Source: Octopus sinensis (Eukaryota). From it: DNA of 64,000 nt. The notes under the pieces were generated by a model. That model was given only the letters and a program-made list of their open reading frames with translations. It ran no database searches and was not told where the DNA came from. The stretch is from assembly GCF_006345805.1 (NCBI RefSeq), contig NC_043009.1:62000001-62064000 (forward strand), written 5' to 3'. Below, piece by piece: positions 1 through 64,000 of this stretch. Made by a program: the position numbers and the translations under genes. Numbering within the stretch: position 1 is the first letter of the stretch; every line of letters starts with the position of its first letter.

Positions 1-63
1 TGATCTCTGTCCAGACCCTAATTTATGCAAGGCTCTTACCAAGTGCCACAAGGAAAGGAACAG
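1..63 (+). CDS. MIB1: Mind bomb 1 E3 ubiquitin ligase, partial exon (end of ankyrin region)
   Basis: Frame from nt 2 reads DLCPDPNLCKALTKCHKERN, matching vertebrate MIB1 DLCPDPNLCKALAKCHKE; donor AG|GTAAGT at 64, phase 2. Confidence 0.93.
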
Positions 64-1095
64 GTAAGTCTCTGCAATGTGTTTCTGTATTTTATATCTC
101 TTTTTTTTTTCTTTTGGAATGTTGGATCTCGAAGCAGATAAAGCTATATATAATAGCATGTAAATATTGGGTTAAAAAAGCCTTTGGATAGAAAAGTTGA
201 AGGTTGCTCATGGGATATGAACCCAGTTTTTCCATTAACATGACAGACATTCTACCACTGGACCAAAGCACTCCTTTGAGTTTCTCTATCCATTTTATAA
301 ACTTTATTCTTACCAGTGAGAATTGTTTGTTCCTATGACATTACAAGAATTTATGAACTTAGAGAGAATGTAAAATAAGTCTTTTTTTGGAACAGTGAAT
401 CTCAAAGTAGATAAAGCTATAAAAAATAGTGTGTAAATATTGGGTTAAGAACCTTTTGGATAGAAGAAGTCAAAGGCTGATTGTATGTGTTTTATATTTT
501 TAAAACAGAGGAGAAGGGGAAGCACCCATGACTTGTTTCAGGTCCTTCATTATTGGTAAGAGAGAAAAGCTGGGGAGCTATCCTCAGGCCAGAGTCTGGC
601 CAAGATGTTTGCAACAGAGTTGATTCTTGTAAACACACCTAAAAACCACATGGGTGGTTTTTATATATTGGGTGACAGAATAAGTCTACAGAAAGTTGTT
701 CCCTGTAAAGTGGTAAGTGTAGAATGATCTTGGGACCGTTTTGACATCTCTTCCTTTAAATTCTGAAACAACTGAACTGTCATCCACTGGCAAACCACAG
801 AATACTGTATTGAAGGTTCTAAGGAACACCAGCACATACAGGTCAATAGGAAGAAACTATTTGTATCGTGATTTTTAATGTTCACCATTATCAGATGGAC
901 AGGGATTTGTGCCTCATCTACACCTGTAACACTACCACAATAACAACAACAGTAACCACAGTATAATGTGCTGTGATTCACTGAGATGGTCATTACATTG
1001 TAATTAATAATTCTTATAATGTTTTACGAAGTAGTTCACTCCACTACTTTGGAGGGAGACTGAGAATCATTTTGGTAATTCCTGTTATTGTTCTC

Positions 1096-1252
1096 ATCAT
1101 CATCGTTGTTGTTTAACGTCCGCTTTCCATGCTAGCATGGGTTGGACGATTTGACTGAGGGATGGCTGCGCCAGGCTTCAATCTTGATCTGGCAGAATTT
1201 CTACAGCTGGATGCCCTTCCTAACGCCAACCACTCTGAGAGTGTAGTGGATG

Positions 1253-1294
<42 letters not shown>

Positions 1295-1430
1295 CGTTAG
1301 GAAGGGCATCCAGCTGTAGAAACACTGCCACATCTGACTGGCCTGGTGCAGCCTTCGGGCTTCCCAGACCCAGTTGAACCGTCCAACCCATGCTAGCATG
1401 GAAAGCGGACGTTAAACGATGATGATGATG
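1096..1430. mobile_element. Two RTE LINE 3' tails in inverted orientation around (TA)n
   Basis: - copy 1096-1254 and + copy 1291-1430 share GGAAGGGCATCCAGCTGTAGAAA and AACCCATGCTAGCATGGAAAGCGGACGTTAAAC(GAT)n. Confidence 0.85.
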
Positions 1431-1509
1431 ATATATATAAGACAACCTGCAAACATTGAGGAGAACTGGTATTTCATTTGGTAATTTTTGTATTGTCCTA
1501 CATGTGAAA

Positions 1510-1800
1510 GCACATGGCCTAGTGGCTAGCGCGTTGCACTCGTGACCTAGCGATTGTGGGTTCGATTTCTACTGAGCAGCACATTGTCTTCTCGAGCAAA
1601 GCACTTCATTTCATGTTGTTCCATTTCACTCAGCCGTTAATGGGTAATGCTTCGACTGAGTAGCTTTTCAATCAGGAGAAATGTTGGTCTGCTCACATAA
1701 CCTGCCAGGTGGTGGCATCATTCGAAAGCTAAAACAATGTGAAGTGCATTGTGACCAGCAATGTATAACAACATCTGAGAGTCTGGTCGATCACATGATA
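1510..1800 (+). mobile_element. tRNA-derived SINE with CORE-like central domain
   Basis: A box TGGCCTAGTGG, B box GGTTCGATTTC; 3' part shared with the SINE at 57690. Confidence 0.65.
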
Positions 1801-3699
1801 TTGTCCCACATACTCCCCCATGTATATATAGTAGCCATCAGCATTCTCTCTCTACATCTATGGGGAGAAGGCCTGGTATTCATCTTCCTGTCAGTTTGAT
1901 ATCAAAGCATGTTGAGTAAGTATCACACAGTCCTATATTTATTTATTCTACAAGAAACTGAAGTGCAGCCAGTCTTGTTCCTGCAGAGGGTAACTAGCTG
2001 TAAACTAGTTGCATATTATGCGCCAATGAGATGGCCTGTGTGGAGTCACTCAGCATGCTAGAAATAGTAACCAAATGTTCTTCAAATCTTACTCTGCTAT
2101 GTTTTAAGTAAGAGGACATGAGAAAAGATGTGGTGATCATGACTGGAATGCCTTTTATTATAGGTCTGCTTGATGAGGGCCTACTTGGGACTAATTAACA
2201 ACCTAAGTATCAAATCGGCAGTAAACAGTGTGGAAGCTTTTATGTAGGTCACACGAGATGCTAACACGGCAATCAATCTGAAAACTACTGAGGTTGCATA
2301 GAATGCTGACACAGCAATTGCTGTGAAGGCTTCTCTGCAAGTTATGTGCTGTGTTGACATAGCAGCCCATGTGAGCACTTTTGTATAGATCCTGGGGCAT
2401 GTTGACATAGCAACCAATGTAAGAGTTTTTATGTAGGTCAGCTGACCTTTTATTAATCTTCCTTGATTAAATCTCTGTTGTACTATGGCTTTTTTGAGCC
2501 ATGGAGAGTTTATCTGATGGGACTACATAAAAGGTATCCAATTAACTGGGGACAAAACAAAACAAAGAAAAAGATACAAAAGAGCAAAATATAAAAAAAA
2601 AACTACTCCTATATTCACTTAGAAACATCAAAGAAGCAGGTCATTTGACAAAACTATCCTCAGCCCCAATTATGGCTTGGATGCAACAGCGGAAGCACCT
2701 GCATACCACTTACCATGCCTGTGGTGGCAAATCCCAATTAGTCCTTGGCACCATGGGAACACCAAGCATGTCCTGATAGCACATCAGATATTCAAATCCA
2801 ATGTGTTCAAATCAGGAGAAGTAGGCGGCCACATGACATTGGGCAGGAGATGTCACTTCATCATATGGTTCTCCTAGGTCTTGCCAGATTTGAACTGCTT
2901 TCTCTTCATCACATTAGACTTCTCCTTAATGTCATCGTCCACCTCATATCTGACAGTTAACTCTGTCTCTTTGACCTACTTAAGTTGTTGTTGAGGACAT
3001 CCTGGATAAAGTTGGCCATTCTGATGACATCTGATCTCAGAAATACTGAGAATGTTTCTTCCTCTTGACCACAAATGATAAGTTCTTAGCATTCACCTCC
3101 ACCTCTTTCCTAACACTGAACATGAAGGACCCAGCTACAAGTTGGCAATCTCTCAGTTGCTGTGGTTAATAGTTGGAAATTCAGGCCTGGCTTACTTTTC
3201 ATTTCCTCTGTCAGTTTGGAAGTTGTCATACTGATGCTGTTGAAATTTCTGCACAAGAAATGGGGAATTTAATATGTGGCACCTCTCAGGTAACAATAGA
3301 TTAAGTCAGCTTCCATTTAAGACTCACTAAAGTTTGTTCACTGTTGCAACTGTAACTGTAATTTCAGGCCTTGGTTACTAAACTAATAAAATATATTCCA
3401 CTAGATTCCAGCAAAGAAGAAAAGAAGTTGTAACTCGTTTTACTTGGATTAAGAGTTATACTATAATAGTCTGCAAAAACGAAACTGTCCATTAGACCAA
3501 AATCCATGAGTGAGAAAGCACCCAAGAAAGAGAGACTTATTTCCAGGGACACTACATGTTGCCACATTCACATGCTAAATAAACTATTGGTCATCTTTGT
3601 CACTAACTATAGATGCAGTAACGAGTGGGGACAATTTTGTAAATAATAATAATAATAATATTTATAAGCTTGAAGCTTATAAGGGATCATTGTAAGGCA

Positions 3700-3925
3700 A
3701 ATACCACCATGAGTGATATCCAAACTACAGTGGAAAAGGCAAGTCTCTGGATTTGGTTAAAGAGAGAGACGATGAGCAATGGCTTGAAGAATATTGAGCT
3801 AAATCTGACGACCAGTTGATCTTATAGGCAGGGCCTCATTTCAGTGAGGGGGAGCCAGTGTGCAATGATGCCGTTGAGAGGTAGGCTCCAAAATGGCAAG
3901 CATCTTCTCCTGATGACCCCATAAA
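3700..3925 (+). mobile_element. 3' remnant of a restriction-like-endonuclease non-LTR retrotransposon (HERO-like)
   Basis: Translates SDIQTTVEKASLWIWLKRE, resembling the HERO-clade C-terminal AEKASxWLWLKR motif (from recall). Confidence 0.5.
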
Positions 3926-4227
3926 CTAGCTGGCATCTGGTATGTGGAGCTTTCAACTAGTGGCACTTGCCTCTGCAAGTTGTTTGCAAAACATCACCGT
4001 GTACTGTCGGTAACATGTATTGTACCATTTTCTTTAGTCAGTACATGGTGATTGTTTGTAAGATTTAAGCTTATAAATATTATCATTATTTACAGACTTA
4101 CCACCAACATTCACAAATATTCAGTGTGCTCTGTACAGTTGTACATCTCTACTACAGTGTTGGGAATGTAGTGACCGTAGTGTAATATATTGCTGAGACT
4201 ATCGTATTGTAGCGTATATGTAGTATA

Positions 4228-4490
4228 ATAATAATGATGATGATGATGAAATTATTGTATACAGTGCTCAGGTGCACCACAACTTGTCAAAAGTGCATAT
4301 AAAGCATATGCAGTAATGTACAAATGTCTGGGAAGTGAACAGTGTGAGTCAGATATATGCTTGCATGTATATGGAGGGGAGAAAATCAGGTGTAGTGTTG
4401 GCGAATCTCAGGAAGCATGGAAGTTTTGAAGGATGCAGTGCTCCGACAACTAACAACTGATGCCGGCAGTTTGTTCCATGCTTCAGCAAC
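4228..4490 (-). mobile_element. CR1/L2-group LINE 3' end
   Basis: VAEAWNKLPASVVSCRSTASFKTSM..., then 3' UTR and (CAT/TAT)n tail; related pieces at 6443-6492 and 9010-9230. Confidence 0.75.
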
Positions 4491-4778
4491 TGATAGTGTT
4501 GGGATGTGTATTTAATTATAGTGAGAAGCTAATCAAAACTGGAAAGTAAACCAATCTGAAAACAACACATTGATGCTATATCAGACTGCTGGTCTGCCAT
4601 AGTGTCAATGACATCAGTACCAGACATGCAAGATGCTTTCAGACATTCTATTATGTCTGGGGGTGTATTGATGTTTTTGATTTATCATAATTTATGAAGT
4701 TTACTGCAAAGAGCCTACAGGGTTGTTACTGACTGGGAACAACATCAGTAAACCATATCGACATTTTATATTTAATAC

Positions 4779-5752
4779 AGCCTTTGACAGGGTCCCCTAC
4801 TCCCTTATCTGGTGGTCAGTGTGGAAGCTAGGGATAGATGAGCGGTTGGTGAGAGTTGTACAAGCCATATTCAGAGGTGCTGTCAGTAAGGTGAAAGTCA
4901 GCCATGAGTTTAGTAATGAATTCAGTGTACAGGTAGGAGGTCACCAATGATTGGTCATCAGCCCCCTCTTGTTCATCATAGTACTCCAAGCCATAATAGA
5001 GGAATTTAAGATGGACTGCACTTGGGAGCTCCTCTGTGCTGATAACCATGCTCTTATAGCTGAATCACTACCAGAACTAGAGGAGAAATTTCATGTGTGG
5101 AAGCAAGGTCTAGAATCAAAGGGCCTTAAAATTAATTAAGCAATGACCAGAGTGTTGATAAGTAGGAAAACAGACAAATTGCAAATCCATTCAGAGAGAT
5201 GGCCCTGCTTGATATGTAGAAAAGGTGTAGGTAGAAACCCGATAAGATGTACTTGGTGCAAGCTATGGACACATAAGAGGTGCAGCAGTATCAGATAAGG
5301 GCTAACAGAGAAAGCAGTCTTTGTGTGTGGCAGATGTGCAGGAACAATAAATAATGGAAATGTACAGAGAATAAAAGCTGCATAAAGATGTGCCAATCTC
5401 TAAATGTGGAGGGAACCTGTTGAAGAGGAAGACTTGAGACGATTGGTGAATGATGATCTTCAGTTGTTGAGTGTCTTGGAGGTGAGGACAAGTGACTGAG
5501 GCCTGTGGCGATTTGCTATGCTTGAGATAATGTGTCAAACCAAGTGAAATCGTGGTCATGGCCAGCGCCAATGACATGTAAGAGACATCCAGTACACTGT
5601 GTGGAATGGTTGGTGTTAGGAAGGGCATCCAGCTGTAGAAACCAAGCCAAAACATATGGATGGCGCCTGGTGCAGCTCTCCAGCTTACCAGCTCCACTCA
5701 AACCATCTAACCCATGCCAGCATGGGCAACAGACATGAAATCATGATGATGA
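4779..5752 (+). mobile_element. Degenerate RTE LINE (RT fragment, internal deletion, 3' tail)
   Basis: AFDRVP...SPLLFIIVLQAI...ELLCADN (YADD decayed)...GLKIN, with in-frame stops, ending in the (GAT)n tail. Confidence 0.88.
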
Positions 5753-5859
5753 TGTATTATGATTTTATTTTTTATTATTATTATTATTATTTTATTTTAT
5801 TTTTTTTTTTGCTATATTTCTGTGAATGTTTTGATGTATAACTCTGTGTTCTCCTTCAG

Positions 5860-6052
5860 TCCTGCTGTCACACCTCCAAATGCTGCCACAATTCGTAATG
5901 ACCAAGAAACCCTGGAAGAATGCATGGTTTGTTCTGACATGAAGCGTGATACCCTGTTTGGCCCGTGTGTCCACATTGCAACTTGTTCTCTATGTTCTCC
6001 TCGGGTTAAGAAATGTCTCATCTGCAAAGAGCCAGTCCAGTCTCGTACAAAG
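5860..6052 (+). CDS. MIB1: MIB1 exon, RING finger 1
   Basis: CCTTCAG| acceptor; [49 protein letters not shown]; donor GTAAAA; phase fits the previous exon. Confidence 0.96.
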
Positions 6053-6500
6053 GTAAAACATTGGTCGTTCTTCCTTAGAATATTTCTTATGTAATCAAAG
6101 TGGTTTCAAATTTGTAGCCACACAGGTACACACACACACACACAAACACATATTGTGATGAACTACATCTACCAATATAATTTATGGATCTCTAAACTCC
6201 TAGAAACAATTGTTGAACTTATAACACCTTTCTTCACTTGCTTTAATTTTCTCTGTCATTTGTACTCTGTGTAAATTGGATCTATTAATATAAATATCCA
6301 AATATATATACTTAAAAATGAATCGTCTGAAAGTCTCCACCCTTTGCTTTCGCTTGTTTTGCATATATACATATTTTGTATCCAAACTATTATATTTAAT
6401 ATATTTAATTTGTTTATCTGCCCAATTGCCTCTCTCTCTCTCTCTTGTGGTGCACCTGAGCACTGTATACAATAATTTCATTATTATTATTATATATATA

Positions 6501-6699
6501 TATTTTATAGAAGGAGCTTCTACAGGACTAGAACTGTTTCATTCAGATGAAATCTTCAGGAAGCTCTTCCTGAAGATTTCATCTGAATGAAACAGTTTTA
6601 GTCCTGTAGAAGCTCCTTCTATAAAATAAATTACTTTACTCTGCTGTGTATTGAGTACCTTATTTACTGTGGTTAACCCCGACTCAACCCGGGACCTAC

Positions 6700-6700
<1 letters not shown>
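6501..6700. mobile_element. Penelope-like element terminal repeat fragment in inverted (palindromic) arrangement
   Basis: 128-bp palindrome containing a hammerhead, followed by AATAAA and a unique tail, flanked by (TA)n; family assignment is inferred from the known PLE pLTR/hammerhead association. Confidence 0.5.
6514..6566 (-). ncRNA. Type I hammerhead ribozyme motif (mirror copy on + at 6566-6612)
   Basis: GAGCUUC-CUGAAGA-U UUC AUCU GAA U-GAAA-CAG UUCUAGUC CUGU-A-GAAGCUC: 7-bp stem I, intact core, 4-bp stem III, GUA cleavage triplet; stem II closing pair atypical. Confidence 0.62.
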
Positions 6701-6731
<31 letters not shown>

Positions 6732-6982
6732 GTGTAAAACACAAAGGATCCATATCCCTTACATATATGAACACTGTAGACATATCTCTAGAAATTTAAG
6801 TGCTACCCCTATAGTGGTCCCCTTATGTAATCAATCACACTTGTTTTTGTTGGGTAACTGAGGAAGATGACCTTGTGTTTTGAAAGGTCTGTTAAGGGTT
6901 GAATCGATACATTCTGTAGTTTTATCTTCAATTCCCCCACATCTATGTGAACCTAAGTCTTTTGTTAGTATTTAACGATAAA

Positions 6983-7112
6983 TCCGAGGTCGACTTTGCC
7001 TTTCATCCTTTCGGGGTTGATAAATTAAGTACCAGTGGCGTACTGAGGTCGATCTAATTGACTGGCCCCCTCCCCCAAAATTTCAGGCCTTGTGCCTAAA
7101 GTAGAAAAGAGT
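6983..7112 (+). mobile_element. SINE family B fragment (also 14915-15090 +, 33368-33570 -, 44745-44950 -, 62590-62795 -)
   Basis: Shared GGTCGACTTTGCCTTTCATCCTTTCGGGG...AAATTAAGTACCAG in five copies. Confidence 0.75.
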
Positions 7113-7176
7113 ATTTAATGATGAATATTTGAACCATTGCTCACTGTTATTATATGAGATTTCTCTTTCTTTCCAG

Positions 7177-7255
7177 ATTGAAGAATGTGTGGTTTGCTCT
7201 GACAAGAAAGCTTCCATCCTTTTCAAACCTTGTGGTCATATGTGTGCTTGTGATG
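7177..7255 (+). CDS. MIB1: MIB1 exon, RING finger 2 (first half)
   Basis: TTCCAG| IEECVVCSDKKASILFKPCGHMCACD |GTATGT. Confidence 0.96.
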
Positions 7256-7280
7256 GTATGTAACCTTTAACTTATTACTC

Positions 7281-7504
7281 CAGTGGTTCTCAATTGCGGT
7301 CCACATTGTTGTTAAAGTTTATTTGCAATAAATTGCTCATAAATTGCTTATACCATACCCCCAACTTTTTTTGTGCAATTCCTAGTAATATTTAATTCTA
7401 CAAATATAATGGGATTTTTCCAAACATCAAATGGCTGTGAAGGTCCGCCCAAGTAAAATTGGAATCAAAGGGTTCCATTGGTAAAAAGTGGCTGAGACCC
7501 ACTG
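7281..7504. mobile_element. hAT-like MITE
   Basis: Termini CAGTGGTTCTCA ... TGAGACCCACTG; no clear target-site duplication (TSD). Confidence 0.5.
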
Positions 7505-7649
7505 TCTCTATTGTAGTAGATTCTTGTATCTCTCTTACATTGATTTTCTCCCTACTCTCTGTCCACACCACTGTTTCTAAGTCATATTGATGGTGATGTG
7601 GTATACGGTAGTGTTATGGGACTAGTCATAGACTCTATGCTGTGATACT

Positions 7650-8023
7650 CTTTTACTTGTTTCAGTCATTTGACTGTGGCCATACTGGAGCACCACCTTT
7701 AGTTGAGCAAATCAACCCCAGGACTTATTCTTTGTAAGCCTAGTACTTATTCTATCGGTTTCTTTGGCCCAAACCGCTAAGTTACGGGGACGTAAACACA
7801 CCAGCATCGGTTGTCAAGTGATGTTGGGGGGACAAATATATACACACACACACACATACATATATACGATGGGCTTCTTTCAGTTTCCATCTACCAAATC
7901 CACTCACAAGGCTTTGGTTGGCCCGAGGCGATAGTAGAAGACACTTGCCCAAGGTGCCACGCAGTGGGACTGAACCTGGATTCATGTGGTTTGTAGGCAA
8001 GCTACTTACCACACAGCCACTCC
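7650..8023 (-). mobile_element. tRNA-derived SINE family A, full length (also 48720-49090 -, 42207-42363 +, 30885-31240 +, 11535-11690 +, 15355-15515 +)
   Basis: Head GGAGTGGCTGTGTGGTAAG...GGTTCAGTCCC, internal (TA/TG)n, tail GAAACAAGTAAAAGAG; many copies in the window. Confidence 0.85.
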
Positions 8024-8219
8024 TACACTAGTGATGGTATATAAAAACACATGCACTGCATATATATCAAAGAAATCATTTCACCTGCTGAAATATAAGG
8101 AGCATGGAATTAGAGCCCTTGCAAATTACTCCAAATGTGTGGTTTCACTGTCTCTAAGGACCTTCCCTAGTGAATGCACATCTTAAACATCAGATCTTCC
8201 TTTTAGAGCCAGGAAATAC

Positions 8220-8640
8220 TTTAACTCTCCCTTCCAACAACAGCAACTAACTTTTTACAAGTTTCAAGTGGCAATCACCCTGCTGTACTGCTCCCACATA
8301 GAGGACAATGCAGCTGCCGTTATACACATAAACAACATCCGGAAGGAAGCAGAAGGCTTCTTGACTGATTGGCATAAAGTCACTCACAGACATTCCCCAG
8401 TCTTTGTTCCATGGATGGGCTTGCTCTCTCTCTCTTCTTTGTTTTTCCTGCATCTACTGCAATGGCATCTATTCTTTGAAACTTGCCAGCCTCCCCTCAA
8501 GCATTCTCAACTCACTTATCTCTCTTCACCCGCATTATGCCCCTAACCCCATCTTCCTCCAAGCCATGCACTGATCACTACAGCTGGTCCTTCCTTTCGA
8601 AAGTGTTGGCCTTTTGGAATCCCCCTCTGCATACGTCTTA
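8220..8640 (+). mobile_element. Degenerate CR1/Jockey-group LINE ORF2 C-terminal fragment (related copy 36955-37430 -)
   Basis: Frameshifted YCSHI and LYKA...ELAGLVPPPLR post-RT motifs across the two copies. Confidence 0.55.
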
Positions 8641-9229
8641 TTTACAATGATTACCTTGTGATAATTTAAGCAGAACACTAATGCAATGAATCTCACTGGT
8701 CTTGAAGGGCCTTAAAGACCATGGGTCGCATCCCTTCCAGAAACAGCTAATAAAAAAAAAATGTATAGTAAGTGTTGGTATATAACTAGAGAAGATGGTT
8801 ATAAGTAGAAAGGGTTATGTGTGCAGCATTGGTGCATATGCAGTGGTAATGTGCATCATTAGTGTAGTACCATTCTTACACATTGGACTAACTGGTGCTG
8901 TGTTGAGCTAAAGCTGGGTTTAACACTGCTATGGTGTTGAGGTAAAGCTTGGGCTACACTAATGCCATATTTCTATCCAGCTTCCTCATATATACATATC
9001 TGTTGCCAAACAACAGCATTTTTCACTCAGAATTACTGAAGCATGGAATAAATTACCTACATCAGTTGTTAACTGTCGAGACATTACATCCTTCAAAACT
9101 TCCTGGCCTCCACCCCTGTTTCTTCTTTTTACTTTTAAGAGTTTTTCACTGTTCACTTCCTGTGCACATTCTATGTACTGTTCATACAGTTTTGGATTCT
9201 TTTCCTGATGAGTTGTAGTGCCCCTGAAC

Positions 9230-9570
9230 ATCATCATCATCATCATCGTTTAACGTCTGTTCTCCATGCTAGCATGGGTTGGACGGTTCGACCGGGGTCT
9301 GGGAAGCCAGGGGCTGCACCAGGCTCCAGTCTGATCTGGCAATGTTTCTACAGCTGGATGCCCTTCCTAACGCCAACCACTCTGTGAGTGTAGTGGGTGC
9401 TTTTTACGTGCCACCTGCACAGGTGCCAGGCGAGGCTGGCAACGGCCACGGTCGGATTGGTGTATTTTATGTGCCACCGGCACGGAAGCCAGTCGAGGCG
9501 GCGCTGGCATCGGCCACGAGTCGGATAGTGCTTTTTATGTACCACCAGACCAGGGATCCTGGCTGGTTCA
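9230..9570 (-). mobile_element. RTE LINE 3' UTR copy (similar: 13068-13380 -, 33075-33340 +, 36485-36855 +, 42652-43110 -, 58831-59113 -)
   Basis: Near-identical to the 3' UTR of the ORF-bearing copy at 10520-11490. Confidence 0.88.
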
Positions 9571-9590
9571 TACAATAACTTTATTATATA

Positions 9591-9977
9591 CTACCAGTAT
9601 AGCCTGGCATTGCTCGGGTTTGTTTTATAGTTGTGCTTAAAACAGCAGACTTTGATGTCACGTTAACAAAGTTTTGACATAGTTTCAATCTTTTTTTGGA
9701 AAGTAAAAATTTTGCATTGTATAGCTTGTTATTCTCTTTAAGTGAACATTTTTCTGGTTGAAATACACCGAAAAATGGCAACACAGCAGTAAAAAAATAG
9801 GGATTTTCATAGAAAAAAAGCTCCTTTTTGATGTAAATAATTTTTGGTGTTAACATGGTCCGATTTTTGGTCAATTTTGGTCAACTTCTGCTGCAGGGTC
9901 TCGGAGGAGATAGTGTTAGTTGAAGGCTACCAAACCTGCCATACACACACAGACAACTTCAACTTTATATGTATAGA
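9591..9977 (-). mobile_element. Non-autonomous Helitron (copies 24264-24570 truncated, 51566-51953)
   Basis: On the - strand starts A|TC TATA... and ends in a GC-rich CCCGAGCAA.GCCAGG segment then CTAG|T (GTAG in this copy); three similar copies, no TSD. Confidence 0.72.
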
Positions 9978-10073
9978 TTATATATGTAGTGATTTGAATA
10001 TGATATTTGTAAAACCTTAAGCTAACAACAATGAATAGAAACTAATCAAGCCTAATTGCTGTCTCGTTATCAG

Positions 10074-10160
10074 GCTGTGCTGCCTTAATGAAGAAATGTG
10101 TCCAATGCCGAACACAGATTGAGAAAACAGTTCCTTTCATTGTTTGTTGTGGTGGCAACC
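10074..10160 (+). CDS. MIB1: MIB1 exon, RING finger 2 (second half)
   Basis: ATCAG| (G)[28 protein letters not shown] |GTAAGT, phase 1-1. Confidence 0.95.
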
Positions 10161-10519
10161 GTAAGTATATATTATAATATCTATGTGGATGCATGCATGT
10201 ATGTATGTATATGTGTGTGTATATATAGTAATAATGAAGTCAAACCCAATAATGATATTTTGAAAGCATTTAATATTGCAAGCAAGGTTGGATTAATGCC
10301 ATGTCTGGTAAACGAGTGCCCACCACTGAAGTGATCCAATGAAATCGAAATCATGTGATCTTCTTGCAATGAGTGTGAAAGCACACTGAATAATCAACTA
10401 GAGGAGATGTCTTCCTAGGGTTAAAATAGCAGTATTGTTGGTTCTTAGAAAACACCCATGTTAAAATGGCAATAAATATTTGATGCATACATACATACAT
10501 ACAAATATATATATACACA

Positions 10520-11490
10520 TCATCATCATCATCATTTAGCGTCCGTTTTCCATGCTACCATGGGTTGGACGGTTTAACTGGGGTCTGTGAAGCAGGACGG
10601 CTTCATCAGGCTCAGTCAGATTTAGCAGTGTTTCTACAGCTGGATCCCCTTCCTAACGCCAACCACTCCGTGAGTGTAGTGGGTGCTTTTTACGTGCCAC
10701 CTGCACAGGTGCCAGACAGAGCTGGCAAACGGCCACAAACGGATGGTGTTTTTATGTGCCACCGGCATGGGGGCCAGGCGAGGCTGGCAACGGACACGAG
10801 CGGATGGTGCTTTTATGTGCCAACGGCACGGGGGCCAGGCGAGGCTGGCAACGGACAAACGATTGGATAGTTCGCTTAACCACAGCTGCAATTTCCACTG
10901 ATGTTGATTTGGTTTGATTTTGACTGTTCTCACTGGTCTTGCCGGGTCTTCTCACACACAGCATACTTCCATAGGTCTCGGTCTCTAGTCATTTCTTTGG
11001 TGAGACCTAAAGTTCGAAGGTCGTGCTTCACCACCTCGTCCCAGGTTTTCCTGGGTCTACCTCTTCCACAAGTTCCTTCAACTGCTAGAGTGTGGCACTT
11101 TTGCACACAACTATCTTCACCCATTTTCGTCACATGCCCATACCAGCGCAGACGTCTCTCTTGCACACTACATCTGATGCTTCTTAGGTTCAACTTTTCT
11201 CTCAAGGTACTTACACTCTGTCGATTATGAACACTGACATTACACATCCATCAGAGCATACTGGCTTCATTTCTTGCGAGCTTACGCATATCCTCAGCAG
11301 TCACAGCCCATGTTTCACTACCATGTAGCATGGCTGTACGTACACATGCATCATACAGTCTGCCTTTTACTCTGAACGAGAGGCCTTTTGTCACTAGCAG
11401 GGGTAAGAGCTCTCTAAACTTTGCCCAGGCTATTCTTACTCTAGCAGTTACACTTTCAGCACACCCACCCCCGCTGCTGACTTGGTCACC
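10520..11490 (-). mobile_element. Young 5'-truncated RTE LINE (ORF2 C-terminus plus 3' UTR)
   Basis: GDQVSSGGGC...MLHGSETW...RRLRWYGHV...GRGRPRKTW; a single TGA at 11251-11253 (probable CGA decay); (GAT)n tail. Confidence 0.93.
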
Positions 11491-12550
11491 TATATATATA
11501 TATGAATAGATAGATATGTGTGCATGCATGAGTGCCTGTATGGCTGTGTGGTTAAGAAGCTTTTTCTGAATCTCATCGTTTTGGGTTCAGTCCCACTGCA
11601 AGGTATCTCAGGCAAGTCTTCTACTATAGACCTGGGCTGACCAAAGCCTTCTGAGTGGATATGGGAGATGGAAACTGAAAGAGCTCATCACATGCATGTG
11701 TACATGTGTGTGATAGAGAGAGAGAGAGAGTGTGTGTGTGTGTGTGTGTACATTTGTGACATCTTGACTGGATGTGATGTGATTGTTATAGACAAAGGTC
11801 ATTCATTTACAATATCCTGTGAAAACATGCCTGGCCATGGGGGAAATATTACTTTGCTTGGAAACGGGTGAGAATTGGCAGCAGGAAGGACATCCAGCTG
11901 TAGAAAAATTTGCCTTACTATAATTCCATCTGACTCATGTAAGTGTAGAAAACTGGACATCAAAACATTGTGGATTACGATTATACATATGTGTGTGTGT
12001 GTGTGTCTGTGTGTCTCTGTGATTTTGTCTGAGTGCACATGTTTTGTGAATTACGTATTCCCTTAATCTCTCTATTCAGTTCTGTAAAGAAGTGGTTATT
12101 GTGTTCTCTAAACCACTGACATTAACTAGGATAAGGAAAACATTTTATTATTGAGTTTAATATGATTAGCTCTGAGTGTATTGAAGACATACTCTGAGTA
12201 AATCTATATGCACACACACATTGTTTTATGAATTCTAATGGACACACACTAATACAACAGTATAGGCATAGTTTTGTGGGTGCTGCCGTGGACAATAAAC
12301 CAACTGTTATCTTGTAAAATGTCAGTTATTATATATCTATTGTTCCAGGCAGGTTACGTTCTCTCCAAGCATTCCTCTCTTCTTTGGCATTTTTGAGGTT
12401 TTTACTTGTAACTCTACATCACTAGTGACTTGATCAATGTATGTTATTTTGGGTTGTCTGACATGAGAATTCCCCTGCATGTATTTTATAGTTGTTGTTG
12501 TTGTTGGTTGTAGTTCCATGAATCCATTGTTTATTTTGTTGTTGTTCTAG

Positions 12551-12654
12551 CTCCACCCATTCCACAACCAGTTGGCGTCATGAACAATGGGTCAAGAGAC
12601 TTGTCCCGAGATATACAGAAACTTCAGCAACAACTACAAGACATTAAAGATCAG
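12551..12654 (+). CDS. MIB1: MIB1 exon, linker and coiled coil
   Basis: TTCTAG| PPIPQPVGVMNNGSRDLSRDIQKLQQQLQDIKDQ |GTAAGC; matches MIB1 DVQKLQQQLQDIKEQ. Confidence 0.95.
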
Positions 12655-12704
12655 GTAAGCCATGTGTATGCGTGTGTATATATATAAAGGGGTTAAAAAG
12701 AAAA

Positions 12705-13000
12705 ACCCCTTCAGTCATGAATGACCATGGGATTGCACCTAGGAAGTTCCCTTCTGATGCACAAGTCCGGGCAAGGTTGTTTACGGAAGACCAGCAGTTG
12801 CCCATGCATACCAGCCTCCCCTCTCCATGTCACTGATGTTATCCAAGGGAAAGGCAAAGGGGCCGATACGGATTGGCACCAGTGACGTCGCAACACATTT
12901 CTACTGCTGAGTAAACTAGAGCAATGTGAGCCTGGTCTGGGAATCAAACTCACTACCTTATGATTATGAGCCCAACACTCTAACCACTGAGCCATGCACC
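12705..13000 (-). mobile_element. tRNA-derived SINE, CORE-type head with distinct 3' body (head fragments also 13545-13640, 46925-47060, 57035-57155, 59695-59820)
   Basis: Head GGTGCATGGCTCAGTGGTTAGAGTG...GAGTTTGATTCCC. Confidence 0.65.
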
Positions 13001-13013
13001 AACATGTGTATGC

Positions 13014-13066
<53 letters not shown>

Positions 13067-16000
13067 ATCATCATCATCGTTTAGTGTCCGCTTTCCATGC
13101 TAGCATGGGTTGGACATTTCGACCGGGGTCTGGAAAACCAGGAGGCTGCACCAGGCTCCAGTCTGATCTGGCAGTGTTTCTGCTGCTGGATGCCCTTCCT
13201 AATGCCAACCACTTCGTGAGTGTAGTGGGTGCTTTTTATGTGCCACTGGCATAGGGGCCAGAACAGGCTGGCAAACGGTCACGATCGGTTGGTGCTTTTA
13301 CATGTGACCGACACAGACGCCAGTCAGGCGGCGCTGGCATCTGCCATGTCAGATGGTGCCTTTTATGCGTCACTGGCACATCATGGGCTTTCATGTTGTC
13401 TATGACATATGAAGGTTCTGCAGTTACTTGCTTATAGTGATCCAGTGTTTGTGTTGGACATTAGATCACTCCATCCAACAGATCAACATTTCCTGTACAG
13501 ATGTTGAAGTGATTGCAGATCAGTGTGAGATGATGGAGTGCTAAGGTCGTGAACACAATGCACTGCCCAGTTGCAGGAATCAAAACCATGATTTCACAAT
13601 AATGAGTGCAACACCCTGACCACTAAGCCATGTGCCCTCAAATATGCATACATATATATATAATTGAAAAATAGGATAAAATCTTTATAGGAATTTATCA
13701 AGTAGTTAGTGTGAGAAAACTCATAAGGGAAAAACCCATCAATTATTCCTCTTAAATATATTTACTTATATTAAGGGCATTACTATACATAAGTGCCTCA
13801 CACTAGGAGGGACTCTTAAAGTCAAAACTACCATAATGAATAAACATAAACACATGGTAGTTTTGACTCCTAGTGTGAGGCATTTATGTATAGTAATGCC
13901 CTTAATATAAGTATATATATATATATATAGCTACACATATGCCAGCATGGAAAACAGGCATTAAAAGGTGATGATAATGATACATACATATGTATATATA
14001 GCTAGTGCTCTCAATATGTTCTTAAAAATCCAGCTCTAAGTGAAACAGTGCTATATGCAGAGTGGTGGCAGTCATTCTAACATGTTATAGAGATATGAGC
14101 TTTATAGGTTATTTGTAACAGTGATATAAACACAAATGGTAATAATAGGCATTACCAAGTAATTGGTAAATTCAGAAACTTGCTGTTACATCCATCAAAC
14201 ACTTAAGAATTTTAGACAGTCTTTGGGTGAGAGACTATCTAAAAACTTTTCAGTATTCGAAAGGGGTGATAGTCTCTCACCCAAAAACTATCTAAAATTT
14301 TGTGATGTGAAGGTATGATGGAATTGGGAAAGTTTAATCAGTTAAGAAGAGCTAATGTTTTAAAATGATTAAACAAGTGAAATTAATCAAAAGTACGTCA
14401 GTCTCTGCACCATTAATTCAGTTGAACTGCAACTGTGCAAATTAGAAGAGAAGCTGCTACTTTTGGGATGAGAGCCAAGGGTGTTGTTTTTTGTACATTA
14501 GTTTCTTTTCCAAGAATGCGTCTAATGTTGTTTGCCTTTCTTAACCACAACTTCTTTCAAATGCTGTCTACACAGTTCTTGGTTAATTTGTCTCAGATTG
14601 CTTTGATATTATTTATGCCCTTCAAGATGTGATAGTTTTTCCAAAAGTTCATGAATCGGCCCTTTTAATCCAAAGCTACCTCTGCAACTCGAACGACACT
14701 CTTCTTCATCACAACCCTTGCAAAACACAATCACTTTTAAGGACTTAGAGGGAGCATCATGCAATGCCCCCACAGTTCCACTACTCAAAGTGTTGACCGG
14801 CCTGTCCTGATACTTTGCAAGTTACCTTCCATTGATTTCTCCCATGTGTTCTTCCCAGGACATTGTAAGTTCTGCTATGATCAATTGCATTGCTTGGTTA
14901 ATATAATAACGTAGTAAGACGGCAAGCTTTCGTCTGTCTTTATGTTCTGAGTTCAAATTCCACCAAGGTCAACTTTGCCTTTCATCCTCTCAGGGTCGAT
15001 AGATTAAGTACCAGTTGCATACCATGATCGATCTAATCGACTGGCTCCCTCCCCAAAAATTTCAAGTCTTGTACCTCGAGTAGAAATGAATATAATAATG
15101 TAGTGTTATCCCACTGGAAAATACTGTCTGCTAGAAAAAAAAAGGGTGCTACAGCAATCAGTGCTCAGCAGGGTGTCTACAGTAGTATATAGTTTATTAT
15201 GAGGTACAGTGGTTGTGATGTTGAAAGTACATTTGATCATCTGATCAAAAGTCACTATAGTTAAGAGGAAGAAGCAGGCAGATGCCTTCCCTTTTCCTGA
15301 CTCCCATACTAACGATCTTTGTGCAGTACAAACCTAGTTTCTATTAACATATTAAGGCACAGGCATTGCTGGATGGTTAAGTTTGATTGGTAACCATTGT
15401 TTCAGGTTCAATTTCATTTTGTGCCTTGGGCAGATGTCAGCTATCCCCCCCTCCCAAGCTGACAAAGCCTTGTGGGTGGGTTTGGTAGATGGAAACTGAA
15501 AGAAGCCCATCGTATGTGTATATATGTTACTGTTTCCTTGTCTTGACATCACTTGATAGTCGTAAATGACCACCACTACCATACAAGCAGGTATCCTTTG
15601 TTTTCGTTCTTCCACGAAAAAATGTCTGGCCATGGGGAAATGCGGGGACGGCTGGCAACACGAAGGGTATCCAACCATCAAAAATCAACCTCAACAACTT
15701 CCTTCCATGTATGATTACAATGGCGATGTTGTGGTAGGATTCCCTAGGCAAGGGAGCTTACTCTGCTCTCTTTCATCTCAACTGGGACTTTTTAAGTTGT
15801 CATTTATTAACCACGAACATATTCTCAAGTTTCAATCTCTCAAAGCTGTCACCAAATATTATAATAATTTTAGTTTTTCTCTTATTTATTTTTGCTTAAT
15901 GGTAAATATATTTAAAAAATTCTTGATAAATTGTCTGCGTAAATATCTCTGCCGTGTGTCAAACACTGGATAACAGTGAACTTCTCTGATATTTACATTT

Positions 16001-16196
16001 TGTCTCTACAACACCAACAAAAGATACCAGTAATACATTGCATCTAATTCAGTGGTATTATATCTTCTCAAAACCATTTAGACTAATTAGTTACGTGATT
16101 TGGATTTAGTGCTGTGTGAACCTTTTGTCAGGCAAGTCTGACCCTGTGCCAGTGTTCTAAAATTTTCTTATTTTATTCTTGTCTTTGCTATTTCAG

Positions 16197-16337
16197 ACTT
16201 GCTGTCCAGTGTGTATGGATCGACTAAAGAACATGATCTTCCTGTGTGGCCACGGAACCTGCCAGATGTGTGGTGACCGTATGGCCGAGTGTCCAATATG
16301 TCGCAAGGCTGTCGAGAAAAGAATCCTTCTCTATTGA
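16197..16337 (+). CDS. MIB1: MIB1 last coding exon, RING finger 3
   Basis: TTTCAG| [49 protein letters not shown], the canonical MIB1 C-terminus. Confidence 0.97.
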
Positions 16338-19300
16338 TTCCCTTTGAACTGACTTTCTCGTGTCAGGGCTCCCCTGTAGCAAAAAAGGATGAGAAGGGAT
16401 AATAATGCAAACGGGATTTTTTTGACAAAAGAAAAAAAAAATATATAAATAGGGGAGGTTTGGTTACAACTTGCTATTCAAGACGTTTTGCTGCGTAATC
16501 TTTTAGATTTATATCTTCCACCTTCTGACCCTTCAAATCTCTCCTGCTTCTAAATGTTGTTCTTGCAACAGTCTGTCCAGCTTTGATTTTCTTATTTAAT
16601 CTTTCACTCTTTGATCTTTGCGACAATTGTCATGGTGATTTAGTCTGATTCTCATCTGTTTTACAGTTTCTTTGAGTGCATCCCCCCCTCTCTCTCTCTT
16701 TAGTGTTGATACTGACCACCAGTCAGCTAAAACTGCCGTGTGTGTGTACCTCTTTAGTCTTGAGACTGTCCACGCGTGAACCCCTAGTCTTGAACCTGCC
16801 CACACATGTGTACCCCTAGTCTTGAAACTGTCCACATGTACCTTAAACTCAGCACCTCTGCCGGAAAAAAACAAAACAAAAAAAAAAGGGACTTAACTTT
16901 TCAAATATCTGCTATGACCCCCAAGTTTTAAAGAATCAGATTGTGTTCTTCAGTTTTTACTTGAAAAACATTGTCAGTTATTGTCTTGTAACCCCACCTC
17001 CTCCAATTCTTTTCGGTAAAACATAAGCACCTGAACTTCCATATTTCTCTTATAAACAAGTTTGGCTTCAATGGCATCTATGGTTGTTCTATTCTTGTTA
17101 CATTTGATAAATATTCCTAAAAATAATGCAACTCTTAAAAAAAAACACATTTTATTCAGAAGAAAAGATTATTCCATCCCCTGTCACAGACTCTAGAATG
17201 TTGTCTCATTATTCTAAGTCACACAGGATCAAATCATGTCCATAATTTTAAATATATCCTCAAAACTTATTGAGCAAACTATTACATTAAAAACAAAAGC
17301 AAACTTTTAAATATAGATTTTTATGTTTTAGTTCCGAAATATAATTTAGTTGTATAACGTCTTCCACTTGTATTCCTGGAATAGAAGCATACAACTAATA
17401 AGCCTTGTCTCTTTTCTGAAAAATTGTAGCTTAGACGTTTCCAGTTATTTTGGCTAATTATGGTAGACAGGCTTGTGAAGAGCTCTCTACTTTTCATTTT
17501 CTGTTTCACTTCATTTGACGTTAATTAATACCTGTCAGAAAAGCATGTATCTCACACAATATCATTCTCATGTTTATGGAAATTAGATATGTTGGAAGAT
17601 AAGAATTTATCTTAGCAATCTATAATTATGGAAATGCGTGAGAGAGAGTGACCATTTCTCTCTCTCCTTAATAATACTCACATTATTATACTTGAAAGAT
17701 GGTAATCTATAATGAAATATAGATCCTATAATTCTACATACAATCTTCTGTAACCCCCCATTACACTGGACGGTTGCAAAGCAACAGATCCAAAGAAATA
17801 TATATATATATATATAAAAAAAAAACCTACTTCATTACAATAAATATCAATTTTAGATTTCAAAAAAATTGTTTTTTTTTTTAAACATTTCTTTGAAAAA
17901 AGAAAAGAGAAAAAAACCCCTTGAATCTAGGAGTCACTGTGAATGACATGTTTCATAGCTGGGTTGAATTACAACAGCCCCTGTCATTGTAAAATGTATT
18001 AAAATCTTAACCCAAGATAAAAGGGGTAACACAACGAAAAGACGAAATAATAAGAGACACAGACGGTGGCTTACATAGTTTAATGTCACAATAGCATAGT
18101 GATCAGTTTGTATGCCTCAATCTTCCACCACATGACACCTTAAACAGAGCACAATAAGAGCCTGTCTTCAGCAGAATTTCACACATCCATTCTTCATGCA
18201 TCCAAATGTGTAAAAATAGAACTTTAAAGTCTTTTTTTTTTCTGTTTTTGAATTCCTGAAAATGATTTTTATAATAAATTTTGGGGTTGGCTAATGTAGC
18301 CTTACTGAAATAGGGCCAGGCTTTGGGGGGGAAAAAGGCCAGGCTTCTGATTATATCTGTGAAATTCTGCAAACAAACATGAATACAATGATAAATTTTG
18401 CAGATGACAAATATCACAGCTTAAAATTTGGATAAAAATATAACATTGGCAATTTTACCAAAAATTCATAAATGTAAGCAATCTGTTTCCGAATTTATAT
18501 TAAACCAAGGTCTTTGCCTGTATTATTTTTCTCTAGAGGAGAGAAAGGAGAGGTATTAGTGATAATAAGGGCGACATTAAAAACCAAAGGAATGTTTTGA
18601 CTTAATAGAAAATACTGACTGTGCTAAAGAATTTATAAAAGGCTTATAAAATAGAGAGAGAGAGACATTATGAAAGTAGAATGTAATCCTATTTAATTAA
18701 ACATGATGTGTAGAACTGGTAAATGTACAGAGAAAACCAAAGTAGAAGGAATACCGAAGCAAAGACCTTGGTGTGTATTTAAACATTGTAGACCATCTTT
18801 GGGCAGTTAGAGATGTATTATGTATCACATTCACTTCAACTAATGAGACTTGTTTAAAATTAAATTAGTCTGACCAATTCTTAATGAAACTTTCAATCCT
18901 CTGAGAGAATAATAGATATAATGGTAAAATAGAAGCAAGAACTGAAATAATGCAGACAAGTCTATGGAAGTTGATAGATTCTCTATAAAATAATTTTCAT
19001 TGAAAGAATAAATTTTGTCTGAAATGTCCCTCACAGAAAGTAGTCAAAAGATCTGTGAACATCTTACATCAATTACCAACCGAAAATGGTCTTGAGACTT
19101 CAAAAAGAGTCAAGTATTCACAAATTAGTGCTAAATACTGCACTGACAAGCAGTTTTAATCTTCCCAAATGTTGAATAATTTCTCCACAGGAGAATGAAG
19201 TTGCTACAGATATTTGTCATCGACCTGCTGAGATAAAATTATATACAATACATATGGCCAAAGTCACAGTTAGAATGGAGGGGGGAATTATTGATGTATA

Positions 19301-22184
19301 TATATTTTAAAAAATATTAGTGCAAAGTATATGAAGATTTCACCCCTTCATGAAGCTAATTGTAGAGAAATAGTGAGCAGCAAAAGTTTTAGTAACTATG
19401 TACAGTAAGTAATGTAGTGCCATTGGATGCGTGTTACAAATATTCTGGAAGTTGACGTTACACGTAAATTCACAGCAGCAATAAAAATGCTGTTGATGGT
19501 TTTTACAATTGTTCGACCTTAACTTACAAATAGTGTTGTTGTCTACAAGAGAGGAAAGAGGAAATTTCAGTAGCTAGACGCAACTCCAGGAAGCTAAGTC
19601 ACTTTAAAGTTCTGTTCAGTTTATCTAAGTGTCAGCAGAAATGACAAATCTGTTTTAGCTCGACAGAGGTGGCAGCTGCTTTAATTGAACAGATACACCA
19701 ATCACACACACAAATTATATGACTTGGCCATAGTTATATTATAAAGCATAGTTTAAAAAATACAAGCTAAATATTTAAGGGGTCTTTTTTTTTTGGTTAT
19801 TTTAATCTAAGTTGGTGGGAGAGGGGACTAAAATAATAGGAATCAAATAAAAAGCCTCAAATTTCAGTTGTTTTTAGCGAAAGTTAAAAGGGTAACAGCG
19901 ACAAGGTGGAAACAAGTTTAGACCAGAAATAACCAGAACTGTTTAATTAAAATTAGTTTTTGGGTGAGAACGAGATTTTCAATGAAATATTCTTTCTTGA
20001 AGCACATTAAACCTCCACATTGGAAAAGTTCAATATAAGTGGCTGAATAGTTTTAGTTTAAATAATTATTTACTGATGATGAACATTGCAATTATGTGGT
20101 TTCTATATTAAATAGAATACTAGCTGCAATCAGGGATTTAGTCTAGCATGGAATCTAACGAGAAACAACCTGGAGGCAGAACTAATAATATTAAACTACC
20201 AACTTTTTTTTTTTTTTTTTAAACAGTGGTTTTATGAGGATCATAGATGGTCTAAGAGCTGAATGGTTAGAAATAGGGTGGTTGTGTGTGTAATATGCAG
20301 ACACCCTCCACCCAACAAAATATGCAGCTGGTTGGTGAGTTAAAATTGGAAAGCAGAAGCCAAAGCATGGTTAAAAATGAAACAAGAATTTAGAAGCTTT
20401 CCGCAAGCAATTCACAGAACGACATAAAGGAGTTTACAGCAAAATATTTGATAGTTAAAAACAAACAAACAAAAGAAAAAAACTATTTGTGCATCATCAT
20501 CATACATCTATTTTTCCATGCTAGTGTGTGTGTGTGTGTGTATTATACTCTCACACAGATGGGTGGAGCAGGTATACTGTTGGCAAACAAATGATTAAAG
20601 CAACTCAGGTAATCAGAGAGAATAACGTAGACAACAATGGTAGCCTTTGCATATACACTACAAACAGGACTGACATGATCAAAAGAACCCCCTGTATTTT
20701 ACTGTGTTTGAGACATGGTAGGCAACCGAGAGGATCATGGCTGGTCTCCTACCAGTCAGGCAAACACACATCCTAACACTGACAAAAACAATCTGGAGAA
20801 GCCAAGTGATCTCTGAGCCAGATGTAGGTTTAAAGTAGTACTATATGACACGGAGAAACGGAATCCTAACAGAGTCCTTCGACATACAAGACAACTTGAT
20901 GCAAGCCATAGACCAGATTAGTGAATGTACTAATAGTCCAGCCAGACAAAAAAGTGAAAGGACGCTAGAATGGTAAAGTAGATAGAGCCGGAAAGAATGG
21001 AATAAAGAGTGGGAATGGGGGGCAACAGAAGATGTACTAAGCAAAGAGAGAAACTGAAAGCAAGAGGTTGGTCAATGCTCTCCGATGAGAGAGACTGCAT
21101 TACAGAGCAGCGTGCTAGTAGAAAGAAGACCTTACTAGTGAAAAGTGCATATGTAATGAAAGTGTCACTCTTCACCCTAATTAATGCTAAGAAGACCAAG
21201 AACAGAGATGCTACTATAAGATGCGGTCGAATACTCTAGAAGTATTTGAGAATTCTTGTTACCTATTTGACTAAAGTAGCAGTGAAGGAGAGATTACTGA
21301 AAGCATAGTAGTCAGAATGAGTAGCAAAAAAAATACAAGAAACTATTACATCTATTGGCTACAAAGAGGTTGTTTTTGCCATCAGATTGTATAATACAAC
21401 GCTGCATGGTAGAGAAACATGCATTGAATGAAGAGAGGATGTATGAAGGCTGGAAAGAAATGAAGTAAGTATGCTCTAAAGGATATTTAATGCTGGTGTG
21501 TATGAATGAGGGAAAATGGTATACGCAGAACCAGACGTAGAGTGCAAGAAAGACTGACCTGATATGAACATGTAGTGTATTGGGAGGGAAAACCTAGGAA
21601 GACATGACAAGTGGTGAGGGTTGATCTCAGAAGGTTAAATTCTAAAAAGGTTTGTGTGGCTGGTTTCCTTATCAGTGACGAGACACTGTGCTAGAGAAGG
21701 GCTAACCAACCCAGTCGAGCATGAATAATGGCGATGATGATGATGAGGGGACATATATTAAATGTAACACACATGCATGGAACATGGATGTCAAATGATG
21801 ATGATAAATAATATACATTATATATAAGTATATACGACACAAGCACATGTATACTGAAACTGAAACAAGCACATAGACGTAGAAATATAGCGTGACACGT
21901 AAGGTAGTTGCCAAGCAATAAGACTGAAGAGGTAGCCAGTAATAATAAGCACGAAAATAAAAGTGTAGATACAAACGACAAAAGAGAACGGAAGTAGCTG
22001 CAGAGGGATGAGGAAGGAAGCAGGGATTAAATAAGTTGAAATATTGACAAATGATAAGAGGGGTGGGGAGGAGGGCGATAAAAACGTTTCTGATTTCTCA
22101 GGACTCTTTTTTTTTTTTTTGAGAAGATCGATTCATTAAGAAACAGATTCTACAGTTAAAAAGGTTTAAAATGTTCAGATAATG

Positions 22185-22190
22185 TTTATT
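22185..22190 (-). terminator. Candidate proximal polyadenylation signal of NUP153
   Basis: AATAAA on the - strand about 420 nt after the stop codon, before LINE debris begins. Confidence 0.5.
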
Positions 22191-22605
22191 TACAAATTTC
22201 TTTCTGTCAAAAACAGATCTCCACATCTTGGGTGTTCCATGTCCGTATGTAAATGATGTAAGGAATAGTAGGAGAGTGGGGGTGGGGTGGAGAGGAGGAG
22301 GAGGAGAAGAAGCTGACAGCCTGTGTGTGATGTTGAGAAGCAAGAAAAGGAAGCTGACAGCGGTGTGTGAGGCGGGACGGGGAGAGGAAGAGGAGACTAA
22401 GTTTGAGAATTTACAGGAAGTTACAGAAAGAATAAAAATTACAAAGAGAGGGAGAGTGAGATGGGGAGGGGGGTATCACCTGATAATTTAATTGTTTTGT
22501 CTAAAAGAGTTTTAACTGCTGTGTGGCCCAGCTGGAGTAGGAGAGGTGCCACCAGACTTTTCAATGTTCTATCGGAATGTTCCCTCATCACAGCAGCAGC
22601 TGTTG

Positions 22606-22681
22606 TTACACTTTCCGGGTTCTTCTGATGGCTTTCTTCACAACACGGCCACTCTGGGGTTGAGAGCTGTCACTGTTGCCA
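22606..22681 (-). CDS. NUP153: NUP153 last coding exon (basic tail)
   Basis: TTTCAG| GNSDSSQPQSGRVVKKAIRRTRKV-TAA; resembles the NUP153 terminus GRKIKTAVRRRK. Confidence 0.92.
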
Positions 22682-22796
22682 CTGAAACAACAAAGGAAAC
22701 CAGAATTATGTAACTTCAAGGTGGTGAGGAGGAAGAGGAAGAAGAAGAGTAGAAGAGGAGGCAAAGTAAATGAAGATAAAAAAAAAAGAAACTTAC

Positions 22797-22975
22797 CTGA
22801 ATGTGAATCCTCCAGAAGTAAAATTGAAATTTGGGGGGGTTGCATTGAACTGGAACCCTGCTGATGTTCCAGTACCCAGAGGACCGGGATTTGTGTTTGT
22901 AGAAGGGGTCTGACCAAACTGGAACAAATTACTATTCACAGCAGTAGTAGCAGCAGTAGTAGTATTGTCACTTGG
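22797..22975 (-). CDS. NUP153: NUP153 exon, FG region
   Basis: PSDNTTT...LFQFGQ...FQFNATPPNFNFTSGGFTF; AG/GTAAG boundaries, phase 0-2. Confidence 0.9.
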
Positions 22976-24944
22976 CTGATTGAAAAGAGAAAGAACATCT
23001 TGATTACTGTCACGTTGCACAGACAACAACATTATTTAGCCTTGAAAAAAATTTTCTTTCTATACTAATCAGTTAATTATTGCTATTTCCATAAGTATGC
23101 TGAAGAGCAAGTTTCATTGATATGGTCAAAATAAGACCGAAACATGTTCAGAGTTGTCTCCCGTACTTGCCAGGAAAATAAACAATGACTATTGGTTTAC
23201 AGATTTTTCTTCCACGTCCATGAATTAAATAGGTTTACACTAATTAACTTGTCTAATAACAATTATAAAACAAAATTACATTAGCATACAAACATATCCA
23301 CACACACACACATTATGTATATATAAACTTACACACGAAAGAGAAAAGTGTCTTCTAGAAAAGTCTTCAGCCACTGAGTATTCTTTTATATTAACAATTA
23401 CTATTAAGTTTAGAAAGATGACTCGATGCCAGGACAAAGACACAAACCTAATTCTCACTAACATGGATAAATTATTATTAAACATTGATGATAATACAAA
23501 TGTCCAGCTCAGTGCAGCCATCTGGTTCGCCAGTCCTCAGTGAAATCGTTCAACCCATGCTAGCATGGAAAGCGGACGTTAAAAGATGATGATGATGTAT
23601 GTGTGTATGGACATATGTATCAAAAGGATGTGTTATAATACTATTCCACAACCAAACCAACAATCCAACATACCTCCATCATAAGCTGCCCCCATGGATA
23701 TCATACACTTTTGTTTACTATTGTCTCAGGTAAAATAAAAATGCCTTACAGGTCTTCACATGTAGTCCGCATAAATATATTGTTCACCTAAGTGGTAGAT
23801 GATTAATCACTTTCCTGAAATTTCTGTTATAAATGGTTAGGTCCCTTGTGTGAGGGAACTCCAAGAACTTCGACCTATCTTCAGTTTTTTGTCCCACGGC
23901 ACAGAGTAACCATCTTGGTTTTTATCTAACATGTCGATTAAAGTCACAAGCCAGGGTAATGAGGTCAATATTATTCAGATGCAATCTGAAAGTCATAAAA
24001 ACGATCCTTTTGCACCAGTCAGTCCCGACTGGGGACCACAAAGGGGATATACTGCTGCTGTTGTGTCGCCTAGGATTCGTCATTTTGTCGCATACCTGGC
24101 TATCTCAGTTACCTTTTCTATAATCCATTTTCTACTAGCACTTCACTCACTCTAGAGTTGTTGCTGACCAACTTCCCACCTGAACACAGCAAACATCCAT
24201 TTGGTTCCCCTCTAGAATATCTACAATCTCTTCAGATCTATTTTCCCTCGTTTATATACATGACTAGCAGTATCGCCCAGCGTTGCTCAGGTTTGTTTCG
24301 ACCCTTTAGAATTGGAATTTTTGAAAAGTAAAAATTTTGCATTATGTAGCTTGTTATTCTCTTTAAGTGAACATTTTTCTGGTTGAAATACACCGAAAAA
24401 TGGCAACACAGCAGTAAAAAAATCGTAGAAAATAGGGATTTTCATAAAAAAAAAGCAGTACCTTTTTGATGTAAGTAATTTTTGGTGTTAACATAGTCCT
24501 ATTTGAATTTTTCTTCTACGGAACGAAGAGCAAGCCTTCTTCTATCATACTCTTAATTTTGGTCAACTTGAGCTAACTCAAACACAGCCATTTACTAAGT
24601 GGCAAGAACATAACTTCAGTTAGGTCATCACTGAGCAAAACCTTGCTAAAAGACATTCTTACGGAGATGACAAGATTACAAGTAGACTATCTTTCATTAA
24701 ATTTCCCAGTAGCAACTATACCTCCCAATGGCTAAACTTCAGTGACCCAATCACTTCAGTTGTTAGTTGGTCAAGCTAGTTGTCCCCCAGTTACATTTGC
24801 ATCATGCAAACACACTTGCCGGCCATTTGCAACATACGTTTGCAATGTAACATTCTACAAAGGTAAAATGTCAAGGATTTGATGGATTACTGATAAGGAA
24901 ACCAGCCACACAAACAAACGAAACCAAGTTGGTCATGTACTTAC

Positions 24945-25024
24945 CTGCTTTCCAGTAAACTGAAACACACCACCGGTATTGGGGAAGCTAAATGGTTCAG
25001 AGCCACGGTTGGAGGTAAAATTAG
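24945..25024 (-). CDS. NUP153: NUP153 exon, FG region
   Basis: NFTSNRGSEPFSFPNTGGVFQFTGKQ; TTTCAG/GTAAGT, phase 1-0 links both neighbours. Confidence 0.88.
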
Positions 25025-25884
25025 CTGAAAATAACAAAAGCTAGAATTAGCATCTCAGGTTGGAGCAGAGATAAAACAGAGGCAGTAATTGTTCAGCAGT
25101 ATTATTGTTGTGTTGCAGTGTCATTATAACCAGGAAGTAAAACCTTATAACTAATAACTAATGAACAATAAAAAAGCCACTGGAGCATGGAACTTTTTAA
25201 TGAAAATGTCTTTCTGCAGGAAATCCTTTAAATAAAATGGAGTGGTGTTGGTGATATTGTCGAAGCACTCACTCAAAATCCATCTTCCATGCTGGCATGG
25301 GTTGGACAGTGACAGGTACTGGCAAACCAGAGGAGTGCACCAGACTCCCCTGTCTGTTTTGGCAAACCACTTTTTGAAGTGGATCGGGTGCTTTTTATGT
25401 GACGCCAGTGAGGTCTAATTTACATGGTTGTCAGGTTTAGAGAAATGCACACTGAAATATTTGAAAGTCAGTGAGGCTTGCCTTCTTTGGGGCATGGGTA
25501 GAGAGCAATTTTCTTTTTGCTATGGACCTGGAACATGGATTATGAAGAAAAAGCTTCAAGATCTTGAAAGTTCAAAGCATCTCAGAGTGTGAGGCTAAGA
25601 GCAAAGGGGAAATTTATGAACACATTCCACCCATTAATGCTAGATGCAAGGTAAGTTTTGTTGGCTGTTGCTATCATGCTAACAACAGGCCATATCAGAT
25701 GTTAATATCTGGAAACTTTTCATGGAGCGGAGGATGAAGACCATACAACTTTATTAATATGACCGACAAAGATGCATAATATGAAATCAACGATCTACCA
25801 AAGCAAATAGGGGCAGAGATTCATGGTACAACATTGTGAGATGCATCTCGGTTGTAGCTACCTGACAAAGAATTTTAATATATC

Positions 25885-26340
25885 GGGTTAAGTGTGGAAG
25901 AGGTAGACCCAAGAAGACATGGGATGAGATGGTGAAGCACAATCTTCGAACACTGGGCCTCAAGCGGGCAATGACAAGCGACCGAGACCTTTGGCAAAAT
26001 GCTGTGATTGAGAAGACCTGTCAAGCCAAGTGGAACCATAGTCGCAGCTGATGCTGGTATCATATAACAGGCACCCGTGCCGGTGGCATGTAAAAAGCAT
26101 CCTTCAAAAATTGGGCCTCATGGAGCTGATAAGTATCCGAGACCTCTGGCGATATGCTGTGCTTGAGAAGACTCATCAAGCCTAGTGAAACCATGGTCGT
26201 GGCAGACAGCAAGGTCACATAAAAAGCATCCATTACACTCTTGGAGTGGTTGGCATTAGGAAGGGTATCCAGCTGTAGAAACCATGCCAAATTAGATTAG
26301 AACCTAGTGCAGCTCTCCAGCTTAACCAGTTCCTATAGCA
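25885..26340 (+). mobile_element. Older RTE LINE 3' fragment (similar 41110-41570 -, 46075-46430 -)
   Basis: CGRGRPKKTWDEMVKHNLRTLGL followed by the 3' UTR motifs. Confidence 0.82.
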
Positions 26341-26396
26341 GTATGGGAAGATGCTGAATGGTGATAATTAAACTGACATAATTGCAGATTACTTAC

Positions 26397-26804
26397 TTGT
26401 TGCAGGTGTGGTAGTAGCTACATTAAAAGGCTTGCTGTTAAACAATGGTGGTGTTGGGTTGGCTGGTCTAAATGGAAATGAAGGTGCCGCGGCCCCAAAA
26501 GTAGCAGGAGAACTGGCCGCAGAGGCTGGGCTGCCAAACACAAAAGCTGGGGTTGACTGAGTAGTAGTGGTAACAGTAGGGGTTGCGGCAGTCGTCTGAG
26601 CCAAGGGGAAATTAAAGCCAGGAGAAGTAAACGTTGAAGGAGCAGTTGTACTGCTACTACCACTGTTGGCACCACTACCACTACTACTATTGCTACTTAT
26701 TACACCAAACGCTGGTAAGGAATTCCCAAATTGAAACTGCTGGCTGTTTGAAGCTGTGCTGCTGTTGGTAGTGGTGGCAGAGAAAGGATTCTTACTAGCA
26801 GAGT
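26397..26804 (-). CDS. NUP153: NUP153 exon, FG/Ser-Thr-rich region
   Basis: SASKNPFS...FQFG...FVFG...TFG...; TGCAG/GTAAGT, phase 1-1. Confidence 0.92.
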
Positions 26805-27029
26805 CTGCAAATAAAAGATAAAACAGCAATGCATTAAACGAAAGACAATTAAAACCAGTTTCCATCACAGGTTAAACCAGATGACAATGCTGTGCTCAAG
26901 AGAAGAAGCAATTGGTTTTTTTGTTTTTTTTATTGAAGAAATAAAATTTCATATTGATTTTGTTTTCTGGTCTATTCTGATGTCCATTAAATGAAATCCT
27001 CACATCTACTGGCTAAGATTCAAGATTAA

Positions 27030-27249
27030 CCCTTTAGTGTTCTGATTATTCTATCAAATATAATGCCTATTGATTCACATTGATTTTGAATTAATCATGC
27101 ATTATCTCATATCTTCAAGATCTTGATGGTGTAATTACTTAATGTAGAATAACATTGTAGGGTAGGTGTGAGAGCCTGGATCTGGTCAGTTTGAACATAA
27201 AACAGATTAGCTATTTTGGCCGGATATGGCCGGTTTAAATACTAAAGGG
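27030..27249. mobile_element. piggyBac-type MITE (related 32475-32712, 37720-37826, 46548-46755)
   Basis: TTAA|CCCTTTAGT ... ACTAAAGGG|TTAA. Confidence 0.8.
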
Positions 27250-27905
27250 TTAATGTTATTTGCAAATGTATACGGTTATTTCATTAAAATTGATCAGTTA
27301 GTGAGCTCAATAATTGATTTACTTATGCTGGAACCACTGAAGACTTAACACAGTCTGTTGAGGAGAGTCAATATTTCTATGTGTAGAGAGTCACTGGTAG
27401 GCAAGAGTGGACCATTGACAGCCAAGTGCTTTGGCTATTGATACGCTACCACTGAATGAGCATCTGTATCAATTCTGTCCACCCAATTTCACTTACAAAG
27501 TTTAGGTAAGCTGAAGTCATGATAGAAGATACTTGCCCAAGGTGCAGAACAATGTGATAACAAAGTGAACTTGACCACATGACGATGCTTGTTGACCTTC
27601 ATGATTCAAAGATGGCAGTGACTTTTTTTAGTCAATACCTCCCAAGAATTATTAAAACATGAATATGTTGGACTGAAGCAGAGAGCAACTTGCCAAGATG
27701 TTGGAGTTGGCACAGAAATCTAGAATCCAAATCAGCCTAAAGCGCTTCCACAACCCTGGGGGCCTGCATAAGCAGCAGCCTTATATTCAGTTGTTAGAAC
27801 AGGTAAGAACTGTGATGTCGGAAGTAAGAGACTGAGGAAATAAAATACCTGTTCATTTGGAACAACAATAACATATTCCTGAGTGGGAGTCTGCAGCAGA
27901 AGCAA

Positions 27906-28282
27906 GTGGAGGTGCAATGGCCCAGTGGTTAGGGCAGCAGACTTGTGGTCAGAGGATCGCGGTTTCGATTCCCAGACCGGGCGTCGTGTGTGTTAATTGA
28001 GCGAAAACACCTAAAGCTCTATGAGGCTCCAGCAGGGGGTGGTGGCAACCCCTGTTGTAATCTTTCCTCATGTTTCTTGTCCCCGACTTCCTACGCAACC
28101 GCTGAGCCTGGATGCGCATTCATCCATCCGTCGATGCTCTCGGTGTCGGGGGTTGACCTGCTTTCTCTTCTGCGGGCCTTACGAATAGCAAAGGACCACG
28201 TTTTGGACTTCTTCCACTACAGACAATCCTGAGGCGCGATCTTGCGAGCTCTGGGATGAAGACCACTTCGCTCAACAAACAA
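27906..28282 (+). mobile_element. tRNA-derived SINE with 13-bp target-site duplication
   Basis: A/B boxes, CpG-rich body, CAA-type tail; GCAGCAGAAGCAA at 27893-27905 and 28283-28295. Confidence 0.85.
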
Positions 28283-28382
28283 GCAGCAGAAGCAAAGCCA
28301 TAATATCATATCTGTGATGGGGTTACAATTGAAATCGTATAGATAAGATTGATAACAAGTTTTCAATGAGACAAGCACTTAC

Positions 28383-28514
28383 CAGAGAAAGGAGTAAATC
28401 CTCCAGAGAAAATAGCATTAGGTTGAGCTGCAGCACTGAAGTTGAAGTCAGCAGCAGGTGTTGTTGTGTTGCCAGAAGCAGAGGTCACCGAACGTTTAGC
28501 TCCACTCGGTCCAT
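28383..28514 (-). CDS. NUP153: NUP153 exon, FG region
   Basis: GPSGAKRSVTSASGNTTTPAADFNFSAAAQPNAIFSGGFTPFS; TTCCAG/GTAAGT, phase 1-1. Confidence 0.88.
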
Positions 28515-28999
28515 CTGGAAAATAAATGTTCAATGAAGACGTTCAAGATTTTGTTTAGTACAGAAACAGGGAGAGAAGCAGACTCATGATATGGTGGGAT
28601 ACAGTTTAGGCATCACAGAGAAATGACCAGCACACAGTAATAAAGCCAATGGTATGGCTATTGATACCTACATACAGTATATAAAGATGAGAATGTGTGT
28701 CCGTCTGTTTGCGTGAATCCCTAAAACTCAAGAACTACACAAACGATTTCATCCAAATTTTACACATGCCTTACTTAGGGTCCATGTCATCTCATGGGCC
28801 AAACAAATTTCAACTTCTTGCCTAATGCGAGCTCAGAGAAATCTCTTATCTCTTCCACTATTTCAGTATTATGTGTCAAAAGTGCCTTTAGCCATCACAG
28901 CCTCCCACTGCTCAACCAGTGAGATTGAAGCAGTCAACACTTCCCAAACATTTGCTAATCAACAGCTGCAGGAAAAAATGCAGAGAGCAAGAGAGAGAT

Positions 29000-29760
29000 T
29001 TCCAGAGGATCATTGTTCTATAGGAGTGATTTGCGTGGACAGATTACTCACAATGTATTACAAAAGATAATGGAAGACTTTGGGAATTGAAAAGTGTATG
29101 CAAAGAGGGTAACTAAGTAGCTGATCCCCAATTTGAAGAGAAGGGTGGAAGTCTGCTCTGTTCTATTGGAAGTGTTTGAAGCCAGTGAAAACCGTTTTTT
29201 TCCCCCAATCTAGTGGCAGATGACATATGGGCATATCTTTATGAGGTTTGCTCCACGGAATTGTATAGTACTCTTCCTAAGGCCTAAAAAGTCAATGAGT
29301 CAGTGATCAGTATTGAAAGACATGGTGACAATCAGGGGGAAAAGACTGACTGGCTGACTGACATAGGCATTAATTAGTCTTCTTGATTTTCCGGAATGTG
29401 GCCATAGTATGAACAGTGAGTGGTACAGACACTCAAAAAAGCTTAGAGAAAACAGGAGCAAGTGACTGAACAAGAACGATTCATCTTCACCATGACAATG
29501 TGCAACCACACACATCTTTGTGCCATAAATTGGAATGGTCAGTGGTTCCCCCATCCATTGATCGGCCTGGGTCTGGTGCCCTCTGACCCCCATCGGTTTG
29601 ATCCAATGGAGCAGTCTTTGAGGACAATGATTTGATGATGCAGACAAAGTGAAAATGGTTGAGTAGAAGTGGGTACAATAATGCACACCTGAAGCTTTAC
29701 AAAGAGGACATGAGGAATAGGTTCACAGTCTCTTGTGATAGAGACTATGGTGAGCAGTAC
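29000..29760 (+). mobile_element. Decayed mariner transposase
   Basis: ADDIWAYLYE, IHLHHDNVQPH and LVPSDPHRF correspond to the mariner GDETW, HDNARPH and LAPSDFHLF motifs. Confidence 0.65.
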
Positions 29761-30027
29761 CTTTGTAGAGAGAAAGAGTTACTAACACGGGCATTTAGTA
29801 TGTTAGTCAATCATAAAGCCAAGCCCACTTATGCATATTTTCCATAAAGCTATATTATTTACACAACATCTATAATATAGTTATAACACAACACACTACT
29901 GTAATATAACAATTTACTTCATAAACATAAAACTATATAACATGATATACTAGTGTAACATAGCAACAGAGAAACTGAGATATACAGTGAAAGTCTGTAG
30001 AGAATTATAAACGAACTGCAAGCTAAC

Positions 30028-30150
30028 CTGTTTCATCATCACGTTCTCGCTTCAAGGGTGAAGTTATACTGAAAGATGATTTAGGTGCTGCAACAGATGG
30101 AGGATTGGTATTTTTGTTACTGTCACTACCAAATATAAAGGTACTGGCAA
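30028..30150 (-). CDS. NUP153: NUP153 exon, FG region
   Basis: ASTFIFGSDSNKNTNPPSVAAPKSSFSITSPLKRERDDET; TTTCAG/GTTAGC, phase 1-1. Confidence 0.87.
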
Positions 30151-30569
30151 CTGAAAATAGAACAGAGAGAGAGACTTATCAGTTCAATTCCTGAAAGAGA
30201 CAGACAAATATTACAAAATCAATTTCAGAAAGAAAAAAAAAATTTTTAATCCAAGAGGACCGAAGTTCTAGGAAGGAAAAACTGGACACAATGTGGAGAA
30301 TGAGTGATCATACACAATATAGATGATGAGAGAGAAGAGCTGGATGAGTTGGGACATGCCTGAATGAAGGTGACACGAGGCCACTGTAGTAGCAGCAGAA
30401 GAAAAAGCAGAGGACACTGAAGATCTGTGGATCAAAGAAACATTGGAGCAAGTAAGTGAATGACTCCATAACCAATCAGATAGGTGTATGTGTTCACATA
30501 AATAGAGGGCACCGGAGTATCACGAATACACAAAAGAGAGTTTGATCTGAAACACTGAATCAGTTTTAA

Positions 30570-30775
30570 CCCTTTTGTTACCATATTTCTGCTGAAATAC
30601 AAGGTTTTGTTTCAATTTTGAAAAGAAAGTAGGTTTTAGTAAAATAACTCATGATTAAGCTGGTCTTTGGAACATGAACATAAAATTGTGGAAGGTTTTA
30701 GTTTAGATAACTTTAAAACAAGAAGTTTGTATCAAAGGACCAGGGGTAGTCTCAGACAGGTTGACATCAAAAGGG
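30570..30775. mobile_element. piggyBac-type MITE (related 59954-60164; partial near 53640-53750)
   Basis: TTAA|CCCTTTTG ... CAAAAGGG|TTAA; 59954-60164 ends in GTAACGAAAGGG|TTAA. Confidence 0.8.
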
Positions 30776-33607
30776 TTAACATTTTTTATTAGAGTTAGAA
30801 GCAATTTGTTATATATTAATGTCAACTCTGACATTTATTTTAAAATATTTCGTTTGACTTTTTCTTCAAATAGGCACAGACATTGCTGTGTGGTAAGAAA
30901 CTCCACATGGTTCCAGGTTCAGTCCCACTGCAGGTCACCTTGGGCAAGTGTCTTCTACTATAGCCTCAGGCTGGCCAAAGCTTTTTGAGTGGACTTGATA
31001 GACAGAAACTGAAAGAAGCTCGTTGTGCATGTGTGTTTTTATATATGTGTTTGTCCCCTACCATCAATTGAGAACTGGTGTTGGTGTGTTTGAATCCCTG
31101 TAACTTAGCACTGACAGAATAACACCAGGCTTAACAGAAAAAAAAATACTGTGGTTGAGATTGATCCATTCAACTAAACTTCTTAAAGGTGGTGTACCAG
31201 CATGGCCACAGTCTAATGACTGAAACAAATAAAAGATAAAATCTCTTTTGTGCTTTTATATTTTCTTGAAGTGTAATGTACAATTTATTTAATATTTGAT
31301 GTTTTATTCTATGCCAATGAGAACTGGGACCAACACAGCACACTGGAGCAACGTTTTGCTTTTGGATGTGGGTCATGCCATCTTAATCATAATAATACTT
31401 AGAAGAGAAACCATCTATCGGGTCAACACTTCAACCAGACACAACTGGTACTCAATCACACATAACTATGTTGCTTGGGAGCCTAAAGGGCAGGAATCAA
31501 GCAATCTTCTATGCAAGAAACTAAATCAGAGAGAACTACCTCTCAATACCATGTGCTTTTAGTTTTTGCATCTTATTGAATTCCTTTGGATATTTTCTAT
31601 CTTTGATTTTCAAGCAACACAACTGGTAATTATTTCAAGCAGTGAGTTAGAACTCGGTGATATTATTTATTAATGATTTACATGCTGGTGCCATGTAAAA
31701 AGCACCCAATACACTCTGTAGAGGTTGGCATTAGGAAGGGCATCCAACTATAGAAACCTAGCCAAAACAGACTATGGAATCTAGTGCAATCCCTGTCAAA
31801 CCGTCCAACACATACCAGCATGGAAAATGGATGTTAGATGTTGATGATGACAAATTAGAGAGAGAGCTGGGACTTGGAGAAGATAATCAGAGTAATATTT
31901 TAGGGGCAAGTGATTTTAATTGGAATTTGCTGAGTTATCAATGGTGAGAGGAGTGATCAAGTGGTTAATCATTGAATTCATGCTTTCATTAGTGACGTGG
32001 GCCTTACAAATTCTCTGAACTTAAAAACTTAAGTCTGTTGAAGATTTTCTTCAATTTTTACCTGAGAAAATTTTTGTCAGGATGAGACCAGAGTACGTTC
32101 ATCAACAGGAAAATGCCATCTTATGACATCAACGGAGGAGATGAAAGCAGGTCTTGGAATGCTTCTCCTCATGGTTGCTGTGCAGCCTCAATGTTAACAA
32201 AAACCAATTCAACTCAAGAGCATGTGAGTGATATCTTGTAAATGCAGGTGAAAACATCTACGTGTAATCAACTTACCCATATTCAACCACACCTGGGAAG
32301 GTGACAGAGACATGACAACAGGTAAAAACCACATTCACAATATACACCAACAATCATTGTATCCTGCCACCAAGTTTCATTCACATTCATGCAATGGTCT
32401 TATTTTAATATTTTTATACTGAACTGAACATCATTCCATCAAAATCCCTATTTCTTATAAGATTGGGAGACTTAAACCCTTTAAGCATTTAGATTACTCT
32501 GTCAAATGTAAGGCTTATTTATTCACATCATTTTGAATTAATCAGATATCTTGTAGCTTTGACATTTTGGTGGTATTTTTTAAGAATATCTTTGATACTT
32601 TCGATGTATATTTTTAGAGTGACATTTTAGGGGAGGTGTAAGAGTGTGGATCTGACCAGTTTGAACATAAAACAAATAGAATATTATGGCTGGTTTAAAT
32701 GCTACAGAGTTAGAGAGAAAAAGCACTCTAGGAATTTAAGAGTTAATACATTTTCCCTCCCTATCTCCAATCCAAAAGAGGACTGTCAGTCCTTTTAATA
32801 TTCCTCTCCACACCTCTTCAACCCCTGATATTCCTATCACTATAATTGCCTCAAGTTTTCATAACTTCTAAGTCGTGCCAGTCGAACTCTGAACACACAC
32901 ATCAGTCATCTCTCAAACACACACTTCTCCTCACTTCCGATCTATTCTAAATATGCTACCCTCCAAATTTTCAAATTCCCATTTACTCACCAACATAAGC
33001 AACTCAACAGGGACACCAAGGATAACAAGCATTGCCATTCTTTCTTTCCCAGACTTAACTAATAACATTAACCAACGTCGCCTTACTGGCACCTGTGCTG
33101 GTGGCATGTGTAAAAGGATTCAAGCGAGGTCGTTGCCAGTACCGCCTGACTGGCCCCCGTGTCAGTGGCACCACTACACTCTCGGAGTGGTTGGTGTTAG
33201 GAAGGGCATCCAGCAGTAGAAACTCTGCCAAATCAAGATTGGAGCCTGGTGCAGCCATCTGGTTCGCCAGCCCTCAGTCAAAATTGTCCAACCCATGCTA
33301 GCATGGAAAGCGGACGTTAAACGATGATGATGATGATGATTAAGAAAGATAAGAGATTAATAATAATAATCCTTTCTACTAGAGGCACCAGGCCTGAAAT
33401 TTTGGGGGAGGGGTTAAGTTGATTACATCTAGTCCAGCGCTCAATTGGTACTTAATTTATTGGCCCCAAAAGGATGAAAGACCAAGTTGACTTCAGAACA
33501 TGAAGACAGACAAAATGCTGTGAAGCATTTTGCCAGGATAGCTAATGATTGTGCCAGCTCACTGCCATAATAATAATGATAATAAAAATTGTGAATGCTT
33601 AACATAC

Positions 33608-34390
33608 CATTCTTAGTGCTGTCAGAACTCCCTGCAGTGCCAAAAATAGGTGTTGCTGATTTCTCTGTGCTGACTGAAAATGCTGGTAGTGCGGCTGATG
33701 AAGTGGTTTTTGTATCAGGAGCAGGCATCTTGAAACCAGCAGCAACAGGCTTATCTGTCCCCGTAAAACAAAACCCTGATGATGATGACGATGATGAAGC
33801 TGCCGTAGCAAAAGTAGAAGTAGGAGCTGTAATAGGTGGTGCTGCACTTGCAGTTGTGCAGTTCAGTGAAGAACTGTTGCCACTGTTTGAAGTAGAGGGA
33901 TCAGCTAAAGGTGCTGCTGATTCCTTAACGTTAAATCCAAAGCCACCAGATTTAGGTTGTGAAAAGACAAAACTAGCAGGCTTTGGCGGGTCATCACTTT
34001 TCTCTTTTTTATCATCACTGTTACCAAATTTGAAGTCACTGCCAGGTTTGTTTCCAGGTACTGATGATACAAAACCAAATTTAAAACCGGTCGAGCTTCC
34101 AACCCCAGATTCAGTTTTAGTTGAATCTTCCTGTGAAGATGGTACTCCAAATTTAAACCCATTGCTTGGAGCACTTGACACGTTGGGATCTAACTTAAAA
34201 CCCGAAGAAATTGGTGCAGGTTCAGAACCAAATTTGAAGCCTGTAGAAATTGGTGCCGCATCAGATGTGGAACTTGTACCAAATTTGAAAGCAGAAGAAG
34301 CTGGTGCAGAATCAGATGAAGAACTTGCAGCATTGAATTTGAAACCTGATGAGGTTATGACACCAAATTTTGGCAAAACATCAACTGAAC
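33608..34390 (-). CDS. NUP153: NUP153 large FxFG-repeat exon
   Basis: 783-nt open exon with repeated FKFG motifs; TTTCAG/GTATGT, phase 1-1. Confidence 0.94.
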
Positions 34391-35543
34391 CTGAAATAAG
34401 GAAAAAGTTGGACTGATTATTTGAGTAAAGTTTTAAATTTCTTTAAGGTCTAAATTAAAAAAATGATATTCTCATGAAGACAAATTAATGATGAACAAAT
34501 GGATATATCTAGTAAAACAGTAGAATCTGAGGAAGATTAACTGGTGGAATATATATTATATGATGATGAGGAAGAGAAATGAAATGATTTTGGGGCAAAA
34601 CCTTTATCAAGAGTTATCTCTCTGACAAAGGGTTTTGCCTGAAGCAAACTTTTATTCCTAAAACAGCCTGAAACTTAATTCTACTGTTTCACCCTATTTG
34701 TCTTAGATATATCTACATTGTTACATCATTTAGTAATGCTAGTAGAGTACCATACTCACACTGATGCTCACTTCTGCTAGACGATTTGGTAAATTCATAA
34801 TGTCGAACTAATTAAAACTTGTTCTTTCATCTGGGCTTGCTAGGCAGACAGAAGCTATTACTGACTGCATTACCCCAGAAAATATTGGGATAAAGTCACC
34901 AGAGGCAGGTCACTCAAAGGACTCTAACCAAATACAATAAATCATTTGTAATAAACTGAAAATGGCCTGTTTATTACTGGATCTCTTGATACTTTGAATC
35001 ACTTTGCAATAAAGTTACAGCCACATCCATACATACATCACTTTGTGTCAGTAAGTGTAGATACGTGTATCTATGTATGTGTGCATGTCTATATCATCAT
35101 AATTATCATTTAACCCCTGTTTCCTATGCTGGCAAGCTGCACAAGGCTCCACTTGGTTTCTATGGATGGATGCCCTTTCTAACAACAACCACTTTACAGA
35201 GTGTGCTGGATGATATATAAATATATCATCAGCATCATTTGATGTCTGCTTTTATGCCGGCATGGACTGGACATGCACACATACATATCACCAGCTGACA
35301 TGTCTCACACGAAACTGACAAAATTTTGTGCTCAACCAACTGGCTGGAATAAAAATTAAGAGAAGTCAGGAATGTTGCACAATACCTAATATTTGGTGAT
35401 GCATTAGAATATTGATATATTCACAGATATCTCTCTCCTGTCATTTGCTTGTATGTTATGTACCTATCTCCTACTACAATGCATACACACATGGATGACC
35501 GTCCTGGCATGGTTATAACCTACATGGAATCTAAGAGTTTCTA

Positions 35544-36447
35544 CAAGGGGGTGTCAAAAAGTTCATGGACTGGTTCCGTAGTGGGCAAACAGATGGCAGT
35601 ACATAGTTGTGTGTATAGCGAGAGGTGGCAGTGACCTTCATGAGGCAATGTCTCAAATGACATTGCTGTATTTATTTTGCAAGTTGTGAAATTTGTGATT
35701 GCATATATGCTGTATTCTGTGATTTTGACATGGACAGAAACAGAGAGCCAACGTGAAATTTTGTGTTAAACTTGGGAAGTCTGCTACAAAGACATTGAGC
35801 GTTCTTTGACAAGCTTACAGTGATGAGGCAATGGTTTGTATGCAATGTCTTGAGTGGCATGGGCACTTCAAAAGCGGAAGAATGTCCCTGGAAGGCAATG
35901 AGCAATCTGGAAGATATACCACGAGCATCACCACAAGAAATGTATTGTGTATCAAGAATTTGTCCCCCAGGACCAGACCGTCAATCAAGAGTTCTACTGT
36001 GGCATTTTGAAGTGCTTGAGGGAGGATATTTGGCAAATGACTGGATCTGTGGAGTACCAAGAATTGAATTCTTCAAGAACATCATGCACCCCATCACCAA
36101 GCTCTCCTCACACATGAGTTTCTCACCAAAAGCAACATGGTATCACTTTCACACCTGTCCTATTCACCAGATTTAGCACCTGTAGATTTTCATCTCTTCC
36201 CCAAGATGAAAATACAGCTGAAAAGTCGCCATTTTAATACTGTTGTCAAGCTCCAGAGCAAACTGCAGAAGGTTCTCAACTGACTCATGGAAAACAACTT
36301 CAAGACCAGATTCCAAAAGTGGTAGGAACGCTGGGACCAGTGTATTGCTGTGCAAGTTGACTATTTCGATGGAGATATTAAAATGTAGGTAAATAAGTTA
36401 CTTTTTATTAAACATAATTAGTCTGGGAACCTTTTGATACCACCTCA
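35544..36447 (+). mobile_element. Internally deleted mariner transposon with both terminal inverted repeats (TIRs)
   Basis: TA|CAAGGGGGTGTCAAAAAGTTC ... GAACCTTTTGATACCACCTCA|TA; ANVKFCVKLGKSATKT and YSPDLAPVDFHLFPKMK. Confidence 0.88.
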
Positions 36448-38611
36448 TATTACATGTGTTTGTCTGTGGATATAACTTCTGTTTCCGTCATGGCCGATGA
36501 CAGTACCGCCTGATTGGCACCTGTGCCAGTGGAACACTAAAAACACTATTTGAGCATGATTGTTGCCAGGGCTGCTAACTGGCTCCCGTGCTGGTGGCAC
36601 GTAAAAAAAGCACCATCTGAGTATGGCCAATGCCAGTACTTCCTGACTGGCTCTCGTGCTAGTGGCACGTAAAAGCACCCACTACACTCTCAGAGTGGTT
36701 GGTGTTAGGAAGGGTATCCAGCTGTAGAAACATTGCCTGATCAGATTGGAGACGATGCAGCCTTCTGGCTTGCCAGCCCTCAGTCAAACCATCCAACCCA
36801 TGCCAGTATGGAAAGTGGACGTTAAACTATGATGATGGTGGTGATGATGATGATGAAGGGATCTATTTATTTTGTAAATGAAACAGAACTATGAAAACTC
36901 TCAGTTAGTTGAATGACACAATAAAGTAGGAAAGAGAATGCCTTTTTTTTTTCATTTGCCCAGTCTGGAGAAAGGGGTAGTGCACAAAATTAGTAAGGAC
37001 ATTATATTAGAGAGCTGACTTCCAGGGAAAGGATTGGGCAGTGGGAGGCTGGAGATGGGGTTAGGTACAACAATGATGATGAGAAATAGAGAGGCAAGGG
37101 GGTTAGGAGTGCCTGAGTGGAGGAGGTACAAGACCAGCCAGCTCTGGGGAACAAAGGTCATTACAGGAACAATAGAATAAATGGAGAGCAGATAGAGCAT
37201 GACTGGAGCAGAGGCAGAGTGTGTCTGATAGGGATTTGACACCAGTCAGTTTAAGTAGTGCATCTGTGGATGTAGTCCTGGATGTCTGTGTGCATAGCAG
37301 CAGGACGGTCCCAAATGTTGAGAGGAGCACTCCACCGTAGGCTTCATTTCAGCTTTGTATAATATCGGCGATTATTGGGAACTGAACTATTTTATGGCCC
37401 TGAAGAGAAGAGCCAGTCTTACGAATGTGATTCTAGCTGAATGGCATTCAACTTTTGGGTTCGGTGTAATGGGGCTTTCTTGTTAATAAGCAGTACTTGA
37501 AGAACTTTTTGCTGATATAGAGGACAAGCTTAACATGGATCCACTAGAAGACAGTTTTGATTGCCATTTAAGGAATTAATACATAGAAACGAAGTATAAA
37601 GCGGAGTTCAATAACAAACCAATTGTTCATTTAAATTTAGAGCCCAGTCCCTAAGTCCAGCAAGCTTGCTGCTACTTCTGCTACTGCTACTACATAGCAT
37701 GATGATGTGGTTGCTTACTTTTAGAATGACATTGCATGGGAGGTGTGTGAGGCCAGATCTGGCCTTTTTGAACATAAAATAGAACATTTGGGCCAGATAC
37801 GGCCAGTTTAAATGCTAAAGGTTTAACACAGCTGTCAAGTTAATCTTTCTTCCACTGTCTACAACAAGGATTACATATTTTAGATCTTGATTCTGAAAGC
37901 AGTTGTGTCCCACAATACTAACTAGTCAATCGTTTCTTTAATCAACTAACCCCATGTACGTTGTAGGTCTACATATGCAGAATTGATCAGGGGATACGTA
38001 ACAATCAACCACTTGTGTATAATGTGTCTAGCTGTGTAAAGCCAAGATATACAAAAACCACTGTTGTGGACAAAGAGATTAGTGCATATGTTCAACCGGA
38101 TTGCAACACTGAACACAAAAATCTTTGTAAGCTCTGATGATCAACACTGTGATAAATATAGTTCATACAGAAGATGTATGCTAAGTTGGCTGTGATCTGT
38201 GGTAACATTCAAATGTGCAAACTTCGTTACAGCAAAGGTAGAACTATGCAAGTGTTATAAGTTAGTAATTATAAGATCATAAGAAGATAACCTGGCCGAC
38301 CGAGTAAATTATATGGAACCATGCTTATTATAAAGATTAGGAAAATTAATAGATTAAAAGGTTATTGTTACAGTTTGGGGTGTCTTGTTTTAAAATGTCT
38401 ACATATCAAGCAAAATTCAATATAACTAGTTTTAAAAGAGAAGCAGAGAGAGAGAAACTGGTATGTGAAGAAGCTGCTAGGGAGACTATTTGCACAATAA
38501 AGGAGGTGTGATAGCAAGGATAGCGGGTCACTACTAACTCCCCCTTTTCCGCATGACAGTTAAGCTGCAGCCAACAGGAGGCAAGTAGACAGCAACATGA
38601 CAATATCTTAC

Positions 38612-38818
38612 CTGAGGAATTGGCAGCAATTGTGGCAATAACTGCAGGCTTGATATGAGGGGTGTCACAAGCAATACACTTTCTACAATGTAGTGGATTG
38701 GAGACGAGACATGTATCACATTTCCACATAGACAAGGCTTTATCAAGCTGACAGTTACTGGTCCCAACTGATTGTTTTTCAGTCTGAGACAAACAATGAA
38801 CCATATGGCTAGCAGCAT
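38612..38818 (-). CDS. NUP153: Divergent fifth RanBP2-type zinc-finger exon (possibly alternative)
   Basis: WKCDTCLVSNPLHCRKCIACDTP fits W-x-C-x2-C-x3-N-x6-C-x2-C; acceptor CTTTCTTTTACTGGCAG, donor CAG|GTAAGA, 207 nt, phase 1-1; acceptor choice uncertain (alternative at 38767). Confidence 0.7.
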
Positions 38819-39008
38819 CTGCCAGTAAAAGAAAGCTAAATGTATTTTAATAGATCGAATAAGGAAAACAGATGAAACCTACCTAACATTACATTTATAT
38901 GTACGCTACTATCATTATATACACACACATTACGGTTGTTGATGCCATTATTATTTTCCAATAGGATGTAAATCAAAGTGCAGCTGTAACTACTAATAAG
39001 CAAGAAAC

Positions 39009-39353
39009 CTAGCTTTGTAGAGTTTTTCTCTCTGGTATTGTAGAAACGTGTATGGTATGTTGAGGCAGGCTTTAAAGAACGCAAAATCTGTTGAACACGG
39101 TCTTGTAATTTATAAATATTTCTGAAACAGCTTATCAAATTTCCATTCTCGTATTGGTTAGACAGGTCTGCCATGTGGTAGATCTCCATTCTTTTTGACA
39201 GGCTGTCTTTTTTGTCAGCGAAATTCAACATTCTGCACTTCACCCTTGGTTTAAATCCATTTTCCTCCACTCCAGCTTGGCGAGATACCACGGACGGACA
39301 GTATACGGTTGTTATGCTACTGTAGATTGTTAGAAATACAAACATATTCCTAA
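39009..39353 (-). CDS. Putative cassette or alternative first exon, 115 codons, no recognised domain
   Basis: Stop-free; acceptor CTTTTCTCTGCTATGTCAG, donor TAG|GTTTCT, 345 nt, phase 1-1, in frame with flanking zinc-finger exons; no homology recognised. Confidence 0.4.
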
Positions 39354-39508
39354 CTGACATAGCAGAGAAAAGTGGAACGAAATTAAAGCGTGTCCAACTG
39401 TAAGACAAATAAGTTATGTGCAAACCAAGGTCTCAGGAATTTAAACTAATCTATGAAAAGAAAAAAGAAAAAGAAAAAAAAAAAGAAAAAGAAGAAAAGG
39501 AAACGAAC

Positions 39509-39646
39509 TTGATGGTGGTGCTGGCGGCGCATTAGGATTGGCAGTTTGACAGGCAACACAGACACTGTCTGATTGTTTGTTCTGTAACATACACACACTA
39601 CATTCCCATGAATCCGATTTCATGAACTTCGCCATTAGTGGATCAA
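39509..39646 (-). CDS. NUP153: NUP153 RanBP2 zinc finger 4 exon
   Basis: DPLMAKFMKSDSWECSVCMLQNKQSDSVCVACQT; TCACAG/GTTCGT, phase 1-1. Confidence 0.9.
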
Positions 39647-39917
39647 CTGTGAAATAAAATTACAAGTTTTAGTTAACATTTAAATCTGGACCATAGCAGT
39701 TGAAATGGGATCAGTACATCTCCATCTTCTCTTGTTACTTATATAGCATAGTTTATATCAACAAGCGAACATGAAGAGAGAGAGAGAGAGAGAGAGAAGA
39801 CATACATAATAACAAGACATTTCACAAAGTGAAATCAAGAGAAGTCAAGAGAAGAATTCTGACATGAAACTGTATACAGTCTAAAATCAGTTAAGAATAA
39901 AATAAAATTAAACCAAC

Positions 39918-40115
39918 CTTTGTCAGATGAAGTTGGGGCAACGGTTGTACTAGTAGGAGTAAAGAGTGTTGATTTAGAACCCGGTTTGGGTGTTTCACAA
40001 GCAACACACTTTGTAGCTTCTGCTTTATTCTGAATCATACAAGTATCACACTCCCACGAACCAGATGATGGCATAAATTTTGCCATCAAGCTATCAGGTT
40101 GTGAAGATACACCTG
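39918..40115 (-). CDS. NUP153: NUP153 RanBP2 zinc finger 3 exon
   Basis: DSLMAKFMPSSGSWECDTCMIQNKAEATKCVACETPKP; tandem CAGCAG acceptor (40115 or 40112), donor GTTGGT. Confidence 0.92.
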
Positions 40116-40232
40116 CTGAAATAGAAAAAACATACAGAGGATATTTAAACACAAAATTCTATTGTGGAATGGGTCTTGGTATTTGACGTAACATCAAAAC
40201 AGTAAAACACTTCAGAAATACTGAATAAAAAC

Positions 40233-40394
40233 CTTTTGGTTGAGTTGCTGATGGCTTCGATGCTCCACAAGCCACACATTTCGTAGCTTCAGGTTTGTTT
40301 AGCAGCATACATGTTTCACAATCCCAGGAGTCAGGTGAACTGATGAACTTTGCCATCAAACTGTCAGTTGCAATGCTAGACGTAGTCGTTGGAG
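40233..40394 (-). CDS. NUP153: NUP153 RanBP2 zinc finger 2 exon
   Basis: DSLMAKFISSPDSWDCETCMLLNKPEATKCVACGASKP; CTTCAG/GTTTTT, phase 1-1. Confidence 0.91.
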
Positions 40395-41986
40395 CTGAAG
40401 AGACAATTACGGCAAAAAACAAAAAAAAGTATGAATAACTAAGTAAAAGTGACAGAAACAGCATCAATACCAAATGATTTAATATTTATAGCCACTTATT
40501 TTATTTTTATTTTATCTAGTTTCAGCTCATGAGCTGTGGCCATGCTGGGGCACCGCCATTATATTAATTATTTTTTAATAAGTCCACTGGCTATTTGTAA
40601 CACTAGTACCTGATTGGGCACTGATATTCTATGCATATCACTAGTGGAGAAATTGCTATTTCCAGCCTCAGACGTCTACCATAGACACGGCCAAGAAAGG
40701 TAAAAATCATGTGATCAGGAGGTCCCAGGGGTGACGATGGCGATTGATTTATCTCCCTGCTAGCGATGTAAACAAGATTGCTTACATGCACCAAAATCCC
40801 ATGAGAGGTTCTTCTATGGTAACAACTACCACAGTAATCAGTGTTCTAAACACAACATCTACTTTTATGTGTGGATAAATAGTACCTATGAATAACCAAC
40901 TGAATAAATTAGAGCTTAATTGTAGTAACGAGAGATTTTTTAAAGAATATTTAAAATAATAGATTCAGTGAAAAACTTACACTGCAATAATCTAGTATGG
41001 TTATTTTTCTATTGGTCTCATTTTATAGGTGAAAAGTAGTTTAACATTTATGTTTCCATGATACTTCAATCTGATCTCTGAACATGCTGAGATGTGTGGA
41101 TGTGTACACCATCATCATTGTCTAACGTCTGTTTTCCATGCTGACATGGGTTGGTCAGTTTGACAGGAGCTGGCCAGACACCAATTATCTGCTGTGGCAT
41201 GGTTTCTACAGCTAGATACTCTTCCCAACGCCAACCACTTTACAGAGTGTGCTGGGTGCTTTTCACGTACAACCGGCATGAGGGGCATCTATCTACACAG
41301 CACCGACACGAGTGCATTTTATGTGGCACCAGCACCTGTAAAGGTGCAAGCCTCTATGTATGGAAGACAGCAATTTTGCTTAGCTTGACGCATCTTCTCA
41401 AGTACAGCAAACTCCCACAACTCCCCGTTCCTTGACATTTCCTCAGTGAAGCCCAGCATCCGAAAATCCTTTCTCACCACTTTGTCTCATTCTTCCTGGG
41501 TCTACTCCTTCCCCAGGTTCCCTCTACAATTAGAGCTCGGCATTCCTTCATGCAGCTGTCCTCATCTGACATGGATGTCTCATTCAAACACAGAAGCTTT
41601 ATCTCTAAACTAATGGTCACAAAACTCTCTTACCATCAATGTATGTACAATTAACGTTTTATTTTGAGAGGTTATGACTGCCTTTACTAAAAGATGAACT
41701 AAAAAAAAGCATTAACTGTATGTGTGTCTGTAGTCTAGTGGATAAGTGCTTTACTAAACTGACGATCAAATTGAGTGAAATGTAGAGTAGATGGTAGAAT
41801 TTAAACCAACAATTTCATAGTAACAATAACTAATTTTACAATAACCTGGTTCTAACACTATCGGTTTCCCCGCTGCTCTTTACTAGTAATAAGTTTCCTG
41901 ATATCAAGATTAACTATTTGGCAACGAAATATATTTTTACAAGAAAAATCTCTAATAATATCAAGAAATTTCAAAAACTAACAAAC

Positions 41987-42136
41987 CTTTAGTTGAAGCT
42001 GGAGCTGGTTTTGGTGTCCCACAACTAATACATTTTTTGCTTTCAGTTTTATTCGGGACCATACAAGCATCACAATCCCAAGTGTCAACTGTTAAAAACT
42101 TGGCCATCAAAGGATCAACTTGTGCTTTGGGAGTTT
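41987..42136 (-). CDS. NUP153: NUP153 RanBP2 zinc finger 1 exon
   Basis: DPLMAKFLTVDTWDCDACMVPNKTESKKCISCGTPKP; TTCCAG/GTTTGT, phase 1-1. Confidence 0.92.
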
Positions 42137-42362
42137 CTGGAAAAACAAATACATCAAGAACAGAATAAACCCTTTGTCTCACTGACAAAATGGCAAAATT
42201 TATTTAGGAGTGGCTGTGTGGTAAGTAGCTTGCTAACCAACCACATGGTTCCGGGTTCGGTCCCACTGCGTGGCATCTTGGGCAAGTGTCTTCTGCTATA
42301 GCCCCGGGCCGACCAATGCCTTGTGAGTGGATTTGGTAGACGGAAACTGAAAGAAGCCTGTC

Positions 42363-42406
<44 letters not shown>

Positions 42407-43150
42407 TCAGGTTATGTTGAAAGTCAACAAAATTTGATTTAGAAGTGTTGAGATGTATTGAAAGATACAGATGCAGGACAATGCTAATAATGCAGCATGA
42501 ACAGGATAAACTATCCATATTTTGCAGAAAAACCTGGCTGCCGACAGATTTTTCTGCAAAATATGGATAGTTTATCCTGTTCATGCTATATTATTAGCAT
42601 TGTCCTGCATTTGAGAATAAAATTATTTCTTTGTCTATATCATTCATATGTATCATCATCATCATCATTTAACGTCCGCTTTCCATGCTAGCATGGGTTG
42701 GACGGTTCAACTGGGGTCTGGGGAGCCCGAAGGCTGCACCAGGCCAGTCAGATCTGGCAGTGTTTCTACAGCTGGATGCCCTTCCTAACGCCAACCACTC
42801 CGAGAGTGTAGTGGGTGATTTTATGTGCCACCGACACAGGTGCCAGACGAGGCTGGCGAACGGCCACGCTCGGATGGTGTTTTTTATGTGCCACTGACAC
42901 AGGTGCCAGACGAGGCTGGCAGACGGCCACGCTCGGATGGTGTATTTATGTGCCACCGACACAGGTGCCAGATGAGGCTGGCGAACGGCCACGATCGTAT
43001 GGTGTTTGTTACGTGCCCACAGCACGGAGGCCAGTCGATGCGGTACTGGCTACCGCCACATTCGGATGGTTTTCTTGTGTGCCACCGGCACTGGTACCAC
43101 AAAGATATAAATTCCATTGATGTTCATCTATTTTGATTTGATTTGATTTG

Positions 43151-43193
<43 letters not shown>

Positions 43194-43383
43194 TACATAT
43201 ATGATACACACACACACATGGCATGGGTTGTGAACGATTTGACTAAGAACTGGCAAGCCAGAAGGCTGACCAGGATTGGACCCTGGTACAGCCTTCTGGC
43301 TTGCCAGTCCTCAGTCAAGCCGTCCAACCCATGCCAGCACGGAAAGCAGACGTTAAACAGTGATGATGATAATGATGATACGC

Positions 43384-43593
43384 ATGAGGGGGTACTGAAA
43401 AGTCCCTGGCTTTAAAGGTATTGTGAAAGGCCTGGTTGGAGGTCCAACCTTCCAAGTTCTTTTACAGGCCTTAGAAAAACTGAAGGACTGCTGCAATAAA
43501 TGTGTAAAGGGGAATATGTTGAATGAAATCGTAATAACTGATCCCCTTGTATTTTCCTTTACCCAAAGCCAGGAACTTTTCAACACCCTCTTG
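43384..43593. mobile_element. mariner-type MITE (partial copy 43915-44098)
   Basis: GAGGGGGTACTGAAAAGTCCCTGGCTTT ... AAAGCCAGGAACTTTTCAACACCCTC imperfect TIRs. Confidence 0.65.
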
Positions 43594-45105
43594 TATGTAT
43601 GTGTGTATAAATAAATAAATGTATGCACAAAATATAAATCATGGTTGAGCGAGTGTAAAACAAACACAAGATGTGTATACAATGAGGGTCGGATAGAATC
43701 ACATTAAAAAAAAAAAAATTACATTTATGAATAATGATTAGAGAAAATAGAATTAGAGACCATACAAAGTGGATTGCTTATACAACTAGAGTCTGACTAG
43801 AAGTTAATGTAAAGAGAAGTGGTAATGAAGGCATGATCAGACACCCCAAAAGATGCTGACAGAGAACAATCAGTTCTTCACTGTTGTGTTGGACACTTCA
43901 GAGCCAATCACATATATGAGGGGGGATTAGTTAATTTATGATTTTATTCGACATAATCCCCTATCAGATTCACACACTTATTGCAGTGGTCCTTCAGTTC
44001 CTCTAAGTTCTGTAAAAGAACTCAGAACTTTGGGCTTCCAACCAGGCCTTTCGCGATAGATACCCTTAAAGCCAGGAACTTTTCAGCGTCCCCTTGTAGC
44101 TGGGGTAGCCTTACTAGTAATGTACTGTGAACTTAATTCTTTCATAACTAAAAACACACTTGTAATACAAAAGAACCCAGATTTACCGATTTATATTTGA
44201 AATAAAATATTGATGCAATCTGAGTTACTATATTCTTGATAACCTGTTATTTCATGAGGCAAACAATTGTTAAACATCCAATAGTTATAGAGTGAATTTT
44301 GTAATCTTAGAAACTTCTAACCTATTTTTCTGGCATCCTACTTTTTCTTTTATTTATTACTGTAATGTTCTATCCTTTTAAAAATTTACCGAAGTTTCAG
44401 ATTTAGTAACATATCAAATAAAAAGAAATGCAACAAACACAGCACATGGCAGGCTTAGAAGTGTATGTTTCAATTCCCCATAGCTAAGGCAAAAAAATGA
44501 ATTTTATTCCAGAAAGAGAAAGTAAAAGTAGAAACAATGTTTTTTCCTCCAAATTTCTCTGAAGCCAGACCCAATCACGGTCATCCTGTAAGATTCAAAA
44601 CATCATCTTGATGTCCACAACTATGGATCACTAGGAATTAGCACTTTTACTGCTATGGCCAATTTGGGGACCTACTTGTTTTATAGTAAGTTGTTTCTTA
44701 AGGATTCCACTTGAAGAGGTTCTGACAATTATTTGCCTTACTAAGCCTTTCTACTACACACAAGCCCTGAAATTGGGGGGGGGGCTAGTGGATTACATTG
44801 ACCCTAGTGTGAAACTGGTACTTATTTCATCAACCTCAAAAGGATGAAAGGCAAAGTTGACCTTGACAAGATTTGAACTCAGAATGTAAAGATGGATAAA
44901 ATGCCACTACGCATTTTGCCCAGTATACTAATGGTTTTGCCAGTTTGCTGCTTTGTTTGTCTGAGTAAGGAAACAGTTAGGGGAGGGGCTATGCTATAGA
45001 TCTCATGTCTAATGGAATGGGATATAAGTACATACATGTGTGTGTGTGAGAGAGAGAAAGATTAAAAACATAGACAGATAGAGAGAGAGATAAAGAAAAG
45101 ATTAC

Positions 45106-45252
45106 CTTTTTTCTGACCACCACCAAGTATATCCATTACACTTCCAGTCTTCAAAGTGGAAGCAGGTTGAATCCCTCCAAAGCTGCCGCTGCTGCTGCCG
45201 CTACCACTGCTGCTTTCAACTGGTTTACTGCCAGATGTGTTCAGTGTAAAAG
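45106..45252 (-). CDS. NUP153: NUP153 exon
   Basis: Contains LKTGSVMDIL (vertebrate NUP153 LKEGSVLDIL); ATAG/GTAAT, phase 1-1. Confidence 0.9.
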
Positions 45253-45390
45253 CTATGTTAATACATAGAAATAAAACATTAGATGCATTAGAATTTATAG
45301 GGAGACACAAGGGAAACAGCAAACATGTCTACGTCATACAACTACATAGGATGGAGAGAAGAAAAAAAAATCACCCTACAGAATACTCAC

Positions 45391-45511
45391 CTGGTTTTTC
45401 ATCAAAGATGGAAGTTGATTTTGGTTTAGGCAAAGTTGACGAAGCACTGAACTGGAACGAGTGTTTTGCAGAGTCTACAATTACTTTGTCAGGAGAACTG
45501 AATTTAAAGTC
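45391..45511 (-). CDS. NUP153: NUP153 exon
   Basis: DFKFSSPDKVIVDSAKHSFQFS...; TTTCAG/GTGAGT, phase 0-1. Confidence 0.9.
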
Positions 45512-47090
45512 CTGAAATAAGTAAATAGAAATCAATACTGAAAAATAACCAGACTCCATTTATGGTGTTAAGTTTTGTAGACTTTGAGGGTTTTAAAGTT
45601 TGTGTGTTTACATATATAGCATCATCATCATCTACATGATGGTATAGAGAAAGTCTAGGATTGGTTTATCTAATGTATTGTGCTTTTAAGACGAAGGGAA
45701 CGGCTTGAGGGAGGGCGATTTGGCTGCTGTTCCTAACAGGCTGAGTGGTCATGCAGGGGAGCCTTCACTGGTCAGTTAGAACAAGCATATTAAGAGCATG
45801 TCATTACAGTGTACTGCCAGTAATTATGGACTATAGACTGGAGACTCGTGCAGCCCCTGGCTTCCCAGACCCTGGTCGAACCATCCAACCCGTGCTAGCA
45901 CGGAAAACGGACATTAAACGATGATGATGAAAAGGGTCAACCATTAAAATAGTTATGCATAGATGGTGCTTCAGCATGGCCAGTGACAGAAAGAAAGATA
46001 AAATGAGTACAATAATGATGGTCATCATAAAGTACCACCAAAGCAAGGCCTGTGAAAAAGAGCCAAATAGTTTTATATCATTATCATCATCCTTTACCAT
46101 GTTTCCCACACTCCCTGGGCTCCATGTCCGTTCTGGCATGGTTTCCATGGCTGGATCCCTTCCTAACATCAACCTATTTACAGAGTGTACTGGGTGCCTT
46201 TTATGTGGCACCAGCACCCATGAGCCTGCAAAATTAGGAACACTCAGCTGAAGCGGGATGCAGGGGACATACCTGTATGCAAAGACAACCACAATTTTAC
46301 ATAGCTTGATGTGTCTTCTTGAGCACAGCAAATCACCAGGAGTCTTGATCCCCTGTTACCCCTCCACTAGACCCAACATCATTTCTCACCACTTTGTCCC
46401 ACATCTTCTTGGGTCTACCCCCTCCACAATTATACATATATAAGTAAATTACATACAGTAGTAGTAACCTCTACCTAATACTACCAGTAGCTATGGACAA
46501 TGAAAGAAGATGCTGACAACAGGGTTTAAAATTACAAATAACCACTAAACCTTTAGTATTTAAACTGGCCGTATCCAACCCAAATATTCTATGTTTCATG
46601 TTCAAACTGACCAAATGCAGCCTCTTATAATGTTATTCTAAAACTAATTGATCACATCATTGAAATCGTGAAGCTACAAGATAATGCAAAATTAATAGAA
46701 AGCAATGAGAGTGAATTAGGATTACAGATGACAGAGTAACCCGAATGCTAAAGGATTCAGGAGTACTGCCAGTGGCTATTGACCATGAAAGGTTGGTTGG
46801 TCCACATTACTCAATAAGGAGCATAAGGTTGACTTCCTGGTTTCTCTGGCATATATATATATATATATATATATTTCTTCCCAAGATGAGTGGCCTGTCC
46901 TTTGCAGGATTACACATTTATACTAGCTGAGTGGACTGGAGCAAAGCAAAAATGAACTGTTTTGCTCATGAACACAATGCATCACTTGGTCCAGGAATTG
47001 AAACCACGATCTTCCAATCATGAATCCAACACCCTAACCACTAAGCCATGTGCCTCTGCATTGACTATGAAAGGGGTGAGTGCATATTAA

Positions 47091-48165
47091 CCCTTTCGTT
47101 ACCAAACCGCCCAAAGCCGCCCGAAAAAAATTTTGGTTTATGAGACCAAACCGCCCGAATTTACCTATTCATATTTAAATGAGAATATCAGAGCAAATCT
47201 CTTCAGTACATTCGTGAAAACACGTATTATACTTCATAAACAGTTCAACTACAGTTTTGTACAATAATCGAAGTGTAATTTTAATTCCGTGAATTTTGGG
47301 AGATTTTCTTCCGAAATTTGTTCCTATTGTGTTTTCAAAATTTGTAATTCTGACAAAAAATGGATACGAATTTCATTATATCAAGCAGCGAGTCAGAATT
47401 CGAAGGATTTTCTACTGAAGACCTTGATAAATCTAACTCTATGACTGAAAAAAAAAGCACGTGGTATTTGATAATGAATCTGATGTTTCATTTTCCGAAA
47501 GTGAAAACAGTGAATCTGAGATCTCCGATAGCGATAAAGAAAACGAATTGGCACCTGAATGGAGTGAAAATTTAAAAACTGTTTCTTTCGGGGATTTTTC
47601 TGAAGAAACTGGACCAAGCCACAGACTTTCCCAGAAGGGTAAAGCCTTAGACTATTTCTATTTACTTTTTCGAATGAGCCTATTTGAAATCATTACGGCA
47701 GAAACGAACCGTTACGCTAAACGTAAACAAAGCGAAAGAAAGGATAGTTTGTGGTTTCCCATAACCTTAAATGAAATTAAGACTATTTTGCCATAAATAT
47801 TATTATGGGTATCAGAAAGTTACCCAGAATAACAAATTCTATCGTAAAATTTTGTTGTATACCCAATTGAATATTAGCTAATAACCCATTTTCTATAGCG
47901 ATGTTTGAACAAAATTTTAATAATTTTATATTTTGTTGAATTTACCTGTATCTACCTGCAATTAGAGTCACTTTGTGACAAAAATTATAGTATAGAATTG
48001 GTTGAGAATATTTCATTAAATTATCTTCCAAAAATCAGATTAATATATCGATAAATAAAAAAGTTATAGTTGTTTAATGAAACCAGACTAAATTTATGAT
48101 TACGTTAGAAATTAATTGAAACACATAAGGGGTGTAATTTGGTCAGAAATATAGTAACGAAAGGG
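47091..48165 (+). mobile_element. Internally deleted piggyBac transposon
   Basis: TTAA|CCCTTTCGTTAC ... GTAACGAAAGGG|TTAA; acidic N-terminus and LDYFYLLF...IITAETNRYA...ITLNEIK, INIIMGIRKLP of PGBD transposases, frameshifted. Confidence 0.92.
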
Positions 48166-48226
48166 TTAAATACTTCTATTTTAAATACTTAAAAATATAT
48201 ATCTATATACATATATAAAAACTTAC

Positions 48227-48565
48227 TGAAACTGAAGGTAAGCCTTCAGATACCAAGTTTGTATCCGGTAGTGTTGTTTGTATGGGAGTAGAGAATTTAA
48301 AATCTGATTCTGATGAAGTGAAGCTGGTGTTAGCGCCGAAACTAGTGCTAGCACCAAAGCTAGGAGTTGCTGTTATAGTTGCTGTTGTTGCAGGAGACTG
48401 TGCAGTTCCGCTATTAGACTTGTCAGCAGAAGTAGTAGTAGTTGCAAGAGGTGTGAAAGTGGATCTTCCGGATTGATTAGAAAAGCTGCTTGTTGATATT
48501 CCAAAAGAGAATTTGGGCACATTTGTGACAGGCAGGACAAAATCAGTCTTCAGTTGTACAGGCTC
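48227..48565 (-). CDS. NUP153: NUP153 exon
   Basis: EPVQLKTDFVLPVTNVPKFSFG...DFKFSTPI; TTTAAAG/GTAAGT, phase 0-0. Confidence 0.88.
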
Positions 48566-49261
48566 CTTTAAATGAAAGACAGACGGGTAGATAATTAGCG
48601 AGAAACTTCAAAAGGGTTAGAGAAAGAAACCAAGAAAAAAACTTTTATCTTCATGGAATATTGTTTGGTTCTGCGAAGAAGAATAAATATAATACAGGGG
48701 AGTAGATTCTCATTACATTTACTCTTACTCTTTTACTTGTTTCAGTTATTTGACTGCGGCCATGCTGGAGCACCGCCTTTAGTCGAGCAAATCGACCCCG
48801 GGACTTATTCTATCGGTCTCTTTTTGCCGAACCGCTAAGTGACGGGGACGTAAACACACCAGCATCAGTTGTCAAGCAATGCTAGGGGTACAAACACAGA
48901 TACACAAACACATACATACATATACATATATACGACAGGCTTCTTTCAGTTTCCGTCTACCAAATCCACTCACAAGGCATTGGTCCGCCCGGGGCTATAG
49001 CAGAAGACACTTGCCCAAGATGCCACGCAGTGGGACTGAACCCGGAACCATGTGGTTGGTTAGCAAGCGACTTACCACACAGCCACTCCTTGTAGTAAAA
49101 GGTTTCACATCACATATTAAATCAATCAGTTTCACCTAATTAGATATAAGGAGTGTGTCACGTGATAGGTCAGGTCATATAAGAATATCATAAACAATAC
49201 CAATACATCAAAGAGCAAAACAAGAAAACAAAGAGAATGTGCGATTTGAGCTGTACGTTAC

Positions 49262-49517
49262 CTCAGCTTCATCATCTAAATCTTTCATTGAACTTCCTCT
49301 TGTAGAATAACTTTTCTCTCTCTTCATCTTACCACTAATTGGTGGTCTCCCTAGAGAAGGTGAGGGTTCTGAAACACTCGTAACTGTTGGTTGGGTTACC
49401 AAGGGTATAGAAAAGAAACTGGATGCTGTTGTTGTTGTTGTTATTTTTGCTGATGATGCTGATGCTGTTGATATTGAAGCTGTTGCTGTAGCTGCTACTG
49501 TTGTTGTTGTTTTCTCA
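49262..49517 (-). CDS. NUP153: NUP153 exon
   Basis: Thr/Ser-rich, then SGKMKREK (vertebrate GGKMRRER); TTGCAG/GTAACG, phase 2-0. Confidence 0.88.
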
Positions 49518-51243
49518 CTGCAAGGTAAGATGCTGGATTTAACTCCCAAGAAACTTTCAGATCACAAAATAAAACAGAAAACTTAAAGGAATACTACACA
49601 AACCAAAATGGTCAAAATAGAGGAGGATAAGGTAAGGCAGGTCAATACCACTTCTACCGTACTCTTGCCACCACTCACCACATTCAGCTTCAAATATTGG
49701 AATGACCAATACTGAGAGGAAATCCTTTCCAGCTGGATACCAATATTAGGGGTGTGTATATAGAGACACAATACAAACATTTGAGTTTCCAAAGTTGAGG
49801 GGGGGAAAAAAAAGTCAGTGAAATGTTCAAGAACTGATTTCCTTAAATAGGGATGAGCAATGGATCTTGAAAGAAGAGGAATATATGACATATGAACCCT
49901 GAACCAACAGGAATATATAAAACATATGAACCAAGATACAACTGGAATGAAAACAACTAGAATATAAACAGAATATATACATATATATAGAAGACATGAT
50001 CTCAGAAACAAATGTACACATGAGGCCAATAATTTTATTAGGAGGAGACAGTCGATTATATCAACTTCCAGTACTTGACTGCTACTTTATCTTATCAATC
50101 ATGAAAGGAGAAAGTTAATTTTGATGAGGGTGGAAAGATAAGTGAGTCCAAAAACAACAGGAGTATATAACATATAAACCCTGATGTAACACACTGTAAA
50201 GATACAATTTTTTTATAATTAGCATCTGATTATTAAAGGAAATTACCAAAAAATGTAAACTGTCATAACAGGGAGAGGAGGAGAGTGGATAGAAAGAAGT
50301 CTCGGTTAAGATGTTTCTAATGCCAAAGCGAAATGTATAATAAGAGTTCATATAATATCCAAAAACAGGATACCTTACCCTACAACCAGAGTGCCACATA
50401 AAACGCACACCATATACACTGTAAAGTGGTTGGCTTTAGGAAAGGCATCTGCCTGTAGAAACCAAGCCAAAATAGACTATGGAACCTGCCGTGGCTCCTG
50501 GCCTTGTGATGAGTGCCTGTGAAGCTGTCCAACCCATCATGGCATGGAAAATGGACGTTGAATAATGACAATGACGATAAGTTTACTGTACAGGACTGGT
50601 TTTATAGGAAATAAATAAAATGGAAGTGATGATGATGATGACAGCTTATATGATCTAAAATAATTACATAGTTCCAGATAAGAGTAATAAAGACATTGAA
50701 AATATTTGTCTACCATACAGTAATCATACAAGATCACCACAAGCCAACTACCACAGGACCACTGTATAGTAACTGTACTATCACAACACAAACTACTTAG
50801 TCATTGTACTACCACAAGACGATGGCAGATAAGCCTACAACTGCATATCTATAAGATAAAGATCCTACCGTCAAAATCATTGCTTTAACTTCCACTTTTC
50901 CAGATTGATTAAGTTCAGCAGAATTCTAACCCAAGCCCTTCCTGTTACAATCATAACCCTTTTTTTTTTTAAAGCAAGATAATATTTTGTCATGGCATGA
51001 CATCTTTTAATGGAAATTGTAAGCAAAAGACACTGCTTGTATGACAGTGAGGCTACACATCCGTATCCACTCATAAAGTTCTGGTCGGCCTGGAGCTCTA
51101 GTAGAAGACATTCACCCAAGGTGCTGTGCAGTGGGACAGGATCCAAAACTACATAGTGGGGAAGCAAAAACTTCTTAACCCACAGAGCCATATCAGCACC
51201 ATAGAGCATAACAGGATGAATAAGACACAAAGCAGCTACTTAC

Positions 51244-51320
51244 ACTGAGACAGACTGTGGGGTTGTCGCAAAGACTCTAGCCGATTCTTCAGAAGTATCT
51301 TTCCCTGTGTAGCTGCTTAC
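51244..51320 (-). CDS. NUP153: NUP153 exon (77 nt)
   Basis: VSSYTGKDTSEESARVFATTPQSVS; TTTTTCAG/GTAAGT; phase 0-2 is exactly what is needed to join 54141 to 49517. Confidence 0.83.
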
Positions 51321-54140
51321 CTGAAAAATCAAAGCAAAAATTAGTTCATCAATGTATATAAGTCTTATATAGATTGAAATATTTAGCACTTTCATTTGAA
51401 ACTACCCATTTCAATGAGAACACCTATGCAAATCTCCTTATGATTATGGTAACAAGTGAATTCACTAAATAATCATTTGCTTCACAACATTCAACTGAGT
51501 TAAATGCGAAATCTGTTTTCAAAATTTTTCTGAAAATCATATTTTCTTTCAACTTTTTACTTATACTAGCAGTATCGCCTGGCGTTGCTCGGGTTTGTTT
51601 TGACCCTTTAGAATTGGAATTTTTGAAAAGTAAAAATTTTGCATTATGTAGCTTGTTATTCTCTTTAAGTGAACATTTTTCCAGTTGAAATACACCGAAA
51701 AATGGCAACACAGCAGTAAAAAAATCATAAAAAATAGGGATTTTCATAGAAAAAAAAGTATCTTTTTGATGTAAATAATTTTTGGTGTTAACATGGTACG
51801 ATTTGAATTTTTATCTTCTACAGAAGAGCAAGCCGCCTTCTATCATATTCTTGATTTTGGTCAACTTGCGCTGCAGGGTCTTGGAGGAGATAGTGTTAGT
51901 TGAAGGCTACCAAACCTGCCATACACAGACAACTTCAGCTTTATATATATAGAGAGTTATGTTAATCATGGCCACTGCCAATGACACAAAAAAGGCACCT
52001 GTGCTGTGATGCATAAATGGAACCAGTGCCGGTGACATGTAAAAGACACTCAGCACACTCTATGGAGTGGTTGGCATTAGGAAGGGCATCCAGCTATAGA
52101 AACCAAACCAAAACAGACTGGAGCCTGGTACAGCTCTCCAGTTTACCAGTTCCAGTCAAACTGTCAAACCATTGCCTGCATGAAAAACGGACACTAAATG
52201 ATGATGATGATGGTAATTAGATATATTTATTATATTTTCTGTAAAAAAAAAAATCGGATTCACATTCAGTTGTTGTAACTTTGAATTTAAAAGATTTTCA
52301 AACGAAAGGGCAGCAGGAGCAAATGTAAAATGCAACCACCACAACTATGCTTGTTATAAAATTATATCAATTTCTGACAGTGATAGCAGTAACTCCAACA
52401 ATAAATTCATAGAAGAAACAGAAGGAAGTGTAAATTTTAGGAAAAAAACACATCTGTATGAAATTTTTCAGAAGAGACCAGACAAAAACAATCTTTCTGA
52501 TGATTGAAAAGGTCTCAACTATTGAAGAAAAAAAAAAAAAAACCACTAATTTTTTTTCTGGTTGAAATATTCTAGAAAATAACTGCATAAGCAAACCATT
52601 ATGCAAAATGTAAACAAAGACACATTGCAGTCTTGTATTGCGCTTGAAGTCATGCATTTTTTCTTTTGTATAAATATTATAATTATTATCAGGAAGCTGT
52701 TTAGGATTACAAACTGCTGGAGGGCTGATAAACACCCTGGCACCTATCAGGTTTCCAGTATAAACATTACAATGGGTATTAGGAAGCTGCTTAACATTAC
52801 TAAAAGTGCAGATGAACCCTTTGACATCTGATTACGTATCAAGTAAAATTATAATGTGCTTTTTGAAAGTGTGCCAGTGTTTTCATTTGAGATACTAGCA
52901 GTGTACCACCAGTACATGAAGGACAACAACCTGACCCTTTATTTTAAATAATATCTCTCTTTGACTTCAACCCAAAAGGAGATTGCCTGCAGGTCACAAT
53001 GGCTGGATGCATTTCTGACAATACACACATGGAGAAAACTCACAAAACGGGAGAATTTAAGTGTGAAAGATTTGCAAGGCATGTCCTAGGTACTGCTTTA
53101 GCTTTTAATTCTTTTTTTTTCATAGGAAGGGAGAAAAATTTAGGTATACAAATCAGCATGGCCTAGGTACAATGTGGAGTGGAAAATATTACTTGTATAC
53201 TATAACAAAGGTCATATATTAATTTTTTTGACTGATTTTTTTTCCCAGTTGATTTAAACTTGTGGTGAATGCAGAAACAATGGCAGCACATATATGTGCC
53301 ACAGTGAGTGCAAAAAGAAAAGGTGTTGGATATATATATATATATAAAGCATATTTGCCATCTAAATATGGCTAACCACTAAGGGTGGATGTTACTGTAG
53401 CTTGTAGCCCCAGGAGAACATCTTCTCCAGCTGGCTATTGACACACTTTCTGTGCCCTATCGGTATTTGCAAAGGGAAGCCATCCTTCCCATCGTCGACC
53501 TACGTGATCCGCACGGACCCGGGTTTCTGGGTATTTGCCCATCATCAGCGCACAACAATCACTGGTCTTCGATGCAAAAGGGGTCCCAATGCAAATACAT
53601 ATATCCCTTTTCCAGTGACTTTTTGTCATTATCAAGCTGGATTTTGGAACAAAGATTTTGGTGGAAAGATTTGATTTAGATCACTTCAAAACAGAATTTG
53701 TAACATAGAAACAAGGGTGGTTTCAGGTGGGTTAATATCAAAAGGGTTAAATAACTGAGGTAGTATTTCCAATAATGGAAACATCATGTTTTTGGTCTTT
53801 CATAAAATGGTTGACAGCAGTAATTCCAACAGACATGTATGTGCCAGCTGCTCACAATTTAATACTACTATCAAAGGAAAATGAACATCATAAATTACAC
53901 AGTGGCTAGCTTGGGCAGTAAATTATAACTGGAGTTCTATAATATCATCTCAAATATGCTGATGCACTTGACTGGAGAGGTAGAGGAAAAAAAAAAAAGT
54001 AACGTTCTCAAGTATAATATATACCCCTAATATTTAGGTTTAAAAGCTGAAAAAAAAAGTGTACATTATACAGGCATAGCTACAGCACTTCCTTTTCAAA
54101 TTTATTTTGGCAATGAATTGAAAAAAGGAAAGATTCTAAC

Positions 54141-54284
54141 TTTGTTAATATGTTCCGTTTGCTTCTGGGTGTTTTCTATAGTTGGAGAGCTCTTGAAAGC
54201 GCTATATACTGACTGCCTGTTTTTGGCTATGATAGCTTTTGATGGGGAATTTAACATAACTGTTGGTGGACCTCTCGGTGGTAG
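54141..54284 (-). CDS. NUP153: NUP153 exon
   Basis: LPPRGPPTVMLNSPSKAIIAKNRQ...; TTCCAG/GTTAGA, phase 0-0. Confidence 0.84.
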
Positions 54285-54882
54285 CTGGAAAAAAAATAAA
54301 CAGATATAATTCTACAAAACAGAATACTGTTGTAGTGATATCAGGCATTAATATCAAAATACTTTTAAAATATTCACAACTATCTAAGTTGGTTAAAAAT
54401 CAAGGCAATCAATTTTTTAAAATCTTCTACAGCTCAGATACAACTCCCACTCTACAGTTACGGTCAGACATTCAGTTATATACAAAAAAGAAAAAAAACT
54501 AAATGGAGCCTCAGTTGGTTTTGACAACTAGTATTTCAGTTGTCCCATCGAACCAAACTATTTACTTATTGGATTAGAGTAGAGATGTTGTTGATACTAT
54601 CAAACGGGCCTACGGTCAGAGATTTTCCAACCCTGATCACCTTGTCTTTTAGTTACTGTACCTGATAACATTATCTAACATTATCCTTTTAAGATGGGAG
54701 GATGTGATTTGAAAGCAATTCAGCTGCTATTTCTAGCAGGTCTAGCAATTACACAGAGGCTCTTTCATTGGTTTTTAAGAGAAAGCGATCTGCAATAAGA
54801 TAACATTTTTCTCACACTACTACCTCCATAATTAATTCCTTATTTAATACAAAGCTATTTCCTAACAAAGAATTTTGCTTAC

Positions 54883-54951
54883 CTTTTCAGAATCGCTACT
54901 AAAAGTTGAAACTGCAACAGATGGTCTACTGCGTCGTTTAAAATTGGATGG
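54883..54951 (-). CDS. NUP153: NUP153 exon
   Basis: PSNFKRRSRPSVAVSTFSSDSEK; GGCAG/GTAAGC, phase 0-0. Confidence 0.8.
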
Positions 54952-55449
54952 CTGCCAAATAGAAACGTGTACCACATGTTATTGTATATAATCACTTAAG
55001 TCTTAGTCTAAATTTTGGCACCTCTTCACATGACCACCACCCACTGCCAGACGAAAGCATTAATCCAAATCTGAAAATACTGCATACTTTGATGGTTACA
55101 GTGCAAATTGTTTAATTTACACACTGTTTTACAATTGCTTGCTTAGTTTTCATAATGAAGACAAGAAATTTTTCAATGACAATTTGGACCCTCACAAACT
55201 AGGAATATCCAGGTGAGAGCAGGAATGTAGGTGGAACATTATAGTGTGGGAATATTTAACCCCATGACAACAGTTTTATCAGGCGACTAGGTTGCACTGA
55301 CAGTAATTATCTCAGCAGAGATCAACAATTAGCACATGACAACAGTTTGGTGTATATTTACACCAACCACTTTAAAGCATGCAGTGTCATCACTAGGCAG
55401 AACGCTCTTGCGGTATCACTGTGGAAATAAGATCACTCAACAGACAAAG

Positions 55450-56560
55450 TCAAATAAATAGCGCATATTGACTTAACAAAACACCAAAATTTAACTTTGA
55501 TATGGTAAATCTAAAAACAGGGTGTAATGCATAATGAAATGACAGTATGTGCATATATATCATGTCTCCTTGCAGCAACTGTGCACTGCGCACACAGCAC
55601 ATAATCTTGGCGTGTTCTTTTTTCAGGTGGCAGAACTGAAGTGAGGGAATGCGCAAGCCCCTTGATTCGGCATGGTGAAGGGCTGCTGTGTGGATGCCCT
55701 CATGATTGGTATGGTGGGAAATCCGAAACTTTTACTGTCTTTCAAAAGCAACTCACAAAAAGTTAGCACACCTCCCACAACACTAAGCATCTGCCATATC
55801 AAAAACTAATTTACTGGTGTCATGTCTATCACGTATGAGAAAAAAGTTTCTTTATACTATTTCGTGAATTTGTGCACTAGTTTGTGTTGACACCAGTTGA
55901 TTGGAATGACCAACATTGCCCATCGCCCAACCCTACGCCAACACCACTTGGTTTCAATACTGCATTTCCAGCCCTGCCTCGTTTGCCAGCAGAATCCCTG
56001 GTTAACAGCAAACAAACATTTCTCTTGTCTATCCACCCAATGTCATAATTCCACTATTGATGGAGCAGTACAGTTTCTCCTTTGCAAAGTCTCCTAGTGT
56101 GATGTCCGGGTAGCACAATATATTTTAAGGTGTGCACAGTCCCACAGATGTTCGTTTTCCTCGCCTGCAGCTGAAGAAATAGATTGGAACTGGAGAACCA
56201 GTTGTCCATGCAAATGTCTTATCCTTTGTCCAACAATGCATTATCGAGTGACAAAACATTTGTGGATGCTGGAATGTCCAATTTTCTTCCCCAATGTACA
56301 TCCTATAGTTCCAAGTATAGCCATAGGCTGCACCAGACAACTGACACATAAAATTTTATCCTGGGGCGAATTTCAGCTGTCTCTTGAGTTTCCACAGACT
56401 TTCATCAGTGGAAATGTCTTGCTTGGGTATATAAACAGTTTTGATATTTTCTATTTCGTCAATGATGGGATAAATTTTATGAAGCCTGCCCTTGGTGTTG
56501 TCACCAGAGTTGAATTGAAGGTTTTTTTTAGCAGTGCTTAAAACCGATCATGCGGCATCA
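55450..56560 (-). mobile_element. Decayed piggyBac transposase core (second remnant about 52400-52830 +)
   Basis: KIYPIIDEI...YIPKQDISTDESLWK, GYTWNYRMYIG and CMDNWFSS..LFLQL..ICGTV motifs with stops and frameshifts. Confidence 0.8.
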
Positions 56561-57506
56561 TCTCTACAAGAAAAGGCGCTACAGTTGCAAGATCCCAGCT
56601 CCAGCACAATACAGTTTCTGTGCAGGTGCTACATATAAAGCACCCAGTACACTCTGCAAAGTGGTCGACATTAGAAAGGGTATCCAGCTGTAGAAACCAC
56701 ACCAAAACAGACAATTGGAGTCTGGCCAGCTCCTGTCAAACCGTCCAACCCATGCCAGCATGGAAAATGGACGCTAAATGATGGTGAAGATATAAATCCG
56801 TAAATATAGTAGGGGAGACCAGCTGAGCGCATTTATGCAGAGGGATGAACCACAAACCATGTAGTACTGAAGCAAACTTCAAAACCACTGAGGGATGCCT
56901 GTGTCTATTGTAGATAGTTCACACCTGATGACAATATTGTGTCTAACATATATGGCATAACCAGGGAAATTCAGCCACACAGACAATATGATAAGGCCAA
57001 GCCTCTGAAATATCGATACTATTCATTTTTGGCAGCTGAGTGGACTGCAGCAATGTGAAATAAAGTGTCTTGCTCAAGGACATAATGTGCTGCCAGGAAT
57101 TGAACTCATGACATTACAATCATGAGCCAAATATCCCTAACCACTAAGCCATATGTTTTCACTTATGGGAGATTCCATATAAATCACATAAATTGGAAGT
57201 CCGGAGGCAAGTCTTGTGGATGTTTATCAATGGAAGATGAAGGGAAAGATATTTCCTGTTTGTACAATGACTTATTTATGCAAACATATAATGACAACAG
57301 TTATCATATGGATTTATAACTATTTTGTACAAGAGTAGCACAGCCCAAAATTTATGCAAAAATCAAACAGGTACAAATGTTAAATGAGAAATAAGAACAA
57401 CAAAACTGGGAAAAAGCAAGAATCAATGGAGTCTTTGACTGAGTAAGAAACTGTGTTTTGCTGTCTAGAGTTTGTAAGTCATTTCAGAGAATCAATTAGT
57501 TTAAAT

Positions 57507-58125
57507 CAGCATTTCTCAACCAGGGTTCTACGAGAAAGAGTGAGATAAGCTAATGCTAATCTCATGATGGTAATATTACTATACATGCACAATATAATAT
57601 TGGTTATTGTAATACAGACATTATCCTATCTAACCTATTATGTTATCAAAAAAATAGAACCATATATATATATATATATATATATATGTGGAGGCGCAAT
57701 GGCCCAGTGGTTAGGGAAGCAGACCCGCAGTTGTAGGATAGCGGTTTCGATTCCCAGACCAGGCGTTGTGAGTGTTTATTGACTGAAAACACCTAAAGCT
57801 CCACGAGGCTCCGGCAGGGGGTGGTGGTGATCCCTGCTGTACTCATTCACCACAACTTCCTCTCGCTCTTCTGTTGGCCTGCTCGCTTAGCCAGCGGTGT
57901 GGCGTCATTTGAAGGCTAAAACAATGCGAAGTGCATTGTGACCAGCGATGTATAGCAACATCTGATAGCCTGGTCGGTCACGCTGACATATATATATATA
58001 TATTTACCATGTGGACTACGATGAAAGAAATATAAGGTATGGTATATATTTTTTGTGCAGGGGTTCCTTGAGACATGTAATTTATTTTAAGAGCTACACA
58101 AGGGTAAAAAGGTTGAGAAACACTG
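57507..58125. mobile_element. hAT MITE with 8-bp TSD and nested SINE (57690-57987)
   Basis: GTTTAAAT|CAGCATTTCTCAACC ... GGTTGAGAAACACTG|GTTTAAAT. Confidence 0.82.
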
Positions 58126-58512
58126 GTTTAAATAATGCAAAAAGTTATGTCATTCGAAATTTTAAGCACTAATTCTTTGCTAGAAATAGACAATAATGGT
58201 TTAAAATTCAGTTCTTCTTACACCAAAATCATACACAACAAAAATAAATTTCAAGAGAAACTATTTAAATAAAGTAAAACCAATATATACTTTAATAAAA
58301 AGTGTTCGTATTTATATTTTAATATAAATAAGTGACAAGTGACAAAAGTAAACCATTTAATTCATAGTTAATATGATGTCCACTAATTTTATAATAATTT
58401 GTGGACGTGGTGCTTAAACCAAACCAGTTCACTTAATTGACCACAGCCCACCTTATCAATATTAAGTAGACTTTTCTGGCAGAAATAACAATAAGAAAAC
58501 GATTATACTTAC

Positions 58513-58572
58513 AGAAAACTGTAGAACTGTATCCGCCAAATTGTGATTATTCATTGGAATCTTACGAGCATC
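58513..58572 (-). CDS. NUP153: NUP153 exon
   Basis: DARKIPMNNHNLADTVLQFS (vertebrate DAKRIP); TTTCAG/GTAAGT. Confidence 0.9.
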
Positions 58573-59345
58573 CTGAAAAGTAAGAAAGTTACAAACTTTA
58601 GTTAGAGGCAGAAGACTGGTACAGCCTGTGGCATTTAACCACAGATCTTGATGTTTTGGCTTAAATCCCTACAAGGTCAACTTTACTTTTCATCCTTCTA
58701 GAGTTGATTCAGCACAAGTATCAGAGCCACTTTAATATTTCCTATAAATGAATTTATAAAAATAAAAAGTGCTATCTCAACATAAAAACATACAAGACAC
58801 ATCGTATAATGTAGTCCAAGTTGAACTATGTCATCATCATCATCATCGTTTAACGTCCGTTCTCCATGCTAGCATGGGTTGGACGGTTCGACCGGAGATC
58901 TGGGAAGCCAGAAGGCTGCACCAGGCTCCAGTCTTATCTGGCAGTGTTTCTACAGCTGGATGCCCTTCCTAACGCCAACCACTCCATGAGTGTAGTGGGT
59001 GCTTTTTACATGCCACCTGCACAAGTGCCAGGCGAGGCTGGCAACGGCCACGATTCGGATGGTGCTTTTTACGTGCCACCGACACGGAAGCCAGTCGAGG
59101 CGGCGCTGGCATCATAAACAAAAAGACAGTATTTTATTCTTTTATACGTTTCAGCTCTGAGACTGTGGCTATGCTGGGGCACTGCCAATATCCTTATAGC
59201 TGGAACAAATATTTAATGTAGACTTGCAGGATAAGGGAGGGAAGATTCAAGGCTAAACAACACACATCACAAACAAGATTATTCTACAAAATATGGTAAT
59301 GAGAATAAATACTGACAAAGTGAAGATGTACAAAAAAAAACTCAC

Positions 59346-59471
59346 TGATATAGGAGTTGCCATCATTTCTAAAATATCTGAGATCCGTTTTGCTGTAGAA
59401 CTTGTTACGGCCCCAGTACTGTTCTTATGCAGTGGTTTAGCGTTGACTTGACGCCGATATGGTGTGGCAGC
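59346..59471 (-). CDS. NUP153: NUP153 exon, conserved N-terminal domain
   Basis: RRQVNAKPL...VTSSTAKRISDILEMMATPIS (vertebrate VTSSTARRILQSLEKMSSPL); TGTAG/GTGAG. Confidence 0.94.
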
Positions 59472-59820
59472 CTACAAAGAAACAGAAACAAAATTAAGAG
59501 AGCAAACACAAACAGCTTTCACCTACATTAAAAAAAGGCATTTTATAGATGACAATTGTTAAGAGCCTGAGTAATTCCTGAGCAATAACTGTGTTGTTTC
59601 CAACTAAATCGCCAAAGAGCCATCCATTCTTTTCAAGTGTAACTCAACTGCCACTCTACACCTGTGACGTTGTAACTCATTCCCTACAGCTAAGTGAACG
59701 GGAGCAACATGAAATAAAGTGTCTTGCTCAAGAACACAACACGCAACCCAGTCCGGGATTCGAGCTCACAACCTCACGATTGTAAGCTCGATACTCTAAC
59801 CACTGAGCCATGTGCCTTCA

Positions 59821-59852
<32 letters not shown>

Positions 59853-60463
59853 TATAAGTGAAGTGACACTTGTTAGAGTCTCAGATATTTGTTCCTGACA
59901 TTATGGTTTAGAACAATGGATGAGATACTTTATGTTCTGGCTCTAGGTTTTAACCCTTTTGTTACCAACCCGGCTCTGGCTCTGTTGTACAAATGTTTTG
60001 TTTTCATAAGATTTGAATTAAAATCTTCCACCGAGCCTTAGTCACAATTTATGTTCCTAATACAAGCTTAATGATAACTAAGTTATTTTACTAAATTCTT
60101 TGTTATATTTAAAGTAATTGAAAGAAACACAGAACATCTCAAAATAAATACAGTAACGAAAGGGTTAAGCTCAAATTTTAGCAAGGCATTCAGATCCCAT
60201 TGACAGTCAGGATTACACTCCTAACTTAACAATCACAACTGAAAGCTATAAAGGGTGAGGCATTATTGACTCCTGCTGCTGCAATCAAACAATGATTATA
60301 TGCAAATATCAAACTACTGCAGCTAAGCTGGGTAAGAAGACCATTATATGCCTATTTATTTGTTGTTTCGAACCACACGCAAATATTGCAGCCATACTAA
60401 ATCTCAAAAATGCCAAGAGGTGAACAGTCGGGATTATTTAACAATGTAAAACAGGGAACTTAC

Positions 60464-60580
60464 AGAATATGGATTACTTTCTTTCAGGCGCATTTTTCTC
60501 TTAGAAGAAGCCCCACCATACTGTGTTTTACCGCCATAAAATGAAGACTCATGCTGACTATCAGAGAGCAAGGAATCTTT
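60464..60580 (-). CDS. NUP153: NUP153 exon, conserved N-terminal domain
   Basis: SSFYGGKTQYGGASS...NPY (vertebrate SPFYPGKTTYGGAAA); TTCTAG/GTAAGT. Confidence 0.94.
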
Positions 60581-60688
60581 CTAGAAAACACAAACATAGA
60601 CACATTAAAGAAAGCCAACAACAATGTAGTATGTGAGGTTATACTATAAATCGATGATGATGATGATAATAATAATACAGTAACTTAC

Positions 60689-60804
60689 CAAGAAGGGAGA
60701 GACAAGCAGAGAAGGTTCAAATCTAGGCTTTGTCCGAAAAGAGTCACTTTCATTCTTTTTAATATAGGATATATTGCTCCACACTTTAGAACTTTCACAA
60801 TCAC
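60689..60804 (-). CDS. NUP153: NUP153 exon
   Basis: DCESSKVWSNISYIKKNESDSFRTKPRFEPSLLVSPFL; TACAG/GTAAGT, phase 1-0. Confidence 0.86.
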
Positions 60805-61599
60805 CTGTAGAGAGAGAAAGAAATTATACTAAATATTATGATTTCCCATGTTAGAAATCTTTTAGAGTTATGAAGGACATTATAACAATGAGTAAAACTG
60901 TAGATTTGTAACTGGTGAGCACTTACAAACCCAGTAGATTACTGGTACATAGGATGTGGATTAATATTCATTATCTTAAGAAAAAAGAAAAAAAATTACT
61001 AAAATGCCTTATAAATAAAAATCAAGATGAACTAATTGGTCTTTAAATTATGAACATTAAAAAAAATTCAGGGTATTATAGGTAACATACACCTTCTTCC
61101 TGACTTACAACCGAGTTCCATTCTGATCGATAGGTCATAAGACAAATTTATATTTTTCAACACTATTTTCATTCAAAAGGGTTATAAAAATATAAAAATT
61201 TAATCCATAATTATTGTACATAATGTGAAAAATACATATGTATGTTTTGTGGTTGTAAGTTGAGGAGGTGTATTTTTACATAGCTCACACCTAGTTGTGG
61301 AAAACCCTGGCTCTCCACCTGCCAGTGAAATTAAGAGGCAAATGGCTCTGAGCATTTCATGTCGTTCTCAGAGAGATTCAGCATGGCACACAGAGGGTGA
61401 CATTGTTGGCTCTTTGAATTACAACTTATTTTTGTGGATTGCTGTGGAAAGAAGTAGCAGGTTATAAGACATTGTTTCTTCTAATAGATCATTTTAACCA
61501 AAAGAATATTTCATTCTCTTAACATCACTGAATTAAAGCAAAGCAATGAATGCTCTCCCCCCCCCCGTTTCTTGGAATTTGCAGATATATATATATATA

Positions 61600-61762
61600 G
61601 TGAGAATTTACAAAAAAACAAAAGACGAAGACGGGTGTGTATTAGTTTAACGCTTGGGAAGTGAGAAAGTCTTTTATGTTTTGAGCCTACACTCTTCGAC
61701 AGAAAGGAACACAGAAATAAACAGGGAGAGAAAATAGAAAAAGGTTTAGTGGCTAGCAATCT
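61600..61762 (-). mobile_element. Penelope-like terminal fragment with decayed minimal hammerhead
   Basis: CUUU-CUGUCGA-A-GAGU GUAG GCUC-AAAA-CAU-A-AAAG between (TA)n tracts. Confidence 0.4.
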
Positions 61763-61852
61763 ATATATATATATATATATATATATGTGTATATGTAAAT
61801 ATATGTTTATATTTTATGTATTTCACTGATGAAAGGTTCATAGTTAACTTAC

Positions 61853-62080
61853 AGCTATCTTCAGGATCAACACTAATGCTGCCATTCCCATCATCATCAT
61901 CATTAACAGATGCTGGAGTTGATTGATAATTCATGTCTGAGCCATGCTGGGTGTCAGCAGAAGGATGTAACCGATTCTTGAGTTGTTCAATATCTGCTCC
62001 AGTGAGAGAGAGACAGTTCTGTTTATCACCTAACCGGGGGATCGTCTCTGAAATTTGGCCAGCATGAGGCAATGAACCAT
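61853..62080 (-). CDS. NUP153: NUP153 exon
   Basis: GSLPHAGQISETIPR...VNDDDDGNGSISVDPEDS; TTTCAG/GTAAGT, phase 1-1. Confidence 0.85.
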
Positions 62081-62328
62081 CTGAAACAAAATTACATTAA
62101 TTAGCAATTTCAGTAAGTTGCAGTGGTGGAAGGAGAATAACAGTTATAGCGATTAAAAACTGAGAACACAAAACCTCTTTGATAATTATGCCAATAGAAG
62201 TACATATCACATATACATACGTTAGATCTCAAGGACTACACAAGTTCCAGGAAATTAACTGACATATTAATGAATGATCAATAGATAAATAAGCAAGCCA
62301 TGATCAACTTAAAGACAAGCACACATAT

Positions 62329-62364
<36 letters not shown>

Positions 62365-62861
62365 AGGATTAGAGATTGTGTGTGTGTGTGTGTGTGTGTG
62401 TTTAAGATGTGTAATTAAATTGCGCCCAAGCCACATAAAAGTATCCATACCAGTGCCACATTCAAAGCACCTAGTACACTCTGTAAAGTGGTTGGCATTA
62501 AGAAGCAAATTCAAGCACAAAAACCATGCCAAAAAAAAAATGAATGGAACCCAGCCAACACCCCTGCTGGCAGCTCCTGTCAAATCTGTTTCTTTATTGC
62601 CCACAAGGGGCTAAACAAGGACAGACAAATGGATTAAGTCGATTACATCGATCCCAGTGCGTAACTGGTACTTAATTTATCGACCCCGAAAGGATGAAAG
62701 GCAAAGTCGACCTCGGCGGAATATGAACTCAGAACGTAACGACAGACTCAATACCGCTAAGCATTTCGCCCGGTGTGCTAACGTTTCTGCCAGCTCCTGT
62801 CAAACCATTCAACCTATCCTAGCATGGAGACCAGATGATGATGAACTATGCTTGTCCTTAC

Positions 62862-63060
62862 CATGATTTGAGGTAGAATATCTCGGTCCTGGCGGATACT
62901 GCATCTCATGATTACCCGGCATATGATCAGCTGCATAGCCTGTCATTGCTGACCTTCTAGAAACTGCTTTCACCTGTTGATGATAGTTGGTATATTCAGG
63001 GTGCAACGGCCGTGGTTGAGCTGGACGCCGGTCACCAACAACTGGGCTTTCATGAGGTGA
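62862..63060 (-). CDS. NUP153: NUP153 exon
   Basis: SPHESPVVGDRRP...PRYSTSNH; TTGCAG/GTAAGG, phase 0-1. Confidence 0.85.
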
Positions 63061-63357
63061 CTGCAACAAAAAACAAAGTCATCGATGTAAAATATAGCAA
63101 CAGCTGTGTTTGGAGGGCAGTAATGGGAAGATCTTGCACTATTTATAAACAGGTCTAATTTTTCACAGTTTTCGTCAATTTGCTCAAACTGGTGTGAGCC
63201 TGTTTTGACGCATTAATCTTAATTGGAGAACCTCCAAGTAACATAGGAAACCACATTTAGTTGAGCTTTTAATCATTTTGATGAATGCATCAAGCAATTT
63301 TAAATACTTGAAAGTTAATGAAAAGTGTGAATCAAGTAACGAAGGCAGAATACATAC

Positions 63358-63522
63358 AGAATAATTGTTGTCATCACTGTCTTTAATTTCATTTCCATTT
63401 TGATCTTCTTCGTCAATCACAGTATTTTGAGAATTCTCTGTGGGGTTGTTCTTCATGAAATCGGACAGCCATGATGGAACAAAAATATCTTTTACGGTGT
63501 CAGTGAATTTTGTAAACAATGA
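63358..63522 (-). CDS. NUP153: NUP153 exon with N-terminal amphipathic membrane-binding helix
   Basis: SLFTKFTDTVKDIFVPSWLSDFM (vertebrate GILSRVTESVKNIVPGWLQRYF); TTGTAG/GTATGT, phase 0-0. Confidence 0.92.
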
Positions 63523-64000
63523 CTACAAAGAGGGAAAAAGGAAACCAAAAAAATTTTTTTAATTAATCATATTCTTGTATTACATTATCAGATCAATTAG
63601 ATAAACATGTTGCATGAAGTAGATCTACATGAAGTGTAATAGCTAAGTGACCGCGATGGTTAAAGGCTCATCAATCGTGATGAGAAATTGTATCCACAGT
63701 AAAGACATCTGTTGATAAACTCATCTTTTCAACTGTAAATGGTACAATAGTGAGGTAGAGATCACCATGCTAAGAGAATTGGTCCAGTTAACTAATGGTG
63801 TAAGATGTTAGAAATGTTTTGAAATGGTTAACAGACCCTCTGAGGTTCTACTTCTATGTCTGACTGCAGAAATGTCAAATGCTCACCTGGAGGACAGTGA
63901 ACTCAGTCTTGAGAAAACAGAAAAATGTGTTAACAATATTTAAATGATGAGTGTTTGTCAAGCACTACTACTACAGTAAACTTCAGCTTGTAAGTTCTTC

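What the first reader, a model, noticed from the sequence alone, without database searches (positions are those of the whole stretch)
6501..6628. Head-to-head twin hammerhead ribozymes locked in a 128-bp palindrome inside a MIB1 intron
Seen: two 63-nt arms with one mismatch (G:U in the + RNA) around a 2-nt loop at 6564-6565. Each strand contains a complete type-I hammerhead topology: stem I, CUGAAGA, short stem II, GAAA, stem III ACAG/CUGU and a GUA cleavage triplet. The - copy has a 7-bp stem I (GAGCUUC/GAAGCUC) and a CUAG palindrome in loop III; the + copy has a 4-bp stem I. Known: minimal, often dimer-dependent hammerheads occur in Penelope-like element pLTRs, which are often inverted. Inference: in MIB1 pre-mRNA the long hairpin should out-compete and silence the ribozyme. 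That would make it a self-masked cleavage element that A-to-I editing (abundant in coleoids) or Dicer processing could switch on or consume. Stem II lacks the usual G10.1-C11.1 pair, so activity is uncertain.
Basis: partly seen in the sequence, partly recalled or inferred. Interest (0 to 1): 0.75.

Follow-up and report, generated by a model that had tools for sequence, protein, structure and literature searches.

The report
Penelope stump folded at its start
The mirror-image sequence in this octopus MIB1 intron is one of over a thousand back-to-back stumps of a Penelope-type jumping gene, likely made when the copying enzyme ran off the capped front of the element's RNA, so it is likely a by-product and not a control switch for MIB1.

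Summary
The palindrome, both hammerhead motifs and the MIB1 intron are real, but the unit is larger: 6501-6703, with a tail on one side, set in (TA)n. It is a 5'-truncated, head-to-head insertion of a Hydra-type Penelope-like retrotransposon. Long copies lead into an RT plus GIY-YIG ORF. One 26-mer has 5,798 exact matches, and 1,020 loci share a fold-back at this spot. The U.U pair closing stem II is common in Hydra hammerheads (14 of 25 families). The fold-back point lies 29 nt behind a conserved TATA motif. An extra G precedes it in 35 of 69 TA-flanked copies but in 0 of 48 copies with intact upstream DNA. It is therefore likely the capped RNA start. Only 17 fold-backs lie near the cleavage site, so uncut RNA is likely the template. 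The hairpin should block the ribozyme (77 kcal/mol), but nothing here supports a switch; editing and cleavage are untested. The inverted architecture is published, and the scan has noted both the stump reading and the cap reading before on other DNA.

The parts
5860..6052 (+). MIB1 exon (RING finger), host gene
   Evidence: Pfam zf-C3HC4_3 E 1.6e-11; 100% identical over 64 aa to a protein named MIB1-like of Argonauta; tblastn
6053..7176 (+). GT-AG intron of MIB1 that holds the insertion; the tailed arm is in sense orientation
   Evidence: Donor and acceptor read from the sequence; flanking exons continuous in tblastn with P0005
6481..6500 (.). (TTA)n(TA)n target microsatellite, left side
   Evidence: Sequence; TA-rich flanks at the element ends in the sister loci printed
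6501..6565 (-). Inverted tail-less copy of the element's 5' leader, bases +1 to +65 (+1 = predicted RNA start at 6565)
   Evidence: Matches long copies from AG onward; tail-less arms stop at about the same point in sister loci
6514..6566 (-). Type-I hammerhead motif, minus copy; 6-bp parental stem I plus one junction pair; predicted cut after 6521; antisense to MIB1
6564..6566 (.). Head-to-head junction; C6566 is shared by both arms and reads on the minus strand as an extra G before +1 (likely a copied cap)
   Evidence: This junction type occurs in 5 of the 50 loci listed; exact 34-mer at 3 loci including this one; G statistics
6566..6612 (+). Type-I hammerhead motif, sense copy, starting at +3; 4-bp stem I; C6598T in loop III; predicted cut after 6608
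6613..6628 (+). Rest of the right arm, up to the point where the inverted arm ends
6629..6703 (+). One-sided tail: 5' leader up to +140, about 43 nt before the ORF start codon of full-length copies; last 4 nt (ATAT) shared with the target
6700..6722 (.). (TA)n target microsatellite, right side
   Evidence: Sequence

Best explanation
The palindrome is a head-to-head pair of 5'-leader fragments of an abundant Penelope-like retrotransposon inserted in (TA)n, likely made from two short cDNAs that ran off the likely capped 5' end of uncut element RNA and were joined there. Shown: the family, the parent ORF, the one-sided tail, the junction hot spot, the TATA spacing and the extra G. Inferred: (1) a TATA promoter in the pLTR starts transcription at the first base of hammerhead stem I; (2) the element's endonuclease nicks (TA)n and its RT primes internally at two A/U-rich sites, +140 and about +65; (3) each cDNA runs off the RNA start, often gaining a C opposite the cap, and the ends pair through the self-complementary AGCT or that C; (4) repair fixes the inverted repeat. 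In MIB1 pre-mRNA the antisense arm is made first and is predicted to pair with the sense hammerhead, so the insertion would be cleavage-silent and nearly neutral.
For: Family size: 5,798 exact 26-mer matches against 0 for the reversed control. Among the first 100 listed, 36 neighbouring pairs within 10 kb are head-to-head, 2 tail-to-tail and 0 on the same strand. Parent: L048 is pLTR-ORF-pLTR; L052 is an inverted pLTR, a truncated ORF, then pLTR and tail, 97.7% identical to the window arm and tail. Tail on exactly one arm in 19 of 20 pairs, on both in 0. Arms can be very unequal: in L052 a short arm joins mid-ORF, which a simple snap-back cannot give. Hot spot: 452 perfect AGCT-centred and 1,020 near junctions against 17 around the cleavage site and a second AGCT. 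TATA-to-AG distance is 29 nt in 45 of 48 copies, across subfamilies whose spacer differs at about half its positions. The base before AG is G in 35 of 69 TA-flanked copies (a lone G in 19) and in 0 of 48 copies with intact upstream DNA. Internal priming at two sites and use of uncleaved RNA were shown in vitro for Anolis PAc (PMC11167929).
Against: No RNA 5'-end data were available. The extra C could be cap-independent terminal addition; that RTs copy the cap is recalled, and searches returned no paper showing it. Seven of the 35 G cases are CAGG junction remnants, five of them clustered on C18 and possibly duplicates; without them it is 28 of 62. In fold-back junctions the G can also be read as part of the other arm. 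For short symmetrical copies, two primings and a snap-back followed by a cut cannot be told apart; PMC3846280 favours self-priming on an antisense template. Pfam found no RT or GIY-YIG hit on the ORF and no tree was built, so the clade call rests on motifs. No contig bridges this locus.
Confidence: 0.8

Rival explanations
1. Same retrotransposon stump, but the mirror arm arises by snap-back self-priming of one cDNA (or on an antisense template) at the self-complementary AGCT, with no role for the RNA start or cap.
For: 452 of 1,020 junctions are perfectly centred on AGCT; both arms of L010 share a private variant; self-priming is proposed in PMC3846280.
Against: A second AGCT 45 nt downstream lies within a stretch that yields only 17 fold-backs in all. 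TA-flanked copies without an adjacent inverted arm carry the extra G. Long asymmetric pairs exist (L052).
Confidence: 0.13
2. One reading: a self-masked ribozyme exapted in MIB1, which A-to-I editing or Dicer switches on or consumes to regulate the pre-mRNA.
For: Sense orientation in a MIB1 intron; a 63-bp hairpin is a plausible ADAR or Dicer substrate (general knowledge); the core is intact.
Against: One of at least 1,020 junctions, young, and with the weaker hammerhead on the sense strand. Editing would also hit the A-rich core (inference). Metazoan PLE hammerheads showed no cleavage as monomers and low cleavage as dimers in vitro (PMC4209133), and the PAc one needed protein.
Confidence: 0.04
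3. The palindrome is a non-autonomous element (MITE- or retrozyme-like) that spreads as a unit.
For: Identical junctions recur at unlinked loci (3 exact; 452 perfect).
Against: The same junction types recur in different subfamilies, each with subfamily-matched arms. Arm lengths run from tens of bases to kilobases. The stump lacks the TATA promoter. Retrozymes are head-to-tail tandem repeats, and 0 same-strand neighbours were found among the 100 listed hits.
Confidence: 0.02
4. Assembly or library fold-back artefact.
For: Perfect palindromes are a known chimera type (general knowledge); no read or contig bridges this locus.
Against: The arms differ at one base, the tail is one-sided in 19 of 20 pairs, junctions cluster at one position, and the 2-nt-shorter junction occurs in contigs of two sequencing runs (X15, X16).
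Confidence: 0.01

Closest known systems
Hydra clade of endonuclease-positive Penelope-like elements (Craig et al. 2021, PMC8557442), including Hydra-1_Obim and Penelope-13_HM
   Same: C-terminal GIY-YIG; RWR (for RWK), DKT, CxCx5C, CxxC and CxH motifs; (TA)n target; type-I hammerhead; U.U closure of stem II as in 14 of 25 families. Penelope-13_HM is listed with an inverted 5'-truncated copy and a hammerhead on each strand.
   Different: A different family from Hydra-1_Obim (other hammerhead stems; protein similar by eye). Loop III is 8 nt against 1-3 nt in the listed Hydra rows, stem II is only 3 bp, the tail is about 75 nt against the 30-40 nt described, and the 3' region is long and microsatellite-rich.
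Inverted pLTR plus optional tail in Adineta vaga Penelope elements (Arkhipova et al. 2013, PMC3846280)
   Same: Head-to-head inverted pLTR, tail on one side, palindromes at the junction, TATA and Inr-like motifs in the pLTR.
   Different: That paper explains the junction by self-priming on an antisense template; the passages read do not link it to the RNA start or to an extra G.
[quoted passage not shown]
   Same: Hammerhead in the pLTR, palindromic helix III region suited to dimers, and 'dual min-HHRs' 100-700 bp apart on opposite strands already reported.
   Different: Those have a long helix II and a conserved G10.1-C11.1 pair; here helix II is 3 bp with U.U, and the two motifs abut.
PAc, Poseidon element of Anolis (Frangieh et al. 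2024, PMC11167929)
   Same: Two internal RT start sites define the tail; both target strands are cut and extended; AT-rich target; uncleaved RNA is the template.
   Different: In PAc the hammerhead overlaps the start codon and priming lies inside the ORF; here both lie in a roughly 183-nt leader before the ATG.

Membership tests
EN+ Penelope-like element | Single ORF with RT followed by a C-terminal GIY-YIG endonuclease in linked long copies | tested here: met
   ORFs of 552-688 aa in L048-L052 with YRDD and an LVY...YIG-type core, read by motif; Pfam gave no hit
EN+ Penelope-like element | pLTRs in direct or inverted arrangement, with 5' truncation | tested here: met
   L048 direct, L052 inverted; 36 head-to-head pairs among 100 listed hits
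EN+ Penelope-like element | Tail on one end only | tested here: met
   19 of 20 pairs
Hydra clade | RWK and DKT motifs | tested here: met
   RWR in L048 (a variant; the other three ORFs tested lack this N-terminal part); N-terminal DKT in L049 and L050, not in L048 or L052
Hydra clade | CxCx5C linker; CxxC and CxH around the catalytic E and N; no CCHH | tested here: met
   CxCx5C in 4 of 4; CxxC and CxH in the 2 ORFs that reach the end in frame; CCHH absent by eye
Hydra clade | (TA)n insertion preference | tested here: met
   Window and sister loci
Hydra clade | Generally shorter than 3 kb | tested here: inconclusive
   Hammerhead-to-hammerhead distance in L048 is 5.8 kb, with a microsatellite-rich 3' part that may hold insertions
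Hydra clade | RT falls within the Hydra clade in a tree | not tested
   Reference proteins were seen only as text in the supplement
Type-I hammerhead ribozyme | Core C3 U4 G5 A6 N7 G8 A9, G12 A13 A14, A15.1-U16.1, H17 with three helices | tested here: met
   Sequence; among 83 copies, shared variants inside the motif fall at N7, loop II and loop III (invariance of the 3' half is partly by selection of the loci)
Type-I hammerhead ribozyme | R10.1-Y11.1 pair | tested here: not met
   U.U in 82 of 83 copies; the same in 14 of 25 published Hydra families
Type-I hammerhead ribozyme | Match to an Rfam hammerhead model | tested here: not met
   None at E <= 10
Type-I hammerhead ribozyme | Compensatory changes in the stems among copies | tested here: inconclusive
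   Stems are nearly invariant, so no covariation within the family; stems differ in sequence yet pair across Hydra families
Type-I hammerhead ribozyme | Mg2+-dependent self-cleavage | not testable with these tools
   The isolated arms do not fold into the hammerhead as their lowest-energy structure
Non-LTR retrozyme | Head-to-tail tandem hammerhead units | tested here: not met
   0 same-strand neighbours within 10 kb among the 100 listed hits; definition

The most novel reading that the evidence does not exclude
In this Hydra-type element the hammerhead is the capped first 45 nucleotides of the mRNA, so cleavage would decap the message. The thousand-odd palindromes are pairs of strong-stop-like cDNAs from uncut, capped RNA, primed from both nicked strands of a TA repeat. 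That would explain the head-to-head pLTR and one-sided tail of Penelope elements and recast the ribozyme as an off-switch for translation rather than a maturation step.
Probability: 0.4. Interest if true: 0.6.

Novelty: new member of a known kind. Interest (0 to 1): 0.33.

Why it matters
As a MIB1 feature it matters little: it is one young stump among more than a thousand. As a genomic fossil it bears on two questions that the literature read here leaves open, namely how Penelope elements form head-to-head repeats and what their hammerhead does (PMC8557442 calls both unresolved). The family gives sharp, cheap predictions: an RNA start at the first base of stem I, a cap-dependent extra base, and uncut RNA as template. 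It also implies many perfect 60-bp hairpins in octopus introns, a likely pool of ADAR or small-RNA substrates (untested).

Tried and rejected
Rfam: only generic miRNA-hairpin matches below the gathering scores; no hammerhead family. Pfam on PLE ORF pieces: no RT or GIY-YIG hit. Protein Atlas: no result. PDB sequence search with the exon: only generic RING hits, MIB1 RING3 at E 0.009. Sequencing runs: no RNA holder listed. Four contig sets laid on 5800-7100 pool thousands of copies and say nothing on editing, RNA ends or presence of the insert at this locus. Cleavage footprint: TA-flanked copies starting at the GUA cut (arm positions 42-44) were 12 of 45 loci against 7 of 45 at an equal TA microhomology 8 nt upstream (hand tally, counted); no clear peak, so no sign of in vivo cleavage. 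The 'window gap 48' printed used wrong coordinates (it is 52) and was not used. Literature searches returned nothing; others listed no paper whose title or abstract opening points to a cap-derived G or an RNA start at a PLE hammerhead. These six searches cover the open library only, so absence from print is not established. One search listed only general editing papers, none read. A covariance model was not built, because near-identical copies would match it by construction.

Full report
Observation. The 128-bp palindrome is exactly as described: 63-nt arms, one G.U mismatch and a 2-nt centre, far more stable than shuffles (z = -21). It lies in a 1,124-nt GT-AG intron. The upstream exon is 100% identical over 64 aa to a protein named MIB1-like of Argonauta and 81-94% identical to most other top MIB1 hits, and tblastn finds the following exons in order. 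The names of the closest hits point to an octopod genome. No Rfam hammerhead model matched.

It is a repeat. One arm found 57 matches from 40 scored of 821 candidates, at 94-100% identity. A 26-mer from the arm has 2,904 + 2,894 exact matches and its reversed control none. Sister loci show that the element runs on past 6628 through a tail to about 6703 and then enters (TA)n. Upstream, long copies pass through a microsatellite-rich region into an ORF. A protein search and 20 fetched stretches gave near-complete copies. L048 has a hammerhead, an ATG at +184, a 688-codon frame with the RT motif YRDD and the start of a GIY-YIG-type domain, and a second hammerhead. L052 has an inverted tail-less hammerhead arm joined to a truncated ORF and ends in a pLTR and tail 97.7% identical to the window. 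The window copy is the minimal form of L052.

Which element. The ORF carries the features listed for the Hydra clade in section 11 of PMC8557442: RWR for RWK, DKT, CxCx5C, CxxC and CxH, and no CCHH by eye, with a (TA)n target. Pfam did not recognise it and no tree was made. In the paper's File S2, 14 of 25 Hydra families close stem II with U.U, as here, and Penelope-13_HM is listed with an inverted copy and a hammerhead on each strand. PMC4209133 already notes dual hammerheads on opposite strands, and PMC3846280 describes head-to-head pLTRs with junction palindromes and a one-sided tail. The architecture is therefore published.

The hammerhead. Among 83 ungapped copies, the variants shared by several copies fall at N7 (67 A, 16 T), loop II and loop III, while core and stems vary mainly by singletons or by truncation at the 5' end. 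This fits selection on the parent elements, but 30 of the loci were picked by an exact match to the 3' half, and there is no compensatory change. The parent stem I is 6 bp. The sense copy in MIB1 has lost 2 bp of it and has C6598T in loop III, which lowers the hammerhead fold to -0.1 kcal/mol and the dimer helix to -5.8 from -12.8. In intron context the hairpin wins by 77 kcal/mol. Masking is thus predicted, but of a crippled motif.

How it formed. Of the first 100 listed 26-mer hits, 72 sit in head-to-head pairs; 23 of those 36 pairs have gaps of 59 nt or less and the next is 305. In 20 pairs examined, 19 have the tail on one arm only. Genome-wide, 452 junctions are perfect palindromes on the AGCT at the 5' edge of stem I and 1,020 lie within a few bases of it. 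Only 17 lie around the cleavage site, where a second AGCT is available, so AGCT alone does not explain the hot spot. Long copies carry a C-rich box and TATAAAT (or CATAAAT) whose first base is 29 nt before that AG in 45 of 48 copies, across subfamilies with divergent spacers. In those 48 copies the base before AG is T or C, never G. In 69 copies whose 5' end meets a TA repeat within 4 nt, it is G in 35, a lone G in 19; leaving out 7 CAGG junction remnants gives 28 of 62. Of 30 loci drawn from the 706 with G there, none had the TATA motif at the templated place and one looked like a point mutant of the upstream sequence. By hand count, 22 of the 25 imperfect junctions listed also have this G, including the window's type (5 of 50). 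I infer that the AG is the capped RNA start and that the RT copies the cap; cap copying by RTs is recalled, not sourced. The two right-hand ends (+140 and about +65) are A/U-rich, and the tail end shares ATAT with the target, matching the two internal start sites and uncleaved template shown for PAc (PMC11167929). No peak of ends at the cleavage site was seen.

Rivals. Snap-back at AGCT remains possible for symmetrical copies but does not explain the lone G or L052. A MIB1 switch has no support beyond location. The copy is young (2 differences from the column majority of 19 sister copies), and no RNA evidence could be had. A self-spreading palindromic unit is unlikely, because junction types recur separately in each subfamily. 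An artefact is unlikely given the one-sided tails and the junction seen in contigs of two runs.

Earlier notes and papers. Scan notes (unchecked AI notes) reached the stump reading in other octopus windows and the cap run-off reading in other genomes. I wrote down and tested the cap idea before seeing the latter; they are not counted as evidence. Seen: PMC4209133 outline and parts 1-2 of 4; PMC8557442 outline, passages, section 11, two supplement searches and part 2 of 59 of the supplement; PMC11167929 parts 1-2 of 4; bioRxiv 10.64898/2026.07.22.740005 part 1 of 5 (supplements closed); PMC3846280 seven passages; PMC13000458 twelve passages (one mentions non-templated G and T at R2 junctions, a cap-free precedent for extra bases). 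Unread supplement parts of PMC8557442 and PMC11167929 may bear on transcription starts.

Verdict. Real, and a new member of a known kind. The locus is ordinary. The family-level footprint of the RNA start is the part worth testing. Interest 0.33.

Noticed in passing
window 6196-6480: Repeat fragment whose TTA/TA tail received the insertion; its last 36 nt recur exactly at 4247-4282 on the other strand, and L108 holds a 76% copy. It looks like the 3' end of a LINE (inference).
   Followed up: partly
window 6984-7100: Very high-copy short repeat in the same intron, with at least 4 more copies in the window and by far the highest depth; SINE-like, not identified.
   Followed up: partly
window 13756-13920: 54-nt inverted arms around a 57-nt spacer, flanked by TA repeats, with a related sequence in L067; could be another Penelope-type stump or a MITE.
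   Followed up: partly
window 42471-42610: 66-nt inverted arms with an 8-nt spacer, no hammerhead core and no relative among the fetched loci.
   Followed up: no
window 1198-1322 and 14194-14312: Two further hairpins; the first is a 32-nt inverted repeat around a (TA)n run.
   Followed up: no
window 26392-63522, minus strand: Exon-like frames rich in FxFG repeats and a zinc-finger-like CxxC pattern, resembling nucleoporin Nup153 (name recalled, not searched), convergent with MIB1.
   Followed up: no
L060-L065: A second, more distant family of the same ORF type (about 50% identity) with Asn-rich stretches after the RT, recalling the N-rich inserts of Adineta Penelopes; no hammerhead was found in the stretches fetched.
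   Followed up: no
L116: Junction with repeated re-copying of the first 10-15 bases of the leader, suggesting multiple template jumps at the RNA start.
   Followed up: no
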